From Podarcis cretensis (lineage: Eukaryota): a stretch of DNA of 64,000 nucleotides. Shown here in pieces: positions 1 through 64,000 of this stretch. Location of the stretch: contig OX638160.1 in the NCBI GenBank assembly GCA_951804945.1, forward strand, positions 32,736,001-32,800,000. Reading direction: 5' to 3'. The notes under the pieces were generated by a model, which was not told the DNA's origin, did no database searches, and saw only the letters and a list, made by a program, of their open reading frames with translations. Numbering within the stretch: position 1 is the stretch's first letter; every line of letters starts with the position of its first letter. The position numbers were made by a program, and so were the translations under genes.

Positions 1-1499
1 CTTATTCTTTTATGCAAAAATGTAGATGACAAATCTTTTTTCTAGGTAGCCTAGAGTGACTAGTCCTTTCTTATCATAATGTTGTCATAGTGACAGTGAC
101 ATCAAGGAGCATAGCAATTTGGCTAAAAATAAGTAAATAAAATTGTTGATTCCAAAAGGAATGCTACACAATGTTCCTTCAGTGTTTAAACATTTCTGCA
201 TTGCTCCTCACATCTTTGTTCAGATTAGATACTACAATTATTAGCGAACCTTTTAAAGTTTTTTGTTAAAATGAAAAATAAGAGCATAAGAAGGCTGCTG
301 GGTAACACCAAGGCTGCATTCACTTTATTCCATTTCCTCTGTGTTTCCTGACCAGCTCACTTCCACAATTTATGTGATCTTTAACACAATGTAAAATTGA
401 ATGGAATCTAGTGGAAGTTTAACACTCATTTCCATATCAATTGATATGCTGGGAAATCATGGGAGTTTTGCCGCAAAATTTTCCCGCCATTTTCGTGACT
501 CACGCCATATGATGAAATGTGGGGTGTTATTGCATCATACAGTTCTTTCCTGCCGTTTTCATGGGTGAATCATGGGGGGACAGAAGCGTGGATGTTCATA
601 GAGGGTGGTGACATGGGTCCAATGACACCAGCTGTCGTCTCACACCACATCCACTGGTTTGAATAAAGTTTAGCACGGCATGGCAGTGCAGTGCATTACT
701 ATCAAGCTGCAGTTCCATAATGCCAGCAGGTCATGCAATGGAAAAGTAGTGTTACTTGTTCAGGAGCACTAGCATTATAGATAAGAAAACTAACACCTGA
801 ATGAACCCCAAGTGCCCATCTCATCCAACCCTCTGCTTCTCACAGTAGCCAGCTAGGAACCCCACAACCAAAGCATGCTTTTGCTCCCCAATTATTGATA
901 TTCAGGGTTTTTTAAAAAAATAAAAAGTTGCCAAATGTTAATTGTTAGATACCTGAAATCTAAAAACTTGCTCTAAGAAGTGTCCGACGTAGTATCCCTT
1001 TAAAGAATGTTCAAAGCACATTTCGCTGGTCAAAGAATTCTCCGCACTAATGTTTGTTAAGAATTGCGGGGAATTATAACTCTGTGAGGGGTAAACTGCA
1101 GTGCCTGGAATTCTTTGAAGGAAATAATGTGCTTTGAATGCGCTTTGAAGGGTATGGTATGTGCACAGCCTTAATCTATTGTACGAAGACTTCATACAAT
1201 TGCGTCTGCATAGTGTCATCCAGCAGAATTTCCCCAAGTATTTCACGACCTAGTTATGCTTAGGCCTTCTGCAGAGAATCCCAATGGCTCAGCAACTTGT
1301 GCGGACATGTTTGCTAAAACACATTGCCGATGAAATCTCTCACATTCATTCACACTTAAAATTCCTGTTTGGCGACAGGGTCTGTACCAAGGCCTTGGCT
1401 TATTGCTAGGATTAGTTTCAGTTATTGCCGTCTGATGATGCGGATCAGACATTTGGCATGGTCTGTAAAAGAGCCACGTGTTTTTTTGATCCTTGATTC

Positions 1500-1815
1500 T
1501 TATGGCTGGCCAGCTCAAGTTTTCATTGATTATATGGTCCCATTTCAATCTGGCTTCAGACCCGATTTTTGTACAAAGCTTCTTGGCTATGCTGGTGAAT
1601 AACACTAAATGGGAGATATCGGAAGTGTGTCCCTTTTGAATTTCCTCCGTTTCTCAACAGCCTCCAAGTACCATCAGCCATGAAATCCTCCTGAACTGCT
1701 GTGAAGAACTGGAAAGGAGGCGCATTGCCTTGCAGAGATTCTTCTCTTATGTGTCAGGAAAGTTTGAGGAAGTAGTGCAAGGACGTATCTCGCTTGAGCC
1801 TGTGGGAATCATAGA
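1500..1815 (+). mobile_element. Old, degenerate L2 LINE fragment (RT region)
   Basis: Translates to DYMVPFQSGFRPDFCTK, resembling the L2 RT motif LDPFQSGFRPGHSTET. Decayed matches to LLDLSAAFDTVDHSILL and LQWFRSYLSGR follow, with frameshifts. Boundaries approximate. Confidence 0.65.
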
Positions 1816-3382
1816 GTGCTGCAGGATCTGAGCCCTGCTCACATACAGGAATGCTGCTTCTTATACATCCCTTGTAGAGATGTGCCATCTCTGGGAATTT
1901 TGAAGCAACAGAGAAAGGGAAAGGGAGATCTGCTTTGTGTACCTTACAGCCATTTAGGTGTGGTGGAAAATGCTGCCTACAGATTGATCAGCTTATGTAT
2001 GTCAAATGGGGTTGCCAGCTTATCTTTTATCCAAGGCAATGAAATGTCTTGGACTTGTCTTTTGTGTGTGGGTGTGTGGTGTCAATAATGGTCACATGGC
2101 ACTTGCAAAATACAAACCGTATATATACAGCAAATAAAAATATCCCACCGTGAGTGACTGCTCTTCCCTGTAGTCCTAATCACATTGCCTTTCCTAAGCA
2201 GCAAAAGTTAATAGGCATGTTGGCAATGCAGAAGTATATTTGCAATGTCACAAGAAAAATATTATTCAGTGGATGTGATTTTAAGAGGTTTTCAAAGGCA
2301 TAATTGGCTGTGTGTTTCTTGTATCTCACTGGCAGATGATCAGAATTGTAACACAGGGATAGGGAAACCTGTGGCCATTCGTATGCTCCCATCAGCTCCA
2401 GCCAGAATGGTCCATGCCACTGGGAGACTTACTACACTTCTGCGTTGCTTGATCTGGAGTATGAAAGGAGAACGAGAACTAACCATGTCTTGTTGAAACT
2501 AGCAGAAGTACTTCTATCAGCCTTCTACAAAGTCATCTAAAAGAATCCTGGGTCTATAAAAAAGCTAAAGTTGGGAGGAGAGAATCTTTATGAGCGTATT
2601 CTCTTTCTGAAGAGAGCTGTTCAGGGATAAACAACACAGAGCTTCTTGTCGGTTGCTAGATAATTCCATAGAAAGTCTTTTGTATTAAAGTACCAGTTGA
2701 AGTTGTTTCCCAATTTAAATCAAGTTTCACCTTTTCTCAAAGTCCTATTCAGTACCTTCATTTCCATATTTGCAATTTGTCATCCAGCTCAAGAACCAAG
2801 CCCAATTTAAGAGCCTTCCGAGCAAGTGGCAAATACAGCTATATTCAGAGGCATCAATAGTAGTACAGCTGAATACAGCTAAAATATTCTGTTTTGAACA
2901 GCTATCAATCTTAAGAGGAGCCTCTGCAATATGATCAACATCTGTGCTGTGATTCTGTCTTCTGGATAAAACTGCAGAGCATGATTTATAGAATACCACT
3001 AAATAATTCTTGCATCAAGCTAATAAAAAGGATTGGGGAGAGACCAGAAGTGCAAGTAGGTAATTTTTCAAGGGAATAGACTAATTATTGCATTTGGTAT
3101 TTCTTGCTGAAGGAATAATATATTACTGGCAATACCTTTTTCTTCTTTCTGTCACCATTATTTTCACTGTACATAATATGGTAGTTAGTAATGGATGCCT
3201 ATTATTCACTTACCTACAAAAGCTAAATTCTGACAATTTCAAGTCAAGAAAAGGTACCTGAATTTAAAAGGGGGAAATGCATGTACAGTTAGGGGTGCCA
3301 GCCATATTCCAGTCCAGAAATAAGTTGCTAATTTATGCAGGTTTTACTCTTGTTTCACATGGAAAACATTGCATATTTGCAC

Positions 3383-3524
3383 CTGGATAGCTCAGTTGGT
3401 TAGAGCGTAGTGCTGATAATGCCAAGGTCGCAGGTTTGTGTGGGACAGCTGCCTATTCCTGCCTTGCAGGGGATTGGACTAGGTGATCCTTAGGGTCCCT
3501 TCTAACGCTAGAATTCTATGAATC
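3383..3524 (+). mobile_element. SINE with tRNA-Ile-like head and CR1-type 3' tail
   Basis: tagctcagttggttagagcgtagtgctgataatgccaaggtcgcagg (A box, GAT anticodon-like loop) is followed by ttggactaggtgatccttagggtcccttctaacgctagaattctatgaatc, the typical CR1 3' end. Confidence 0.8.
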
Positions 3525-4512
3525 CCCCAGGCTTAAACATTTTAAAATGCAGCATTTCTGCCTACAAGGCCTATATATGCAGCTGAGATCTTCCTGTTGC
3601 CACAGCTACAAGAGAATATAATTGTTGTGGTGAGATTATGACATACGTAAACTTTTCCAGAGGGGGCCTTAATTTCATTGGAGTTTGGATCAGCTCAGAA
3701 GTGGCTCAGGTGTCATATTCCATTAGCTACCATCAGGGACTAGAATTCCAGTCCATGGTGGTTTGAGCCTCCTACCCAAAACACTCACCAATGAGAGCTG
3801 GGATGAAGGCACAGGTGTGTTTAAAACAACCCAAGTCAAGCACAGGGCATCAGTCCAAGTCCAGAACATAATCCCAAGGCAAGGACAAGCAACCATCCAA
3901 GGTCAATGCCAAAAGGAATCTAAATAGAGCAGCTAGGTTCAGATTCAAGAAGTCGGGGACCTATATTATGGCCTCCTATACCACATCCTAGTCACAGCTG
4001 CTGGTGCTAAATTTATTTCAGGTATTATTGTTTGTTCTCATGGCGAACCCCAAGTCTCACTGAGACCTCCACAGGTGGTGAGTAGCATTGTCAGAGACTT
4101 CTGACTGAAACAAGAGGGGAAACTGCTGGTGTTTGCTTATACGTCCCGTCATGATGTCTCCTTACATCGCATGTGACACAGAAGCGCCTGGGAGCCCCGT
4201 AAGTTGCATTGGAGGCCCCACGGTGAGGGTGCCAAGCACCTACAACAATTTTTTTGTGGATGCCCAGGTCCCCAGTGCCTGGAATGGAAATCAATGCATT
4301 GAATATGATAAGTATTCACTGCTTTTGTTGCTTTCAATTCACAAATGATATATGATTGATTGCACCCACACCCACACACCCTTTGTGTTGTGTTTCCTTT
4401 GCACTGAAATGAATGCAGTGGAACAACATCTTGACAATGTAACTTATGCAATGAATTATGTAAATTATATAATTCCACGACAGTGAGACAAATAATGTAG
4501 AATTTGGTGGAA

Positions 4513-5181
4513 GATGATGATGATGATGATAATAATAATAATAATTTTTATTTATACCCCGCCCTCCCCAGCCAAGGTCGGGCTCAGAGCAGCTTACAAG
4601 CAATAATAAAAACAAGTTGAATGATTACAACTTAAAAACAAAATTAAAATACAACATTAAAATATTGAAACATTAAAATATTAAAATGTAGTCTCCTCAC
4701 AGGAGGAGAAGTAAAAGAAAAAAGAAAGAGAGGGAGGGAGGGAATCAAATTGGCTCCAAGCCAAAGACCAGGTGGAACACCTCTGTCTTACAGGCCCTAC
4801 GGAAAGAAATCAGATCCTGCAGGGCCCTGGTCTCATGAGGCAGAGCGTTCCACCAGGCCGGAGCCAGAGTTGAAAAGGCCCTGATTCTGGTTGAAGCTAA
4901 TCTAACTTCCTTAGGGCCCAGGACCACTAGGGCATTGCTATTTATGGACCTTGAGGCTCTCCGTGGGGAATACCGGGAGAGGCGGTCCCGTAGGTACGAG
5001 GGTCCTAGGCCCTGAGGGGCATTAAAGGTCAAAAGCAGCACCTTAAATCTGACCCTGTACTCCACCGGGAGCCAGTGCAGCTTGAAAAGCACTGGATGAA
5101 TATGCTCCCATGACAGAGACCCCGTGAGGAGCCTCGCTGCAGCATTCTGCACCCGCTGGAGTTTCTGGGATGAACTGCAGC
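4513..5181 (-). mobile_element. L2 LINE 3' fragment (ORF2 C-terminus, 3' UTR, (TAT/CAT)n tail)
   Basis: ORF 4745..5209(-) contains KLQRVQNAAARLLTG, HIHPVLFKLHWLPVEYRVRFKVLLLTF and AFSTLAPAWWNALP, all diagnostic L2 motifs. Simple-repeat tail at 4513-4545. Confidence 0.92.
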
Positions 5182-5224
5182 AAAATGGAAACGGTCCTGC
5201 ATGCGACAAATGAAGAGCAAAATG

Positions 5225-5518
5225 GAAAACAATGCCTTCTTACATCCCTACTGTTGAGTTGCATGCTACCTCATCACTCTTCATCATGGATCTTTTGGTG
5301 TTTGCATTCTTGAGAGCTGAGAGGTGGCTCTGTCTCCTCCTCCAACAGCCACAATGCTTCTTCAATGGGTATCACCCAGGAAGATCCCACAAAAGAATCC
5401 TCAGCACTGGTTCCAGGGGATCCTGCTTGCTCTCCAAGGTCCTTGGTCTGTAGGCTATCAGGTTTTCCTGTGAAGACTCAGTGTCTGGTAGTGGGTTCAA
5501 GGCTAGGCATGAGTGACA
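5225..5518 (-). mobile_element. Decayed LTR fragment with remnant acidic/Arg-rich U3 reading frame
   Basis: Minus strand starts TGTCA at 5518. It encodes DTESSQENL... and EETEPPLSSQECKHQKIHDEE**GSMQLNSR, resembling the other ORF-bearing LTRs in the window. Confidence 0.45.
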
Positions 5519-6381
5519 CCAAGAGATGAGCTTGTAATTTTGCAATGATGAGTCTTTTTCAAGTGTTGGCACCATCACTAGTCATATGTCACATTCCATG
5601 AACTGGTTTCACCATTTATCTGTTCAGAAAGAAAATATTTCTGTCTTAACTCATCTTGGTTATCTGCCACAGGAACAATTTCAGATGTGTTAGACCAAGC
5701 ATATGCTATTCATTCAAAATATTGGGATAGATAGAAAAAACTCATTGAAGGAGCAGGCTGAGAAAAAAGTTAATGACACACAGGGGTGTCAGGAAATTCA
5801 GCTGTAAACAGAAGCAGAAAATGCCGTGGTTTACGTGTTCATCTATGGTCAGGAACAAAAATTGGTCAAATGAAAAAAATCAGTATTTGCTCACAATGTT
5901 TCATCCAAAAGATATCTACAAACACTATCTAATTAATGATGTTTTTCAGATTGTTTTGACGTTTCATTTACATTGCAGCAACTGCTTTCTGCAGGGTTGA
6001 TCAGATGTGCTTGTGTCTACACTGATCTATGCAGTATGGTAAAAGAAAGATGACTTTTTATCCATTGATAGTTATGTGTTCCTCAGCATAGATGGATTAT
6101 TCATTCATTTATTTTAGTATTATCTTAGCTTTATGTAAGAGTTGGAGCCTTTCTTTAGTCATCTTTTTCTGCATTACAAAATGCTCTTGAAAGCACCAAG
6201 CGTTGAAGTTGTGATCCTTCGAACAAGAGTCTCTAAATCAAAAGGGACTGGTTTCACTGCAGTTTGAGCTTGCCAAGAAAGGTCTCAAGGGGTAAGCTGC
6301 TACGTTTGCAATCATGGCTTCCCCTTTGTCCAAACATTGGTGCCACCATAAGTCAACTTTGTGCCACCACATCCCCTACCA

Positions 6382-6523
6382 CAGGGTAGGAAACCTGTGA
6401 CCTTCCATCAGTCAGTTGGACTGCAAGTCTCATCATCCTTTATCACTGACCATGTTGGCTGGGGCTTATGTGAGCTGAATGAAATTCAATGACATGTGGA
6501 AGGCCACAGGTTCCCCAACTCTG
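6382..6523. mobile_element. hAT-type MITE
   Basis: Ends CAGGGTAGGAAACCTGTG ... CACAGGTTCCCCAACTCTG form imperfect TIRs. Near-perfect 8-bp TSD ccctacca/ctctacca. Confidence 0.75.
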
Positions 6524-7658
6524 CTCTACCACATCACAGTGCATGTCACAGCCGGTTGGGGGTGTCAAAATGTCTGAACTGGGAAAGAAAACCATAGTTG
6601 TATGCTATGTATATTTTATTGCAAATCAAGGGTAGCTAAACATGAACTGGATTGGTTACTCAACCCCTTGACCCTGTCTTCTCAATCCTGCTCTGTACAT
6701 TGACGTTTCCTCTCAGGCTTTTTCCAGCTTGCCCCAGTGCTCTTTATTCCCACTGTCTTTTTTGTTTTCCTCAGAGTCTTTATGCCTTTACCGTGACTAA
6801 CTAGATTTTCCCCCCAGCTCCTGCTTTCTATCAAAGACATCTCAAATACTTATTTAGTCAGTGCTCGTCTGCCTTTATGCATTACGAGGACTGAATGAGA
6901 ACTAGTTTTTCATTCCTAATGGCTGCATAAAGGGTATACTAGCCTACTTTCCCCCAGCTTCTTCACTTGAACATTTCTATCATAATACTGAGAGTACTAA
7001 GAGTTTAGGGGTTGTTGTTGTTTTACCAAAGAGTATTTGAGATGCTCTCCTTGGAACCACTACCATTCTATTTTCTGATATTCTAGAAAACACACTAGAA
7101 TTAGTATGGCCTCAATAGTACATCTGCTTAAACGACTGTTAAGCGAAGCTTAAGTGCATGCTGGTGTACTTACCTGAAATGGTGGGAGCTTCACTCATCT
7201 CTATTCCTGCTACTGTTGTGTTGCTTGAAAATAAACCGTGGCCTGGCTTAGCATTATATCTGATCCTGTGCCCATGGTTTGTTTCTCTCAAACAAGCCAT
7301 GAGTGGCAAGCCAAGAGTGGTCATGGTTTGGAGAGGAACAAAGCACAATCTTGGATTTTGACGTAACCCTAAGCCAGATCTTGGCTTGTTTCCTGGCAGC
7401 AGTGGGATGGTGGAGAGAGAAGCGCTTTGTGATTTCAATGGCTTGCACCAGCACATGGCACATTCACATTGAAACCACTGCTTAGTTTAAACCATAGTTT
7501 AGGGCTTATCTGCACTTCCTTTTGCTCCAGTGTTTGCTCTGAGTGCTCTTTTAAGGGGCGAAAAGCAAAGAAACTAAAAGCTCAGACACAGCTTTTAAGT
7601 GTGGATCTGTGCCTGGAAAGAGCTGGGCATAATGTAGGTATGAATAAGCCCTACGTTT

Positions 7659-7878
7659 TAGCAGTTTGAAAGCACGTCAAAGTGCAAGTAGATAAATAGG
7701 TACCGCTCCGGCAGGAAGGTAAACGGCGTTTCCGTGCGCTGCTCTGGTTCGCCAGAAGCAACTTAGTCATGCTGGCTGTACGCCGGCTCCCTCGGCCAAT
7801 AAAGCGAGATGAGCACTGCAACCCCAGAGTTGGTCACGACTGGACCTGATGGTCAGGGGTCCCTTTACCCTTTACCTT
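7659..7878 (+). mobile_element. Sauria SINE, 5'-truncated
   Basis: aaagtgcaagtagataaataggtaccgctccggcaggaaggtaaacggcgtttccgtgcgctgctctgg, then gtcacgactggacc, then an (ACCTTT)-type tail: the Sauria SINE 3' half. Confidence 0.9.
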
Positions 7879-9300
7879 AACTATGGTTTAAAGTGACATG
7901 CGAACCAGGCCTATAAGTTAATGAAGTGTGGCCTAAAATTTCAGCTAAATAAAAAGGAAAGAAAAAAGCTCCTGTTAACTGTCTGCTCCCAAATCTCGCT
8001 TTACATGTGTATCACTGTAGTCTACAAACATGTTGGTTTGGCATCTGTTCAGAAGTTGTTGGTGACTAAATATGTGATTCATGTTAGGGACGTGGGGAGG
8101 TGGTTTTGTACTCTACCAACAGACGGGTGTAGTAACAGTTTCACATGCAAACTGCCTTCCCCTTATTGCATATGGATGCAGAACAAATTGTGTGTGGGGA
8201 GGAATCCTCATTTTAAGAACAAAAGCTCTATGGAATAGTAGAAGAGTATTTATTGCTAAGCCAATGAAATATTTACAAGCTTTTCTTTATTTCATTCAAA
8301 TGTGGGGAAATTCATACCTCTATAAATATCCGCGTTAAAAAGCACTGTATGGATCTTCCTTGTATTTCTGCTGTTTCTCCCTTTACTGAACATAAGGCTG
8401 TAGTTCTACATAAAAAAAGGGGAACTTCTAGAGCATTGGTGATCAAAGAGGCACGGTGACCAGAGTCCATATCGATGCTTGCATTGAAAATCACCAGTGG
8501 TAAGGGAATTGTACAGGTGGCATTTCCACCCCCACCCCCCTTTAGCAGTTTTTTTTTTCACATTTTCTGTAGAAAAGAGGTGATGCTGATAATTTCATTT
8601 GATGTGTGATAGTAAGCTATCAGCAGTGCCTATTGCAGATACATTTCCTTACAGAAATCCAGATTACCAATGGGATGACAAAAAAACAACAACTAATTAG
8701 TCTTCAACACATGGTCTTATCACCAGTGTCCTGTATGTGATTTCCCGCAAATGACTCTACTGGCCCTCATTCATGCACACATGCCCAGCCAGTTTTTTAA
8801 AACAAAAACATGGTTGGCATTCCAGAAGTATAACTAAATCTAAGTCAAAATGGAGGGCACTTTTTTTGTGGCAATGCCAGAAAACACCCCCTTTATAGCA
8901 AATTTTTAGAAATTCCTTCAAAGGAACTTAACATATTTGCCTATTCAGAATGAGGGCAATGCTTCCTGCATTGGCTTTGTTTTTACTCAGTGATGTAGCA
9001 TTATGACATCATCCCGTTCACAATATGTTTGCCGACTGGCTGGAATGATCCATGGGACTAATGCAGAAAGGCCTGCCCTCGCTCAGGAGTGGCTTCATTT
9101 GCACTCAGCCAGGTCATGTGATCAAAGCTAAGTGCCTGTCTCTGACTATAAGATTCAACGTTTGTAAATCAACTCACTTCTCACAGGGTGAAGTCCTGCT
9201 CCTTCTCTGCTGAGGGCAGGGAGTGAATGTCAGTGCATGAAAGAAATGAAGATGCAACAGGCATGGGAGGAGGAAGTAGTCTCCTCTCTCTTCCCCAATA

Positions 9301-9523
9301 CAGTGGTACCTCGGGTTAAGTACTTAATTCATTCCAGAGGTCCGTACTTAACCTGAAACTGTCCTTAACCTGAAGCACCACTTTAGCTAATGGGACCTCC
9401 TGCTGCTGCCGCGCCGCTGGAGCATGATTTCTGTTCTCATCCTGAAGCATTATATCTGGGTTAGCAGAGTCTGTAACCTGAAGTGTATGTAACCTGCAGC
9501 GTATGTAACCCGAGGTACCACTG
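9301..9523. mobile_element. Tc1/mariner (Tigger-like) MITE
   Basis: TIRs CAGTGGTACCTCGGGTTA / TAACCCGAGGTACCACTG, flanked by TA on both sides (9299-9300, 9524-9525). Confidence 0.92.
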
Positions 9524-11080
9524 TATGTCCCTTTGTTGCCCAGTCAGTGGTAGATGTAATTGTAGTTGTGAGAAATGTACCTCTACATTTGTGGTGAGGG
9601 AGGCAGAGAGCAGCCTAGTCTAGCCCCTTTCCCCTTTCCTCATCCTGCTCATTAGAACTTCCATTTTCAGACCTTTGTTGCTTCTTATGAGGCAGCAAAT
9701 CGTCATGGCCCTGTTAAATGAATGCACAGCACATCCCTGCCTCTCACCAGGATTAAATTAAGGATTTCTGGATGCACCAACAGATGGAGCAGATGACCTT
9801 TGGAACTGCTACACCTGATCCTCCATTGGGAAAGAGCAGGATTGCATCCATATATCTAGGCTTGTATGCAATTACTCATTCATATATGCCATCAAAACTA
9901 AACTTAGGTTTATGTGCCCAGGTGCTTAACTGGAGCCAAAGTACTTTTGCCAGATTATGCAGTCATACCATCTGTAACACACAACTACTGAATAAAAGAT
10001 CTTAAGACATCCAAATAGTCTGAAAAGAGCTGCTTAAATTGATCTAAGGCATAAAAGAATATCTTTTTATAGGGATCCAAACAATGCTACTGTTTCATCA
10101 ACCACTCTTTGATCCAACCTATATTTGTCAAAAATATTCAAGATAACTCAAAACAGTTATTAAGAAGCCCTAGCTTCCTTGATTCTGATGTGACTCAGAT
10201 ATGTAATAGAATTATTTCTGTATATATTCTGCAATGGTTGTTCTGCTTGCTAGTACTTGTAAACTGAAAGTGTTTGCATGAAGTATACAAAAGTAATTCA
10301 ATTCAATGTGCATTTTAATCCAAACCTTGAAACTAACATTTATTCTATGCAATGGTCTCTGTATTAAATGCAGTGCTATGAAAACACACCCAAAAGGTGT
10401 CTCAGATTCAAAAATAAAAATAAAAATGAATGTGTATGTGTATGTGGTAACACCCTTCTGCTTGATTACTACTTGAGATGAATTTGTCTCTGTGCTGGAA
10501 CACAAAATAATTAAAATAAATTAATTTATAGATATTGCTGCAACATCACACACATCAGTGACTACATAATATGAGGTTTAGTTTGCAATTAACCAGACTC
10601 CTCATTAGACCATTAGCATAACAGCCTATTTACAAACAAAATTAGATTTTTTTAAAAAAAAATTAAAAGACGTATGGTAGACAAAGGCCTGCAAGTAAAA
10701 GCCGCTTCACACAACCAACCTGATTCAGTCAGTATGGCAGTTGAATGGCTCTGTGCTGAGCTGAGTTTTTAGCAAAGCAATTGCTTGATAGCTTCACCCC
10801 ATGTGGGCAACATACTGAGGGCTACAGGTTCCCTTCCCATCTCTGTTCTTGACCACCTGCACACAGGCTCTTTCTCCAATAAAGCCACCCCTTGCACCCT
10901 TCACCGAAACTAGAATTGTGAATGGATGTTGCAGAGAGGGTTTCTCTCAAAGGCAGCAAGTTTAAAAACATCCCAGACATCAAGCTGGTTCAATAGCTGC
11001 ATAGACTTCACCACAACACACGGTGCAACATCCCAAAATAGTATAAAGTAATAGGAAGATTCTTTATACCAATCAGGCTA

Positions 11081-11280
11081 CGGAGAAGACACATAGCTCA
11101 GTGGTAGAGCAGCTGTTAGGCGTGCAGAAGACCCCCAGGTTTGATCCCCCAGTACATCCAGTTAGGTCAGGGAATATCCTTTCTCTGAAGCACTAGAAAG
11201 CTGCTGCAAATCAGCATGGGCAGCACTAAGATAGATGGACCAATGGTCTGACTTGGTATAAGGCAGCTCTCTATGTTCCT
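11081..11280 (+). mobile_element. tRNA-derived SINE (Cys-like head) with CR1-like tail
   Basis: atagctcagtggtagagc (A box), ggtttgatccc (B box) and the tail gatggaccaatggtctgacttggtataaggcagct...tatgttcct. Confidence 0.8.
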
Positions 11281-12241
11281 GTTTGTCCATCTAGTCCTTT
11301 AGTGCCCATCCAGACCAGCGACTCTCCAGGAACCCTTAGGCAGAGGTTGTTCTCATCTTCAGCTACCTGGTCCTACCTGGCCCTACCTGGTCTTCCAGCT
11401 GTCTGTGGAGCCCTCCTTCCTTCCCTCGATGCCCTAAGCACATGCTTATTTTGCTTACTGGTTAATCCAGCCCTGCCAACTCCACTTATTCCCCTGAGTC
11501 ATCCTTTCTGCACAATTCCTTGCCATGCATGTATTCTTACCCATCACCCCACTTGCTTCCCAGGATAAATTAATTTTCTTAATTTTGCATGTTAAGTACA
11601 AAGAGGCATTTTACAGTACTTACTTTGAGCCTTAATATATTTAGAATGCAAAAGAAAGATGTGAAAATGTAATAGATTTTTGCAATGTTTATAAAGCAGT
11701 GTGTCATGATTTGGTGATTTATTGGTTTTAAGCAGAAGAGTATTGTGATATAGATTTGAATTTGTATTTAACTAAGGTTTTTATTACAACCTGAGATTAA
11801 GAGAAAGTTTTTTTAAAAAAGTATTAACAAATCCGTAGCTAACTAAATTATAGGATCTGATTCCTACTGCCAATAATACAAGACAGAGCTTTTCAGTGCA
11901 TGAATAAAAAGCAGGGTTTGCAAAAGTATGTTTTATCAGTACCACCAAATCAGGCACTTTTAACATGATAGATGATTAAACATGTTAGAGGTTTTGATAA
12001 CATTGAAATCTCCACTGAAAGGATCATCGGCTGAGAAAATATGCCGGATGCTTCCTAATATAAATTGGAAACTAAATGTGTTCTTCAGAGGAAAAGAGAA
12101 AAGAGCCTTGGGAACAAAAGGGACCACAAATAATTTGAAATGTGCTTATCAATCTACAATATATGATTTGAATTTTAGAGTATGCAGTTTGGGATTGGTG
12201 GGTTCAAAAAAGTCTCATATATGTACCTATCTTTCTCTTAT

Positions 12242-12243
<2 letters not shown>

Positions 12244-12305
<62 letters not shown>
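12244..12305 (+). repeat. Compound microsatellite (AC)n(TC)n
   Basis: Directly visible. Confidence 0.97.
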
Positions 12306-12310
<5 letters not shown>

Positions 12311-12367
12311 TCTTACCAGATTTCCTTTTTGAATGCCCACTTAGGCATTCACCATTTTGGCTAAACA

Positions 12368-13174
12368 GTGTATACGGTGTTAAGGGAGGAGTAACACCAC
12401 TGGAAGGGGACATGTTGTGTTCCTTCTGGGGTAGTTTGTCCACCTTTGGTCCCTACTCTGCACTCAGTTCCTAGAAGCTGTCAGCATCCGACAGCAGCCA
12501 CACCCCAGGAAACAGCTTCAGCTGGTCAGCTAAACCAGGTGGGGCTGAAACCCTCAGTGAGTTAGGGACGTCCCCAGTATGCAAAGACAGGCTCTGGTGA
12601 ATTGAGCAGATGAGAAAAATAGTAGGTCCAGCAGTCAAGAAGACAGTTATCGCAGACGCTGTAGAGGGAAATGAGGGACAAATGGGGTTCATCAACCTGG
12701 GAGGTTAGCTCAACTAGGAGGAGGAAAACTCTCATCCTAAACCTCTGCTGCTTTCTCATTCACCAGAAAGGCTTTGGGATTAAATTCATACCTGCTGCCT
12801 TGTGGGACAACTTCAGAAGAAGAAAAGCTAAGGAGTAAACCCTACACAAATCCTAAGATGGTTGCATGCCTCCTTCCAGCAACTCCTGCAGCCAAGCTGG
12901 TGCCAAATGCATTGCTCTGCTTTCATTTGGACCACATCAGCGTGGTTGAGGGGGTGGGTCTTGCTGTCCAAGACCCCCATACACACTGCCCGGGTTAACG
13001 CCCCAGAGAAGTCACTTTGCTGCTGCTAATGCAGGAAAAGCAACATGGGAGGCAGCAATTATGAGTTACTGGTCTCTGCAGCCATAACAGTCGTTGTGAT
13101 TCTCCAGTAGTTTGACTTCACCCTCAGAGGCACACTCCATTGTCTCTTGCAATAGAAGGATGCCAACAATAATC
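12368..13174 (+). mobile_element. Non-autonomous, ORF-less retroposon, probably RTE-clade derived, with TSD
   Basis: Flanked by the 11-bp direct repeat ttggctaaaca (12357-12367, 13175-13185). The 3' end ccattgtctc...ggatgccaacaataat resembles RTE-clade termini. No RT-like ORF inside. Confidence 0.65.
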
Positions 13175-14271
13175 TTGGCTAAACAAAGAAGCCATGCAGA
13201 GTAACACCAGCTCATACCCTCAGCACCCCACACAAATTCAAGGCTGTCTGCACTGGGGAAGTCTCCTCAAGATGCCAAGACTACTGCATGATGTAGAAGT
13301 CTAGAATCAGGGAACTGTGGATGTGGATGAAACTAGTATACCTTTTCCTGCTATCTCCAAATTTGTTTATCCAAGACAACAAATGGATGGATGTGCAGGT
13401 TGTCACATTGCTTCACAGCCCCCATTCCCTGCCAATTATTATTATTATTATAAAAATTCTCCATCTTCTAGGAGTCTCTTTTGACAGAGAGGAGGGGTCT
13501 GTAATGAGTAGAGGGTAGCATAGGAGGAAGACAAAGTGGATAAATTCCTTGCATGGCTCTTTGAAAGCTGCTAACTGTGTGTGCAAGTGCAGTTTGTTAC
13601 CTGCCAGCTTAAATAAATGGCTAAAGATATCATTAGTTTAATGTCTGGCAGCACAACCATATTCACAAATGAGAGGTGACAGAGCCTCTGGGTTAAGAAT
13701 TACTGCAAGGGTGTTTTAAGGAGCAATATATAATACGAAAGAGCAAAGTCAAGGGACCAAATCAAGATAAAGTTAGAGTTGCCTTAAGACCCGCTAAAAT
13801 GCTTCCCACCCTGTTTAAAGCTGGTGACTTTGGAGCAGGTCAGGTTCCAGGAAATCACATTCTTTTCACCTTATTTGCAACAGTTCCCACCTGTGAGCAT
13901 AGTCCAAGCTGTAATGTGATTTATGCTCTCAACTTGCTAAGAACAGTTTCCCCAATTCTTCCTAATTCTGGTCTACCCAGAAGACACCGCCTGCTGCTGC
14001 CCCTGGTCTCTGGGTTGCTCCTTCTGGCCCAAAGAGAGATGCCTCCTCGCACTGCCCCACAGGGGTCTGGGAAGAGGCTGGCCAAAGGTGAACGAGAAGA
14101 CAGCACCTTACTCACCTTGTGAAGCAGCAGTGGTGGCAGCAGGCACTGCCGGGCCTATATAGCAGAAAGGCTCCCCATTGGCACCGGGCTCTCAGCTCCC
14201 AGACAGGTCTTCTACAAAACAAGCACAATAAAGGCCAGCACAGTGCCGGCTGGCCCAGACTCCCACTTATC

Positions 14272-14715
14272 TGTACGGCCTAGGACCCACATACCTATGG
14301 GACCGCCTCTCCTGGTATGCCCCGCGGAGGACCTTAAGGTCCACAAATGACAACACTTTGGAGGTCCCAGGTTGCAAGGTGGTGAGATTGGTCTCAACTA
14401 GGGCCAGGGCCTTTTCAGTACTGGTCCCAACTTGGTGGAACGCTCTGTCACAAGAGACTAGGGCCCTGCGGGACTTGACATCTTTCCGCAGGGCCTGCAA
14501 GACAGAGCTGTTCCGCCTGGCCTTTGGTTTGGACTCAGTCTGACCCTTATTTTTCCCTCCCCTTATGGTCTTGATTTATCGGCTACTTTAAAATGAGGCT
14601 GCATTTTAAATTGCATTTTAACCTGTATTTTAAATTGGTCCCCCCCCATTATGTTTTTACTGGTGTTAGCCGCCCTGAGCCCGGCTCTGGCCAGGAAGGG
14701 CGGGGTATAAATAAA

Positions 14716-14768
<53 letters not shown>
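14272..14768 (+). mobile_element. L2 LINE 3' fragment with (TTA)n tail
   Basis: Encodes VRLVSTRARAFSVLVPTWWNALSQETRALRDLTSFRRACKTELFRLAF, the same family as 4513-5181. Tail (tta)n at ~14718-14768. Confidence 0.92.
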
Positions 14769-14769
<1 letters not shown>

Positions 14770-15081
14770 CCAACAGCAGGGGCTGGTGGATTGGCTGGCA
14801 GGGCTCCCTCACGCAATTACTTGCTTACTCTGAAGTTGCCTCAGCTCCTGGCAACCAGCACTCCCGAGCAGCCCTAGAGACACCATTTGCCTGGGGAGCT
14901 TGTAGCCAGGGCTGCTTCAACAAACAGCTGCATAAGCCTTTGGGAGGCAGATACGCGAGAGGGCATCAGAGGAGGGAGGGAAGGAAAGAAAGAGGGACAG
15001 AGGTCAGTATTGCCTGTGGCACCCCTGACCATCATTCAAGGCACCCCAGGGTGCCACGGCATACTGATTGAAAACCACTGA
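14769..15081. mobile_element. Right part of a probable hAT-like non-autonomous element (interrupted by the L2)
   Basis: Ends in tgtggcacccctg...gggtgccacggc...ttgaaaaccactg, a hAT-like terminus. Left end not defined. Confidence 0.4.
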
Positions 15082-15997
15082 TTTAAAGTACTATGATACC
15101 ACTTTAAACAGGCATGAATTCTGGGAACTGTACTTTGTTAAGGGTGCTGAAAGTTGTTACAAGGTGCCTATTCCCCTCACAGAGCTACAATTCCCAGAGT
15201 TTTCTGGGAAAAGGGATTGTTCCTTAAACCACTCTGGTAATTATAGCTGTGTGAGCAGCATTTGGAGTTCAGGATTTTGACTGAAATGAGACTTGAGGTA
15301 AAGAGTTCAGTGCATGTGCAGAACCAGGTTTCTCTTGAAAACCCTTTTATACCAAGAGGCCTATGCAACTGTTTAAATTTCCTTGATTAGTCAGTCATCT
15401 TAATGATGATTTTTGTATTGCCTTTGTGGCGTTTTATGTGCTATTGTACTTGTGGTACACTTCCTTGATATTTCATATGAATTGATGGTATTCAGTTTTT
15501 AAATATATATATGAATAAACAAGCAAACACATCTCATTCGTCATTCCAAGTGAAAAAAGGCCTTTGTGGGAAATAATGTGCCATTCGTTTTGCTTTTGAG
15601 CTTGACAAGTTGGCATTTGGCAGAGTGAAGCAATCTGATTCAGAAGGCAGCACGAGGGAGAGACAGATGAAAGCAGGCGCCAGTGTGTCTGAATGAGGCA
15701 TCAAGATTCTTTAAAGTGTTGGCTCTGGTGTGAGGCATTTGGGATCTGCTTCAGTCAGCAAAATGTCTTTGGTCTTAGAATGTGGGCAGATTTGCATTTG
15801 GACAAGATAATTAGTGATTTCAGGAGCCTCCCCATCACTAGCTAAAAGTTCAGCTTCAGTACAATCGACCTATGGTAGTTACAGTGCATATGATTTTAAA
15901 ATGGATATGACAGCAGTAACTGGAAGAGCTGCAGGAGAAAGGGGGAAAGAGAGTAGCCAGAATTGCATTCAAGACCAAACTTGATAATATTGAGGCT

Positions 15998-16419
15998 GGT
16001 GGGACAAATCTGTCAATTTCAGTTTCTCTCAGTTTCTCATTTCCCCAGCATTAAATACAGTTTTCCACATTTCCATCTTCATTTTTTAAAAATGCTCATA
16101 AATATTTGTAATAATTTTAATGTGAATTTCTCCTAATATAAACATCTTTGCATGTGATTTTGCCGAACATACACATTTTTGTAAAGCAATTTCCCTAAAT
16201 GTACTTTTGTCTGTTATTTTTCAGGAATATACACATTCTTACACACACCTAGCGCGTGGCTTTCTGTGCAAATTATTTGGTTAAAGAACTGCATTGCAAA
16301 ATTCAGAGAAGTGTGACTGTCGAGGGATGGCTGTGTTTCAGTATGCATATTGTTTCTGGAAAGTGAGAATTAGGTAGGTAGTTAAATGTGGACTGAATTG
16401 AATTTCTGCCCCATCCCTA
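15998..16419 (+). repeat. AT-rich dispersed repeat family, unclassified (copies also ~33730-34495, ~44130-44522)
   Basis: Shared motifs cagtttctcattt, aatttctcctaat, acacatttt, ggctgtgtttcag and a ccccatccct end recur in all three places. Confidence 0.6.
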
Positions 16420-16540
16420 TAATGCATGAAGGATATAGCCTAAATAGGAGGAGTGAGGGCTAGAAAAGCCCCCTGGTCCCCTTGTGTTGGCTCTACATCC
16501 TATGGGTACCAATCAGGATATGGCAAGGAAATTCATTATA

Positions 16541-17252
16541 CTGTATTGGCCCAAATATGAGCTGCACCTTTAAAATTCATGGGGGGAGACAATACCCAAA
16601 TATAAGATGCTCCCTTCAAATTGGCAGCAACCACGTGATCCGAGAAAAAAATTGCGGCCCTAGAGGACCTACACAGTGCAGCAGGGGTGAGGTTTGCGGA
16701 GGGCGGTGGTGGATTGCCTAGGCACCCACAACCTGCTGCCGGATGCCCTCCCCATGCCAAGTTGGCACCCCCCACTCCCTAACAGTGGGGGGGGGCTGGT
16801 TGGGCAGGCAGTGGGGGGTCGCGGCAGCAGCCCCCACTAGCACTTACCATTCCACTGCCCACCGCTCCCAGCACTGGGCACCCCACCAATGACAGCAGAG
16901 GCCCACAGCGTGAAGTGTCAGCACCGGCCGCCACCACCAGGTACCCGCCACCCCCACTTGCTAGGGCTCCAGCAAGAGTTAAAGGCTTGGAAGCAGCAGG
17001 TGGGCTGCGTACAGTTGCCCTGTGCTCCTGGGCTGCACTCTGGGGGGGCTCACCACACTGCTTTGCCGGCGGCCTCCCCCTTCGTTCTGATGGTTCAGGG
17101 GAGGTTTGGGGAGTGGCGGGTGAGACGGCCACGTGGTGGCATCCTGGGCTGTTTCAGCAGTGATATCGTAAGGTTGCGAATATAAGCCTCACTAACTTTT
17201 CATAGTCAGCATTTGGAAAAAAAAGGTGTGGCTTATATTCAGGCCAATACGG
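16541..17252. mobile_element. Tc1/mariner-superfamily (pogo/Tc2-like) non-autonomous element with GC-rich interior
   Basis: Left end CTGTATTGGCCCAAATATGAGCTGCACC matches the reverse complement of the right end, CCGTATTGGCCTGAATATAAGCCACACC. TA flanks at 16539-40 and 17253-54. Confidence 0.85.
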
Positions 17253-18205
17253 TAGGAATAAGTACCATCCTCCATGTCTTCTAATGGTCACAGTGACCTT
17301 GGCTGGGATGAATAGGGAGCCAAACAACTGGCTGATTAAAAGTATGTGTTCATATCCTTTAAACTTTCTCAAGTTCCCTGGTCTCCTCTCACTCCACTCA
17401 CTCATTTACCTTTTTTACCTACCTCCTCTGACAACTTCTGATGTGAATATTGCACCAGTGATCCAGACTGGTTTAAATTCCTTCCTTGTTTAGATAATTA
17501 GGCAATACAAAAGGTTATCATTCCTGGCTTAGTTTTATTAGATGTCATTCTGAGAATCAAATATCTTGTGCCATTATTCTTACTAATTATTATATTATTA
17601 GAATTTAATCATGACTTTCTACCAAAAAATAAATAAAAATGTTCAAAGCAACTTACAACTTCATAAAATACAGTTGAGATATTTTACATCACAGCTGCCA
17701 TAACTCTTACGTTGCACAAATGCTATTTTGTGGATATGAATCCATTTACTAAATCACTTATTGCAGCTTTTGTGGGTATGAATCCATTTACTAGACTATG
17801 CCTGGACAATACATCAATGAATTTTCAAAAGAGCAGAAATTGCATGGCATGTGCGAAGAGGAAACCTATTAGGGAATAATGTTTTCCTATTAATCTGCGG
17901 TGAAGAGATTTGACCTAAGAATAACTCCCTGTCAAACAAGGAGATGCTACTGTTTACCCTGTGGAGATGTTAACAGATTTTGCACAGATACTTGCTTTGA
18001 AAAAAACTGGAAAGTAAAACTTTTCCAGCTCAGAATATCTAGGATAATTATGAGCTGAATTCAAACCTCTTAGAAGTTTGGGCTCAGACCAGAGAAAGTT
18101 CACATCCTTTCCTTCTGACACTTATCTAGCAGTGCTGTCAGCAGTGATAGAGGTGGAAACTGTGGTCCTCATCAGGCCATGCAGGCAGCATTGTAGGTAT
18201 GAGAA

Positions 18206-18530
18206 CACTGGGGAACAATTTTTTTGTTGCATTGACACCTGCAGCTGTTCTAATCTAATTTCAACGTGCTGATTTCATATCTGAAGTTGGTTTTGTTCTG
18301 TAAGCTCTAGGTTTTTGTTTTTTTTTTTGAAATTCCTGTTTTTCACAATGCAATAATTCAATATTTTATTAAACACATAGCCAAAGTAGTACAATATGAG
18401 TATAAATGTAAGTGGCTTCTATAGCATTGAACATGACATGTATAGCATTGAAAATGACATGTATAGCATTGAAAATGACATGTATATCTATGTACAGTTG
18501 GAGGTATGCAAAAAAATGTATTCCCTTGGG
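18206..18530 (+). mobile_element. Chapaev-like non-autonomous element
   Basis: Starts CACTGGGGAACAATTTTTTT, as at 19372, and shares tgctgatttca(t/a)atctgaa with it. Ends in a degenerate inverted copy (aaaaaaatgtattccc). Confidence 0.55.
18420..18485 (+). repeat. 21-bp minisatellite x3 (tatagcattgaa[c/a]atgacatg)
   Basis: Directly visible tandem copies. Confidence 0.9.
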
Positions 18531-18538
18531 ATGCACAG

Positions 18539-19364
18539 TGTCAGGGGTTCAGGAGCAGAAGCATAGGGAAGAGGGGAGATGGAGAGCGAAGGGGAAGAAT
18601 CCGAGGGCAGCGTAGGAGAAGATGACAGTGGCCCGAGAGATTCCATGAGCCTCTCCAGCGAATCGGAAGATTCACAGAAGGGGGCGCCGGTGGCCAGGGC
18701 AAGGGGGGTCCCAAGGGGGACACCCCAGAAGCAAGGGGCCAGCGGGGACTCCCAGAGCAGCAGTTGGAAATCAGGACCAGCTTCCCCACCAGAGCATAGT
18801 GGGGGGGAAGAGTCACAGGTATCGGGAGTAGCGTCTCCCCCAGCAGGGAGAGGAGAGGAGTCAGGGCTGACCACGCCTCCATCGGAGAGTCAGACAACGG
18901 AGGGGAGGTCAGATCCGGCCAGTATCCCGGAAGAGGGAAGCAGTGACAGAAGTAGTGTAACGGTCAGGAGGAAGGTCACTGGGTTGGCGCGAGAGGCAAG
19001 TTCAAATGTACAGGAGCATGGGACAGCAGAGAATGAGGATTGGGAACCGGGTCCTAAAGCCCGCCGGAGGCAGGGGGAGGAGCTAAGCGACTCAGCGTCA
19101 GAGGAGTCCAGAAAGGGGAATGCCCCAGCGGGCAGGAGGACCCAGAGGAGAAGAGAGCAGCGGAAAAGGTGGAGCAGGGCTAGGATCTTAAACTGGTGTC
19201 AGAGGGGAGGAGATTCAGACGGGACTTCGCCGATCTAGGGTTTAAGATGTAGGGCTGCGCGCTGCGGCTTTGAAATGGAAATTGAACTTCAATAAAGACT
19301 TTTGTACATTACGACAGCCTAGCGTTGGTCCTCTGTGAGCTGGGACCTAGAGGCAGCTCTGACA
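18539..19364 (+). mobile_element. Solo LTR (Gypsy-like), 826 bp, containing a 219-aa ORF
   Basis: TGTCAG...CTGACA termini, perfect 5-bp TSD CACAG (18534-38, 19365-69), AATAAA at 19291-96. Confidence 0.9.
18579..19238 (+). CDS. LTR-embedded ORF: disordered Ser/Glu/Gly-rich protein with Arg-rich C-terminus (putative U3-encoded Pol tail or accessory protein)
   Basis: Uninterrupted 219 codons covering ~80% of the LTR, ending RRTQRRREQRKRWSRARILNWC. Expression from this solo copy is not shown. Confidence 0.5.
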   Translation: MESEGEESEGSVGEDDSGPRDSMSLSSESEDSQKGAPVARARGVPRGTPQKQGASGDSQSSSWKSGPASPPEHSGGEESQVSGVASPPAGRGEESGLTTPPSESQTTEGRSDPASIPEEGSSDRSSVTVRRKVTGLAREASSNVQEHGTAENEDWEPGPKARRRQGEELSDSASEESRKGNAPAGRRTQRRREQRKRWSRARILNWCQRGGDSDGTSPI

Positions 19365-19371
19365 CACAGTA

Positions 19372-20216
19372 TACTGGGGAACAATTTTTTTTTCATTTTC
19401 TTTTGCATGAGATTTTTCAACTGTTCTTATATGTTCTTTCAATGCTGATTTCAAATCTGAAATCGATTTTCGTGTACATGCTATAGTTATCTTTCAATTT
19501 CCAACTTTTGCCGAGGTAAGTGGACACTGACACGTTGATCTACCCTAACCACGTGGTAATTATTGTTATGCAAACTTAATTTTTCTTTATTTTTACAGTT
19601 TTGTAACCTAAATATTTGTATTTTTCAAACTGGACCATGGCTTCTTCAAGTAGACAAAAATGTGTAAACAAGCCTGATGCCTTTTTTAATGCTATTTTTG
19701 TCTGGTCAATACGAAGGGTATCGGCAAGAAAAACCTACATTCTGTCACCTATCCCACTATTCCTTCAGCAATTAGACCTATCCCGTACTCTGAGGAACTC
19801 CCAATTCCAGTTTTTAAGAGGTTTGTCTCTTCTGAAGATGAAGGAAGTAAACATGGTGAGGAGCACAACTGGATCATCTGGATCTCAAAATGGTCAACTT
19901 ATTGCTTGGACAACAGAAAGGCTTTACCAAGTACCTGAATAACAATTGTAGATACCACTAGGAAACAAAAATAGCAGTTACTTGTGTGATCCTTGGGTTC
20001 TCGCCAAACCATGGGAACCCCAAAAGGCATACTCTTGCGTTTTCCTTTTTTCCAGTCTCACAATTGTGACAAACAATATGCGGAACCCATTTCTTATCTT
20101 GGTCGCCCAGGGGAATTTCAAAATAGCTTTTATAGGCACGCCTCACAAACACTGTTATATCGCGTCTTTGACGAGGAAGTGCGTAGCATCCACATACATA
20201 CATAACAAAAGGCATC
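19372..20216 (+). pseudogene. Chapaev(3)-type DNA transposon 5' end with deleted and rearranged transposase
   Basis: Terminus (t)actggggaacaattttt; putative 5'-UTR intron GT 19516...AG 19598; accATGg at 19637. Plus strand encodes MASSSRQKCVNKPDAF, CYFCLVNTKGIGKKNLHSVTYPTIPSAIRPIPYSEELPIPVF and DLKMVNLLLGQQKGFTKY. Minus strand 19965-20216 encodes CGCY...YFEIPLGDQDKKWVPHIVCHNC and PFGVPMVWREPKDH. Confidence 0.85.
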
Positions 20217-20218
20217 TC

Positions 20219-20727
20219 TGTAAGATGGTGTGGCGTTTGCCCTCCTAGGTGTGTGACATCATACTGGGGTCTTAAGGAAAGGGTTAACTAATTGTAAAAT
20301 GACTAACCAATGGGAACCCAAGGGGAGGAGTTAGAGTTAGAGTTAATGTGGTTAAGAAGTCAGTCTGAAGTTAGAGAAGAGACAGAGAGGATACGTCTGT
20401 GGGTTGGGCTAGTCTGATGTGAGAGATTGAGAGAATCTGTTGAGAGGAGTCAGTCAAACAGTTGATATAATCAGTCAAAAGGTATTAGGAAGGTATAGGC
20501 CGGTAAAGAAACTAAACTTAAGAAACTGACAGGAATATTATCTGAGAAATCATAAACTTGTTAATGCTTATAAAATGAACTTGTTTATTTGGTTCAATTT
20601 TAACAACTGTCTGGACTCAGTGTCTTACCCGAGAGTAATGGGTTGGTGGCAGCGGAGAAGCAAGCACACTGGTAGCACAGGGATCAACAGACTGTTAAAC
20701 GTCCGGGGACCCTGTGTGATCACCACA
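20219..20727 (+). mobile_element. Solo LTR-like element (Gypsy-like), no matching TSD
   Basis: TGTAAG...CACCACA termini, CCAAT and purine-rich U3-like region. Flanks (atctc / gatgg) do not match. Confidence 0.6.
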
Positions 20728-21362
20728 GATGGCAGCAACCTTTTGGCAAAGCATAATATGCTTCTCATATTAAAGTCATTGAGCAAGCCTATGCAAGCAT
20801 AGATGCTCCATCTATGCACTCAAATCCTAAAGCCCACAAGGGATTGTCTCATGAGGGTACTGGCCCATAGAATACATTTATGATGTCTGGCATATGCAGC
20901 ACAAAATGGATTTGGGCATTAGCAGCTGTGTGCAATGGCCCATCTATCTATTTATCAATTCCTTAGGAAGCAAAAACGTTATGCCACCTAGGATGTTGTT
21001 AACTATTTATTTTATGTTCACTTATAGACAGGGACAAGAAAGGAAGTAAGCAATCAATAATTGCTTGCAAATCAAGAGGCCAATTAGCTACAGAAATAGA
21101 CACTGAAGTAACAACATATGGTTACGGTGAAGGAGAAACTTGTTAATTATGCCAATCAGGATTATATTCAGAAATCTAAAGTTAAACAACTTTCAAACAA
21201 CCATTTGTTGCCCATCCTTGTCACTGCCCATTTCTCCTCTCCTGCTGCAATGCTGCTTCTGCTACCTGCTTCCATGCCATGGTCTACTGCAATGGCAAGA
21301 CCACTGGAAGATCACACCAACTTGGAAGGGCCTACTTGTGTGTGCATGTTCCTATTTCATTC

Positions 21363-22140
21363 AAGAACATAAAAAATGGCCTATCCAGTATAGCATTTTG
21401 TTCTCACAGTGTCCAGCCAGATGGCCACTGGAAGCCCACAAGCAGCACAAGAGCACTACTCTGCCCTGCAGTCTCCAACAACTTGTATTCAGAAACAGAC
21501 TGCCTCCAACCTTGAAGGTAGAATACAGTGGTACCTCGGGTTACAGACGCTTCAGGTTACAGATGCTTCAGGTTACAGACTCCGCTAACCCAGAAATAGT
21601 ACCTCAGGTTAAGAACTTTGCTTCAGAATGAGAACAGAAATCGCATGGCGGTGGCATGGCAACAGCAGGAGGCCCCATTAGCTAAAGTGGTACCTCAGGT
21701 TAAGAACAGTTTCAGGTTACAAAGGGACTTCCAGAATGAATTGAGTTCTTAACCCAAGGTACCACTGTATAGCTATCATGGCTTGTGCCCACTGATAGCC
21801 TTATCCTTCAATAATTTGTCTAATTCTCTTCTAAAACCATCCAAGCTGGTAGTCTTCACTGTTTCCTGTGAGAGCAAATTCCATATTTTGACAATGCTGT
21901 GTGAAGAAGTGCTTTGCTTTGTCTGTTCTGAAACCTCCAATATTTGGTCTATGTTCAAAGGAGGAGGACAACTTTTCTGTATCTCCTTTCCCCATGCCAT
22001 ACATACCGGTAATTTTACATAGACTTATTCCATCTTGTCCCCTGCTTGCCTCCAAACTAAAAAGCCCCAAATACTGCAACCTTTCATTCAAGGGGAATTG
22101 CTCCATCCCCTTGATCATTTGGGTTACCCTTTTCCAAACT
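21363..22140 (-). mobile_element. CR1 LINE 3' fragment, interrupted by a MITE
   Basis: Minus strand encodes MIKGMEQFPLNERLQYLGLFSLE, RTDKAKHFFTQ, VKIWNLLSQETV and SLDGFRRELDKLLKDKAISG (CR1 ORF2 end), followed by a 3' UTR ending ttatgttctt. Confidence 0.85.
21526..21767. mobile_element. Tc1/mariner (Tigger-like) MITE, same family as 9301-9523, opposite orientation
   Basis: TIRs CAGTGGTACCTCGGGTTA / TAACCCAAGGTACCACTG with TA flanks. Nested in the CR1 3' UTR. Confidence 0.92.
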
Positions 22141-23155
22141 TTTCAAACTATACAATATTACCATCACTGTATACCTCTCTTTTGAAGGCTCATTTAAGCC
22201 TTTAGAAAGTGCAGACATTTGCTGTGAATGCTGCGGAAGGAGAAACTTGTGAGATATTGTGTGCATTCATCAGATTCACTTTCTCTTTAAGCAGCTTGGA
22301 GTTTTAGGGGCATCTGGGGAGTTCCATGGTGGAGTTGGGTGGAGAGAGAGAGATACAAAATGCCAACTAGTCTCTGGCTCATAGTTCTTATTTGCTTGTT
22401 TTCATTTTATGGCAACTAATTAATGCGCAGCAGGCCAGGTCTAATCGCCTCTGTAGTGTTGCTTAAATCTGATGTTTAAATGTGCTTGCTGGGAGTGGGG
22501 TGTTGTGGGGATACCTTTCCTAATGTCATCTTAACTTCCTTAATGATTCAGGGCATTTAAACATAAATTTAGCCTATCACAGTAGTGAAACCTTTGCAGT
22601 CATACAGTGGAACACGAAAGCCAGAAGGAATTTGAAAGAAACAACTGCATAAATTCTTAACAGAAACTGATTTAGTGAGTGTGTTTTCCTGTTCCTTTGA
22701 ACATTCGTGATCCTGAGTACGGACCTTATTGTTTGCCATTTCTAATTTCCAACCCCCAAATATGATCTCATTACAATTCTCCTCCTGGGATTTGGCCTCT
22801 TTCATACTACTAGAAGGTGGTGGGCACAAAATTTCTTGGAGAATGAAGGTATTGATCGTGACATCACTAGATAGGAAACACTCAGGACCAGCTTCACCAT
22901 TAGGCAGAGTGAGACAGCTGCCTCAGGCAGACAAATCTGGGTGTTGTGAAAGGGCAGCACATAGTGAATTATTTAATTTACACTTGTTGTGATTTTTACT
23001 CCCTGGATAAAAGCGTCTGTGGGATTTTCTGTCTCAAGAACACAACAACCTGGCCAACCTTGGATATCATGCATTTTGTCTTGGGACTGTCATTTTCTGT
23101 TCTGCATCAGACAGAAAAATGTTCTGTGCAGGCCCTGGAAATGCTGGTTTGAAAA

Positions 23156-23250
23156 GGGGAAGGACTGCAGCTTAGTGGTAGAGCCTCCACTTTCCATGCA
23201 TAAGCTCTGAGGTTCAATCCCCAGATAGGGCTGGGAGAAAAACCTGTCTC
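23156..23250 (+). mobile_element. tRNA-derived SINE 5' part
   Basis: gcagcttagtggtagagc...aggttcaatcccc...agggctgggagaaaaacctgtct, same family as 11081. Confidence 0.7.
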
Positions 23251-23592
23251 AGGTCTCTCCTTCTCTCAGACTTCAGTCTCTGCAGCTCAGGAGATGCCGA
23301 TGGGTTACTAGACCCAGAGGCCGCCTCAGCCTCTCCTGACCCAACTGGTAGTGGAGCAGCTGTAAGTGATTGCCCAGCAGAGAACATTGAGGTAATCCCC
23401 GCATCTGGAGCCAGGGCAGGCTCAGGCCCCTGACTTGGCCCAGCTGGTGCTTGTTGCAGGGGAACCTGTGCAGACTGGGACTCTTCAGAATCAGGCCCCA
23501 GACTAGGTTCAGATGCCGCCTGAGGCAAAGGATCTGGTGCAGACTGAGACTCCTCTGGCTCCGAGTCTGACTCAAAGTCCCAGGCCATCACA
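23251..23592 (-). mobile_element. Truncated ORF-bearing LTR, homologous to 42346-42949
   Basis: Starts TGTGATGGCCTGGGA on the minus strand. Open frame MAWDFESDSEPEESQ...GSSNPSASPELQRLKSERRRDL. Confidence 0.8.
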
Positions 23593-23809
23593 GGAGGGGA
23601 GAGTGCTGTTGTGCTCAAACCCTGCTTGTCAATTTCCTAAAGGCATTTGAGTGGCCACTATGAAAACAGGCTGTGGAACTCGATGATCAAGCAGGCACAT
23701 CTTATGTTCTTACTTATGAATAAATATTCATAGCATTGCTTTGACAATCACAGCAGAAGGGTTAGCTTTTATGTTTCAAAAAACTGATTAAATTATTTGT
23801 TTTTGTTTC

Positions 23810-24243
23810 CTTGATAGAAAGAATCCCTACCAGAGAAGAATGGCAAACCAAGCTGCTGGACAATGCCAAATAGGCAAAACTATCCGGAAAGCTTAGGAAC
23901 AAAGAGGACCATAACTTTAATGAAGAATGGGGAAAACTTGATAGAGCACTGTAAGCAGATGAACACATTAGCAGGATTGCAACATTACACATACTTCTGT
24001 AAAACAAGAAAATCTTTAATAAAAAAAACCACTTGTAACGTAGAAATTGTCCAATTACTATGGACAAAATGATGAGACATAAAACTTGGATGATGAAATA
24101 ATACACAGTTGAAAAGGTTTATAATAGGACCCATAGAGGGGAAGGTGGGAAGTCTATAGATTCAGATAAATCTTTAAATATGGATATGTATTTGGTAATG
24201 GTATAATCTTACACTTGCAAAATCAAATAAAAATTATTTCAAA
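23810..24243 (+). mobile_element. L1-clade LINE 3' end with A-rich tail and 20-bp TSD
   Basis: Encodes RIPTREEWQTKLLD, like DLPTLEEWQMQLIE in the L1 at 59 kb. AATAAA and A-tail present. TSD aaattatttgtttttgtttc at 23790-23809 and 24244-24263. Confidence 0.85.
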
Positions 24244-24889
24244 AAATTATTTGTTTTTGTTTCAATAATTCTATTCAGGTCAGTTGCTTTTTTCAGTATT
24301 ATTGTGCAGAGATTAAAATATGCTTTGTATTCTGAGACATAACAGAAGATCTTTAATCAATTAAAAAACTAAAGTGGGGGGGGATAGAACCTTAAAAGAA
24401 CGACTGGTGATGAAAAGCGAGTGTTGTATCTAAGGACGGCAATCAATAAAAGTGTCACAGAAGGAAAATACAGGTGCCACTTGGAATTACAGTGAAACTT
24501 TATTGAAAGACAGTATATGCTTTGAGGGACAAAGGCAAAACAGTATCTGATTAATGCAATTCATTGTCAGCAGCCATCTTCAAAGTACTAATAAGAGAGA
24601 GACCTTTGTAAACAGCATGTTGACTGATACTTTTTTTGTCTTCCTGAACCTGAGGAGAATAATTTTGGGGGCTCCATCATCAGATGGAAGTCTTTTTTAT
24701 GCATATACAAGAATGTGGATGTAAAGCAGGTAAGTCCAAGGAGGAGATGTGGGCATACCAGCCCCATGTTGAGTGTCCTGATCTCCCTCCTCCTCCCCCC
24801 TCAACTTTCCAGTATTGTACACATTTGTCTAAATGTGCTTAGAAGCCAGTGCTGTTTTTCTAGAAAGAGAGGTGCTGGACCTCACCTTG

Positions 24890-25509
24890 TTCTCTTATAA
24901 TAGCAATGGCACCCACCTGATTGGTGCCAGAACCAAGTTTTGGCTAGGGCAGGGGAAGCCCTGCTAGATCTAGTGTTATCAGGGATTTCAATTGCAAGGA
25001 GACTTCTAAGCATGTTCAGGCAAATGTTCTTAGAAGGCTCCTTCAACAGTAGGTGGAAACCAGAGCCAAATGAAAAGGCTGAGCCACCCCAACTGATTAT
25101 ATATAAAAAAGGCAAGCAGCTGAGATCAGGGCAAAGTGAGGATGGTGAGGCAATGCCCCATTCACTTTAATGGGCTAGTCTCCAATGGCTACTTTGGATA
25201 CTTCTTTTGCTGGTGGTATCTAGAGATAAGCTCCCAAATTGAGAGTTTTGGGGAGGGGGCGAGGAGCAGATACTGGACAGAGGTAGCCCTGGGTCCTTTG
25301 ACTCTGGAGTCTCTTCATTCCTCTAAGACAGTGATGGCCAAACTTGGCCCTCCAGCTGTTTTTGGACTACAACTCCCATCATCCCTTGTTAACAGGACTA
25401 GTGGTCAGGGATAATGGGAATTGTAGTCCCAAAACAGCTGGAGGGCCGAGTTTGGCCATCACTGCTCTAAGAGGTCCCAGGATTGGGCTCCTTGACTATG
25501 ACAGTGACA
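24890..25509 (-). mobile_element. Decayed LTR-like element with remnant U3 reading frame, interrupted by a hAT MITE
   Basis: Minus strand starts TGTCA at 25509. After removing the MITE the phase-2 frame reads VTVIVKEPNPGTS*RNEETPESKDPGLP...SPPP..., followed by TATATAA. Left boundary approximate. Confidence 0.4.
25329..25464. mobile_element. Palindromic hAT-type MITE
   Basis: TIRs CAGTGATGGCCAAACT / AGTTTGGCCATCACTG. Perfect 8-bp TSD CTCTAAGA. Confidence 0.93.
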
Positions 25510-25517
25510 GCTTGGAG

Positions 25518-25580
25518 CTTGTTGTTGTTTAGCCATTTAGTCATGTCCGACTCTTCGTGACCCCATAGACCAGAGCTCCA
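25518..25580 (-). mobile_element. Bov-B extreme 3' end
   Basis: Reverse complement gctctggtctatggggtcacgaagagtcggacatgactaaatggctaaacaacaac matches the ends of the Bov-B copies at 33.3 and 55.0 kb. Confidence 0.85.
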
Positions 25581-27846
25581 ACCAGTGCCACTGGTTTCAG
25601 TAGGGGAGAAATTCAGTAGGGGAGAAATTTTACAAAAGGGAGAATCATAATATAGGCAACCTTTTCTTCCTGGTGTAGTTGTTACTCCTGATATAACAAT
25701 GATTAACAAAAATGCAAACAAGGTGCATACCTGTTCAGAGTCATTAGGTGTATAAATTCCACCTGGCCCCACAGATGGGCACAGTCTTCTAAGCAAGTTT
25801 GATCTCAGACAAAGCAATTCAGTATGATGGAGAATTCATGACTCACTTCCCTTGACACTGAAGACCAAAACCATAAATTTCTACCTTTTACTCTCACTCT
25901 CTCTCTCTCTAAATGGTAAAATGCATTCCTTCGCCTGTCCTATTGGCTGTAAATTACCCTGAAACTGCTTCCCCTTGTGTTTGCTTGATCTGCCTGCAAG
26001 ATGCTAAATTTATGTGCTCAGCAGTCAAAAGTCACCAAACTGGGCATTACATTAGCTGTCATCCCTTTGCTCTCCTCGCTAGGGTACAAAGAGGGCACTC
26101 TGTAGATGGCCTGTTGGCATTAAGAGAATGAACAAAGCCTATTTTAATGATGAAAGCAACAAAAGTGGTTTCAGACAAGGTCAAGACCAAAAGTGAGATA
26201 ATGGGTAAAACATTAATTTTCTGCTTGTTCTTGAGTAAAAAAAAAAAAGCCAAGTGACTGTGTTTTCGGCTCATTGCCATTACATGCCTGTTCAGGCATT
26301 TCCCTTCATTCATTCTCAGAATGTATGGATGGAAGGGTGGGGCTCTGCAAGCAAGCACCTCCCCACACTGTCTCCCTCCCTGCTTCACCTACCAACCTTT
26401 TGCCCATTGGGTTGGATTCAGAGTACTGTAAATGCAGTTCTGCTCAAGGAACAAGGACTCTGCTTTGTCTCCGCACACAGATCTCAACCATCTCCTGAAA
26501 AATATGTTGGGGGATCCTTTGGGACAATGTGGAAGATGGCACAGGCAGCTGCAAGCAGCAGCAGTAAAAACTATCCCTGCCTCAGCTTTTGTTCATGGAA
26601 GACTCTGCAAGATCTGTGTCACTTCCATTCATAGAAGCGGCTATTCCATGAATAAACAGACTTATTTCCATTCATGGAAATCCTACCTGTTGCACATAAA
26701 ACAAATAATTTACAGGCAATTTTAAAGAGTAGTACACTACTATTATTTCTTTCATTAAATAAAATTAAATAAGGAAACTGAATCATCACATATCATTTCT
26801 GTGGGAATGTTTAGGGATGCGGGGGAGGATATATTGTCTAAGATATCCTATCCCAACTTGTCTTTACAAGTTCAACAAAATCAGCAGAGTTAACATTCCC
26901 CTTTTTTAAACACATGCACAGCAGATAGCTTGTTCAGACTCGTTAAGAGTCTCTGTAAATATTTCCTGGTATTTCCCCCGTTTAATCCCTCCTAAAATAA
27001 GATGCTATGCAGTCTTCTGTAAAGTATAAAATGTTTACTCACAAGTAATCATCTGTTCACACAAAGGTTCCCAGAAGGCAGACTTAAAAGGTTAGAACAT
27101 AATTTAAATGTGGTGACTATCTCCTTATGGGAAAAAGCCCCCTTTTCTTCTCTTGGCCTGAAGCCAAGTGTGCATTTTAGTAGTGCTGATGTTAAGATGG
27201 CATTGATAGGGACAAGAGGAGACAAGATGGTCACCAGCCTGTGGTTCTGGATCTTACTACTCCAGGAGAGGCCACACCCATCTCAAGTTACACATAGGAA
27301 GTTTCATCTCAGTCCAGGAAAGCAGGAAGTTCCGGCTGGAGGACTGAGACAACCTTCATGTCTACTCTAGCAATGTTGTGTTTGACTGCACCTGATTTTT
27401 ACATCCCACAATTTCCACCCCACCCCAATGTCTGACTTTGTACCCGAATAAACCTTTCATGAACCAAAACATTTAAAAATCTACTCCAGAGGATGCTAAC
27501 TACTGGAGATGCTCTCCTGAGTCCGGCTCAGAAAAGTACTCAACTTGGTCATTAAAACTATCTCATAGAAGAGGCAATATTCACAAGCCCTCACAGTCTT
27601 CTCCAGCTCAAGCTGAAACCCAAATTATCCAAGTGCTAGCTTTAGCCTTGCAAAGTTATGTCCTCCCTTAGATCAAATATATTCTACTTGCTTAGAGAGA
27701 AAACAAAGCAGGGGTGAAATCTGAGGAGTCCTACTTTTCACTGGTCCTCAGCAAGAGGATGATTGCCCCCCCCCCATATTTTGTTCCAACAGGATTCCCC
27801 CCCCCCAATGCAACTACTGGAGTAGGGACACTGTGTTAGTTTATAT

Positions 27847-28167
27847 CATGAGTAGGCAAACTAAGGCCCGGGGGCCCGATCTGGCCCAATTGTCTTCTAA
27901 ATCCAGTCCGCGGACGGTCCAGGAATCAGCATGTTTTTACGTTCATAGAATGTGTCCTTTTATTTAAAATGCATCTCTGGGTTATTTGTGGGGCCTGGTG
28001 TTTTTACATGAGTAGAATGTGTGCTTTTATTTAAAATGCATCTCTGGGTTATTTGTGGGGCATAGGAATTCATTCATTCCCCCCCCCAAAAATATAGTCC
28101 ATCCCCCTCCCCCAAGGTCTGAGGGACAGTGGACTGGCCCCCTGCTGAAAAAGTTTGCTGACCCCTG
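27847..28167. mobile_element. hAT-type MITE with internal ~50-bp duplication
   Basis: catgagtaggcaaact ... agtttgctgacccctg imperfect TIRs. tagaatgtgt..ttttatttaaaatgcatctctgggttatttgtggggc occurs twice. Confidence 0.75.
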
Positions 28168-29708
28168 TTGATGAGAAAGACCAAAGGAAATGGGATAGGT
28201 GGCGATTTTGCTAAATCCTTGGATTGACTGGTATAAATTTATTGAGGGGTGTGTGTGTGTGTGTTTGGGGGGGGGATCTCAGGTAAGTTGCAAACTAATC
28301 CAATGCAAGCTTTTCACAGCTCACCCATTTCGTAATTTCTATTTTTATACAATTTCATTGAGGAGCTCTAGCTATTGTTACATTGTGCTAATATGAATTT
28401 TTGGGACGGGAAAAGTACACACCAGGTACCCAGCTCCTGAGAAACTAACTGAAAATGTACCCGTCAACAATATCTCATCTGGCTGGAATTTATAACTGCA
28501 CAGTAATTGCACTCGATTGTAGGACTTTGTTTTGATTTAAGGGGATAAAAACTGAAGGTCATATATCTTAGCTTCTCCTTTCCATCTTCATTAGAGACTT
28601 TAATTAGGTAGTCTAGTGAAGGCTGTTCATTACTTCATCACAGATCAGTCTCGTACACTAGAAAAGCAATGAGGATTACAGGATTGTTTGTTTGTTTATT
28701 CACTCATTCAGTTGATTATAATATTTCCATCTTGCCTTTCTGTCATTTAGGCATCCAAGGTTGCAAACAGAATATTTAAAAAATGAGATGCAGTAAAATA
28801 TCACAACAGTGAAAAAATGTAATAATAAAAACAGCAGCAATCCTAATGAGCAGATTTTGCAAAGAGAACATTGGAATCAGCAGCATCCAGGTATATTCAG
28901 CATACCCTTAGAAACCTATTTAAACATCATCATCTTCATGGCACACTGAAAATGTGAAGGAGCCAGATGGTCTTCCACATGAAGGTGATTCCAGAGGTTG
29001 GGCATGGACATCAGTGGTGTGGTGGTAACATTATTGAAGTCCAGATCTATGCTGTCAAAGAGAGTTGCAAAATGCAGGCAGCCACATTGATCCATGATAT
29101 ATTATGGGTTTACAAAAGATTTGGACAAATCCCAAACCAAGAACTGGAGCAGGGCCATTTTGAACAAATATGTGGTTTTTCTGAGCAGAAGCAGAATCTC
29201 TATGAAGCCTGCTGCACTGATTCCAGAATTTCTGAACTGCTCCATGGTGATTCAGATGTTTAAAAACCCCTGCAGATGGCAGGTTTGCAAAAATTGAATT
29301 TCCCCCCAAGCTTGCCATATACACTAGGGTGGGGAGAGAAGGCAGGAAGAACTCTTTTGTGACTGACAGTCCTGGGTTCTGTTAAAGGGGAAAGGGATGC
29401 TGAAGTAATTTATCACCTTATTCTTGACTGTTCTGTTCTCTTTGTCAGTTCTGCTAGTTATGCACACTTTTCTTTTGCCTCTGTGACATATGCCCATACA
29501 TTCATGTCTGCGAAATCAACTCTGCACTTAATTTCTGTGACTTCTGGTGCCAGCTGCGCAGAATGGGAGCTTGAAGCTCTTTCCCTCCCATTCATTGTAA
29601 CTCCCTAGTCCCTGCACACATCCTTCTAAAATTTTGCAAGTAACTTTCCGAAGGAACTCTATGTTGCATGTCCTTTTCATAATAAAATTGTTGCCCTCAA
29701 AACTGTAA

Positions 29709-29818
29709 GTTCTCGCCCTCCCCACAAATCAACCTTAAAGATGCCTAGCACATTAAAAAAAATGTTCTCTCCCTGCCCACAAATCAACCTTAAAGATGCC
29801 TAGCACATTAAAAAAAAC
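29709..29818 (+). repeat. ~55-bp tandem duplication
   Basis: cccacaaatcaaccttaaagatgcctagcacattaaaaaaaa occurs twice in tandem. Confidence 0.92.
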
Positions 29819-30504
29819 ATGTCTATAATTTGGCAGATTTCTGAGTCAAGGGGACTTCTCTCATGCATTATATTTTCCTACAAATTGCCCATGAAACAAT
29901 AGGGCAGAATAAGTGAATCCCTTTTTAAGCAGCTCAAACTGTAAAGGTGTCCTTAACAGGAAAACCATTTCTGCTATACTTCTGAAATTTGGCAGTATTC
30001 ATGCATTCTGAAGGGGCTACCATGCCTGCAAATTTTACCCAATTTTACAACAACAATAAGGTTATAGGTGGTTCCTTTTTCAATTGGTTTTCATATCCAT
30101 GGAAGCAATCTGGTTGTGTGTTCTGTGCTGGAAGACCTGATCAAGCAGATTCTTCTGAACACTTCATGTCCATTGGCCCAGATTTCTCCTAGAACATTGG
30201 TCTTCAGCTGGTGGATTATCATCATACTGTTACTTAAGAGTTGTTGTTCAGATAGCACCACCACCATGTTATCTTATGTTATGTTTTATGTGATGTGATA
30301 TGTGTTGTGTTATATATGTTATATTACAAAAAAAGTTAAGAGAACAGTGGGTAGACAGTAGAAAATTAGACCCCAAGTCAGGTTGGCCTTAAAAGGGCAG
30401 TCTTGGGTCTAAAGAGACTATCCCAGAAGACGGCCTCTGCTCTTTAATAAGTTGTGTTTTTAAAAGACATAGCAATGACAGGGGAAAGTAGGCAAATATG
30501 CATC

Positions 30505-30700
30505 TAATCATCAGAAAAGCCCTGCTGGAAAAGACCAAAGGTCTATTCTGTCCAGCATTCTGCTCTGACAGCAGCCAATTAGTTGTCTATGGGAAGCAGG
30601 ACATGAGCACGTTGCTTTATGTCCTGTGCTCTGCTCCAACTGACATTCAGAGGCACACTGGGTCTAGTACTGGAGGTAATTACAGCTATTATGACTAGTA
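30505..30700 (-). mobile_element. CR1 3' UTR remnant
   Basis: agaaaagccctgctgga...tccagcattctgctctgacagcagcc...attcagaggcacactg is similar to 45692-45900. Confidence 0.55.
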
Positions 30701-32461
30701 CTCACTATTCAACGTGAACAAATGTGTGGGCAAGAGTTCAGGAGAGGGGAGAACTTAAAGGAGTGGCAGCATTGTGCTTCATGTTGGCATGGCAACCTTT
30801 TTTCATTATGACAAACAACCATGTAGGTAAGCTAATACTAAAAGGCTCTTCCTCTCTGCTTTGTCTGTTGCATCCAGTCACCAGACAGGAGTTTGTGAAA
30901 TGTGGTAAACGAGTCCATAACCCTTTACAGTCATCAATGACTGACGTGTATTCAATAGAAAAAAGATATAGTAGCTTCCTGATAAAGTATGCCCCAAAGG
31001 ATGGAACCTTAATTTGAATTTATAAAGCAACCAAAGTGATGGTTATGGGGGTGGGTAGTTGCTGTTTTTTTGTTTCATAACTTTTTAAATTATTGGGGCA
31101 TAGTCCAGACAGTGTAGGATTCTCCTCTACCTCCCTCTGTTCCATGCGTGACCACCTACCTTCCCTTCCCTTGACACAGGTCATACTTGTGGAACCGCTG
31201 TACATTCCTCATGGCTCGCGAGAGCACAGCTGCTTCTCTTTGTGTGTAGATATCTGTTAATTTATATTACCACATGATTTCATACTCATGTGTTCCAAGT
31301 CCAGCATACTGCAAGTTACTCATTTTCTTAGCCATCTATTCTAGAACATGCTTCCAACTAAACCAATAGCCATTTGAAACATTTACCAACACCAAAGCTG
31401 CATTCATAGATGCATTTATCTGGGAATAAGCCCTGTAGAACTCAATAGGGCTTACTTCTGAGTAGACATTATAGGCCTGCACTGTAAATCACTTTGAAAA
31501 CAGAAGGATATAAATGTGATAAAATGCACGTGGGCGACAGCATTTTTAAAAGGCAAATGGGAATGGGATTATAGCAAGCCTGTAGAGGGAATTTAAGCCT
31601 GTCCTTCTCTGAGGAAAATCATTTTTCTGAAGCTTGTATTGTGGGGAGAAGAATCTGCTCTTGGCTTTATTGAGGAATCACACACCCAGACAAACAGCAC
31701 CTTCAGAGAAGAGATTTTCCTCCAGATCGCAGCAGGGGGGAAAAGAGTTAAACTCCTTCTTCATGATGACCCTGGTTCTGTTATTTGTTAGCCACCCCCA
31801 CACCATGGTGCAATTTGGGGGGGGGGGGCAAAACCCTGCAAGTTAGATGCAAAGACATTTTTGTCACATCCAGTTTGTTCCACAGTCAATGAATGCCCAG
31901 AGCAGTGGCAATGCAGAAGTGACATAGTTATAAATATGATCAAGCTTTGGACCCTTAGAATCCCAAAGGCAGTAGTTCCAGGGTTATTACAGGGTTGCAA
32001 ATCCCACAGCAGTCAAAAGTCTAACTCATATTCAATAATATTATCAAGAACATGCTGCTGGTATAGCCCCAAAATTTATATTCTGTTACTGTAGATTCTA
32101 TTAATATCCACATACACAGAAAGCCTAGCCCAGGGCCAAAGTTATACTTTTTGCACAGTGTTTGCACTGGGAAATATTAAGCATTGCTTTGATTATGGCG
32201 GCTAGAAGGTAACAGCACTGCTACTTCTACCCAGAGGTTTATTATCACACCTAATGAAACCATATAGTTCTGCTAATAGTTGACAGCTGGTAGTATAACT
32301 AGAATAGTGCAAAATGAAACTAATCCCACATAACCCCACTAAAATGCAAATATTGCCCAGATTAAGCACTTTTAAGATCAGCCGAATCTCATGAGTGCTT
32401 TATTTTGGCGAGCCAACAGGGAACAATCCTACATTAAGGTGGCACTCCTATTTATATCTAG

Positions 32462-32545
32462 ACTGCAATCCCAAACCCATTTACTAGGAAATAAGCCCCA
32501 TTAAACTCAGTGGGACTTATCTTTGTAGACTTTACAGGATTGCAT
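32462..32545. repeat. ~80-bp hairpin (MITE-like) dispersed repeat; another copy ~31400-31485
   Basis: tgcaatcc ... ataagccccattaaactcagtgggacttat ... ggattgca nested inverted repeats. Confidence 0.6.
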
Positions 32546-32827
32546 TAAAGATTACCTGGTAAAACAACTCCACGGAACACTGAGACTTGCTTTAAAGTAA
32601 AGATGCATGTCTTATTTATACTTGCAGGGGAGAAAGTGACATTCAACTTAGAGTCAAACTAGATATGACTTTTATCAAATAGCTTTCATTACACCTTCAC
32701 TGTATTGTCTTTAGTTCATGCTAAAAAAAATTGTGCGAGAGTGTGTGCATGTGCCATCCAGCTTACCCAGGCAAGGAATTTTAGCAGCCATGTAATTTTA
32801 GCATACAATTTAATATATGTTATTTTA

Positions 32828-33338
32828 GACAAACTTAGACAGCATCTTAAAAAGTAGAGACATCACCTTGTCAACAAAGGTCCGTATAGTAAAAGCTATG
32901 GTTTTCCCAGTAGTGATGTATGGAAGTGAAAGCTGGACCATAAAGAAGGCTGATCGCTGTAGAATTGATGCTTTTGAATTATGGTGCTGGAGGAGACTCT
33001 TGAGAGTCCCGTGGACTGCAAGAAGATCAAACCTATCCATTCTTAAGGAAATCAGCCCTGAGTGCTCATTGGAAGGATTGATCGTGAAGCTGAGGCTCCA
33101 ATACTTTGGCCACCTCATGAGAAGAGAAGACTCCCTGGAAAAGACCCTGATGTTGGGAAAGATGGAGGGCACAAGGAAAAGGGGACGACAGAGGGCGAGA
33201 TGGTTGGATAGTGTTCTCGAGGCTACCAGCATGAGTTTGAGCAGACTGCGGGAGGCAGTGGAAGACAGAAGTGCCTGGTGTGCTCTGGTCCATGGGGTCA
33301 CGAAGAGTCGGACACGACTAAACGATTAATCAATAACA
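32828..33338 (+). mobile_element. Bov-B LINE (RTE clade) 3' fragment, frame intact
   Basis: Encodes TKVRIVKAMVFPVVMYGSESWTIKKADRCRIDAFELWCWRRLLRVPWTARRSN...HGVTKSRTRLND. Possible TSD attttag. Confidence 0.95.
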
Positions 33339-33929
33339 TTTTAGTAAGTATAATTGTTTTTAAATTACAGATTTTATATATTTTTAAAAAACATGCAAAT
33401 TGTTTTTAATATTTGTTTTTGTAGAACACGTACAGATCTTAGATTTGAGCAGGTGGCATACAATCTTTCATTAAATAGAAGAAATGGACTGCACAGCTTC
33501 CTGGTTATGAAATAGTCATTGAAGGATGGAAGAGGGGGGTTAAACTGGCACAGAGCTTGTGGAAAGATCTTTAACCCTTTGCTCCATCCATGGTCAAAAC
33601 TGAAATTGACAGCAGCAGCAGCAGCAGCACCCTGCTCCCTTGACTGCTGTTGGCTCCCCCCCCCCAATGGGCACCAGTATGAGCTTTCATTCCTTAGCAA
33701 ATAGCAGGTCTGCACACATTAAGAATGAAAGGATCTGTCAGTTGCAGATCTCACAGTTTCTCATTTTTCCAATCTTAAATTCAGTTTTCCACATTTTGCA
33801 GCAAGTTGCAAATTTTGTAAATTGAAAAACCCTCATGAATATTCATCAGCATTTTCGTACAAATTTCTCCTAATAAACACATTTTACGTGTTTTTATGAT
33901 GTGCACATTTTTGCAAGCAAATTCCTTAA

Positions 33930-34262
33930 AAGAAATAAGGTTCTTATTAAAGTTTTTCACAATGCAATAAGAGAAGAGCTACAAAATATACAAAGAGAAC
34001 AAGTAAAATATGGATTCCTCTTCTAAAGGCAATTCTCAGCCCCTACCACCCACAGACGGTAGCAGCCCTTCCCAGCTCTCAGCTGGAATCCTTCCTTTCT
34101 CCTCCCATTCTCTCACCCTCCATCAACTATCTACCACCCCATGAGCACAATCCCTAGACCTTAACAAAGACCCCTAACGTATGACTCAAAGAAACAAGAG
34201 AAAGGAAAAAGAGAGAGAAAAGAAAAAGAAGCAAGAAAGAAAAGAGAGAGCAAGAGAGCGAT
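33930..34262 (-). mobile_element. Insertion into the AT-rich repeat, probably a LINE 3' UTR
   Basis: Bracketed by the near-duplicate gcaagcaa(a/t)ttcc. Interrupts the 33730-34495 repeat copy. Confidence 0.35.
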
Positions 34263-34496
34263 AGCAAGCAATTTCCCATAATATAATGGATTTTTGTATG
34301 TTATTTTCACTAACACAGTTATTTCAATGCAGTTTCCCCCATTATATACCTTTTTCAGACATTGGTTGTAAAAGTGTGTTACAAAATTCAAGTAAGTGCA
34401 AAATTTGAAAGATAGCTGTTTTTCAGTTCACATAAGTGCAGATTTCATACATTTGCCTTTAAATGCATGTTGGATCATATTTCTCCTCCATCCCAC

Positions 34497-34522
34497 GTGT
34501 GTGTGTGTGTGTGTGTGTGTGT
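34497..34522 (+). repeat. (GT)n microsatellite
   Basis: Directly visible. Confidence 0.95.
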
Positions 34523-35586
34523 ACACAGTTGCAATCAGGTTCTCACAGAGGTAAAGGATTAATCCCCACCTCCCACAATGCCATGCATGGTCGCTAGCTC
34601 TTAATCAGAAAACAACAACACAACTGCAAATAATGTGATATGTCACATGCAAAATACCCACACAGTAAAGATAGGAGCCATACCTCAGTACTATACTCGG
34701 GAGATGGAGAACCTGTGGCCAGTTATTAGCATGGTTAATGAACAGGGAGGTTGGGAGTTGTAGAGGATCATACATTACCCATCCTTGAGAATGAGATAAT
34801 ATTCACTTTCTTTAATACGCTATCTATGTTACACACACCCACACCCTGGAAACTGAATAAAGCCTACCATGTTAATGAAACACATTTTAAACACACACAC
34901 ACACACACATATAAACAGTAAAGAAATAATTTGGAAGGCACACTGCCCCAAATATTGCTGAAGTCATCTTGGCCAGCCATGGTAGTGAATTATGAAATGG
35001 CAGTCAGTGCTGCATTCAGAGCCCAGCCCTAGTGCCAGTCAGAATGGAAGGTGGTGGAGTAAGGGGGGAGGGAAAATGTATTGCAGGCTGGTGCAGTGGA
35101 GATGCCTGGACTGGGCCCATTCCTAGCAGCAGAGTCTGCTGAGGATCCTGCTGAACCAGCTCAGCCCAGCCCCTCCCCACCTTTAAAATGCTACAACCAG
35201 CAGGGATGTCACTGGTGGTCATTTCCACCTACCATTTGAATAAGAGTGTTGGGATGTTCCTTGCCAGCTGGGCTTCTTCCATTCCATCCAAACTGCCTCC
35301 AGCACAGCAGAGTAGGGGCTAGGCTCACTCTGGTAATCCTAGAAGAACTGTTTAAGCAAATGTTTTGCAAATGAAACAATCCCCAGCAGGGGTGGACTTT
35401 TGTCTTTCAAATTTCAGTGGTGCCCTGTGCGAGGCAAACATTCAGTGCCCGCTCTGAAGGCGCAATGGCACTTTCCCCCCTGGTGCCATTGGGCCCGCCG
35501 TCACTTAAATATAGTGCACCCACCTCACAGAACACCAGTTCCACAAATTCCTACAAACTACCCCAAATTATCTTGTGGGGGACTTG

Positions 35587-36309
35587 TGTGAGGGAAAACC
35601 TAAAAAACTGGAGTCTCCGGCAGGATTTGATCAAATAAACAAGAGAGATTTTATTTAAGAAAGGAAGTTTATGTCACAAAGTGGGTAAAACACAGGATAC
35701 TTCAGATTATAATGTTATTTCACTTCAGTTCTTTTCTCAGTTGTTGCATAGCTGTTGCCGCTTAATACTTTGGTTCTTAAACAAGGTGGTACTTCCTGTC
35801 AGCTACACACCCTTCAGAAAATCCTACTCTTGAGGTACTCCAAGTAACAGACCCAAGGGATCTCCACACCCCTCTTAACTGGTTTGGGAGTCTTCTCTTT
35901 TTGTAGAAGAATCTCTCCGTTCCTGACTGGAATGAGTCCTAAGTAGACTTTATTTTCACAGCTCCTACTTCTCCTGGCTCACCCTCAGCCTCCCAGTTAA
36001 TTCCTGGCCTATTACTCTTACAGGACACCACACACTGTCCTTCACACAAAGCTCAGAGACTCTTTTCTCCAGCTTGTGATATTTTCCCTCAGAGTGGATG
36101 TTTCTACCCAGAACCAACTCTCTCTCCTCTCACTCCCTAGCTCCCAACCTCTATCCCAACCAACCATTTCTCAAAATCCTCTCCTTTTCAACTCCCTCTC
36201 CTGGAACCCTGGCCAATCGGAGACTGCCATTTGTTAAGCGTTTGTTGGCAGGGAAAAAGAAAAAACTTGGAGACCCAAGCTGCCCAGCAAAACAAACTTT
36301 TCCTTCACA
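35587..36309 (-). mobile_element. Solo LTR-like element
   Basis: Terminal inverted repeats TGTGAGGGAAAA / TTTTCCTTCACA. AATAAA on the minus strand ~60 bp from the left end. No clear TSD. Sits within a probable DNA-transposon remnant (35387-36434). Confidence 0.65.
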
Positions 36310-38061
36310 CCCCCTGCCTCTCACCTTCCATTCTGCTCAATTCACCACGTCATAGTTGTGACGCCCTGTGTCGCCCCCTAGGCTCAGCGCCCAGTGCAGC
36401 AGAACCGGTCACACTGCCTTAAATCCATCTCTGTCCTCAGTTTTAATTGTAGAAATCCACTTGAGAACATAATTCTCCAGCAGTTCTTAAAGGGTTTATG
36501 TGATTTCTTGATTGCTGATTGATTTGTTAATTATTGATGAAAAGGGTTTTTTCTAGTTGGAAATATTTATTTCATTAACTTAACAGATTTCATTCAATTT
36601 ATATTGTATTTTTGTGTGCACATATCTTACTTCTCAGGAAGGATGACACTGTAATAAAGTTCGCAATGACACTGAAGTGCCAAACAAGAAAAGGTTTGAG
36701 GGGGAAATGGGCAAGCTGAATAGGCAAGAAAATTCTGAAGGCTTGTTCTTGAAATAATCCTCTAGGTATTGTATTGCCCATTCTGGGGTCGTTTTGGCGG
36801 TCTTCCCTAGAATTCAGGGCAAATTATTTGTAATTATTGGTACTAAGGCCCAAGAGGTGGGAGTCAGGAAGTGGGAGTTTGTGGGGGTGGAAAAATTACA
36901 TCTCCACATTACAGATACTTAGAATTGTTCCAAGAAAAGAATAATCTCTGTGGTATGCCATGTTAAAAAAAGGCCAGAAGTGATTATGTAAGAAAATGGA
37001 TCCCACTGAATACAGATTAGCAGCATTAACTCTGGCTACACAAAGCAGAGGAGAGATCACAGGGCAGAAGAAGAAAAACCTGCATGCAGAGCTTGTGGGC
37101 ATACATTAATTAAAGGGTATTATCAATGTGTGTGCTTTAAAAGGATGGAGAAGTGAACATTGTTTGTTTAGCTCCGATTTGGACACTCCTCTGCCAGAAA
37201 GATCTAGACTCAGTATTATTACAAAAAGCCATTTCAATCAAATATTTCATTTTGAGCCCCAATTTACCAGTCTCCCATACAATTAAATAAATAAATAAAA
37301 CATATAAATGTATGATTCTCCATAAAACATATATATTATGGTGGGAGGGGGTAGAGAGATAGTAGGCATATAGAAAAAGCAAGATTGCAACAATAGTGCA
37401 AGGGATATCCCCCCTCCAAAACACCTAATATCTATCTACCCTTTGGGAGCATTAAAAATAATACCAGGACCACAGATTTGGAACTGCAGAGTTCAGCTAT
37501 GTGGCCCAGCTGCATAAATTAGATCTTCATCAGTTTGCCAGGCTTAGGGTTTCCAACTGGGTCTGCTTGCTGTGCCTTTAAACAACAGCCTGACATGTAG
37601 AAATTCAACAGGTGAAGAAGCTCCCCTCCAACATTTATCTTCACAGTAGCAAAACCTTCACCGATTGAGTGAAGGTTACAGGACAGGGGAAGGACAATAA
37701 GAAAAGTAGTAGAAGTTGTCAGAAAGCTCCCCAGCTATAGAACGAGAGTGGAGGAGGTGAGGGGACAGAAATACAAATGGAAGGAGGAAAATGGAAGATG
37801 GATCCCTGTTTGAATTTGTTGTGCAAATCATCCATTTCAAGGTGAAGTCAGCAGCACTGACATTCACACCAACCGAGAGAGAAAGGTTAATCAGAATCAG
37901 GGTAGGTACATGGCTTACGTATGAGGAGAAATGCAACCTTTTCCATAAAAAACAATCTTCAAAATGGTTGTCAAAACCTTAGTGGGCTCAGTGGGATAGG
38001 GCTTCAACTTTCAGCCAACACTGTTATTATACCTTTGTGTGAATTTGTGTGAAGCACAAGC

Positions 38062-38062
<1 letters not shown>

Positions 38063-38109
<47 letters not shown>
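38063..38109 (+). repeat. (AAT)n microsatellite
   Basis: Directly visible. Confidence 0.97.
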
Positions 38110-39261
38110 TTTGTCCATGACAGGGAATCCGTTGACACTCAGACTTGAGAATAAAGGCTTGCTAAGTATTTTCCCTCTAGACTTTTCATTTCTTGCTAGT
38201 CATCTTGACGTTTTTCACACTCAACAAGGAATAAATCAGACCTGCCCCATCCTCTAAACAATAAGCAGTTTTGATGTGAAGTGGAGAAATGATACTTTTT
38301 GACCTCTAAGGATTATAAAGTACAGGCACTGAGAATAAGTCATTCTCATTCAAGCCATGTTCAAGTCTGCAGGCAAACTCAATTGCTCTGTATGAAAACT
38401 TCTCTGCCAGACTTTAAAACTGCCAAGATAAACCTACAGCCATGCTGTTCAGAAAAAGGAACATGCCGGAGATGGTGTCTAAAATGAGTCCTGAGCAGAG
38501 CCTTGGAAATAACCACATCTGAGCAGCTGCTATTAGAGAAGGGAAGCATGCATTATTGGACATAAAGAAAGATACGTCACAATTTTACTTTTTTGGCAAA
38601 CAAAAATGGCAAAGCACTTCCTTGGCCAATGTTTCCCCTTTTATTTCCACGCTTCCTCCTCCCCCTGAAATCCATTATGTTTCACAAGACATATGACCAA
38701 GAAGATTGCATCTGGCAGTTTCCCCTTGACTATGACCACAAATTGCTATCTTATGAATCCACCAAAGACAGCCTCTGCTTTGATATTAAATAAGGCTCTA
38801 CTGACAGCATGACCAATTATTTCATAAGCTAACAAGGCCGATTCCACCTCCACCCCCCACCCCGACCTGGCCTAAAGTCTTACAGAAAAGAGCTTTGTCA
38901 GAAACTGCCAATTCGGGTGCAAATCAGAATTCAAGAGGCATCTTAATGGTTCACAGAAAGAGGCAGTTACACTCCACTTAAGCCTTAACTTTGGATCTCA
39001 GACCCACCCGTTCCCTGTAGGCTAATAGCGAACTGGTGCAAGACCTGGAAGTAGAGATAGCCATAAGTTGTTACAAGGAATTCAGTGGTTGTCTCAAGAT
39101 TTAGCCATGTTGACTTCAACTGCTGCACTCTAAGTATGAAGTCTGGACAATCGAGCCCAGTGTATTTATTTTCATTAGAATGTGCTCCCACAAATTATTG
39201 TTTCAAAGAGCAGTTTTCTTCTCACTGGAGAGAAAGCATAATGGAGCACAAGAACACAGGA

Positions 39262-39444
39262 TGTAGGAGGATGCTTTATACTGAGCCAGACCATTTGTCT
39301 CAATACTGTCTACACAGACTGGCAGCAGCACCTCCAGATTTCTGACAGGATTCTCTGTTAGCTCTACTTGGGGATGCCAGCAGTTGAACCAAGGACCTTT
39401 TGCCTAAAAAGCAGATGCTCTGGCACAGAGACAAGTCCCTTCCC
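39262..39444 (-). mobile_element. tRNA-derived SINE (same family as 11081)
   Basis: Reverse complement gggaagggac...agagcatctgctttttaggcaaaaggtccttggttcaactgctggcatc...aatggtctggctcagtataaagc. Confidence 0.7.
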
Positions 39445-39642
39445 TCCTTCTCCTGACCCCCCCCCCTTGATCCCTCAAACCCCTTGCTTCTAGCACCTCC
39501 CAGCTCATCCCTTCTGCAGACTGCTCTTCAGTGTCCTACCACCACGAACAAGGATCTAAGTCGTAATCTTCTGTGGTCCTCCCTGAGGAATTATTTGGTG
39601 GGCAGCTCCCAGCACTCTTCCTCATCCAACCAGTCCCTGATC
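39445..39642 (-). mobile_element. Truncated LTR related to 51650-52129
   Basis: Minus strand tg(a)tcagggactggttggatgaggaagagtgctgggag (RDWLDEEECWE) parallels tgtcagggactggactgaggaggaatgg (RDWTEEEW). Confidence 0.55.
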
Positions 39643-40539
39643 ATGAACCAAAATAATGTGGCTGACCTTGGGTATTCTGCACCTTGACTCTGAATGGTGG
39701 TGTCATTTGCTATTATGCCCCAAGCAGCAAAATGTCTTCGGCCATCCCTGTTTAGCCATGCCTTCTTTTAGATATTCCATTGCATTCCTGGAAGGAACTG
39801 GAAAGCAATCTCTTGTTTTATTTATATAAGAATTTTCACCCTGCCTTTCTGACATGTACACGAAGTGGCTTAGATCACCATTTCTCAAGAAAACCCCAAT
39901 ATCAAGCCAAAATGCAGAACATGCAGACAATAAGGTCAAGAGTTGGCTCTCAGTGATCAGAAGACCTATGGGTAAAGGTCGGTTACATCAAGGGACCTGC
40001 TCAAGTCCTTCATCTTCAGCTGTTCTCCAGTTGCCATCTGTCTCCAATGCTGCTGAAGAGGCCCTGAGTGGTGAAGAGGCCATGGAGGTAGAGGTCTCTG
40101 AGCAGCAAAAAGTAGCCATGGAGGAAGAAGGGAGAAGAGAGGGTTTTGGCAGAGCAAATTGAAAACCAAAAAGAAAATGAAAACTTAACAGTTGAGATGC
40201 TAGTATAAGACCCAAGAGCAACTCTAGAATCTGAGGCCTCCATTGGCACTGCTCACAGCTCTGAAAACCTGAACGCTGGTCATGAAAGAGACACGCCGGG
40301 CAGAAATTTAGCAATAAAACATAAGAGAACAGAGACAGGCAGGCACAGATAAAATAATCTCTTCAGATGAAACATCAAAGCCAAAAACCACTGAAATAAT
40401 TAGATGTAAAGAAAATGGAAGTAGAGTTTCTTGGTGATCTTGCCCTCTTTTTAAAACGAGAGACTGAACAACAGAGCAGGGGAAACCCTGGGCTCCATGG
40501 CGCACAGTACTCCATAATTTGGGTGTGGCAAGTGAGAAG

Positions 40540-40705
40540 GTGCTCACTCTGGTCCCAGTCAAAGGAGCCTTCCCCACAGAGGAGACACAGAAAAGGACCT
40601 CTACCTTGTTCAAGAAAGTGGTCTCTTAGGTATCTTGGACATTTTATGGCTTTAAAAGTCAACACCAACAATCTGAATTCTGCTTGGAAGCCAATAACCC
40701 GAAGA
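40540..40705 (-). mobile_element. Degenerate L2 fragment
   Basis: Encodes GFQAEFRLLVLTFKAIKCPRYLRDHFL, matching the L2 motif RVRFKVLLLTF...GPSYLRDRL. Confidence 0.7.
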
Positions 40706-42345
40706 CTGAGAGGAAGGGGTATCTGTGTGTCTGTTTTTCTAGTAGGAAGGGGAGTGTCCATACCTCATCTCCAAATGCCAAGATCCCAGTCAGCTTCAAC
40801 TGCAATAAATGCACTTGTGGTGTTTCCATAGTTACTTGGAGGAGCTGCATAACCCTCAACAGTGACTGATCAAACCAGCAAGTTTCCCAACCACCCTTGC
40901 TGTAAGGAAGGTACCCATCATGCATTCATGGCTGCTTGGGGATTTGAGCCTTGCAAGGCTCCCTTCTGAGCAACCACACTACTGCCTTTCCCACAAATTG
41001 GTGCAGGAGGGCTTCTATGGAGGGGTGGGATAGAATATGGGCAACCGTAATTGTGGGCTTAGCTAGCAGGGCCAGACAAATATCGTACAGCTTGATAAAA
41101 TATGTCTGCGACACATAACTGGGTGAGTACATTAAAAGCCATAAACTTCTAAGCTTGATATAAAGAGGATCAATGTCCATTGTCAAGTAAGGTTACTCAA
41201 GTAACAGGGACATGCAGTCTATTGTTACATGTTCTCTCCTGGCTGACATGTCAGAGGCCTTTGTGGAGACTAGGGCTTTGTAAGGAGATAGACCTGGAGG
41301 GAACTGAAGTGTTAGGGGAGATAGTCATAATCAGTGAGACCAAGGCAGTGAGGCTGAGCTAAACAGTATGTTAGTGAGGAATGTGATTTCTGGCGAACAA
41401 TAGAGTGAGAGCAAGTTAGTGGCTAGAGGAGCAAGTTAGCGAATGAGGGGCAGAGTTGAGACAAAACAACATAATAATGTAACTAGAATTTTGTACCGTG
41501 CTTCTGAGATAGTTCAGATGCTTAGCAGGGGATCCTCCCATGCAAGCTATAATGGGTAAAAAAGAGGTTATCATCAAAATCTATCTAAATGACTCAAGTA
41601 AAACAGCTTGCATTTTGCCTTATGGGTATCATTAGAACATGACCATCTCTCAATTTTGCTGGACTTTTGGACAGGATGTTCTCCGTGAGTTTCAACTCTT
41701 TGCTGCTTACACTGCCTTGCTCATTTGCCCTCTCCATCTGTGGTCATGGACTTTTTTAGTAAACACATTTCTTGCAAGTCAGTTACCTAAATTATTTAAG
41801 TGGTATCTACTCAGTTTTGAGAAGATAGCCAAAGAGTCCTACAATGGGTGTCCCCTACCAAGCTGTGTTTACAGCAGCCCAAGCAGGGTGAAATGGCTAC
41901 ATCTAGCCATTCTCTAAATTCCCCACAATTCCTCAGGGTGATGCTTGACACTGGGGGGGCATTTATGAGAATTTAAATGTGATCTAGAGAGCCTGACATC
42001 CTGGAGCTACTCAAGAGTTTGAGGCCAGGAAAAAAAACAATTTAAGAGACAAGCATCAACAGATGGTTTCACTAAATCTCTCACTACTCAATTTCTTTGT
42101 TGCTTCCAGAATTCCAGCTCCACTGTTTGTGCACTTCCCCAGTTTGACAAAATGTCTCCCACACACTCACACAATGTGCAGCCTGAGTGGCGCAGCGATG
42201 ACGGAATGCTGGCATAGCAAAATTCTTGACAGTTTAAATTCAAAAACTGACAGTTTGAAACACATATGCGTCTTTAACTGTCTTTAGTAAGAATGGGAAT
42301 CTCATATGAAACAAAAATATGGAAACACGATTATATGTGTTGTTG

Positions 42346-42949
42346 TGTGCTGGTCCTGGGGGGAGGTTACCGTGAGGCATGGTCAGAGTCCGGTCCTGGG
42401 TCAAGGGTCTGGAGACAGTCCACAAAGGGCGAAGCGGGGTCTGAAGCAAGAAGCCGGGGCGTGGTCGGGAACTCCGGAAGAACAGGTCTGGGTGCTGGCA
42501 GAAGCAGGTTTCCAGTGACGTTGCTCCCGCAACCTGGGACTGGGCTGACTGGCCTTTATCTCCTCTGAGGCCAGGGGCGGTCCCGGCCCACAGGTGACCC
42601 GCCTCTCCTGGCCTTAAGGTGAGCACTCCTCCTGGGAGAAACCAGTTCCCTCTGCCTCTCTGCCCTGAGCCTCTGCAGCTCAGGAGAGGCTGAAGCATTA
42701 CTGGACCCAGGGGCAGCTTCACCTTCCCCTGACAGGGCTGGGAGAGGCACACCTGCAGGCAATGGGTCCTCAATCATCTCCGGAGCCAGAGTGGATGCAT
42801 CTGGTGTCTGCTCCTGAGGACCCGGCACAGGTGCAGGCCCTTCAGATTCAAGCCCCTGCCCCGGCTCAGCCGGCCCTGGAGGCGGGGACTCCTGTGTAGG
42901 CTGGGACTCCTCAGATTCAGCTTCTGAATCAGATTCCCAGGCCATCACA
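42346..42949 (-). mobile_element. Solo LTR (Gypsy-like), 604 bp, containing a 129-aa ORF
   Basis: TGTG...CACA termini. Perfect 5-bp TSD TGTTG (42341-45, 42950-54). Confidence 0.9.
42556..42945 (-). CDS. LTR-embedded ORF: acidic/Pro-rich disordered protein ending SPELQRLRAERQRELVSPRRSAHLKARRG
   Basis: ATG at LTR base 5 opens 129 codons, homologous to the frame at 23251-23588. The ORF-track start at 43044 lies in the neighbouring LTR and is incidental. Confidence 0.5.
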   Translation of the reverse strand: MAWESDSEAESEESQPTQESPPPGPAEPGQGLESEGPAPVPGPQEQTPDASTLAPEMIEDPLPAGVPLPALSGEGEAAPGSSNASASPELQRLRAERQRELVSPRRSAHLKARRGGSPVGRDRPWPQRR

Positions 42950-42954
42950 TGTTG

Positions 42955-43368
42955 TTTTTGAAAAAGCCACTTCCACGATAACAAGGAGGTGGGGTTGTGG
43001 GCTCCAGCCCCTGCGATAACAAAGGGAATCCCCAGCCGCATCATACCCCGGGCCAGCCAATTGGCTGGCTCCGGGGGTGGGGCCTCGGCTATTTAAACCT
43101 GCCACAGCTGAGGCACCTCCTCTTTCCCTCGCTGCAGCTGACCCGGTGACACCGGTGGGAGGTCCTAGTTGATGTGCCTCAGCAGGACTCCTCCCACTGG
43201 TGATTAACCCTTCCGGCCTTCAAGCCGGTTAGTAGTTAGGACCAATGCCTAAGCCAATACCTCTCAATTCCTGTAATCAATAAAGTTGTGGCCTAATTTG
43301 ACCCATTAACCTGAATTCTTGTGTCCTGTGTCTTTATTTCCTCGGGGGAGGCGGGAACTCGCCACGCA
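42955..43368 (+). mobile_element. Solo LTR-like element with promoter and poly(A) signals
   Basis: CCAAT (~43058), TATTTAAA (~43090), AATAAAGTTGTGGCC (~43279), ending ...ccacgca. Its 5' end is overlapped by the 42346-42949 insertion. Confidence 0.65.
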
Positions 43369-44814
43369 AAGACCTATAGGCAGAACCACAACAGAGAACG
43401 TGCCCAGGTTTAACTTCTGGGTAAGAACAGGCAGAAAGATGTGGCAGTGAGGATGAGAAAATGGGGTTTCTGTGAGTGAACCTTGGGTACGAAAAGCACT
43501 TTAACCTTGAGAGAGATGCTAGTACATCAGTACAAAATAGCCATCACACGAGATGCTTAACTGCAATCCAAAAGATGCTCATGATGCTCTTTCAGTCTTC
43601 TGAGCCAATGAATGAGGCGCACTCAGTACATTTTGGGTATACACCAGCTTTCTTATGTAGATCAGGCTCCAGCAACAACAAAATAAGGGGGGGAAAGTAG
43701 TTGTGATTCTCAACTGAAGCTGGATTTATACAATGCTAGTTGGTCAGACCTCACCCCAATCCCAAAGGCACTTCTCCGTTATTGAAAGATAGGCCGTGTA
43801 GTATTTTTCGGTCAGGAAACAGTTGCAGCAGTGATATGGAGAATGATAATTATTTATTGAATAAAACAACAACTGCCTAGTCAGTGTTAGTAGGTCTCTC
43901 CCAAGCCTAGGCTACAGCGAACTAACCTCCCAGGCTCTAGGGATATGACTAATATTCCCTGGCCAGAGTTCCTCTGGGAATTTGCTTTAAAGCAACAGTT
44001 CCATCTACAACAGGCTGGCTTTTGTGTCAGTCATGAATCCATTCCCCCAACTTCTCAGAGCAGTTTATAACATGTAAAAAAAAAAAACAGTAAGCAACAA
44101 TTACATGAGCAGATAATGTATGTGTATGTTTAGGATTGCAGAATGGAGGAATCCGCCCACTTTAGTTTCACATTTTTCCAGTTCAATTTGTCATATTTCC
44201 ATACCAACATGCTATTTTCTTTTCAAACCCCTCGTAAACATTTATCAGTATTGTGCATTTTTCCTAATATGAACATTTCTGTAAGGAAGTTCCCTTAATA
44301 TAATACATTTTCATGAATATATGCCTTTTTATACACACTGTTCCCTGACATATGCATTTCTATAAACTTTGGGGTTTGAGGGTGGGGGGCGTTCATACGT
44401 ACATCAACACGTAACTGCAAATTTCAAACTGGCTGTGTTTCAGTTCACTCTTTCTTTTTAAGAGGTGCAGATTAGGTAGGTACTCATTAAATGCAGATTG
44501 AACCAAATTCCTCCCCCATCCTTACTCATCACAAGCATGGGGGGGGGGTGAAATTAGATCCAAAACCTGTACACGGGTCATTATTACAAGAGTAAAGGCT
44601 GGGAGTTGGTGGGAGAGAAAATCCCAAACTTACTCCATTTCAAGGGTATTCTGTTACCAGCATGACTGGCTGATTGACTGTCCTTCCCTCCTTTCTAGTT
44701 AAGGGCGGCAAGATGAAGCTCTTCTAAACACCCCACAAACTTTGAACCCAAGGAGAGGTGCCCCCTATCCTGTAAATCCTCCTTCCAGAGGAAGGTAACT
44801 TAGCTTGATTCTTG

Positions 44815-44980
44815 GATGCCATTATGCTTCTCAGTGGCAATCACAAGTGAGGAAAGCAGTGTGGCATTCAGGTCCTACTTGTGGACTTCCTATAGATGCC
44901 TATTTGGCCACTGAGAGAACAGGATGCTAGACTAGATGGGCCTATGGACTGATCCAGGAATGGTCTGCTTATGTTCCTAT
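44815..44980 (+). mobile_element. CR1 3' UTR remnant
   Basis: ttggccactgagagaacaggatgctagactagatgggcc...cttatgttcctatg. Confidence 0.7.
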
Positions 44981-45691
44981 GAGCCAAGAGGAACTAGACC
45001 CTAATGTATGGACATTAATTATCTGCCCTTAATCACATCATTAAAACGGATATGCAGTATTATTCAAAAGGATATTTGGGAAGCTTTTGAAATCCTTTCT
45101 TTCGCCACTGAGCTTTATCAATGTGTGTTATTTTTATACTCTGCCCTCCAGTAATTTATTGTGGTGTTCCCCTTCCCTTTCCTCTAGGGATTCGGGATGC
45201 AGGGAGGAGCACAGGTAAATGTTTTCACAGATTCAGGCAACATATAGAGGAATTACAGAAGCACTGGCTGCTCAGTCATATGCATAAGTTCAGTTAATTA
45301 ATTCCAAGGAAAGTTCATGATTATTTATCAACAGTTCTTACCTGGAATCCCTGCTGAATCATTCATACATTTATGTATGATTTGAACAACCTTTACTGAT
45401 TCACATTGAACCTTGAGGGCTTTTCAAACACTGAGGTCCAGAACATGATCAATCAATGAAGTGGTATACAATATTGCAACCTTATTTAATGAGACCAAGT
45501 TACATTAGTTGATGGGGAGAAAGTGCAAGCTATCAGAAGTGCAGGACGAAAATGATGTGGACTGAAACATTACTTAGGGATGGAGAGGTGGGATGAAGTT
45601 GCAAGGGGTCAGGGGCCTTTTTCTTCCTAAGGGTCAAATGTCTTTGTCAGGAAGTTTTCAGGGGTCACCTGCCGGTGGTGGACAGGGCAAA

Positions 45692-46009
45692 AGAATAAGA
45701 ACATAAGAAGTGCCCTGTTGGATTAGGTCAATGGCCCATCTAGTCCAGCATCCTGTTCCCACAGTGGCCAACCAGATGCCTGAGGAAGCCTGCAAGTTGG
45801 ACATGAGCACAACAGCGCTCTGCCCACCTGCAGTTCCCAGCACCTGGTATTCAGAGGCATACTGCCTCTGACAGTGGCAGTAGAGCACAGCCATTGTAGC
45901 TAGGAGCTGTCCTGCATGAATTTGTCTAATCCTCTTTTAAAGCCACTCAAGTTGGTGGTTATCACTGCCTCCTGTGGGAGTGGGTTCCATAGTTTAACTA
46001 TGTGCTGTG
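45692..46009 (-). mobile_element. CR1 LINE 3' end
   Basis: ataagaacataagaa tail, ggcccatctagtccagcatcctgttcccacagtggcc, and ttgtctaatcctcttttaaagcca...ttccatagtttaactatg (end of ORF2). Confidence 0.85.
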
Positions 46010-46349
46010 CAATGCAGCAAAGAACACAGATACAAGTGGACAGAAAAAAAAATGTTTATGATTCTTATCTTTGTACAGTAGCCTCCACCCCAGCCACACA
46101 AAAGCCAGAACTTTTTGCACACACAATTGTATCTTTCAATCCTCCATACAAGCAAGACATGGCATTGTTACAGCTCAAGGGCACATTCTAGCAGGGGTAA
46201 TTGCCTACTCCAGGAGGGTGCAGAGCAGGGCTTCTGAGATGTGTGGCCTCAGGAGAGTCCCAAGGCTCAGACATAGAGGCCTAGAGGGCTGCATTTGGCC
46301 TACACTTCCATGGTTCTGCCATAATGTAACAGGGAAGAAATTAAGATAA

Positions 46350-46650
46350 AGTCATGACTCCTGTATCTAGTAGTGATCTGGACACCAAAGCAGACAGACT
46401 ATAGGGGCACCAGTTGGGGAGCTAGGTTTGGGTCAGGGCTCAGAGCTGAGTGCAGAAGATGGAGAGACCATTGCACCTGAAGTGGTTGGACAAGAACTCT
46501 CAGAAAAACCTCCCAGATCACCATGGCCTGTAAGGACAGAGCCTGCACCCTCATGGACACCTTTCCCTGAGCCTGAAGGAGCAGGTGCTCACCACCACCC
46601 AACACCAGTCTGGTAGCACTGGGATGGGTGGTTCCCATTTCCCCATGATT
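46350..46650 (+). mobile_element. Decayed fragment resembling the ORF-bearing LTRs
   Basis: (a)GTCATGACTCCTGTATCTAGTAGTGAT start; remnant frames SELSAEDGETIAPEVVGQELSEKPPRSP...EPEGAG and VPISP*. Confidence 0.35.
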
Positions 46651-47580
46651 TCTTCACTCTAAGTTGCTCTCACTGAGTTTCAAATGCACTCGGTAAAGAT
46701 CTAGGGATTGTTATGAATCAGGCTTACAAATAAGTGCTCTGCCTGCTGTAGCCATCAAAAAGAAAAATAATGTTGTGACAATTAGGAAAGTTGCAGGGAG
46801 TAATTCATAAATCATCTTAATAGCTCTGCATAGGCTAATGACACGTTTTATCTTCAGTAATGTATACAGTGTTGGTTCTCCCAATTCAAGGAGGAAGGTT
46901 GTACCAAAGCAAGATGGTTCAGGGTTTGCAAAGTGGCACAGAGAAAACGTAAACAACCTTGGTAAGTTAATTCTGAATTATGGTGTGCTGCATTTAGGAA
47001 GCAATATGAAAATAGTGAATACTTAAGCCCTGACTCTTAATTCTGACTTAATTAATGTTTCTGATTGTTTATTTCTCTTCATAATGAAGAGATTCTTTTA
47101 GCAAAGAATAAACAACAATGCTCATAAAAGAATACATCAGCATCTAAAAATAGCTACATTTTTCTAGTGAATACAAGCCATCTCTGTAGAACACAACGGG
47201 TTGCCTCTGCTTCTGTCAACATGAGAGTATTTTATTGTCTTTGCAATATAAGCTGGCATGTACTTATACATGACATTGAGACAGGAAGGTCACTGCTTGC
47301 TATAAAGCCACAGAGAAAGTCACAGAAGTCAAGACAGGAAGGAAAGCCTCAGAGTGTTAAGGCTGACTTACATGAACAATTCCTGTGCTTCTGCATGTAG
47401 CTTGATGGCTGGGATTGTGTACATGTGCTGAAAACAATCACACCATGTTTAGGAAGTGTCAGTTTCCTGTATGGATCTCAGCCCAAGATCAGAACCCCAA
47501 CACTGCAACGTACAAATACTTTTTTAAAAGTGGGGGTATTAGAAATATGTTGAAATACTGTTTGGCAAACCAGACCCAAG

Positions 47581-48975
47581 ATGATGATGATTTATTAACT
47601 TTGTATACCGCCATTCATCTGAAGATCACAAGGCAGTTCACATCATAAAAGTACAATATGAGAACACAAAATACATAATAAAACAAAAATAAAACAATAA
47701 CCCCCCCAAGCACATTTAAAAGACCATAGAACCAACCAAGGGCCTAGTTATAAAGAAGCATTTTCACCTGGTGCCAAAAGATATGTAATGAAAGCACTGG
47801 GAAAGCCTCCCTTGGGAGAAAACTTCACAAACAGTGAGCCTCTGGACCTCTCATGGAAGAGGCAAACAAAAATGGGCCTCTGATGATGATCGCAGCGTCT
47901 GAGTTGGTTCATATGGGAAGAGGCAATCCTTGAGGTATTGTGGTCCTGAGCAATTTAAGGCTTTCTAGGTAAAAACCAGCACTTTGAATTGGGCAGTAAG
48001 ACTAGGATTGGTGTAATATGCTCAAACTGTCTTACCTTGGTGAGCAACCTAGCCTCTGAATTCTGCACCAGCCGAAGTTCCAAAACTGACTTCAGAGTAA
48101 TCTAACCTCTGGGTTACCAGAGCACAGACAACAGAAGTTCAGCTATCCCTGTCCAGACAGGGGTGCAATTGAGCCACCAGCCAAAGCTGATGGAAGGCAT
48201 TCTGTGCTACTGAGGCCAACCAAGCCTCAAACGATAGCAAAGGATTCAGAAGTAGCCTCAAACTACATACTCACTACTTCAGAGGGAGTGTAACCTTATC
48301 AAAAGCAGGCAACCTCATGTCTATCCAGTTGAGGGAACCACTCACTAACAGTACTTCTGTCTTATCAGTTTCTTGACTCTCATCCAGTCTATTACTAAGG
48401 CAAGATAAGTTCAGCACATCCACTGCCACACCAGCAGATGTAAAAGATATGAAGAGCTGTATGTCATCAGCATACTTCTGGCAAAGTACTCCAAAACTCC
48501 AGATAATTCCATCCAACAGTTTCATTTAGATGTTAAACAGCACAGGATAAAACTGAGGAACCCCACATTGAAGGCTCCATGGGACCGAAGATCACTCCCC
48601 AAGCATCACACTCTGTAAAGGACAATCCAAGTAAGACCAGAACCATCACAAAGCTGTGCCCCCACCCATAATTCAAGGCAACCATTCCAGAAGGATACTG
48701 TGGTTGATGGTATCAAAAGTCACCAAGAGGTCAAGGAGAATTAACAGGGGGACATTTCCCCTGTCCCTCTCCCAGCAGAGGTCAGCATACAGGGCAACCA
48801 AAGCAGTTTCTGTGCTGAAACTGGGCTCAAACCCTGACTGAAATGGATCTAGAAAACAAGTTTCCTCCAAGAAGTCCTGGAACTGGTCTATGACCAGTCG
48901 TGCAAGAACCATGCCCAAGAAAAGGGAAATTGACAACTGGTTGGTAATTCTTTAGATTTTCCTTCTCTAAAGACC
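47581..48975 (-). mobile_element. Degenerate L2 LINE (RT domain to 3' tail)
   Basis: Encodes LKNYQPVVNFPFLG, FLDPFQSGFEPSFSTETALVAL, LLILLDLLVTFDTINHSILL and KYADDIQLFISF, with frameshifts and stops. L2 tail near 47581-47650. Confidence 0.9.
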
Positions 48976-51154
48976 ACTGCACAAATATCAGGGACACTGG
49001 ATACATTAAAAGGAAAGACAAATTCACTATCATACTGGCCAAGTTTTCAAGAAGTAAATTAGATATTCCTCATCAGCATCTCAGAATAAAATGTCTAAAT
49101 TGTTATTCTCCATTTTATATGTACAGGGAGATATATATATTTTAAGGGGCATTAATATCGGCAAATATCACTTGTTGTTTATAATATTATTGTTCCAAAA
49201 AATGCATACCTCATGGCCTCTCCAAATGTGTGTTTTGGCATTTAGCTGCCTCCCTGGAGATGACTAACAGAAGAACCTATTGGCCTCTGCCATTAGCCTT
49301 TTCTGTCCAGAATTCTCCAAGGCCAAGGGGAAGTATCTGTGGCATCAAGAACTTCCTGTACGGGATGCCTCCAAGAAAGTGAGTCACCCAGAAAAATCAA
49401 TAAGGTCATTGCTGCCACAAATGTTTGGGCACGTAGCCAATTCAGTGCCCTTTTACCACCAAGGATAAATGGATAAATGGATAATGATGGGTTGGCATAG
49501 GCTGAGCAGCAAGGGGAAGAGGAAAGACTGGGTGACAGGTTCCCTCCCATTCTAAGAAGCCAATATTACCTGGGTAAGACACTATAGCTACTTGCAGGTG
49601 ACCAGTTTATTGAGTAGACAGTGTTAGCTATTTAATGAGTATTTATTCTGCTTCATTTGTGGGGGAGTTAGATGACATTGTTCCCAAGCATTGTTCCCAA
49701 GCAAGTGTTATCCCATACATCAAGTGTATTTTCCTATCACTTTCCTTACTTCAAAAAATCCAGTTTTGGGGGAAGAGGGTTTGTTGCACATGACCTCCCA
49801 ATCAACTATAATCGTGAAACATGAATTTCCCAGTATTTGATTGAATACCATCTGGAAATAGCAACTGTCTGGAAACAGAATTGGTGCCTATTGAAAAAAA
49901 CAACTAAGAATCTGTGTGGGAACCCCTGGTTTTCTTGTTTTATCTTCTGCTTTGTTTTTACAATCAAGCAGTGTATAAATTTATGAAATAAATAAATATG
50001 CTCCCATGTGGCAGCTCACTGGCACAGCCAAAGCACAAATGAATAAATACCCATAGACTAAGCAAAAGAAAAGCAGGGAGAGAGTGTGGAACGTGTTGTC
50101 TTTGTTGTGTTGTGAAATTGCTTCAAGATGCTGCATAGGAAGTGATACATAAATAATAATAAAATAAAATAAAATAACAATGATGGTGATAATGAGTATG
50201 ATGTTAGAAAGACAAGCTTTCCTGGCACCTAAAATGGAGGTTTGCCCTATGCCCTTTGAAAATGGAAGCCAATAATGTCAAGCTGACCACACCTTTGCAG
50301 CCATAGTCAATGTAAATCACAGGTTAATCTCAGTTCCATAAGAGACTAATGGATTTGGGCAAGAACACTTTCTTGCAGCTAAGCAAGTTAATGCTTCACA
50401 GGTTTTTCAGCTGAAAGCCCATCGGGGATTGTTTGTGTAAAGAGATGAGGAGCGTGGATAGTGCCAAAGATCAATACAGTGAGGAGGGAATTATCCAGGT
50501 ATCCCACCTGGGGGAAGGCAAAGCCAAGCCTATGCTGTTGGGGCCGCTCCAGATCTAGGGGCTGCATGTGTCCACGCAAAGGGCGCCCCCCGTTTTAAGC
50601 GGGGAGCGGTCATTTTGTGCTTTTTTTTCAAGGGCTGCATATTTGTCTCTGCAGTCTTTGGTGACATTATTTTTTTCAAAAGCAAACTATCAGTAATCTC
50701 TGTGATGTAACCTATGTAATTCAGAGATTCATACATGTTGCATATATTATAGTGCACAGTGGGAAGTGGAATAAAAGACTTTCTTGTTCAATTGCATGAT
50801 ACTGTAAAGACTGGGACATTAAGGAAAAGTAAGCCGTGGTCTTCAGTGTAGCTATGCATGAACCTGCCATAAAACTGGGTCATCACAAGCAGTCCCCGCT
50901 TGGCTGACATTTCCTTTTAAAGTGCAAACTGAATGTAATACAATAATATGGTGCATGCTATGGAAAGGCATCAAATGCTTTCAGCTAAATTAAGCGTGTG
51001 TTTCCCCCCCCCCTTTCTTCTCCTAGCAACATGCATCACAATACATACCACCATATTATTAAGTGTGGTGGCGGCCCCATCCCATAGCAAATGTGGTTGC
51101 CTTGCCTGGCATCACAGGGGTATATGTGTCAATGTGGTTTCTAAAAAATAAGTG

Positions 51155-51335
51155 AGAGAACAGTTGGAGGCAGAAATGCTTCTGAATACCATTTCCTGGG
51201 AACCATGGGAGGGGAGGGTGCTCTTGTGCTTATGCTCTGCTCCCTGGTTTCCCACAGGCATCCGGCTGGCCACTGTGAGAACAGGAAGCTGGAATAGATG
51301 GGCCATTGGTGTCATCCAGCAGGCTGTTATTACAT
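51155..51335 (+). mobile_element. CR1 3' UTR remnant
   Basis: gcttctgaatacca...ggctggccactgtgagaacaggaagctggaatagatgggccattgg...atccagcaggct. Confidence 0.75.
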
Positions 51336-51649
51336 TAACGTGGCTTTCACAACAAATTTTTCTTCAAGGGAAACTGTGAAATCATGTTGATTTATTTGCT
51401 TACATTTCCACCCTGCCTTTGTTCTACCACAGAGTCGAATGTGGTTCCCAGGCGGTCACCCACCCAAGGAGACGCAAACCTCCTTAGCTTCGGCAAAGTG
51501 GTGGCCTCCTATGCCTTCAGACAATACCCTGGAACAAACACAGGTCGATAAAGACTGCAGTCACATCATATAGAGAAAGTGATGTATGCAAGTTACAGTG
51601 AGCTCTGTTCACGGTTAGTTACTAAAAGTAGACCCCTAATGCAGTATGA

Positions 51650-52129
51650 TGTCAGGGACTGGACTGAGGAGGAATGGTAGAGACTGCCTCCCCCTCCTCC
51701 TGAACCTTCCAGAGAAGAGGAAGACAGTATAGATTTACAACAGTGGTTTGGAGAAGGTCATGGCTCAGAGATATAATAAAGGGAAATAATGAAAGAAAAG
51801 GAGGCGGGAAGCAGAGCCAGAGCTATCATTATCATTAGAAAGCATTCCAGACCCCCCTTCTCCCAGAACCTGATGGACAGTGAAAGTGGGAGAGCAGAAA
51901 GCGAAGAGGCAAATGGCCTTAAGCAGCTACTGTAAGGGTGGTTGTGCTGTTGACGACTGAGAAGGGAGGGGGGGGAGATTACTCGGAGCAACTCCATTAC
52001 CCAAAGAGGCAGCATTTCTAAGCGTCTCTCTGTGAACATTGAATAAAAGACATTGGTAAGAGCTTCTCATCTATCTATTGCTGGCAGCCTGCCGTGAGGG
52101 GGAAGGTTGGGATTCCCTGAAGCCTGACA
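51650..52129 (+). mobile_element. Solo LTR with decayed acidic/SP/basic U3 frame
   Basis: TGTCAGG...CCTGACA termini, AATAAA at 52042-47. Phase-2 frame VRDWTEEEW*RLPPPPPEPSREEEDS..., later PPSPRT*WTVKVGEQKAKR. TSD imperfect (tatga/tatac). Confidence 0.75.
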
Positions 52130-52551
52130 TATACTATAAATATCACAACAAACAATAACACAAAACACTAATAATGCAAAACACTATCCCATTTGCAGGC
52201 ATTTAGTTGGGCACTGTGAAAACAAGATGCTGGCTTAGATGGGTCATTGGTCTAATTGGTCTTCTTATATCAAATTTATTTCTGTTAGGTTGGATGGATC
52301 CTGGGGTTTCCTTCTTCTGACAAAAGTAGCTACTTCTGTATATCAACCTTTGAAGTTGGGCAACTAGGTGGTTGACAATTCTCTCATAGCAGCACCAAAG
52401 GGTTCCCCAGATCTGTGACTTCTGCTTACTCCCTAGTCTTATTAAAAGCAATGAAAATGAAAGAATTTATCTCTGCAACTTGTGCTGGAACAATGCAGAA
52501 TATTTTGCTTCATTAGTTATGAAATATTCCATTAATTTGATGAGTTTATAT

Positions 52552-52683
52552 CAGGCATAAGCAAACTCGGCCCTCCAGATGTTTTTGGACTACAACTCCC
52601 ATGATCCCTAACAGGACCAGTGGTCAGGAATGATGGGAATTGTAGTCCCCAAACATCTGGAGGGCCAGGTTTGCCTATGCCTG
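52552..52683. mobile_element. Palindromic hAT-type MITE (related to 25329-25464)
   Basis: TIRs CAGGCATAAGCAAAC / GTTTGCCTATGCCTG. Perfect 8-bp TSD GTTTATAT. Confidence 0.92.
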
Positions 52684-54496
52684 GTTTATATGTTGGGATA
52701 CCTTTTTATATTACATGCTTCCTGTTCAGAGTTTAAGAGTTTATGTCTCTGAGTTAACTGGGAAGCAGCTGTTCAAGGGGGAAACCCCTATTTAATGATG
52801 AGGTTAAAGGAGGATATAGGATATGAACTAGATACTCCCCCATTTATAATCTTCCAGTGGAAACCTCTCTCCAACAACTTTTGACTCATTATTGCACAAA
52901 GCCCCTAAGTCAATATTTTACTTTAACATCTCAAGTATGTTTTCCCACTTCACAAAATATAGTAAAACCCATTGCTTGCTTTTGCTCTTTAAGTTAGCTG
53001 GACTGGAAGGAGGGTGCTAGGAAAACAATTGCTCTCTTATATTTCATTTTCCATTTATAATTTATTATATACCTTAAGCAGCAAGTGCAATCAGTTCTAC
53101 ATTTTATTTAGTGCCCCATTGCAATTATTTCATTTATTTATGTAAACTTTTTCATGTACTGTTTATTTTGCATTATGCTTTTGCTGTTTTATCAGTTCTA
53201 CATTATTTACTATTTATTTTGAAAGTGCGTATGTACAACTGTACACCATTTGTCAGTTTTGATTAATATATCTTTTAATTCACTTTCTTTTTGGTTTGGT
53301 TCAGGCTCTTTGGTCACTATTCATATTCTCACTGGAGCATATTACTATACTCTGAATTTAGAATTTGTTTTTCTCTGAGGACCTAATTAAAAGGTAATAC
53401 ACACAGACACACACACACACACCTGCCTTTGTTCCATCATGGAACTCAATATGGTGTAATTTAGGTTCAAAGGTGATTTCCTACCTAGAATTGACCAGAC
53501 TCAAACCTGGTTCCTTTAAGCAAGGTAATTACATCTTGTACTATTGGACCCTTTCCTTAGGACCATAGTCCTGAAGGTGTGAAGTGATGCATTTGTTCAC
53601 TAACTGATACGTAAACAACCCAAAGACATAGGAAATTCAAACACAGAATATCTTAGAAAGAAGATTATCTACCACATGTGTATCCTAAATGAATACTAGA
53701 TTTGGTGCATTAAAAATAAGCTAAACAAGGACAAATCTAGCCAATGGCCTTTTGTATAATTATTGTCGTCATTATTTTCAAACCCCATCAAAGCAGAGCA
53801 TGCACTCTCACCATCTTACAAGCTTTGTCACTTTTATACAGCCAGAACTTCAAGTACTCTCAATTCTGTAATTATACCCCTTTTTATCACTGGTGAAGTG
53901 TTATATAAAAAGAATAAAATTGCTTCCTGGGAAATAGAATTTCTACTGAGAAGAACTCATTACAGGAGGCAGCAATTTTACTGAGCTTACAAATTACATA
54001 TTATTGTTAAAGTCTATTTCAAATCACTTATTCAGAGAGCAAGAAAGATTGATTCAGAGAACATAAACACCCAAGGCTTACCCAGAGGTTGATGTCATAC
54101 ATGGTTTCTTTTAAGGGCCTGTTTACATAATCGTTTATCCTGGGGTGGCTACCTCTGATGCACTTCAGTTTCTGACTTGTTTACATGCTCAAGTAGTGAA
54201 CCAGAAGTGAGAGAGAGCAAAATTAGGGACTCTCGATTCACATTTTACCCTGGGATAACTAGCAACAACGGAATTGTCATTTCTAGCATACAGAGAGTGG
54301 GTGGAATGGGCTGCAGGGAGGATCACAGATCCAGGCACTCAGCTTTGTGAAGCAGGGGGTAAAAAAAAAAGACACCCCCCCCCAAAGTGAGGCCTGAAGC
54401 AAAATGTTGCAGCATAGAGGGCTCTCATTCAGGTTTCCAGCCAGCTACAGTATCTATGTCCTTTCCCAGGATACTGCATTCTATCCCCCTAAGCCT

Positions 54497-55032
54497 ACTT
54501 CTTGGGAGAAATGCAATGACAAACCTAGACAGCATCTTAAAAGCAGAGACATCACCTTGCCGACCAAGGTCTGTATGGTTAAAGCTATGGTTTTCCCAGT
54601 AGTGATGTATGGAAGTGAGAGCTGGACCATAAAGAAGGCTGATCGCTGAAGAATTGATGCTTTTGAATTATGGTGCTGGAGGATACTCTTGAGAGTCCCA
54701 TGGACTGCAAGAAGATCAAACCTATCCATTCTGAAGGAAATCAGCCCTGAGTGCTCACTGGAAGGACAGATACTGAAGCTGAGGCTCCAATACTTTGGCC
54801 AACTCATGAGAAGAAAAGGCTCCCTGGAAAAGACCCTGATGTTGGGAAAGATGGAGGGCACAAGGAGAAGGGGACGACAGAGGACGAGATGGATGGACAG
54901 TGTTCTCGAAGCTACAAACATGAGTCTGACCAAACTGCAGGAGGCAGTGGAAGACAGGAGTGCCTGGCGTGCTCTGGTCCATGGGGTCATGAAGAGTCGG
55001 ACACGACTAAAAGACTAAACAACAACAACAAC
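54497..55032 (+). mobile_element. Bov-B LINE 3' fragment with nonsense codon and (AAC)n tail
   Basis: Highly similar to 32828-33338. TGA at 54647-49 and a frameshift near 54540. Tail aacaacaac. Confidence 0.95.
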
Positions 55033-55049
55033 CCCAGTTTTCCTTTGGA

Positions 55050-55228
55050 GACGGTGGCAGAGCATCTTCTTTGCATCAAAAGATCCTAGGATCAATCTCT
55101 GACAACCCTAGTTAGGGCTGGGAGAGAACCCTGCCTGAAACCCTGGAGAGTTGATGCCGATAAATGGAAACAGTAGTGAGCCAGATGGGCAATGGTCTGA
55201 CACAGCACATGGCAGCTTCCTATGTTTC
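55050..55228 (+). mobile_element. tRNA-derived SINE (family of 11081), degenerate
   Basis: gtggcagagcatcttctttgc...ttagggctgggagagaaccctgcctgaaaccctggagag...gatgggcaatggtctgac...ggcagcttcctatgtt. Confidence 0.7.
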
Positions 55229-57467
55229 TGTTTTCCCTCCCCAATGGTAAGACAGCATTCCATGTTCACTGAGTATGCTCAGTCCTGATTGGACTGTTTG
55301 GGGGAAAACTGTCCCTTAGTGTTTCCCCGCCCCCAAAGATTTTTTTTGTACTTCTGCAAACTTTGGGGTTTCTCCTAACCTCTATTGACACCTCAGTCTC
55401 CTTCCCCCTGCCAGCTGTATGTTCAATTAGGGACTGGATCCAGGGCAGAGATGGTTGTCCATGGGCCAGCCTAGGATGGGTCAGCCTCATTAGGGACCCC
55501 TGGCTCAGGGCCATGGGGCAGAATGGGGCAGCTATGCACAGCCCAAATACAAATATGCATATTTTAGAGGGAAATGCAACTGGAAACCAATTCAAAAATG
55601 CATATTTTGGGGAAGAATGCATACAAAATGCCACAATATGCTGGTATTAAAAAAATATATATATAATCACAAAAACTGGGACAAAACAGACATATGATTG
55701 AGTACATGTGAAACTGACATGGAACGGACTGCTATGTCTGTCCTTACATTCTGAACCGGAAAGGCCTGCCTGCACACAGGGAAGGAATTGATAAATTGCT
55801 GTAGTATTTGGAAGGGCATCTTTGTCACATACCTCCCTTCCTCTGCTTGAAAGAAGAACAAAGCAAGTCAGAAAAAAAGATAACAAAATAACCCTCTTAA
55901 AAACCCTCTACTTGCACTCTAAGTGTTAAGTCATGTAATTTCATTTCAGTCTTTCTTGGTATACAGCCATCGTGTAACCAAGCAAAGTCATTATGATGAG
56001 ATGAAGCAACTGTGAAGTTCATGGCTTTTCCTGGTTGTTTGTGTTTTCACTAATAAGGCATTTTAAAAACTGTGGTAAGGGTCTAGAAACCTTGTTTCCT
56101 CAGGGAAGCAAAATGAATTAAACAAATATATGGATCCGATTTCAGGATTAACACTTCATCACACGTGTCACAGCAAGCTTTCTTTTTCAAATTTAAACCT
56201 ATCATATCTAGCCAAGGATTGAAACTAATTCCTACTTGAGAATAAATGGAAGCATTTTATGTGGCATTAAATGCTCATTGAGTTTTAATCAGATTTGTGA
56301 ACTTGGTTTCACTGGGCTTTATTTAACCTAAGGTGTCACTGACACATTAAGGGAAATGCAATCTCGTTTCACCTTCTGCTTTGTCTATAAATAAAATCTT
56401 CCGCAGGGCACAAGATTAAATTAAATAAAAGGTAAGATGTCTAGTTTGTCTCATGTCAAAAGCTATAAAGTTGTTTGGATACAGTGGGCGACAAACCAAC
56501 CAACCAAAATTTCTAAAGAACAAAATGGACAATTTTTGCAGGATTGAAAAGGTAGACCACATGTTCTGAATTGCTCCATTTCATCTAAATTCTTTATGAA
56601 GCCCTCCACAGCCTTCAGGTGAAATGGAATAATATGGACACTGCACTAATCTTATCACGCAAAACTTAATATGCTTGAGGCATGATCAATACAGCTGAGT
56701 GTCAGAAGCCCTGTAGTGCTGCCAGGATCAGGCTTGCATTGGGAGGCCCTCATACAGGAGGAGAAAGCAGCAAATGGAGTGCTGACTGATAGGAACTGAG
56801 GTTGTTGAAGGGGACTCTCTCACCTGCACTTTGACCTCAGCAATATCTGAAGGAGCAGTGATTCCAGCTCCTCCCCTGATCTCCTAGCAGAGAGGAAAGT
56901 CTCAGTGGAGGCTGGGAAGGGCCGTGGGCAACTAAGCAGGGAGGCAACTGAGGAGGTAGCAACAAATGATACAGAATTGTTGCCTAGAACCAGGCAAAAC
57001 CTTCACAGATGGGAGCAGACTTGCCCACCCTGAAATAGCACATATTTGCAATCTCAACATTCCCACAAAGTGAATGTATTTTTGCAAGTGAGCTTGCCAC
57101 AGCTCATCTTTCAAAGCTTGGTGGGCAGGGCATGGAAACTATTGGGACATCTTCATTGCTTCTGTCCAGTTCTGAATGTCTTGCCTGATTCCTGAACTCC
57201 TGATTCATGGCTCCTGAATAGGAACGTAATTCGAGATATCATCTTGCTTTGTTGGTTTTTCATGAATTATTGAGCCCATCCTACTTTGCAGCTCTCTCTC
57301 TTTCATAATTTTGATGCCCTTCTCACTTTCCCTGTGTAAAGTTTCATAATTGTTTTCAAGAACCTCAGTGTGGGTTTCATAACTTGAATTCTGGCCATAT
57401 AATGGTTACCACTGCAGGGGAGGGTGCATAGAAGGAACTAAAAGGCAGAAAAGGAAGGAGGGGGCTT

Positions 57468-57713
57468 GGTACCTTGGTTTTCGAACAGCTTAGTTCTCGA
57501 AAATTTTGGCTCCTGAACGCCACAAACCCAGAAGTGAGTGTTCCAGTTTATGAACTATTTTTGGAAGCCGACTGTCCAACAGGGCTTCTGCGGCTTCCGA
57601 AAGGCTGTAGGAGCTTCCTGTAGCCAATCAGAAGCCGCTCTTTGGTTTTTGAATGTTTTGGAAGTCAAATGGACTTCTGGAACAGATTCTGTTCGACTTC
57701 CAGGGTACAACTG
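57468..57713. mobile_element. Degenerate Tigger/mariner-like MITE
   Basis: ggtaccttggttttcgaac ... gttcgacttccagggtacaactg imperfect TIRs. Confidence 0.6.
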
Positions 57714-58995
57714 ATCGGAGAGAAAAGGAAAAAGTCATTACCTTATTGGGGGATCACAGGTGGCAAGAAGAGCAATGGAGGTAGTTTGTGCAGCTAATCC
57801 ATCTTGGATGCCGCACAACACTGACATAGGGTAGTGCAGCTTCTTTCTCTCTACCTCTCTGCAAATGCAAGAAGCCCCTTTCACATGCAAAAGCGCTTCT
57901 GGCACAATGGAACACCATGACAGAAACCAGAGCGCATGGAAATGCAGTTTACATGCAATGTAGAGTGGCTGACTGGGTCACTGAATGGCAGGCCTTAAAG
58001 CAGGCCTGCAATGCTGTGTTAACCAGTGGAAGGGAATCCTTAATTATATTTCTATTAGAATTACTGCCCCCCTCTCATTGAACAGATGTTCTCAAGAATC
58101 CCAGGGAAAAGGTACAGTGCATGCTTTCAGACATGCAACTGCTGACACAACGATCTTTCATGAATAAACACAAAGCTTTACTGGAAACTGATGCCATTTT
58201 AATTCAAAGAAATCAAAAGGCAGAATATATTGACTCTAAATAAACGAACTTGTTTTATTAAGATTACTTGCCTAAAGTGAAACTAACATAGCAGGATTTG
58301 CTATTACGAAAAAAGTTTTTTGAAAAAAACATTTCCAAAGGACAGCCTAGTGCATCATGGTCCAATGAATATTCAGAGAAAACGATCAGTTGTGTGACAT
58401 TTTGCAAGCAATTTTGAAAAGCATGAACTCTGCAAATCCTGAACTTTGTGTCTGCTGCAAGTTTGCACCATTACTTGCTTGAATAATGATGTCTTTCTTA
58501 CTTACTTGTAAGAGGCTCTGTCTGCATGTGTTGGCTGTCAGGAAGGATACATGAGCACAAGAACTAAACGTTTTAAGAAGATGTGCTGCCTGACTAGATA
58601 ATTTAATTCTTTTTTTGCTCAGAGAATTAATTGATCTGGAAAAAAAATTAGATATGCAGTTTCTACAAACCAGGACATTAAATGTACCATTAAACAGCTT
58701 AGACTAGAATCAGTCAAGTTGTATAACTTGCAGTTGCTTCTCGGGATAACTTTCAGCAATACAAGTAAACGGTATGTTTTCTGAGACAACGCACTGCCCT
58801 GAAGCATAAATAAATTGCAATGCAATTTGAAATGCACTGGACCCTTACAAGCTTTGCCCTGTGAATGCAGAATAGCAATCCGTTTTGCTAGAGGACCAGG
58901 CCTCGCTCTCAATTCCACTGTACAGAGAATTGAATTTCTACTGCAGTCTCTGCAGCAGCTCTCTAGTCCTTGTCTTGATCTCATATATATTAATG

Positions 58996-60499
58996 TTTTT
59001 TTTAATATAATATTTATTAATAGTTTTTTTAAATTATAACATAATAAACAAAACATACAAAAAACATCACATTTCATAACATATTTTCTTATCCTTTTTA
59101 GACTTCCTCACATCTCCCTCTCCTACGTTCCAAAATATAAAAATTAATTCAGCAATTTGTCACCTTGTCCCCACCTTATCTAATTTTCCAATGTTATATC
59201 TTAAATTTTAGATATATTCATTTAACTTTTTAAAACTTTTTAATTTAGCCTAATCATTATCTAAAAGTTGATTTTTTTCCTAAATTTAGCTTATCTTCAT
59301 AGTTCAGTTTATCTAATTCAATGGTGCCTAGTTGTTTGTGATCAAGCATCCTCCTTAACATTCATACAGTTTACAATATTTTTGCAAATAGTCCTTAAAT
59401 TTCTTCCAATCTTCTTCCACCGTCTCCTCTCCCAGGTCTCGAATTCTGCCAGTCATCTCAGCCAGTTCCATATATTCTATCAGTTGCATCTGCCATTCTT
59501 CCAGTGTGGGTAGATCTTGGGTTTTCCAATGCTTCGCAACGAGTATCCTTGCTGCTATTGTTGCATACATAAAAAATGTTCGGTCATTCCTTAGCACCCT
59601 CTGGTCAACGATGCCCAAAAGGAAGGCCTCTGGTTTCTTAGGGAAGGTATACTTAAATACCTTTTTCAGCTCATTGTATATCATTTCCCAGAAGGCCTTA
59701 ACCCTAGGGCAAGTCCACCAGAGGTGAAAGAACGTTCCTTCACTTTCCCTGCATTTCCAACACTTATTATCAGACAAGTGGTATATTTTTGCAAGTTTGA
59801 CTGGGGTCATGTACCATCTATATATCATTTTCATTATTTTCTTTCAAAGCATTACATGCAGTGAAATTCAGCCCAATGGTCCATAACTTTTCCCAGTCCT
59901 CAAACATAATATTATACCCAATGTCCTGTGCCCACTTTATCATAGCTGATTTAACCATTTCATCTTGTGTGTTCCATTTTAACAGCAAGTTATACATTCT
60001 TGAGAGTACCTTAGTCTTAGGCTCTAACAGTTCCGTTTCTAACTTCGATTTTTCCACCTGGAATCCTAACTTTTTATCAAGTTTAAAAACTTCTTTAATC
60101 TGAGCATAATGTAACCAATCTCGCACTTTGTCTTTCATTTTCTCCTGACTCTGCAATTTCCAATTATCTCCATCTTTTTCTAATATTTCCCAATACTTTG
60201 GCCATTTGGCTTCCATATTGAGTCTTTTCCGGGCCTTAGCTTCCAATGGTGAAAGCCACCTTGGAGTTTTGTTTTCCAATAAGTCTTTGTATTTTGTCCA
60301 GACATTAAACACTGCTTTTCTGACAATATGGTTCTTGAAATTCTTATTGATCTTAACCTTGTCATACCATAAATATGCATGCCAACCAAACGCATTGTCA
60401 AAACCTTCCAGATCTAGTACATCAGTGTCTTCGAGAAGCAGTCAATCTTTCAACCAGCAAAAAGCTGCTGATTCATAGTACAGCCTTAAGTCTGGCAGG
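58996..60499 (-). mobile_element. L1-clade LINE, 5'-truncated (ORF2 C-terminus with CCHC knuckle, 3' UTR, poly(A))
   Basis: Encodes LPDLRLYY, YRWYMTPVKLAKIY and CWKCRESEGTFFHLWWTCPRVKAFW. TSD catatatattaatg(tt) at 58982-97 and 60500-15. Confidence 0.93.
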
Positions 60500-62938
60500 C
60501 ATATATATTAATGTTAAGTCTGTTTCTCACAATTTCAACAAACACACAGAGATTGCAACTGAACCCTTTCCCCCAAATGGCTCATATGAACGTTAGGCAA
60601 AGCAAATATTATATATTGTACAAAGTATTTCATAAGATGTTCCTTATTAGTGAAGAATGATACCACCTGAGGTCAGGTGATGAATATAATGTGCAATTGC
60701 TTTTTCTCAATGCAAGATCATCCATTTATCAATCTCATGTGGGCTAACCCTTGTAAGCAGAAAGCAAGGGCAATGTTTGAATAGATTAAGAGAGAATTTG
60801 AGCTGGGGAAAGGAAACATACAAACCAACAACACATTAAAATGAAGGAGAATGAAACCATTCAGCTAACAAAAAATATCTAAAATGCCTGAGCAAAGAAT
60901 AAAAGCTTTAAAGTTGAAAAGAATACAGAGCTGGTGCCAGACATACCTTCATCAGGAAGGCATTCCACACTCAGGGTGCCACCACAGTGAAGGCTCTCTC
61001 TTTTGTACACAAATAATGTACTTCTAAAAATAAAACACAAAGACTTGCACAGGAAGATTAGTACACTAGGAGCCATTTCTTCAGAGACTGGGCCCCAAAA
61101 CTTAATGGTAGTTGTAGTCCAGCAACACCTGAAGGCAACACTTTCGCTACTTGAGCTCTATAGTTTACTTCAGTTGTGGCTAGAACATATTCTAAAATTG
61201 ATGCTTGGTGTTAACTAGGAAGAACCGAAAGCCAAGATTTTTAGAAAGGGATCACTCTGGTATCATGCTACAATTCCTGTTAGCATTCATTTGCACATGA
61301 CACTAGTTTTATCCAGTGCCCTACAGCAAACAAGCGGAATAAAATGATATGAAGCCAGGATTTCATTTGTAACATTTGAAACTAAATCAATTCATCCTAC
61401 TGATTTAATTCAATTTCCATTACACTGCCATATAAGTGCCTCTCAGAGTGCTTTGTGCAATCTAATAAAAATTGAGCTTATTACGGAGAAATGAGAAATC
61501 TCACTAATGTCTCATTCTGCTGTCTTTAAAGACATTGTACATCTTCAATTGCACATTTCCAAGATTCTGAAAAGCAGACAGCTCCAGTCGCAAAACAGGA
61601 AACCTCAGGCTGAATTTGAATATTAAATTTGGAATGGTAAAAAGGAATCTGTGGCAGAGTTCATTTCCATTGACATCAATGGGAGGGATTTTATTTTATT
61701 TTAAAAAATGAAGGGGGAAAAGGAAACAGCCACCTCACTGTACACGCTTGCTACTGCAGCTGCAAAAAATTGGCAGGCTGTAGGTAGGAAGTGGTACTGG
61801 CTCCTCCACAGCCCCCCCCCCCAAGAAAGATTGCTCTGAGGTCAGCATCCATACCATACATTTAAAGTTCACTGAATGCACATTGAATGAAAATGGCATT
61901 CTGGGACTGTAGTTTACCCCTCAGTGAGCTACACTTCCCAGCATGCTTAACAAATGGCAGTGGTGTGGATGTGGCCTTAGGTGCAGAAGGGAAAAATAGA
62001 AGCAGCACCATGGACAGTAACAAATGAGATAAGTTTGATGTATTAAAGGTTGTGCTTTGGAGTCCAATAAGCTCATGTTTCCCTGCTCAGCCAACAACAA
62101 CTTTTTCTGGAGGTTTCACCTCATAACTAGTTTCTTTTCCCTATGGTTTAAAGAACACAATGGAAACAATTACAAAACGTGTTAAAATTTGGCTTTGGTG
62201 CACAGCTAAGCTGCAACTCATTAAAAACTCCTCTTCTTAAATTATCCTCTGTTCTTCCCACCGACAGAATTTCCCAGTGAAATTCCTCTGTAGAGCTTAC
62301 GGTACATTGTTAATGAGAGTAAATCTTCTGTGAGTTCAGCAGTGTAATTTTGTCAGGTTTAAAATGCCTCGGTCAATGGCAAATATACTCTGCAGATTAG
62401 AAGACAAACAACACAGGGATATTTTGATTGGCTGCAGTGAAAAACATGTGTTGCAGTGAAAAACATGTGTTGTCCCAGTTCAGAGAACTGCAGAGAGTTG
62501 CATATACCTTGATGTGCCTGTGAATATTGATGCAGCCTACTGTCCCCTCTCCAAAGTACACATATGCAGCAGGAGTGTATGCTCCTGATCTACAACACAG
62601 TTTCCACATGGCAACTAATGGATCTCTCTCTCAGTGCCTGACTCTATATGGGGCTTTGACAAACATCTGGACAGCCGGTCATGTTTTTTGAAATTGCAAA
62701 CCATCAAAACACTTAAGGGACACTTTGAACTGCTCACCAAAGACTTGCTGAAGTGAAAAAAAGCTTAAAGACAAGGATGGGGAACCTTTTCACCCACATT
62801 CCTTTCTGGGCAACCTTCAGAGTGCCATGTGCATGGCAGTAGAGCAACAAATGCAAATTTTACCTTTGCACACTAGGTTAGCTTCTACACATGTCCACAC
62901 ACCCATCTCTGTCCTCTATCCAGACAAGCAAGGGACAT

Positions 62939-63530
62939 TCTTCTTCTTCTCCTTTGGTGATCACTGATAGCTGAGTAAGATTGTCTTCCATAAACATGGT
63001 TTTAACAGTGACTGTGTAGGCCAGTTCTGGATCTACATGTCCTTCCGCAGTGGGGACATAGGTTTCCGGGCAGGAGTTGATCGTGGTGAAGGTTTGCCAA
63101 GAATTCCTTCCTCTTACCACATTTCTCCCTTTTGTCCTGTGTTTGAGCGTCTTCCAAGCCCACAGCACCTTTGGTAAAGGCTCTTCTCCAATTGGAGCGC
63201 TCGCAGGCCAGTGTTTCCCAGTTGTCGGTGTTTAAACTACACTTTCTTAGATTTACCTTGAGAGAGTCTTTAAACCTCTTTTGTTGACCACCAGCATTAC
63301 GCTTTCCATTTTTAAGTTTGGAATAGAGTAGTTGGTTTGGAAGATGATAATCAGGCACCCGCACAATATGACCAGTCCAACGAAGTTGATGTTGAAGAAC
63401 CATTGCTTTGACACCGGTGATCTTTGCTTCCAGTACACTGGCATTAGTTCGCCTGTCTTCCCAAGTGATGTGTAAAAATTTTCGGAGACACTGTTGATGC
63501 AATCTTTCAAGGAGTTGAAGATGATGCTTA
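62939..63530 (-). mobile_element. RTE-clade LINE (non-Bov-B) 3' fragment
   Basis: Encodes LERLHQQCLRKFLHITWEDRRTNASVL, QLRWTGHIVRVPDYHLP, GGQQKRFKDSLK and CPHCGRTCRSRTGLHSH. (GAA)n tail. Confidence 0.9.
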
Positions 63531-64000
63531 TTATTGGAGTTCAAAGACATGTTCCAGTAAAGAGAGAGCAAAGCAGGGCTTGTGAAGGATGTGGTCTGGG
63601 GAGAGTTACGAAAGGTCAGACAGAGAGGACTAGAAGACCACATTCAGTTGCTTGGCCTCAAGTTGCTTGCAGAACTTGCCAAGATGATAGTGTACGCTTG
63701 TTTCTATGGGCAACTTTGGGTAGCAGTTGCAAAATTCCAATAGCAGGAATCCTGAATGCAGAGAAATCTCCTTCTGGACAATTTACCCATCCCTATAATA
63801 AGATTTGTTCATGTAGAAGCATATATTGCAGGAGGACTGGCTTTGCTAGAGCATAACTTTCTGCAGTGATACAACTGTACCAGCAATAAAAATTAATTTT
63901 TCAGCACCAATACTGAAGCATCAGGCTTTTTCATTTATTCTACCAAGCTGTATTCCCTAGACTCACATTGCAGATATGTGCAAAGAAGAACTGGAGCTGA

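Follow-up and report, generated by a model that had tools for sequence, protein, structure and literature searches.

A solo LTR of Podarcis cretensis that probably carries the coding end of a Gypsy chromovirus pol gene

Introduction

A stretch of 64,000 nucleotides from the lizard Podarcis cretensis (contig OX638160.1, positions 32,736,001 to 32,800,000 of the forward strand; hereafter the window, to which all coordinates refer) contains a solo LTR that is largely taken up by a single open reading frame. An earlier note, prepared from the sequence alone, had proposed that the U3 region of this LTR is protein-coding and is translated either as an extension of Pol or as an accessory protein. The locus raises the question of whether the frame encodes a protein at all and, if so, to which gene it belongs and from which RNA it is read.

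Results

The LTR and its open reading frame

The LTR (18539..19364, plus strand like all features given below) comprises 826 bp, reads TGTCAG...CTGACA with TGTCA and TGACA as its termini, and is flanked on both sides by the 5-bp target-site duplication CACAG (18534..18538 and 19365..19369). It belongs to a young and abundant family of Gypsy chromoviruses, referred to as family A. Since the rest of the element is absent from the 64-kb window, the copy was regarded as a solo LTR. The ORF extends from the ATG at 18579 to the TAG at 19238 (18579..19238; P0001), has a length of 660 nt (219 amino acids, 80% of the LTR) and is followed by the motif TTTAAG at 19241 and the polyadenylation signal AATAAA (19291..19296). 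Its product is rich in Ser (18%), Glu, Gly and Arg, with an acidic start and a basic end. The reading frame is that of LTR base 2; counted from there, an in-frame TAG (18564..18566) is codon 9 and the ATG codon 14. All this agrees with the earlier note, which had described the TG...CA ends, the duplication, the AATAAA, the ORF and its phase, the TAG five codons in front of the ATG, and a Ser/Gly-rich chain with an Arg-rich end. The TAG proved to be private to the window copy, as it was found in one out of 94 A-type LTR copies of at least 820 bp. Without it, the coding stretch comprises 232 codons plus stop (18540..19238). Among the 30 best-matching loci, the frame was open from base 2 to codon 233 in 23, and 23 of the 30 loci examined showed an exact 5-bp duplication.

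Dinucleotide shuffles of the LTR reached an equal stop-free length in 19 out of 1000 cases (mean 133 codons, p about 0.02). Thus, the length of the ORF is weak evidence when taken alone, and the strong evidence is comparative. Pfam returned no match to the 219-aa ORF at E<=1 and no convincing family for eleven other long frames of the window. In the ESM Atlas, a stored homologue (P0009) gave no usable feature match, and its structure matches all had TM values below 0.35.

Common squamate repeats and microsatellites were seen at several places between positions 4500 and 64000. The LTR lies within a decayed repeat (19630-19900 and about 18200-18540) with a broken frame (MASSSRQKCVNKPDAF..., ...YPTIPSAIRPIPYSEELP...), which we assume to resemble an old DNA transposon.

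The element family

A genome search with the LTR yielded 4087 first-look candidates, a figure that is not a copy number; the best 40 of the 4087 were 99% identical. Some family-A loci turned out to lie at the termini of complete elements, about 6.7 kb long, in which a gag frame that measures 377 codons from stop to stop is accompanied by a pol frame reaching the 3' LTR. By Pfam, the order of the pol domains is protease, reverse transcriptase (RT), RNase H, integrase, SH3 and a chromodomain-like module, as in Ty3/Gypsy elements. No env frame was detected in 20 fetched elements, in which all frames of at least 300 codons between the LTRs fell into the gag/pol regions. The gag/pol overlap harbored the heptamer GGGAAAC in 14 of 20 family-A and all 12 family-B elements, and we take this to be a probable -1 frameshift site.

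The closest named proteins of the element are from Podarcis. A sister family (B) has an LTR of 759 bp. The elements are still young, with LTR pairs that show down to 0 differences. The same genome harbors a distant clade (C/D) with LTRs of 398-435 bp and an RT that is 65-69% identical, while the RT of a chromodomain-bearing element from fish (P0157) is 52% identical. Judged by its self-priming, its layout and its pairwise identity to fish elements, the element fits the vertebrate Tf1/Sushi (V-clade) chromoviruses. The Pfam Chromo profile gave 42 bits with clade C/D and 17 bits (E=0.006-0.007) with families A/B, below the cut-off of 25; at the sequence level the A/B module appears to be a degenerate chromodomain homologue.

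Two peculiarities of the family may be mentioned. At three loci (L068, L129, L084) the two LTRs, or LTR and internal part, stem from different subfamilies, suggesting recombinants or rearranged loci; the LTR pair of L068 displays 131 differences in 819 positions and its duplications are unlike. Furthermore, 33 of 40 internal-bearing copies of family B and 14 of 40 of family A were located within 2 Mb of chromosome ends, where 5% were expected, and the crowding was similar at both ends. For LTR matches the corresponding values were only 2/40 and 8/40, all figures referring to samples of top matches. Full-length copies may survive better in these regions, or insertion may be targeted to them.

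The pol frame continues into the 3' LTR

In full-length copies one frame leads from the protease through the chromodomain-like module into the LTR at base 2 and terminates at LTR base 698. The locus L061, for instance, contains a single frame of 1545 codons ending at LTR base 697. The codon at the junction is split, two of its bases being internal and one belonging to the LTR, and the protein reads GGM-DVRGS across it. Hence, the passage of pol through the polypurine tract into LTR base 2, which the earlier note had suggested to look for, does occur, but among junctions selected at the DNA level 19 of 51 were in frame (see below).

For family B, whose open copies, like those of clade C/D, came from a protein search that favors open frames, 26 of the 31 top matches lacked a stop across the 1563-codon frame. 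All 12 fetched elements of this family enter LTR base 2, and 11 of them run for 210 codons. The same junction and tail are present in the UniRef proteins P0002-P0004 of Podarcis muralis, whose tails are 58-62% identical as against 87-95% for RT, RNase H and integrase. In P0005 and P0006 the junction and tail are absent. Searching the whole library with the tail region disclosed only 10 relatives, two of which led to clade C/D. There, LTR pairs were resolved in 14 elements, 11 of which show a frame of 100-109 codons beginning at base 2. Of the other three, the first is in frame on entry but shifts within the LTR, the second is already shifted at the junction and the third has a mis-called start. 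Six fetched loci (of 20) for which no LTR pair was found automatically also run through the same DVRE junction.

The frame is maintained by selection on the protein

A codon model applied to the 232 codons of ten subfamily representatives gave an omega of 0.37 (p=8e-16), as opposed to 1.95 and 1.28 in the other sense frames. The value stayed at 0.37 when the last 18 codons, which overlap the promoter and primer DNA, were omitted, and dropped to 0.24 for the basic patch of the A/B frame. In clade C/D (13 copies) we determined an omega of 0.38, with 1.57 and 1.72 in the other frames and 0.22 for the last 45 codons. Omega for this clade is conservative, since the set includes the LTR of L239, which belongs to a neighboring element and whose last codons are shifted. 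At the ends of the tail omega amounted to 0.22-0.30. The highest values (0.52-0.58) were obtained for its middle, which accepts large in-frame indels. As controls, the integrase yielded 0.10-0.20 and the internal part of the tail 0.28-0.41; the constraint on the LTR-encoded tail (0.37) is weaker than that on the integrase. One antisense frame showed an omega of 0.48. We read this as a shadow, because the sense frame and this antisense frame have their third positions in common and stop columns are more numerous in the antisense one (four vs. one).

Private and shared changes were compared in two young subfamilies using 84 DNA-selected copies. Private non-CpG changes exhibited a nonsynonymous to synonymous ratio of 103:38, where 2.5-3.2 is expected under neutrality, while shared ones showed 19:30 (p=2.7e-5). 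Nonsense changes were private in four cases and shared in none. Between subfamilies, the indels inside the ORF (-3, -63, +3) were multiples of three in 3/3 cases, but those behind the stop (-1) in 0/3; within families, none of 15 indels kept the frame. The contrast between private and shared changes together with the indel phases indicates that selection acts in replicating lineages and ceases after insertion. The comparison of codons thus showed that the LTR frame has been under protein-level purifying selection in two distant clades. On the points that the earlier note had named as refuting, a dN/dS well below 1 was obtained in the ORF frame (0.37-0.38, other sense frames 1.3-2.0), and the indels between subfamilies were in phase. 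Its reservation that a GA-rich composition alone might explain the openness did not hold in view of the frame-specific omega, the indels and the junction phase in two clades.

Shifted junctions

Evidence against a coding tail came from copies that had been selected at the DNA level by likeness of their chromodomain region. Out of 30 copies examined in each family, 10 of 25 scorable junctions of family A and 9 of 26 of family B were in frame (19/51 altogether), and five and three copies, respectively, read to the normal stop. The out-of-frame junctions deviate by one or two G within the runs of G in front of the LTR; a dozen combinations were seen, the commonest of which terminates 24 codons into the LTR. 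Shifted G-runs occurred in about 60% of the copies (L031-L060, L081-L110, L143-L172). A first look at one copy (L029) had suggested that Pol ends at this position, 24 codons into the LTR, but with more copies it became clear that the G-runs occur in many states, scattered among the copies, of which this is one.

The G-runs at the junction were changed in 7/19 and 4/19 cases, compared with 0/18 and 1/17 for similar runs in the RT; the rows at -39 and -33, whose overlapping flanks had led to wrong scores, were left out. On trees, the shift states required 10 changes in family A (9.5 when shuffled, 411 of 500 shuffles as low) and 6 in family B (7.7 when shuffled, 65 of 500 as low), the trees being poorly resolved and containing shifted groups of two or three copies. 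Unclustered shifts fit recurrent slippage in daughter copies or assembly errors rather than a tail-less lineage, and we read the G-run differences accordingly as one or the other. If the shifts are real, the in-frame state has been kept in several families despite a high rate of loss, which argues that the tail is needed.

Transcription start and self-priming

The site adjacent to the 5' LTR matched a sequence within the LTR over 11 nt in 17 out of 18 elements and over 10 nt in one, which was equalled in at most 2 of 200 shuffles. Both sides of the match covary, between as well as within families. In the window the LTR side of this putative self-primer is located at 19217..19227; its sequence is complementary to the bases that directly follow the 5' LTR. 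By the known mechanism, such a match presumably marks the 5' end of the RNA. We infer that transcription starts at LTR base 679 (19217), which would be the U3/R border, 19 nt in front of the ORF stop. A U3 of 678 nt would then be coding in its entirety, and the promoter of a 5' or solo LTR would not be expected to drive transcription of the ORF within that LTR. In seven classes of LTRs the U3 lengths were 678, 612, 681, 639, 279, 285 and 306 nt, all of them multiples of three. Self-priming has been given as a mark of the Tf1/Sushi group and denied to plant chromovirus clades other than Tcn1 (PMC6317226).

The earlier note had taken TTTAAG for a TATA-like site. This could not be upheld: the motif lies 24 nt downstream of the probable start and is missing in family B. 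A better candidate is CTTAAA (19187..19192), which is situated 30 nt upstream of the putative start, inside codons for I-L-N.

Structure and motifs of the tail

Behind the start of the chromodomain, 69-118 residues were counted in three short-tailed relatives (two of them from fish) and 242-444 in the lizard families. In an AlphaFold model of the clade-C end, SH3 and chromodomain were folded, the C/D chromodomain resembling those of HP1/CBX, while residues 161-349 remained under a pLDDT of 50; the LTR-encoded tail is predicted to be disordered. The three cage positions of the chromodomain, which were assigned by pattern, are occupied by Y/W/Y in three short-tailed relatives, mostly by W alone in C/D, and by none of these residues in A/B; the Pfam score declines in parallel. 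Both fish proteins (P0157, P0158) have short tails after an intact chromodomain, including the sequence PRGRPP, which we take to be AT-hook-like. P0157 apparently continues for some codons beyond a G-rich tract and could be a small-scale forerunner of the extension.

Inside the LTR, the only feature common to both clades is an Arg-rich stretch followed by (I/L)L-x-W. A global alignment (A1) left the C-terminal motifs of A/B and C/D unaligned owing to the unequal lengths of the tails, and a profile test took its place. The profile of the C/D end scored the window stretch 19122..19196 above 500 of 500 shuffles. Among seven tails it detected the motif in six, where 0-4 of 500 shuffles scored equally well, and missed it in P0003 (86/500). 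The C/D form of the motif also terminates a UniRef model of a phospholipid-transporting ATPase of Podarcis muralis (P0155), where it may be an exon derived from a solo LTR or an artefact of gene prediction.

A second motif, FxGF, resides between the chromodomain and the polypurine tract, outside the LTR and the window (L061:350-1681:-, L227:5842-6600:+, L232:828-1553:-). It was present in 18/18 long-tailed sequences, which are kin and not independent cases, but in 0/3 short-tailed ones, and in 56 out of 57 DNA-selected copies; A/B have one copy of it, C/D often two. FxGF is preceded by a predicted helix with aromatics and a linker of 8-9 residues that is acidic or Ser/Thr-containing (Ser/Thr-rich in family A). 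In the clade-C model these are a helix at 154-162 and an acidic linker of nine residues. According to PMC9987994, a TIM consists of a helix, an acidic linker of 8-16 residues and FxGF within a disordered region, and binds LEDGF and HRP2. The arrangement in the lizard elements corresponds to this TIM/IBM definition at the level of sequence and is a candidate motif only. A complex prediction with the FxGF peptide of family A (41 aa) and the IBD region of Podarcis LEDGF, both submitted without alignments, scored 0.01, a value that speaks neither in favor of binding nor against it.

Discussion

Proposed origin of the frame and rival explanations

We consider it probable (roughly 0.7) that the ORF represents the final 232 codons of a Gypsy chromovirus pol gene, forming a likely disordered integrase tail that would aid delivery to the nucleus and chromatin. 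In full-length copies the pol frame crosses the polypurine tract, fills U3 and ends at LTR base 698, and this part of the frame is kept by purifying selection on the protein in two distant clades. Genomic RNA would extend from base 679 of the 5' LTR to beyond the AATAAA of the 3' LTR; with such a start and end, the tail could be read from the 3' LTR copy only, as part of Gag-Pol, probably by way of a -1 frameshift at GGGAAAC. Reverse transcription would place a copy of U3 at the 5' end, and recombination between the LTRs would leave a solo LTR. A solo LTR formed in this way would carry the ORF as a promoter-less passenger that decays neutrally, and the TAG of the window copy would be such an event. 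Taken jointly, we hold these four steps with great confidence. The odds are about even for a fifth step, in which the Arg-rich end would serve as a predicted signal for nuclear import or for binding of nucleosomes or DNA, and in which the tail, together with the upstream helix, acidic linker and FxGF, would replace a chromodomain that has lost its aromatic cage. A more far-reaching version is less likely than not. The whole U3 may have become the coding end of the integrase, the reading of methyl-lysine being replaced by a TIM that docks to LEDGF/HRP2 and by an Arg-rich/(I/L)LxW end for nuclear entry or nucleosomes.

The evidence for read-through and selection would equally fit a tail that is made with Pol but is cleaved off by the protease, or that serves as an acidic/basic scaffold or as an RNA chaperone within the particle, with no role in nuclear entry or target choice. 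The mixture of acidic stretches with an Arg-rich end would suit such a function. However, the tail follows the chromodomain, the place at which chromoviruses carry their targeting modules (PMC3059260); the cage residues are lost in the long-tailed clades, and the upstream part of the tail harbors a motif of the chromatin-reader type. We therefore regard a cleaved or particle-internal tail as improbable.

A still smaller chance was given to selection on the RNA, by which a frame open to about 55 nt of the poly(A) signal would shorten the 3' untranslated part and guard the genomic RNA against decay, while the amino acids themselves would be of little importance. In every family examined the stop is indeed situated about 20 nt inside R, and the indel-tolerant middle of the tail with its relaxed omega is what one would expect of mere openness. 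This does not explain the low omega at both ends, nor the conservation of the Arg-rich/(I/L)LxW motif between the clades despite many synonymous changes. Moreover, if Pol is made by frameshifting, most ribosomes would end at the gag stop anyway.

The accessory protein, the second possibility raised in the earlier note, would be a separate gene beginning with the ATG at 18579 and expressed from a spliced RNA or from solo LTRs. Nine of 10 subfamily representatives of A/B possess this ATG, in a purine-rich context, and the sequence GTAAGT just behind the 5' LTR of A/B resembles a splice donor. Yet another residue takes the place of the Met in P0002, P0003, P0007 and one representative, and C/D lacks a counterpart of this Met, so that it appears to be an internal Met of the Pol tail that is not conserved across families. 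The 13 codons upstream of it and the junction are in frame with Pol, and the probable RNA start is at the 3' end of the ORF. As a dedicated splice donor, GTAAGT was dismissed, since this sequence forms the site of self-priming and is GCAATC in clade C/D. We consequently attach very little probability to an accessory gene; it is the extension of Pol that is supported by read-through, omega and indels. That a G/A-rich LTR poor in stops carries a functionless frame by accident, as the shuffles might suggest, is scarcely credible given the frame-specific omega, the contrast of private and shared changes, the in-frame indels and the identical junction phase in two distant clades, provided that the underlying alignments are correct.

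Significance

With Pol extending into U3, one stretch of DNA would serve as promoter, self-primer and coding end of the integrase, under protein-level selection, in a young clade of vertebrate retrotransposons. Many solo LTRs carry an open frame of 210-232 codons, which gene finders report as uncharacterised proteins (P0009, P0011, P0017). Such frames are also appended to models of host genes (P0155) and could be raw material for new exons. If the LEDGF/HRP2 reading were true, a retrotransposon would mimic a cellular LEDGF ligand for target choice, as lentiviral integrases use the LEDGF tether, and the genome would have been seeded with thousands of ready-made open frames. The motifs of the tail, a TIM-like FxGF and an Arg-rich end, make the idea of target choice testable with short peptides.

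Comparison with known systems

MMTV sag and lentiviral nef are separate genes that overlap U3 and possess their own start and RNA. They had been named in the earlier note as precedents and resemble the lizard frame in that coding sequence overlaps U3; unlike them, the lizard frame forms the terminal part of pol and lacks a conserved ATG. A more fitting precedent is provided by the plant CRM chromoviruses discussed below.

For the candidate motif upstream of the LTR, cellular ligands of LEDGF/p75 and HRP2 offer the closest likeness, as they share a helix with aromatics, a linker and FxGF (PMC9987994, PMC11740969, bioRxiv 10.1101/624023). The TIM/IBM is described for cellular proteins, and lentiviral integrases hijack the same domain, whereas the lizard motif is a candidate by its sequence and its family-A linker is Ser/Thr-rich instead of acidic.

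The Tf1/Sushi V-clade (Sushi-ichi, Amn-ichi/ni/san) shares with the lizard element the order PR-RT-RH-IN with SH3 and chromodomain at the end of the integrase, the lack of env, the self-priming site, an LTR start of the form TGTYANR and a 5-bp duplication (PMC6317226, PMC2774666, PMC4131045, PMC3601003). The Sushi U3 is described as T-rich, whereas that of the lizard element is a purine-rich coding sequence. The three short-tailed relatives, two of them from fish, keep the Y/W/Y cage, but the lizard families have lost two or three of its residues.

The literature searched, with Repbase/Dfam, subscription papers and supplements outside its scope, contained no account of a Pol-coding U3 or of an FxGF motif in vertebrate Gypsy elements. 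While no vertebrate precedent was found there, a pol frame entering the 3' LTR is already known from plants. In group A of the CRM elements (Beetle, Bingo) the pol frame reaches into the 3' LTR, where the CR motif is encoded (PMC3059260, PMC3605345). These elements resemble the lizard element as Gypsy chromoviruses whose pol passes through the polypurine tract and terminates within the 3' LTR, so that the integrase's C-terminus is LTR-encoded, and whose canonical chromodomain is replaced or altered. The lizard element differs in its vertebrate host, in a self-priming site instead of a tRNA site, in keeping a chromodomain-like module upstream of the polypurine tract, and in an extension that takes up the entire U3, with 100-232 codons or 75-85% of the LTR. 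With its lizard host, chromodomain homologue and self-priming, it is CRM-like in layout and not a member of CRM. In plant CRM the LTR-encoded end of the integrase is tied to target choice, and the lizard element may be the parallel vertebrate case of a change in the tether to chromatin.

What the first reader, a model, noticed from the sequence alone, without database searches (positions are those of the whole stretch)
42346..42949. Candidate new system: LTR U3 regions encoding an acidic linker plus an RRSARL-like chromatin-anchor motif, in a fixed phase
Seen: this TSD-flanked LTR encodes MAWESDSEAESEESQ...SPELQRLRAERQRELVSPRRSAHLKARR, where H is CAC, one CpG transition from CGC (RRSARL). The stop overlaps a GATAAA TATA-like box. 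In four copies from three dissimilar families (18539, 23592/42949, 51650), and probably 25509, 39642 and 46350, the frame starts at LTR base 2 (T|GTC or T|GTG = Val). Each runs acidic first, then SP and basic residues where that part survives. Established: RRSARLS is the HMGN nucleosome-binding core, Arg anchors bind the H2A-H2B acidic patch, and some Gypsy pol frames run through the polypurine tract into the 3' LTR. Inference: these lizard Gypsy elements append a U3-encoded, possibly phospho-regulated nucleosome-tethering or nuclear-import tail to integrase. Solo LTRs then scatter ready-made coding modules. I cannot confirm novelty without a search.
Basis: partly seen in the sequence, partly recalled or inferred. 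Interest (0 to 1): 0.9.

Follow-up and report, generated by a model that had tools for sequence, protein, structure and literature searches.

The report
Lizard retrotransposon LTR encoding integrase tail
This is a dead solo LTR of a wall-lizard (Podarcis) Gypsy-type chromovirus whose promoter-proximal half doubles as the last ~130 codons of the element's integrase, ending in a near-exact copy of the short motif that HMGN proteins use to grip nucleosomes, so it offers a testable idea of how such elements may choose chromatin.

Summary
42346-42949 (minus strand) is a TG..CA solo LTR with a 5-bp duplication. From LTR base 2 an open frame runs to a TAA inside a GATAAA box.

The frame length alone is not beyond chance (P=0.40). 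Three results make it coding:
- Against the diverged copy at 23592, substitutions pile up at third codon positions (P=2e-4; dN/dS 0.37, versus 0.9-1.3 in four of the five other frames).
- Podarcis gene models read integrase chromodomain, then a Gly/Arg stretch, then Val-MAW without a stop.
- The basic block is kept across sub-families.

Most family copies read Arg where the window has His, giving RRSARL, a 7/8 match to the HMGN core.

A second, unrelated LTR family (18539-19364) has the same layout. The third (51650) and the three "probable" copies are not supported.

Function is inferred only. Most likely the tail is a chromatin or nuclear targeting extension of integrase.

LTR-encoded integrase targeting domains are known in plant CRM chromoviruses, so this is a new variant of a known kind.

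The parts
42346..42949 (-). Solo LTR (604 bp) of a Podarcis Ty3/Gypsy chromovirus, the 'MAW' family; termini TGTG...CACA
   Evidence: sequence; thousands of contig pieces of two DNA runs lie on it, with summed depth far above the flanks; no gag/pol sequence anywhere in the window, so it is solo.
42341..42345 (.). Target-site duplication TGTTG, left copy
42950..42954 (.). Target-site duplication TGTTG, right copy
42556..42948 (-). U3 open frame: Val (LTR bases 2-4), Met at 42945-42943, 129 codons, TAA at 42558-42556. It is the C-terminal extension of pol in full-length relatives.
   Evidence: Continuity with the chromodomain in P0003 and P0011. dN/dS 0.365 in this frame; 0.9-1.3 in four of the other five frames and 0.46 in the one reverse frame that shares its third positions. 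Fisher P=1.9e-4 for third-position excess.
42688..42945 (-). Acidic Ser/Glu/Pro-rich part of the tail (residues 1-86), fast-evolving and modelled with low confidence (consistent with disorder; single-sequence model)
   Evidence: In the single-sequence model of P0003, pLDDT is below 50 over most of the tail (residues 102-169) and nowhere above about 50 in 10-residue means.
42598..42687 (-). Conserved basic block SPELQRLRAERQRELVSPRRSAHLKARRGG (residues 87-116)
   Evidence: Alignment of window copies with P0001, P0002, P0004 and P0010. In the 15 codons shared by both window copies there are 4 synonymous and 4 non-synonymous differences, three of them conservative; the fourth (Q/R) is at a codon where the family majority reads Arg.
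42616..42633 (-). RRSAHL. In most family copies it is RRSARL, followed by K/Q-A, which is 7 of 8 residues of the HMGN core RRSARLSA.
   Evidence: place 42620. P0001 and P0002. Exact RRSARL appears in 19 and 10 of 300,000 composition-matched shuffles, and it is the only such site in the six-frame translation of the window. Motif definition from PMC12487698.
42555..42560 (-). GATAAA TATA-like box that holds the stop codon
   Evidence: Family variants read GATAAAAGG and CATATAAAAGCC at this place (tables 4 and 7).
42346..42530 (-). Presumed R-U5 remainder of this LTR. No AATAAA found. Most family copies carry a different sequence here.
   Evidence: depth is about 10-fold lower than on 42510-42950, and loose ends occur at 42517 in both RNA and DNA runs.
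23237..23592 (-). Second, diverged and truncated copy of the same LTR family (the sub-family of P0001). The frame is kept for about 115 codons.
   Evidence: 80% identity to P0001.
18539..19364 (+). LTR of a second, unrelated chromovirus-like family ('MESE'), with TSD CACAG at 18534-18538 and 19365-19369. The frame runs from LTR base 2 (18540) to TAG at 19236-19238, with a private in-frame stop at 18564-18566. AATAAA lies at 19291-19296.
   Evidence: Open-frame length P=0.0125. Copies P0015-P0017 are 52-63% identical by BLASTP (57-69% in the alignment); P0016 and P0017 end at the same residues as the window ORF, and P0015 ends 2-3 residues earlier with a divergent last stretch. P0020 and P0021 read through the junction.
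51650..52129 (+). Third LTR-like unit (TGTCAGG...CCTGACA). Its base-2 frame closes after 9 codons, so it does not support the claim.

Best explanation
The stretch is an old solo LTR of a Sushi/PEG10-like chromovirus (Ty3/Gypsy with an integrase chromodomain) of Podarcis lizards.

Shown from sequence: in this family the pol frame does not stop before the polypurine tract. It runs chromodomain, then a Gly/Arg stretch encoded over the polypurine tract, then Val at LTR bases 2-4, then across all of U3. It ends at a TAA inside the TATA-like box. The 3' LTR therefore encodes a ~130-residue, probably disordered (inferred from composition; the single-sequence model only gave low confidence) C-terminal tail of integrase. 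The tail has about 86 acidic Ser/Glu/Pro-rich residues and then a conserved basic block with RRSARL. A second, unrelated family in the window (18539) is built the same way.

Inferred: the tail is a targeting extension of integrase. The RRSARL block most likely anchors the integration complex to the H2A-H2B acidic patch, as the identical HMGN core does. It would act beside the chromodomain, which reads the H3 tail. The basic block may also serve nuclear import. The acidic part may shield or tune the basic block.

The window copy is a decayed solo LTR and does nothing of this itself. My odds: architecture about 0.8; nucleosome anchoring specifically about 0.35-0.4.
For: - LTR anatomy and TSD.
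- Coding constraint between sub-families: substitutions 25/29/49 by codon position (Fisher P=1.9e-4), and dN/dS 0.365 versus 0.9-1.3 in four of the five other frames (0.46 in the reverse frame that shares its third positions).
- The basic block shows synonymous and mostly conservative changes.
- Junction-spanning models: P0003 and P0011 carry a Pfam Chromo domain (E=5e-15) directly followed by ...GRGDGV-MAW. P0020 and P0021 do the same for the second family.
- The parent element has a PEG10-like gag, a CCHC knuckle, protease and RT in P0004.
- RRSARL is the state in about 90% of family DNA depth and in both sub-families. It is rare in composition-matched shuffles (3-6 in 100,000).
- In the HMGN2-nucleosome cryo-EM structure the modelled contact segment is RRSAR, with R23 and R26 as the main acidic-patch contacts (PMC12487698).
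- Precedent for an LTR-encoded integrase targeting motif: PMC3059260.
Against: - Continuity rests on four gene models, which could in principle hide small introns.
- No model carries pol and the RRSARL block in one piece.
- The open frame of this LTR is not longer than chance.
- There is no Pfam HMG14_17 match, and no similarity to HMGN outside the 8 residues.
- The second family lacks the motif.
- RNA reads at the LTR start do not continue into polypurine or pol sequence, and the strand of the RNA is unresolved.
- No binding or localisation data exist.
Confidence: 0.55

Rival explanations
1. The U3 frame is a real integrase tail, but its basic block is a nuclear or nucleolar localisation signal or an RNA/DNA-binding arginine-rich stretch. 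The match to RRSARL is then coincidental.
For: The block is Arg/Lys-rich on both sides of the motif (RAERRREL...RRSARLKARRGG). The second family ends in a different arginine-rich stretch without the motif. There is no HMGN profile match. Another first-stage note read a similar LTR tail as Rev/Rex-like (s1-836304).
Against: Exact RRSARL plus x-A is kept in two sub-families whose tails are otherwise only about 48% identical overall, and less in the acidic part. It occurs in only 3-6 of 100,000 composition-matched shuffles.
Confidence: 0.25
2. The frame is a separate accessory protein that starts at the ATG at LTR bases 5-7 and is made from a spliced or internal transcript, as some retroviral genes overlap U3.
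For: The ATG is kept in all MAW copies and sits in a purine(-3)/G(+4) context.
Against: TGTGATG is a conserved chromovirus LTR terminus; CRM elements share TGATG (PMC3059260), and P0012 shows the same letters. The ATG is therefore explained without coding. In the second family the window's ATG is Thr or Ile in P0016, P0018 and P0019 (P0015, like the window copy, begins with Met there), while the frame stays open from LTR base 2. Pol shows no stop before the LTR.
Confidence: 0.08
3. The LTR frame is an N-terminal extension of Gag read from the 5' LTR, as in Ensembl models P0002, P0004 and P0010.
For: Three models start MAW... and continue, through a predicted intron, into PEG10-like gag.
Against: U3 of a 5' LTR lies upstream of the element's own start site, since the TATA-like box sits at the end of the frame. 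The joins differ between isoforms, and gag has its own Met just after the join. All this is typical of gene-builder artefacts on read-through transcripts.
Confidence: 0.04
4. It is a chance open frame in a GC-rich LTR with no coding role.
For: P=0.40 for the frame length, and another frame of the same LTR is open for 142 codons.
Against: Third-position excess and dN/dS 0.37 appear only in this frame and, more weakly (0.46), in the reverse frame that shares its third positions. The two large indels (18 nt each) are in frame; a third indel of 8 nt near the copy's truncated end is not. The frame is continuous with pol.
Confidence: 0.03

Closest known systems
Plant centromeric chromoviruses (CRM clade, group A): integrase CR motif encoded in the 3' LTR (Neumann et al. 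2011, PMC3059260)
   Same: Both are Ty3/Gypsy chromoviruses. The polyprotein frame crosses the polypurine tract, and the C-terminal putative targeting domain of integrase is encoded by the 3' LTR. The LTR terminus TG(T)GATG is shared.
   Different: In CRM group A the LTR-encoded CR motif replaces the chromodomain. Here a canonical chromodomain is kept and a further 130-220 residue tail follows that fills all of U3 up to the TATA-like box. The host is a vertebrate. No sequence similarity to the CR motif was tested or seen.
HMGN nucleosome-binding core RRSARLSA, and HMGN-like motifs of tardigrade Dsup and yeast Dot5 (PMC12487698; PMC13347269)
   Same: RRSARL-x-A in P0001 and P0002 matches 7 of 8 core residues. 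That includes RRSAR, the residues seen on the acidic patch by cryo-EM, and the Ser whose phosphorylation weakens HMGN binding.
   Different: There is no similarity outside the core and no Pfam HMG14_17 hit. The motif sits at the end of a retrotransposon polyprotein, after an acidic stretch. Binding is untested. The window copy has His at the arginine-anchor position (the counterpart of HMGN2 R26).
Viral chromatin tethers that use an arginine anchor on the acidic patch (KSHV LANA, CMV IE1, prototype foamy virus Gag; review PMC9040877)
   Same: A short basic peptide of a retroelement or virus is proposed to dock on H2A-H2B. In foamy virus this steers integration.
   Different: In foamy virus the tether is in Gag, not integrase, and the motif sequences differ. 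None of these tethers is encoded in U3.
Integrase C-terminal targeting tails of Ty1, Ty3, Ty5 and MLV (for example PMC7459421, PMC4027182)
   Same: A short motif in a disordered integrase C-terminus tethers the integration complex to a host chromatin factor.
   Different: The partners are Pol III, TFIIIB/C, Sir4 or BET proteins rather than the nucleosome surface. Of these, only Ty3's pol frame ends inside the LTR (from my own knowledge), and only by a few codons.

Membership tests
Solo LTR of an LTR retrotransposon | TG...CA termini with short inverted repeat | tested here: met
   TGTG...CACA
Solo LTR of an LTR retrotransposon | Target-site duplication of 4-6 bp | tested here: met
   TGTTG on both sides
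Solo LTR of an LTR retrotransposon | Dispersed multi-copy family; no internal region beside this copy | tested here: met
   3,503 and 4,022 contig pieces were laid, with depth far above the flanks. tblastn of gag/pol models finds nothing else in the window.
Solo LTR of an LTR retrotransposon | Promoter (TATA) and polyadenylation signal inside the LTR | tested here: inconclusive
   A GATAAA box is present, with TATAAAA variants in the family. No AATAAA is present in this copy's 3' part. The transcript start is not mapped.
Chromovirus (Ty3/Gypsy with integrase chromodomain) | Chromodomain at the integrase C-terminus, next to the 3' LTR | tested here: met
   P0003 and P0011 hit PF00385 at E=5e-15, about 30 residues before Val-MAW. 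The aromatic-cage residues Y, W and Y are present by eye; the comparison with HP1 is from memory.
Chromovirus (Ty3/Gypsy with integrase chromodomain) | Gypsy-type gag (CCHC), protease and RT in the same element | tested here: met
   P0004 and P0010 hit Retrotrans_gag, zf-CCHC, RVP_2 and RVT_1. The gag part hits PEG10 capsid 7lga at E=4.8e-16. The link to this LTR comes only through the shared MAW sequence.
Chromovirus (Ty3/Gypsy with integrase chromodomain) | RT phylogeny places it in the chromovirus clade | not tested
   No full RT sequence and no reference set were available.
LTR-encoded integrase targeting domain (CRM group A type) | Polyprotein frame passes the polypurine tract and ends inside the 3' LTR | tested here: met
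   Shown at protein-model level only: P0003 and P0011 (MAW family), P0020 and P0021 (second family). Element DNA could not be fetched.
LTR-encoded integrase targeting domain (CRM group A type) | Tail directs integration to a chromatin compartment | not testable with these tools
   This needs insertion-site maps or experiments.
HMGN nucleosome-binding domain | Core RRSARLSA | tested here: met
   7/8 in P0001 and P0002, and the family majority reads Arg at the window's His. The window copy itself scores 6/8.
HMGN nucleosome-binding domain | Match to the HMG14_17 family profile / ~30-residue NBD | tested here: not met
   No Pfam hit at E up to 10. It is therefore not filed as an HMGN family member and is HMGN-like at motif level only.
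HMGN nucleosome-binding domain | Binds the H2A-H2B acidic patch | not testable with these tools
   Histones cannot be supplied to complex prediction. PMC12487698 reports that AlphaFold 3 models of HMGN2 on the nucleosome are unreliable.

The most novel reading that the evidence does not exclude
Lacertid chromoviruses carry a two-part nucleosome reader on integrase: a chromodomain for the H3 tail plus an HMGN-type arginine anchor for the H2A-H2B acidic patch. The second part is written entirely in U3. The same DNA would then be enhancer/promoter in the 5' LTR and targeting domain in the 3' LTR. This would be the first retrotransposon integrase with an HMGN-like anchor. Thousands of solo LTRs would then hold a ready nucleosome-binding exon for host genes.
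Probability: 0.3. Interest if true: 0.75.

Novelty: new variant of a known kind. Interest (0 to 1): 0.6.

Why it matters
How LTR retrotransposons of vertebrates pick integration sites is poorly known beyond the chromodomain. An integrase tail with the exact HMGN core gives a concrete, cheap test: peptide or GFP fusion against wild-type and acidic-patch-mutant nucleosomes. It would extend the 'untapped realm' of HMGN-like motifs proposed in PMC12487698 to mobile elements.

It also shows that a whole U3 can be under double duty, as coding sequence and as promoter. This matters for LTR annotation, for dating by LTR divergence (U3 is not neutral here), and for gene builders, which turn such LTRs into spurious or real first exons (P0001, P0002, P0004, P0006).

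Tried and rejected
- The search for homologous proteins with the 129-residue frame gave no hit in the 71-226 residue range.
- Pfam on the window frames and on P0001 and P0002 gave no HMG14_17 or other domain in the tails.
- A metagenome scan with the LTR 5' end pattern gave 0 matches.
- The search of earlier findings by sequence was blank.
- A single-sequence AlphaFold model of P0003 had low confidence; its tail was unstructured, and the model says little more.
- Complex prediction was not used. Histone sequences cannot be supplied under its rules, and the published experience with HMGN2 is poor.
- RNA evidence: reads cover LTR bases 1 to ~433 but in two strand classes of unknown convention. 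The loose ends at the LTR start are mixed flanks, not pol. This gives neither support for nor evidence against translation.
- The 'fixed phase' as independent evidence is rejected. The polypurine tract/LTR junction is itself conserved, so a shared phase can simply be inherited. Three junctions in the same phase is 1 in 9 by chance anyway.
- 51650, 39642, 25509 and 46350 are rejected as members.
- Homology between the two families' tails: none.
- A partial chromodomain at the start of P0021 is only weakly supported (29% over 42 residues, E=0.01; no Pfam hit).

Full report
**What is there**

On the minus strand, 42949 to 42346 is a 604-bp unit that begins TGTG and ends CACA. It is flanked by the 5-bp direct repeat TGTTG at 42341-42345 and 42950-42954.

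Reads and contigs of two DNA runs pile on it by the thousand, while the flanks sit at single-copy depth. tblastn with gag/pol models finds no internal retroelement sequence anywhere in the window. It is therefore a solo LTR.

From LTR base 2 the frame reads Val-Met-Ala-Trp-Glu-Ser-Asp... for 130 codons and stops at TAA 42558-42556, inside GATAAA. Other copies of the family read GATAAAAGG or CATATAAAAGCC at that place, so a TATA box there is plausible. The frame then fills U3.

**Is the frame more than chance?**

By length, no. The LTR is 63% GC. Dinucleotide-preserving shuffles give open stretches as long in 40% of trials, and another frame of the same LTR is open for 142 codons.

By evolution, yes. 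A second, truncated copy lies at 23592-23237 and is about 73% identical. It differs from the first by two 18-nt indels. Its substitutions number 25, 29 and 49 at codon positions 1, 2 and 3 (Fisher P=1.9e-4 for third versus first plus second). Nei-Gojobori dN/dS is 0.365 in the MAW frame. It is 0.9-1.3 in four of the other five frames and 0.46 in the one reverse frame that shares its third positions.

In the 15 shared codons of the basic block there are four synonymous changes and four non-synonymous ones. Three of the non-synonymous changes are conservative (R/K, A/S, E/D). The fourth is at a codon where the family majority reads Arg. This pattern argues for constraint on the protein, not on U3 DNA as such.

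**Who translates it?**

A profile search of 1.84 billion representatives found eight proteins. The six looked up are all Podarcis gene models.
- P0003 and P0011 (P. muralis) hold a Pfam chromodomain (E=5e-15). About 30 residues later they read ...GPGRGDGV-MAW(E/D)SDSE... without a stop.
- P0004 and P0010 show that the element has a PEG10-like gag, a CCHC knuckle, protease and RT, so it is a Sushi/PEG10-like chromovirus.

The Met is not evidence for a separate start. TGTGATG is a conserved chromovirus LTR terminus (P0012; TGATG in CRM elements, PMC3059260).

Models that put MAW in front of gag (P0002, P0004, P0010) need transcription from upstream of the 5' LTR, and they join at different places. 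I read them as gene-builder products.

Continuity therefore rests on protein models, and no single model carries both pol and the RRSARL block.

**The motif**

The window reads RRSAHL. At the middle base of the His codon (42620), about 90% of family DNA depth and 104 of 110 RNA reads show the letter that gives Arg. A Gln in the block is likewise Arg in most copies.

P0002 reads SPRRSARLKARRGG. P0001, of the other sub-family, reads CRRSARLQAKQGG. Each matches 7 of 8 residues of the HMGN core RRSARLSA.

In the cryo-EM structure of HMGN2 on the nucleosome the modelled contact is RRSAR. R23 and R26 sit on the acidic patch, and phospho-Ser24 is predicted to repel it (PMC12487698).

Exact RRSARL arises in 19 and 10 of 300,000 composition-matched shuffles of the two tails, and it is unique in the window's six-frame translation.

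There is no HMG14_17 profile hit and no similarity outside the core. I therefore call it HMGN-like, not an HMGN domain. Full-text searches found HMGN-like motifs in Dsup and yeast Dot5, and acidic-patch tethers in LANA, IE1 and foamy-virus Gag. They found none in a retrotransposon integrase.

**Generality**

The LTR at 18539-19364 (TSD CACAG, AATAAA at 19291) has a 219-codon ORF that is long for its composition (P=0.0125).

Copies P0015-P0017 are 52-63% identical by BLASTP (57-69% in the alignment). P0016 and P0017 end at the same residues as the window ORF; P0015 ends a few residues earlier with a divergent last stretch. In P0016 and P0018-P0021 the frame is open from LTR base 2. The window's in-frame stop before its ATG is private, and that ATG is Thr or Ile in P0016, P0018 and P0019 (P0015 also has Met).

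P0020 and P0021 (P. lilfordi) read a long upstream frame, then ...GGFEGGMD, then VRGSGAEA... to the same arginine-rich end. The start of P0021 weakly resembles the second half of a chromodomain (E=0.01; no Pfam hit). This agrees with first-stage note s1-837402 on another piece of this genome.

The two families' tails are not detectably related, and the second lacks RRSARL. They share only the plan: acidic and Ser-rich first, basic last, with the stop at a T/A-rich box.

The unit at 51650 closes after 9 codons. 39642, 25509 and 46350 are not such LTRs.

**Expression**

Two RNA runs of a related species label cover LTR bases 1 to about 433. The fragments fall into two strand classes whose convention I cannot fix. 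The reads that run off the LTR start continue into mixed sequences, not into a polypurine tract. This shows that LTR copies are transcribed somewhere. It does not show that full-length elements are expressed.

**Mechanism, as I commit to it**

In a full-length element the genomic RNA carries U3 only at its 3' end, and the pol frame reads into it. Integrase therefore leaves the polyprotein with chromodomain plus tail.
- Shown: the frame continuity in models, the selection, and the motif state.
- Inferred: the tail tethers the integration complex to nucleosomes through the arginine anchor, next to the chromodomain's hold on methylated H3, and/or brings it into the nucleus.
- Speculative: the acidic, CK2-site-like part may mask the basic block until needed.

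**Comparison and novelty**

Encoding an integrase targeting motif in the 3' LTR is known for plant CRM group A chromoviruses (PMC3059260). C-terminal integrase tethers are known for Ty1, Ty3, Ty5 and MLV.

New here:
- a vertebrate chromovirus that keeps its chromodomain and adds a tail using the whole of U3;
- the HMGN-type core in that tail;
- a second family with the same plan.

I rate it a new variant of a known kind, with interest 0.6.

Noticed in passing
window 42346-42530 versus 42510-42950: The coding U3 part of the LTR has about 10-fold more summed DNA depth than the presumed R-U5 part. Reads and contigs of both RNA and DNA runs leave the window copy at 42517 for another sequence. The tail-coding module is therefore shared by sub-families with different R-U5.
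   Followed up: partly
window 42510-42950: RNA fragments fall into two strand classes: first mate on + over 42510-42710, and first mate on - over 42572-42950. Under the commonest library convention most RNA over the acidic part would be antisense to the frame. The convention of these runs is unknown.
   Followed up: no
P0006, P0007, P0001/P0009 (Podarcis gene models): Pieces of the MAW tail appear in three host gene models: as the first 60 residues of a V2R-like receptor model (P. lilfordi), as residues 160-199 of a CEP63/Deup1 model (P. muralis), and as the start of NCBI LOC114604991. They are either exonised solo LTRs or annotation artefacts.
   Followed up: no
window 23150-23236 (minus strand): The 23592 LTR copy is cut off by a tRNA-like SINE piece (...GGGGATTGAACCTCAGAGC...), which removes its RRSARL region.
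   Followed up: no
window 25340-25470 and 52546-52688: Copies of a palindromic short repeat (GGCCCTCCAG...CTGGAGGGCC arms) typical of a lizard MITE/SINE.
   Followed up: no
window 32850-33149 and 54539-54838; 59358-60312; 63005-63643: A 300-nt direct repeat at 93% identity with long ORFs on both strands. There are also LINE-like ORF remnants, with a weak zf-RVT hit at 59358-59834.
   Followed up: partly
P0012 (read-derived protein SRR4051812_27303270): A third chromodomain protein of unknown source reads ...SRRGGNV-MIHYSSS..., the same junction phase and the same TGTGATG-type LTR start. The read-through of the polypurine tract may therefore be wider than Podarcis.
   Followed up: no
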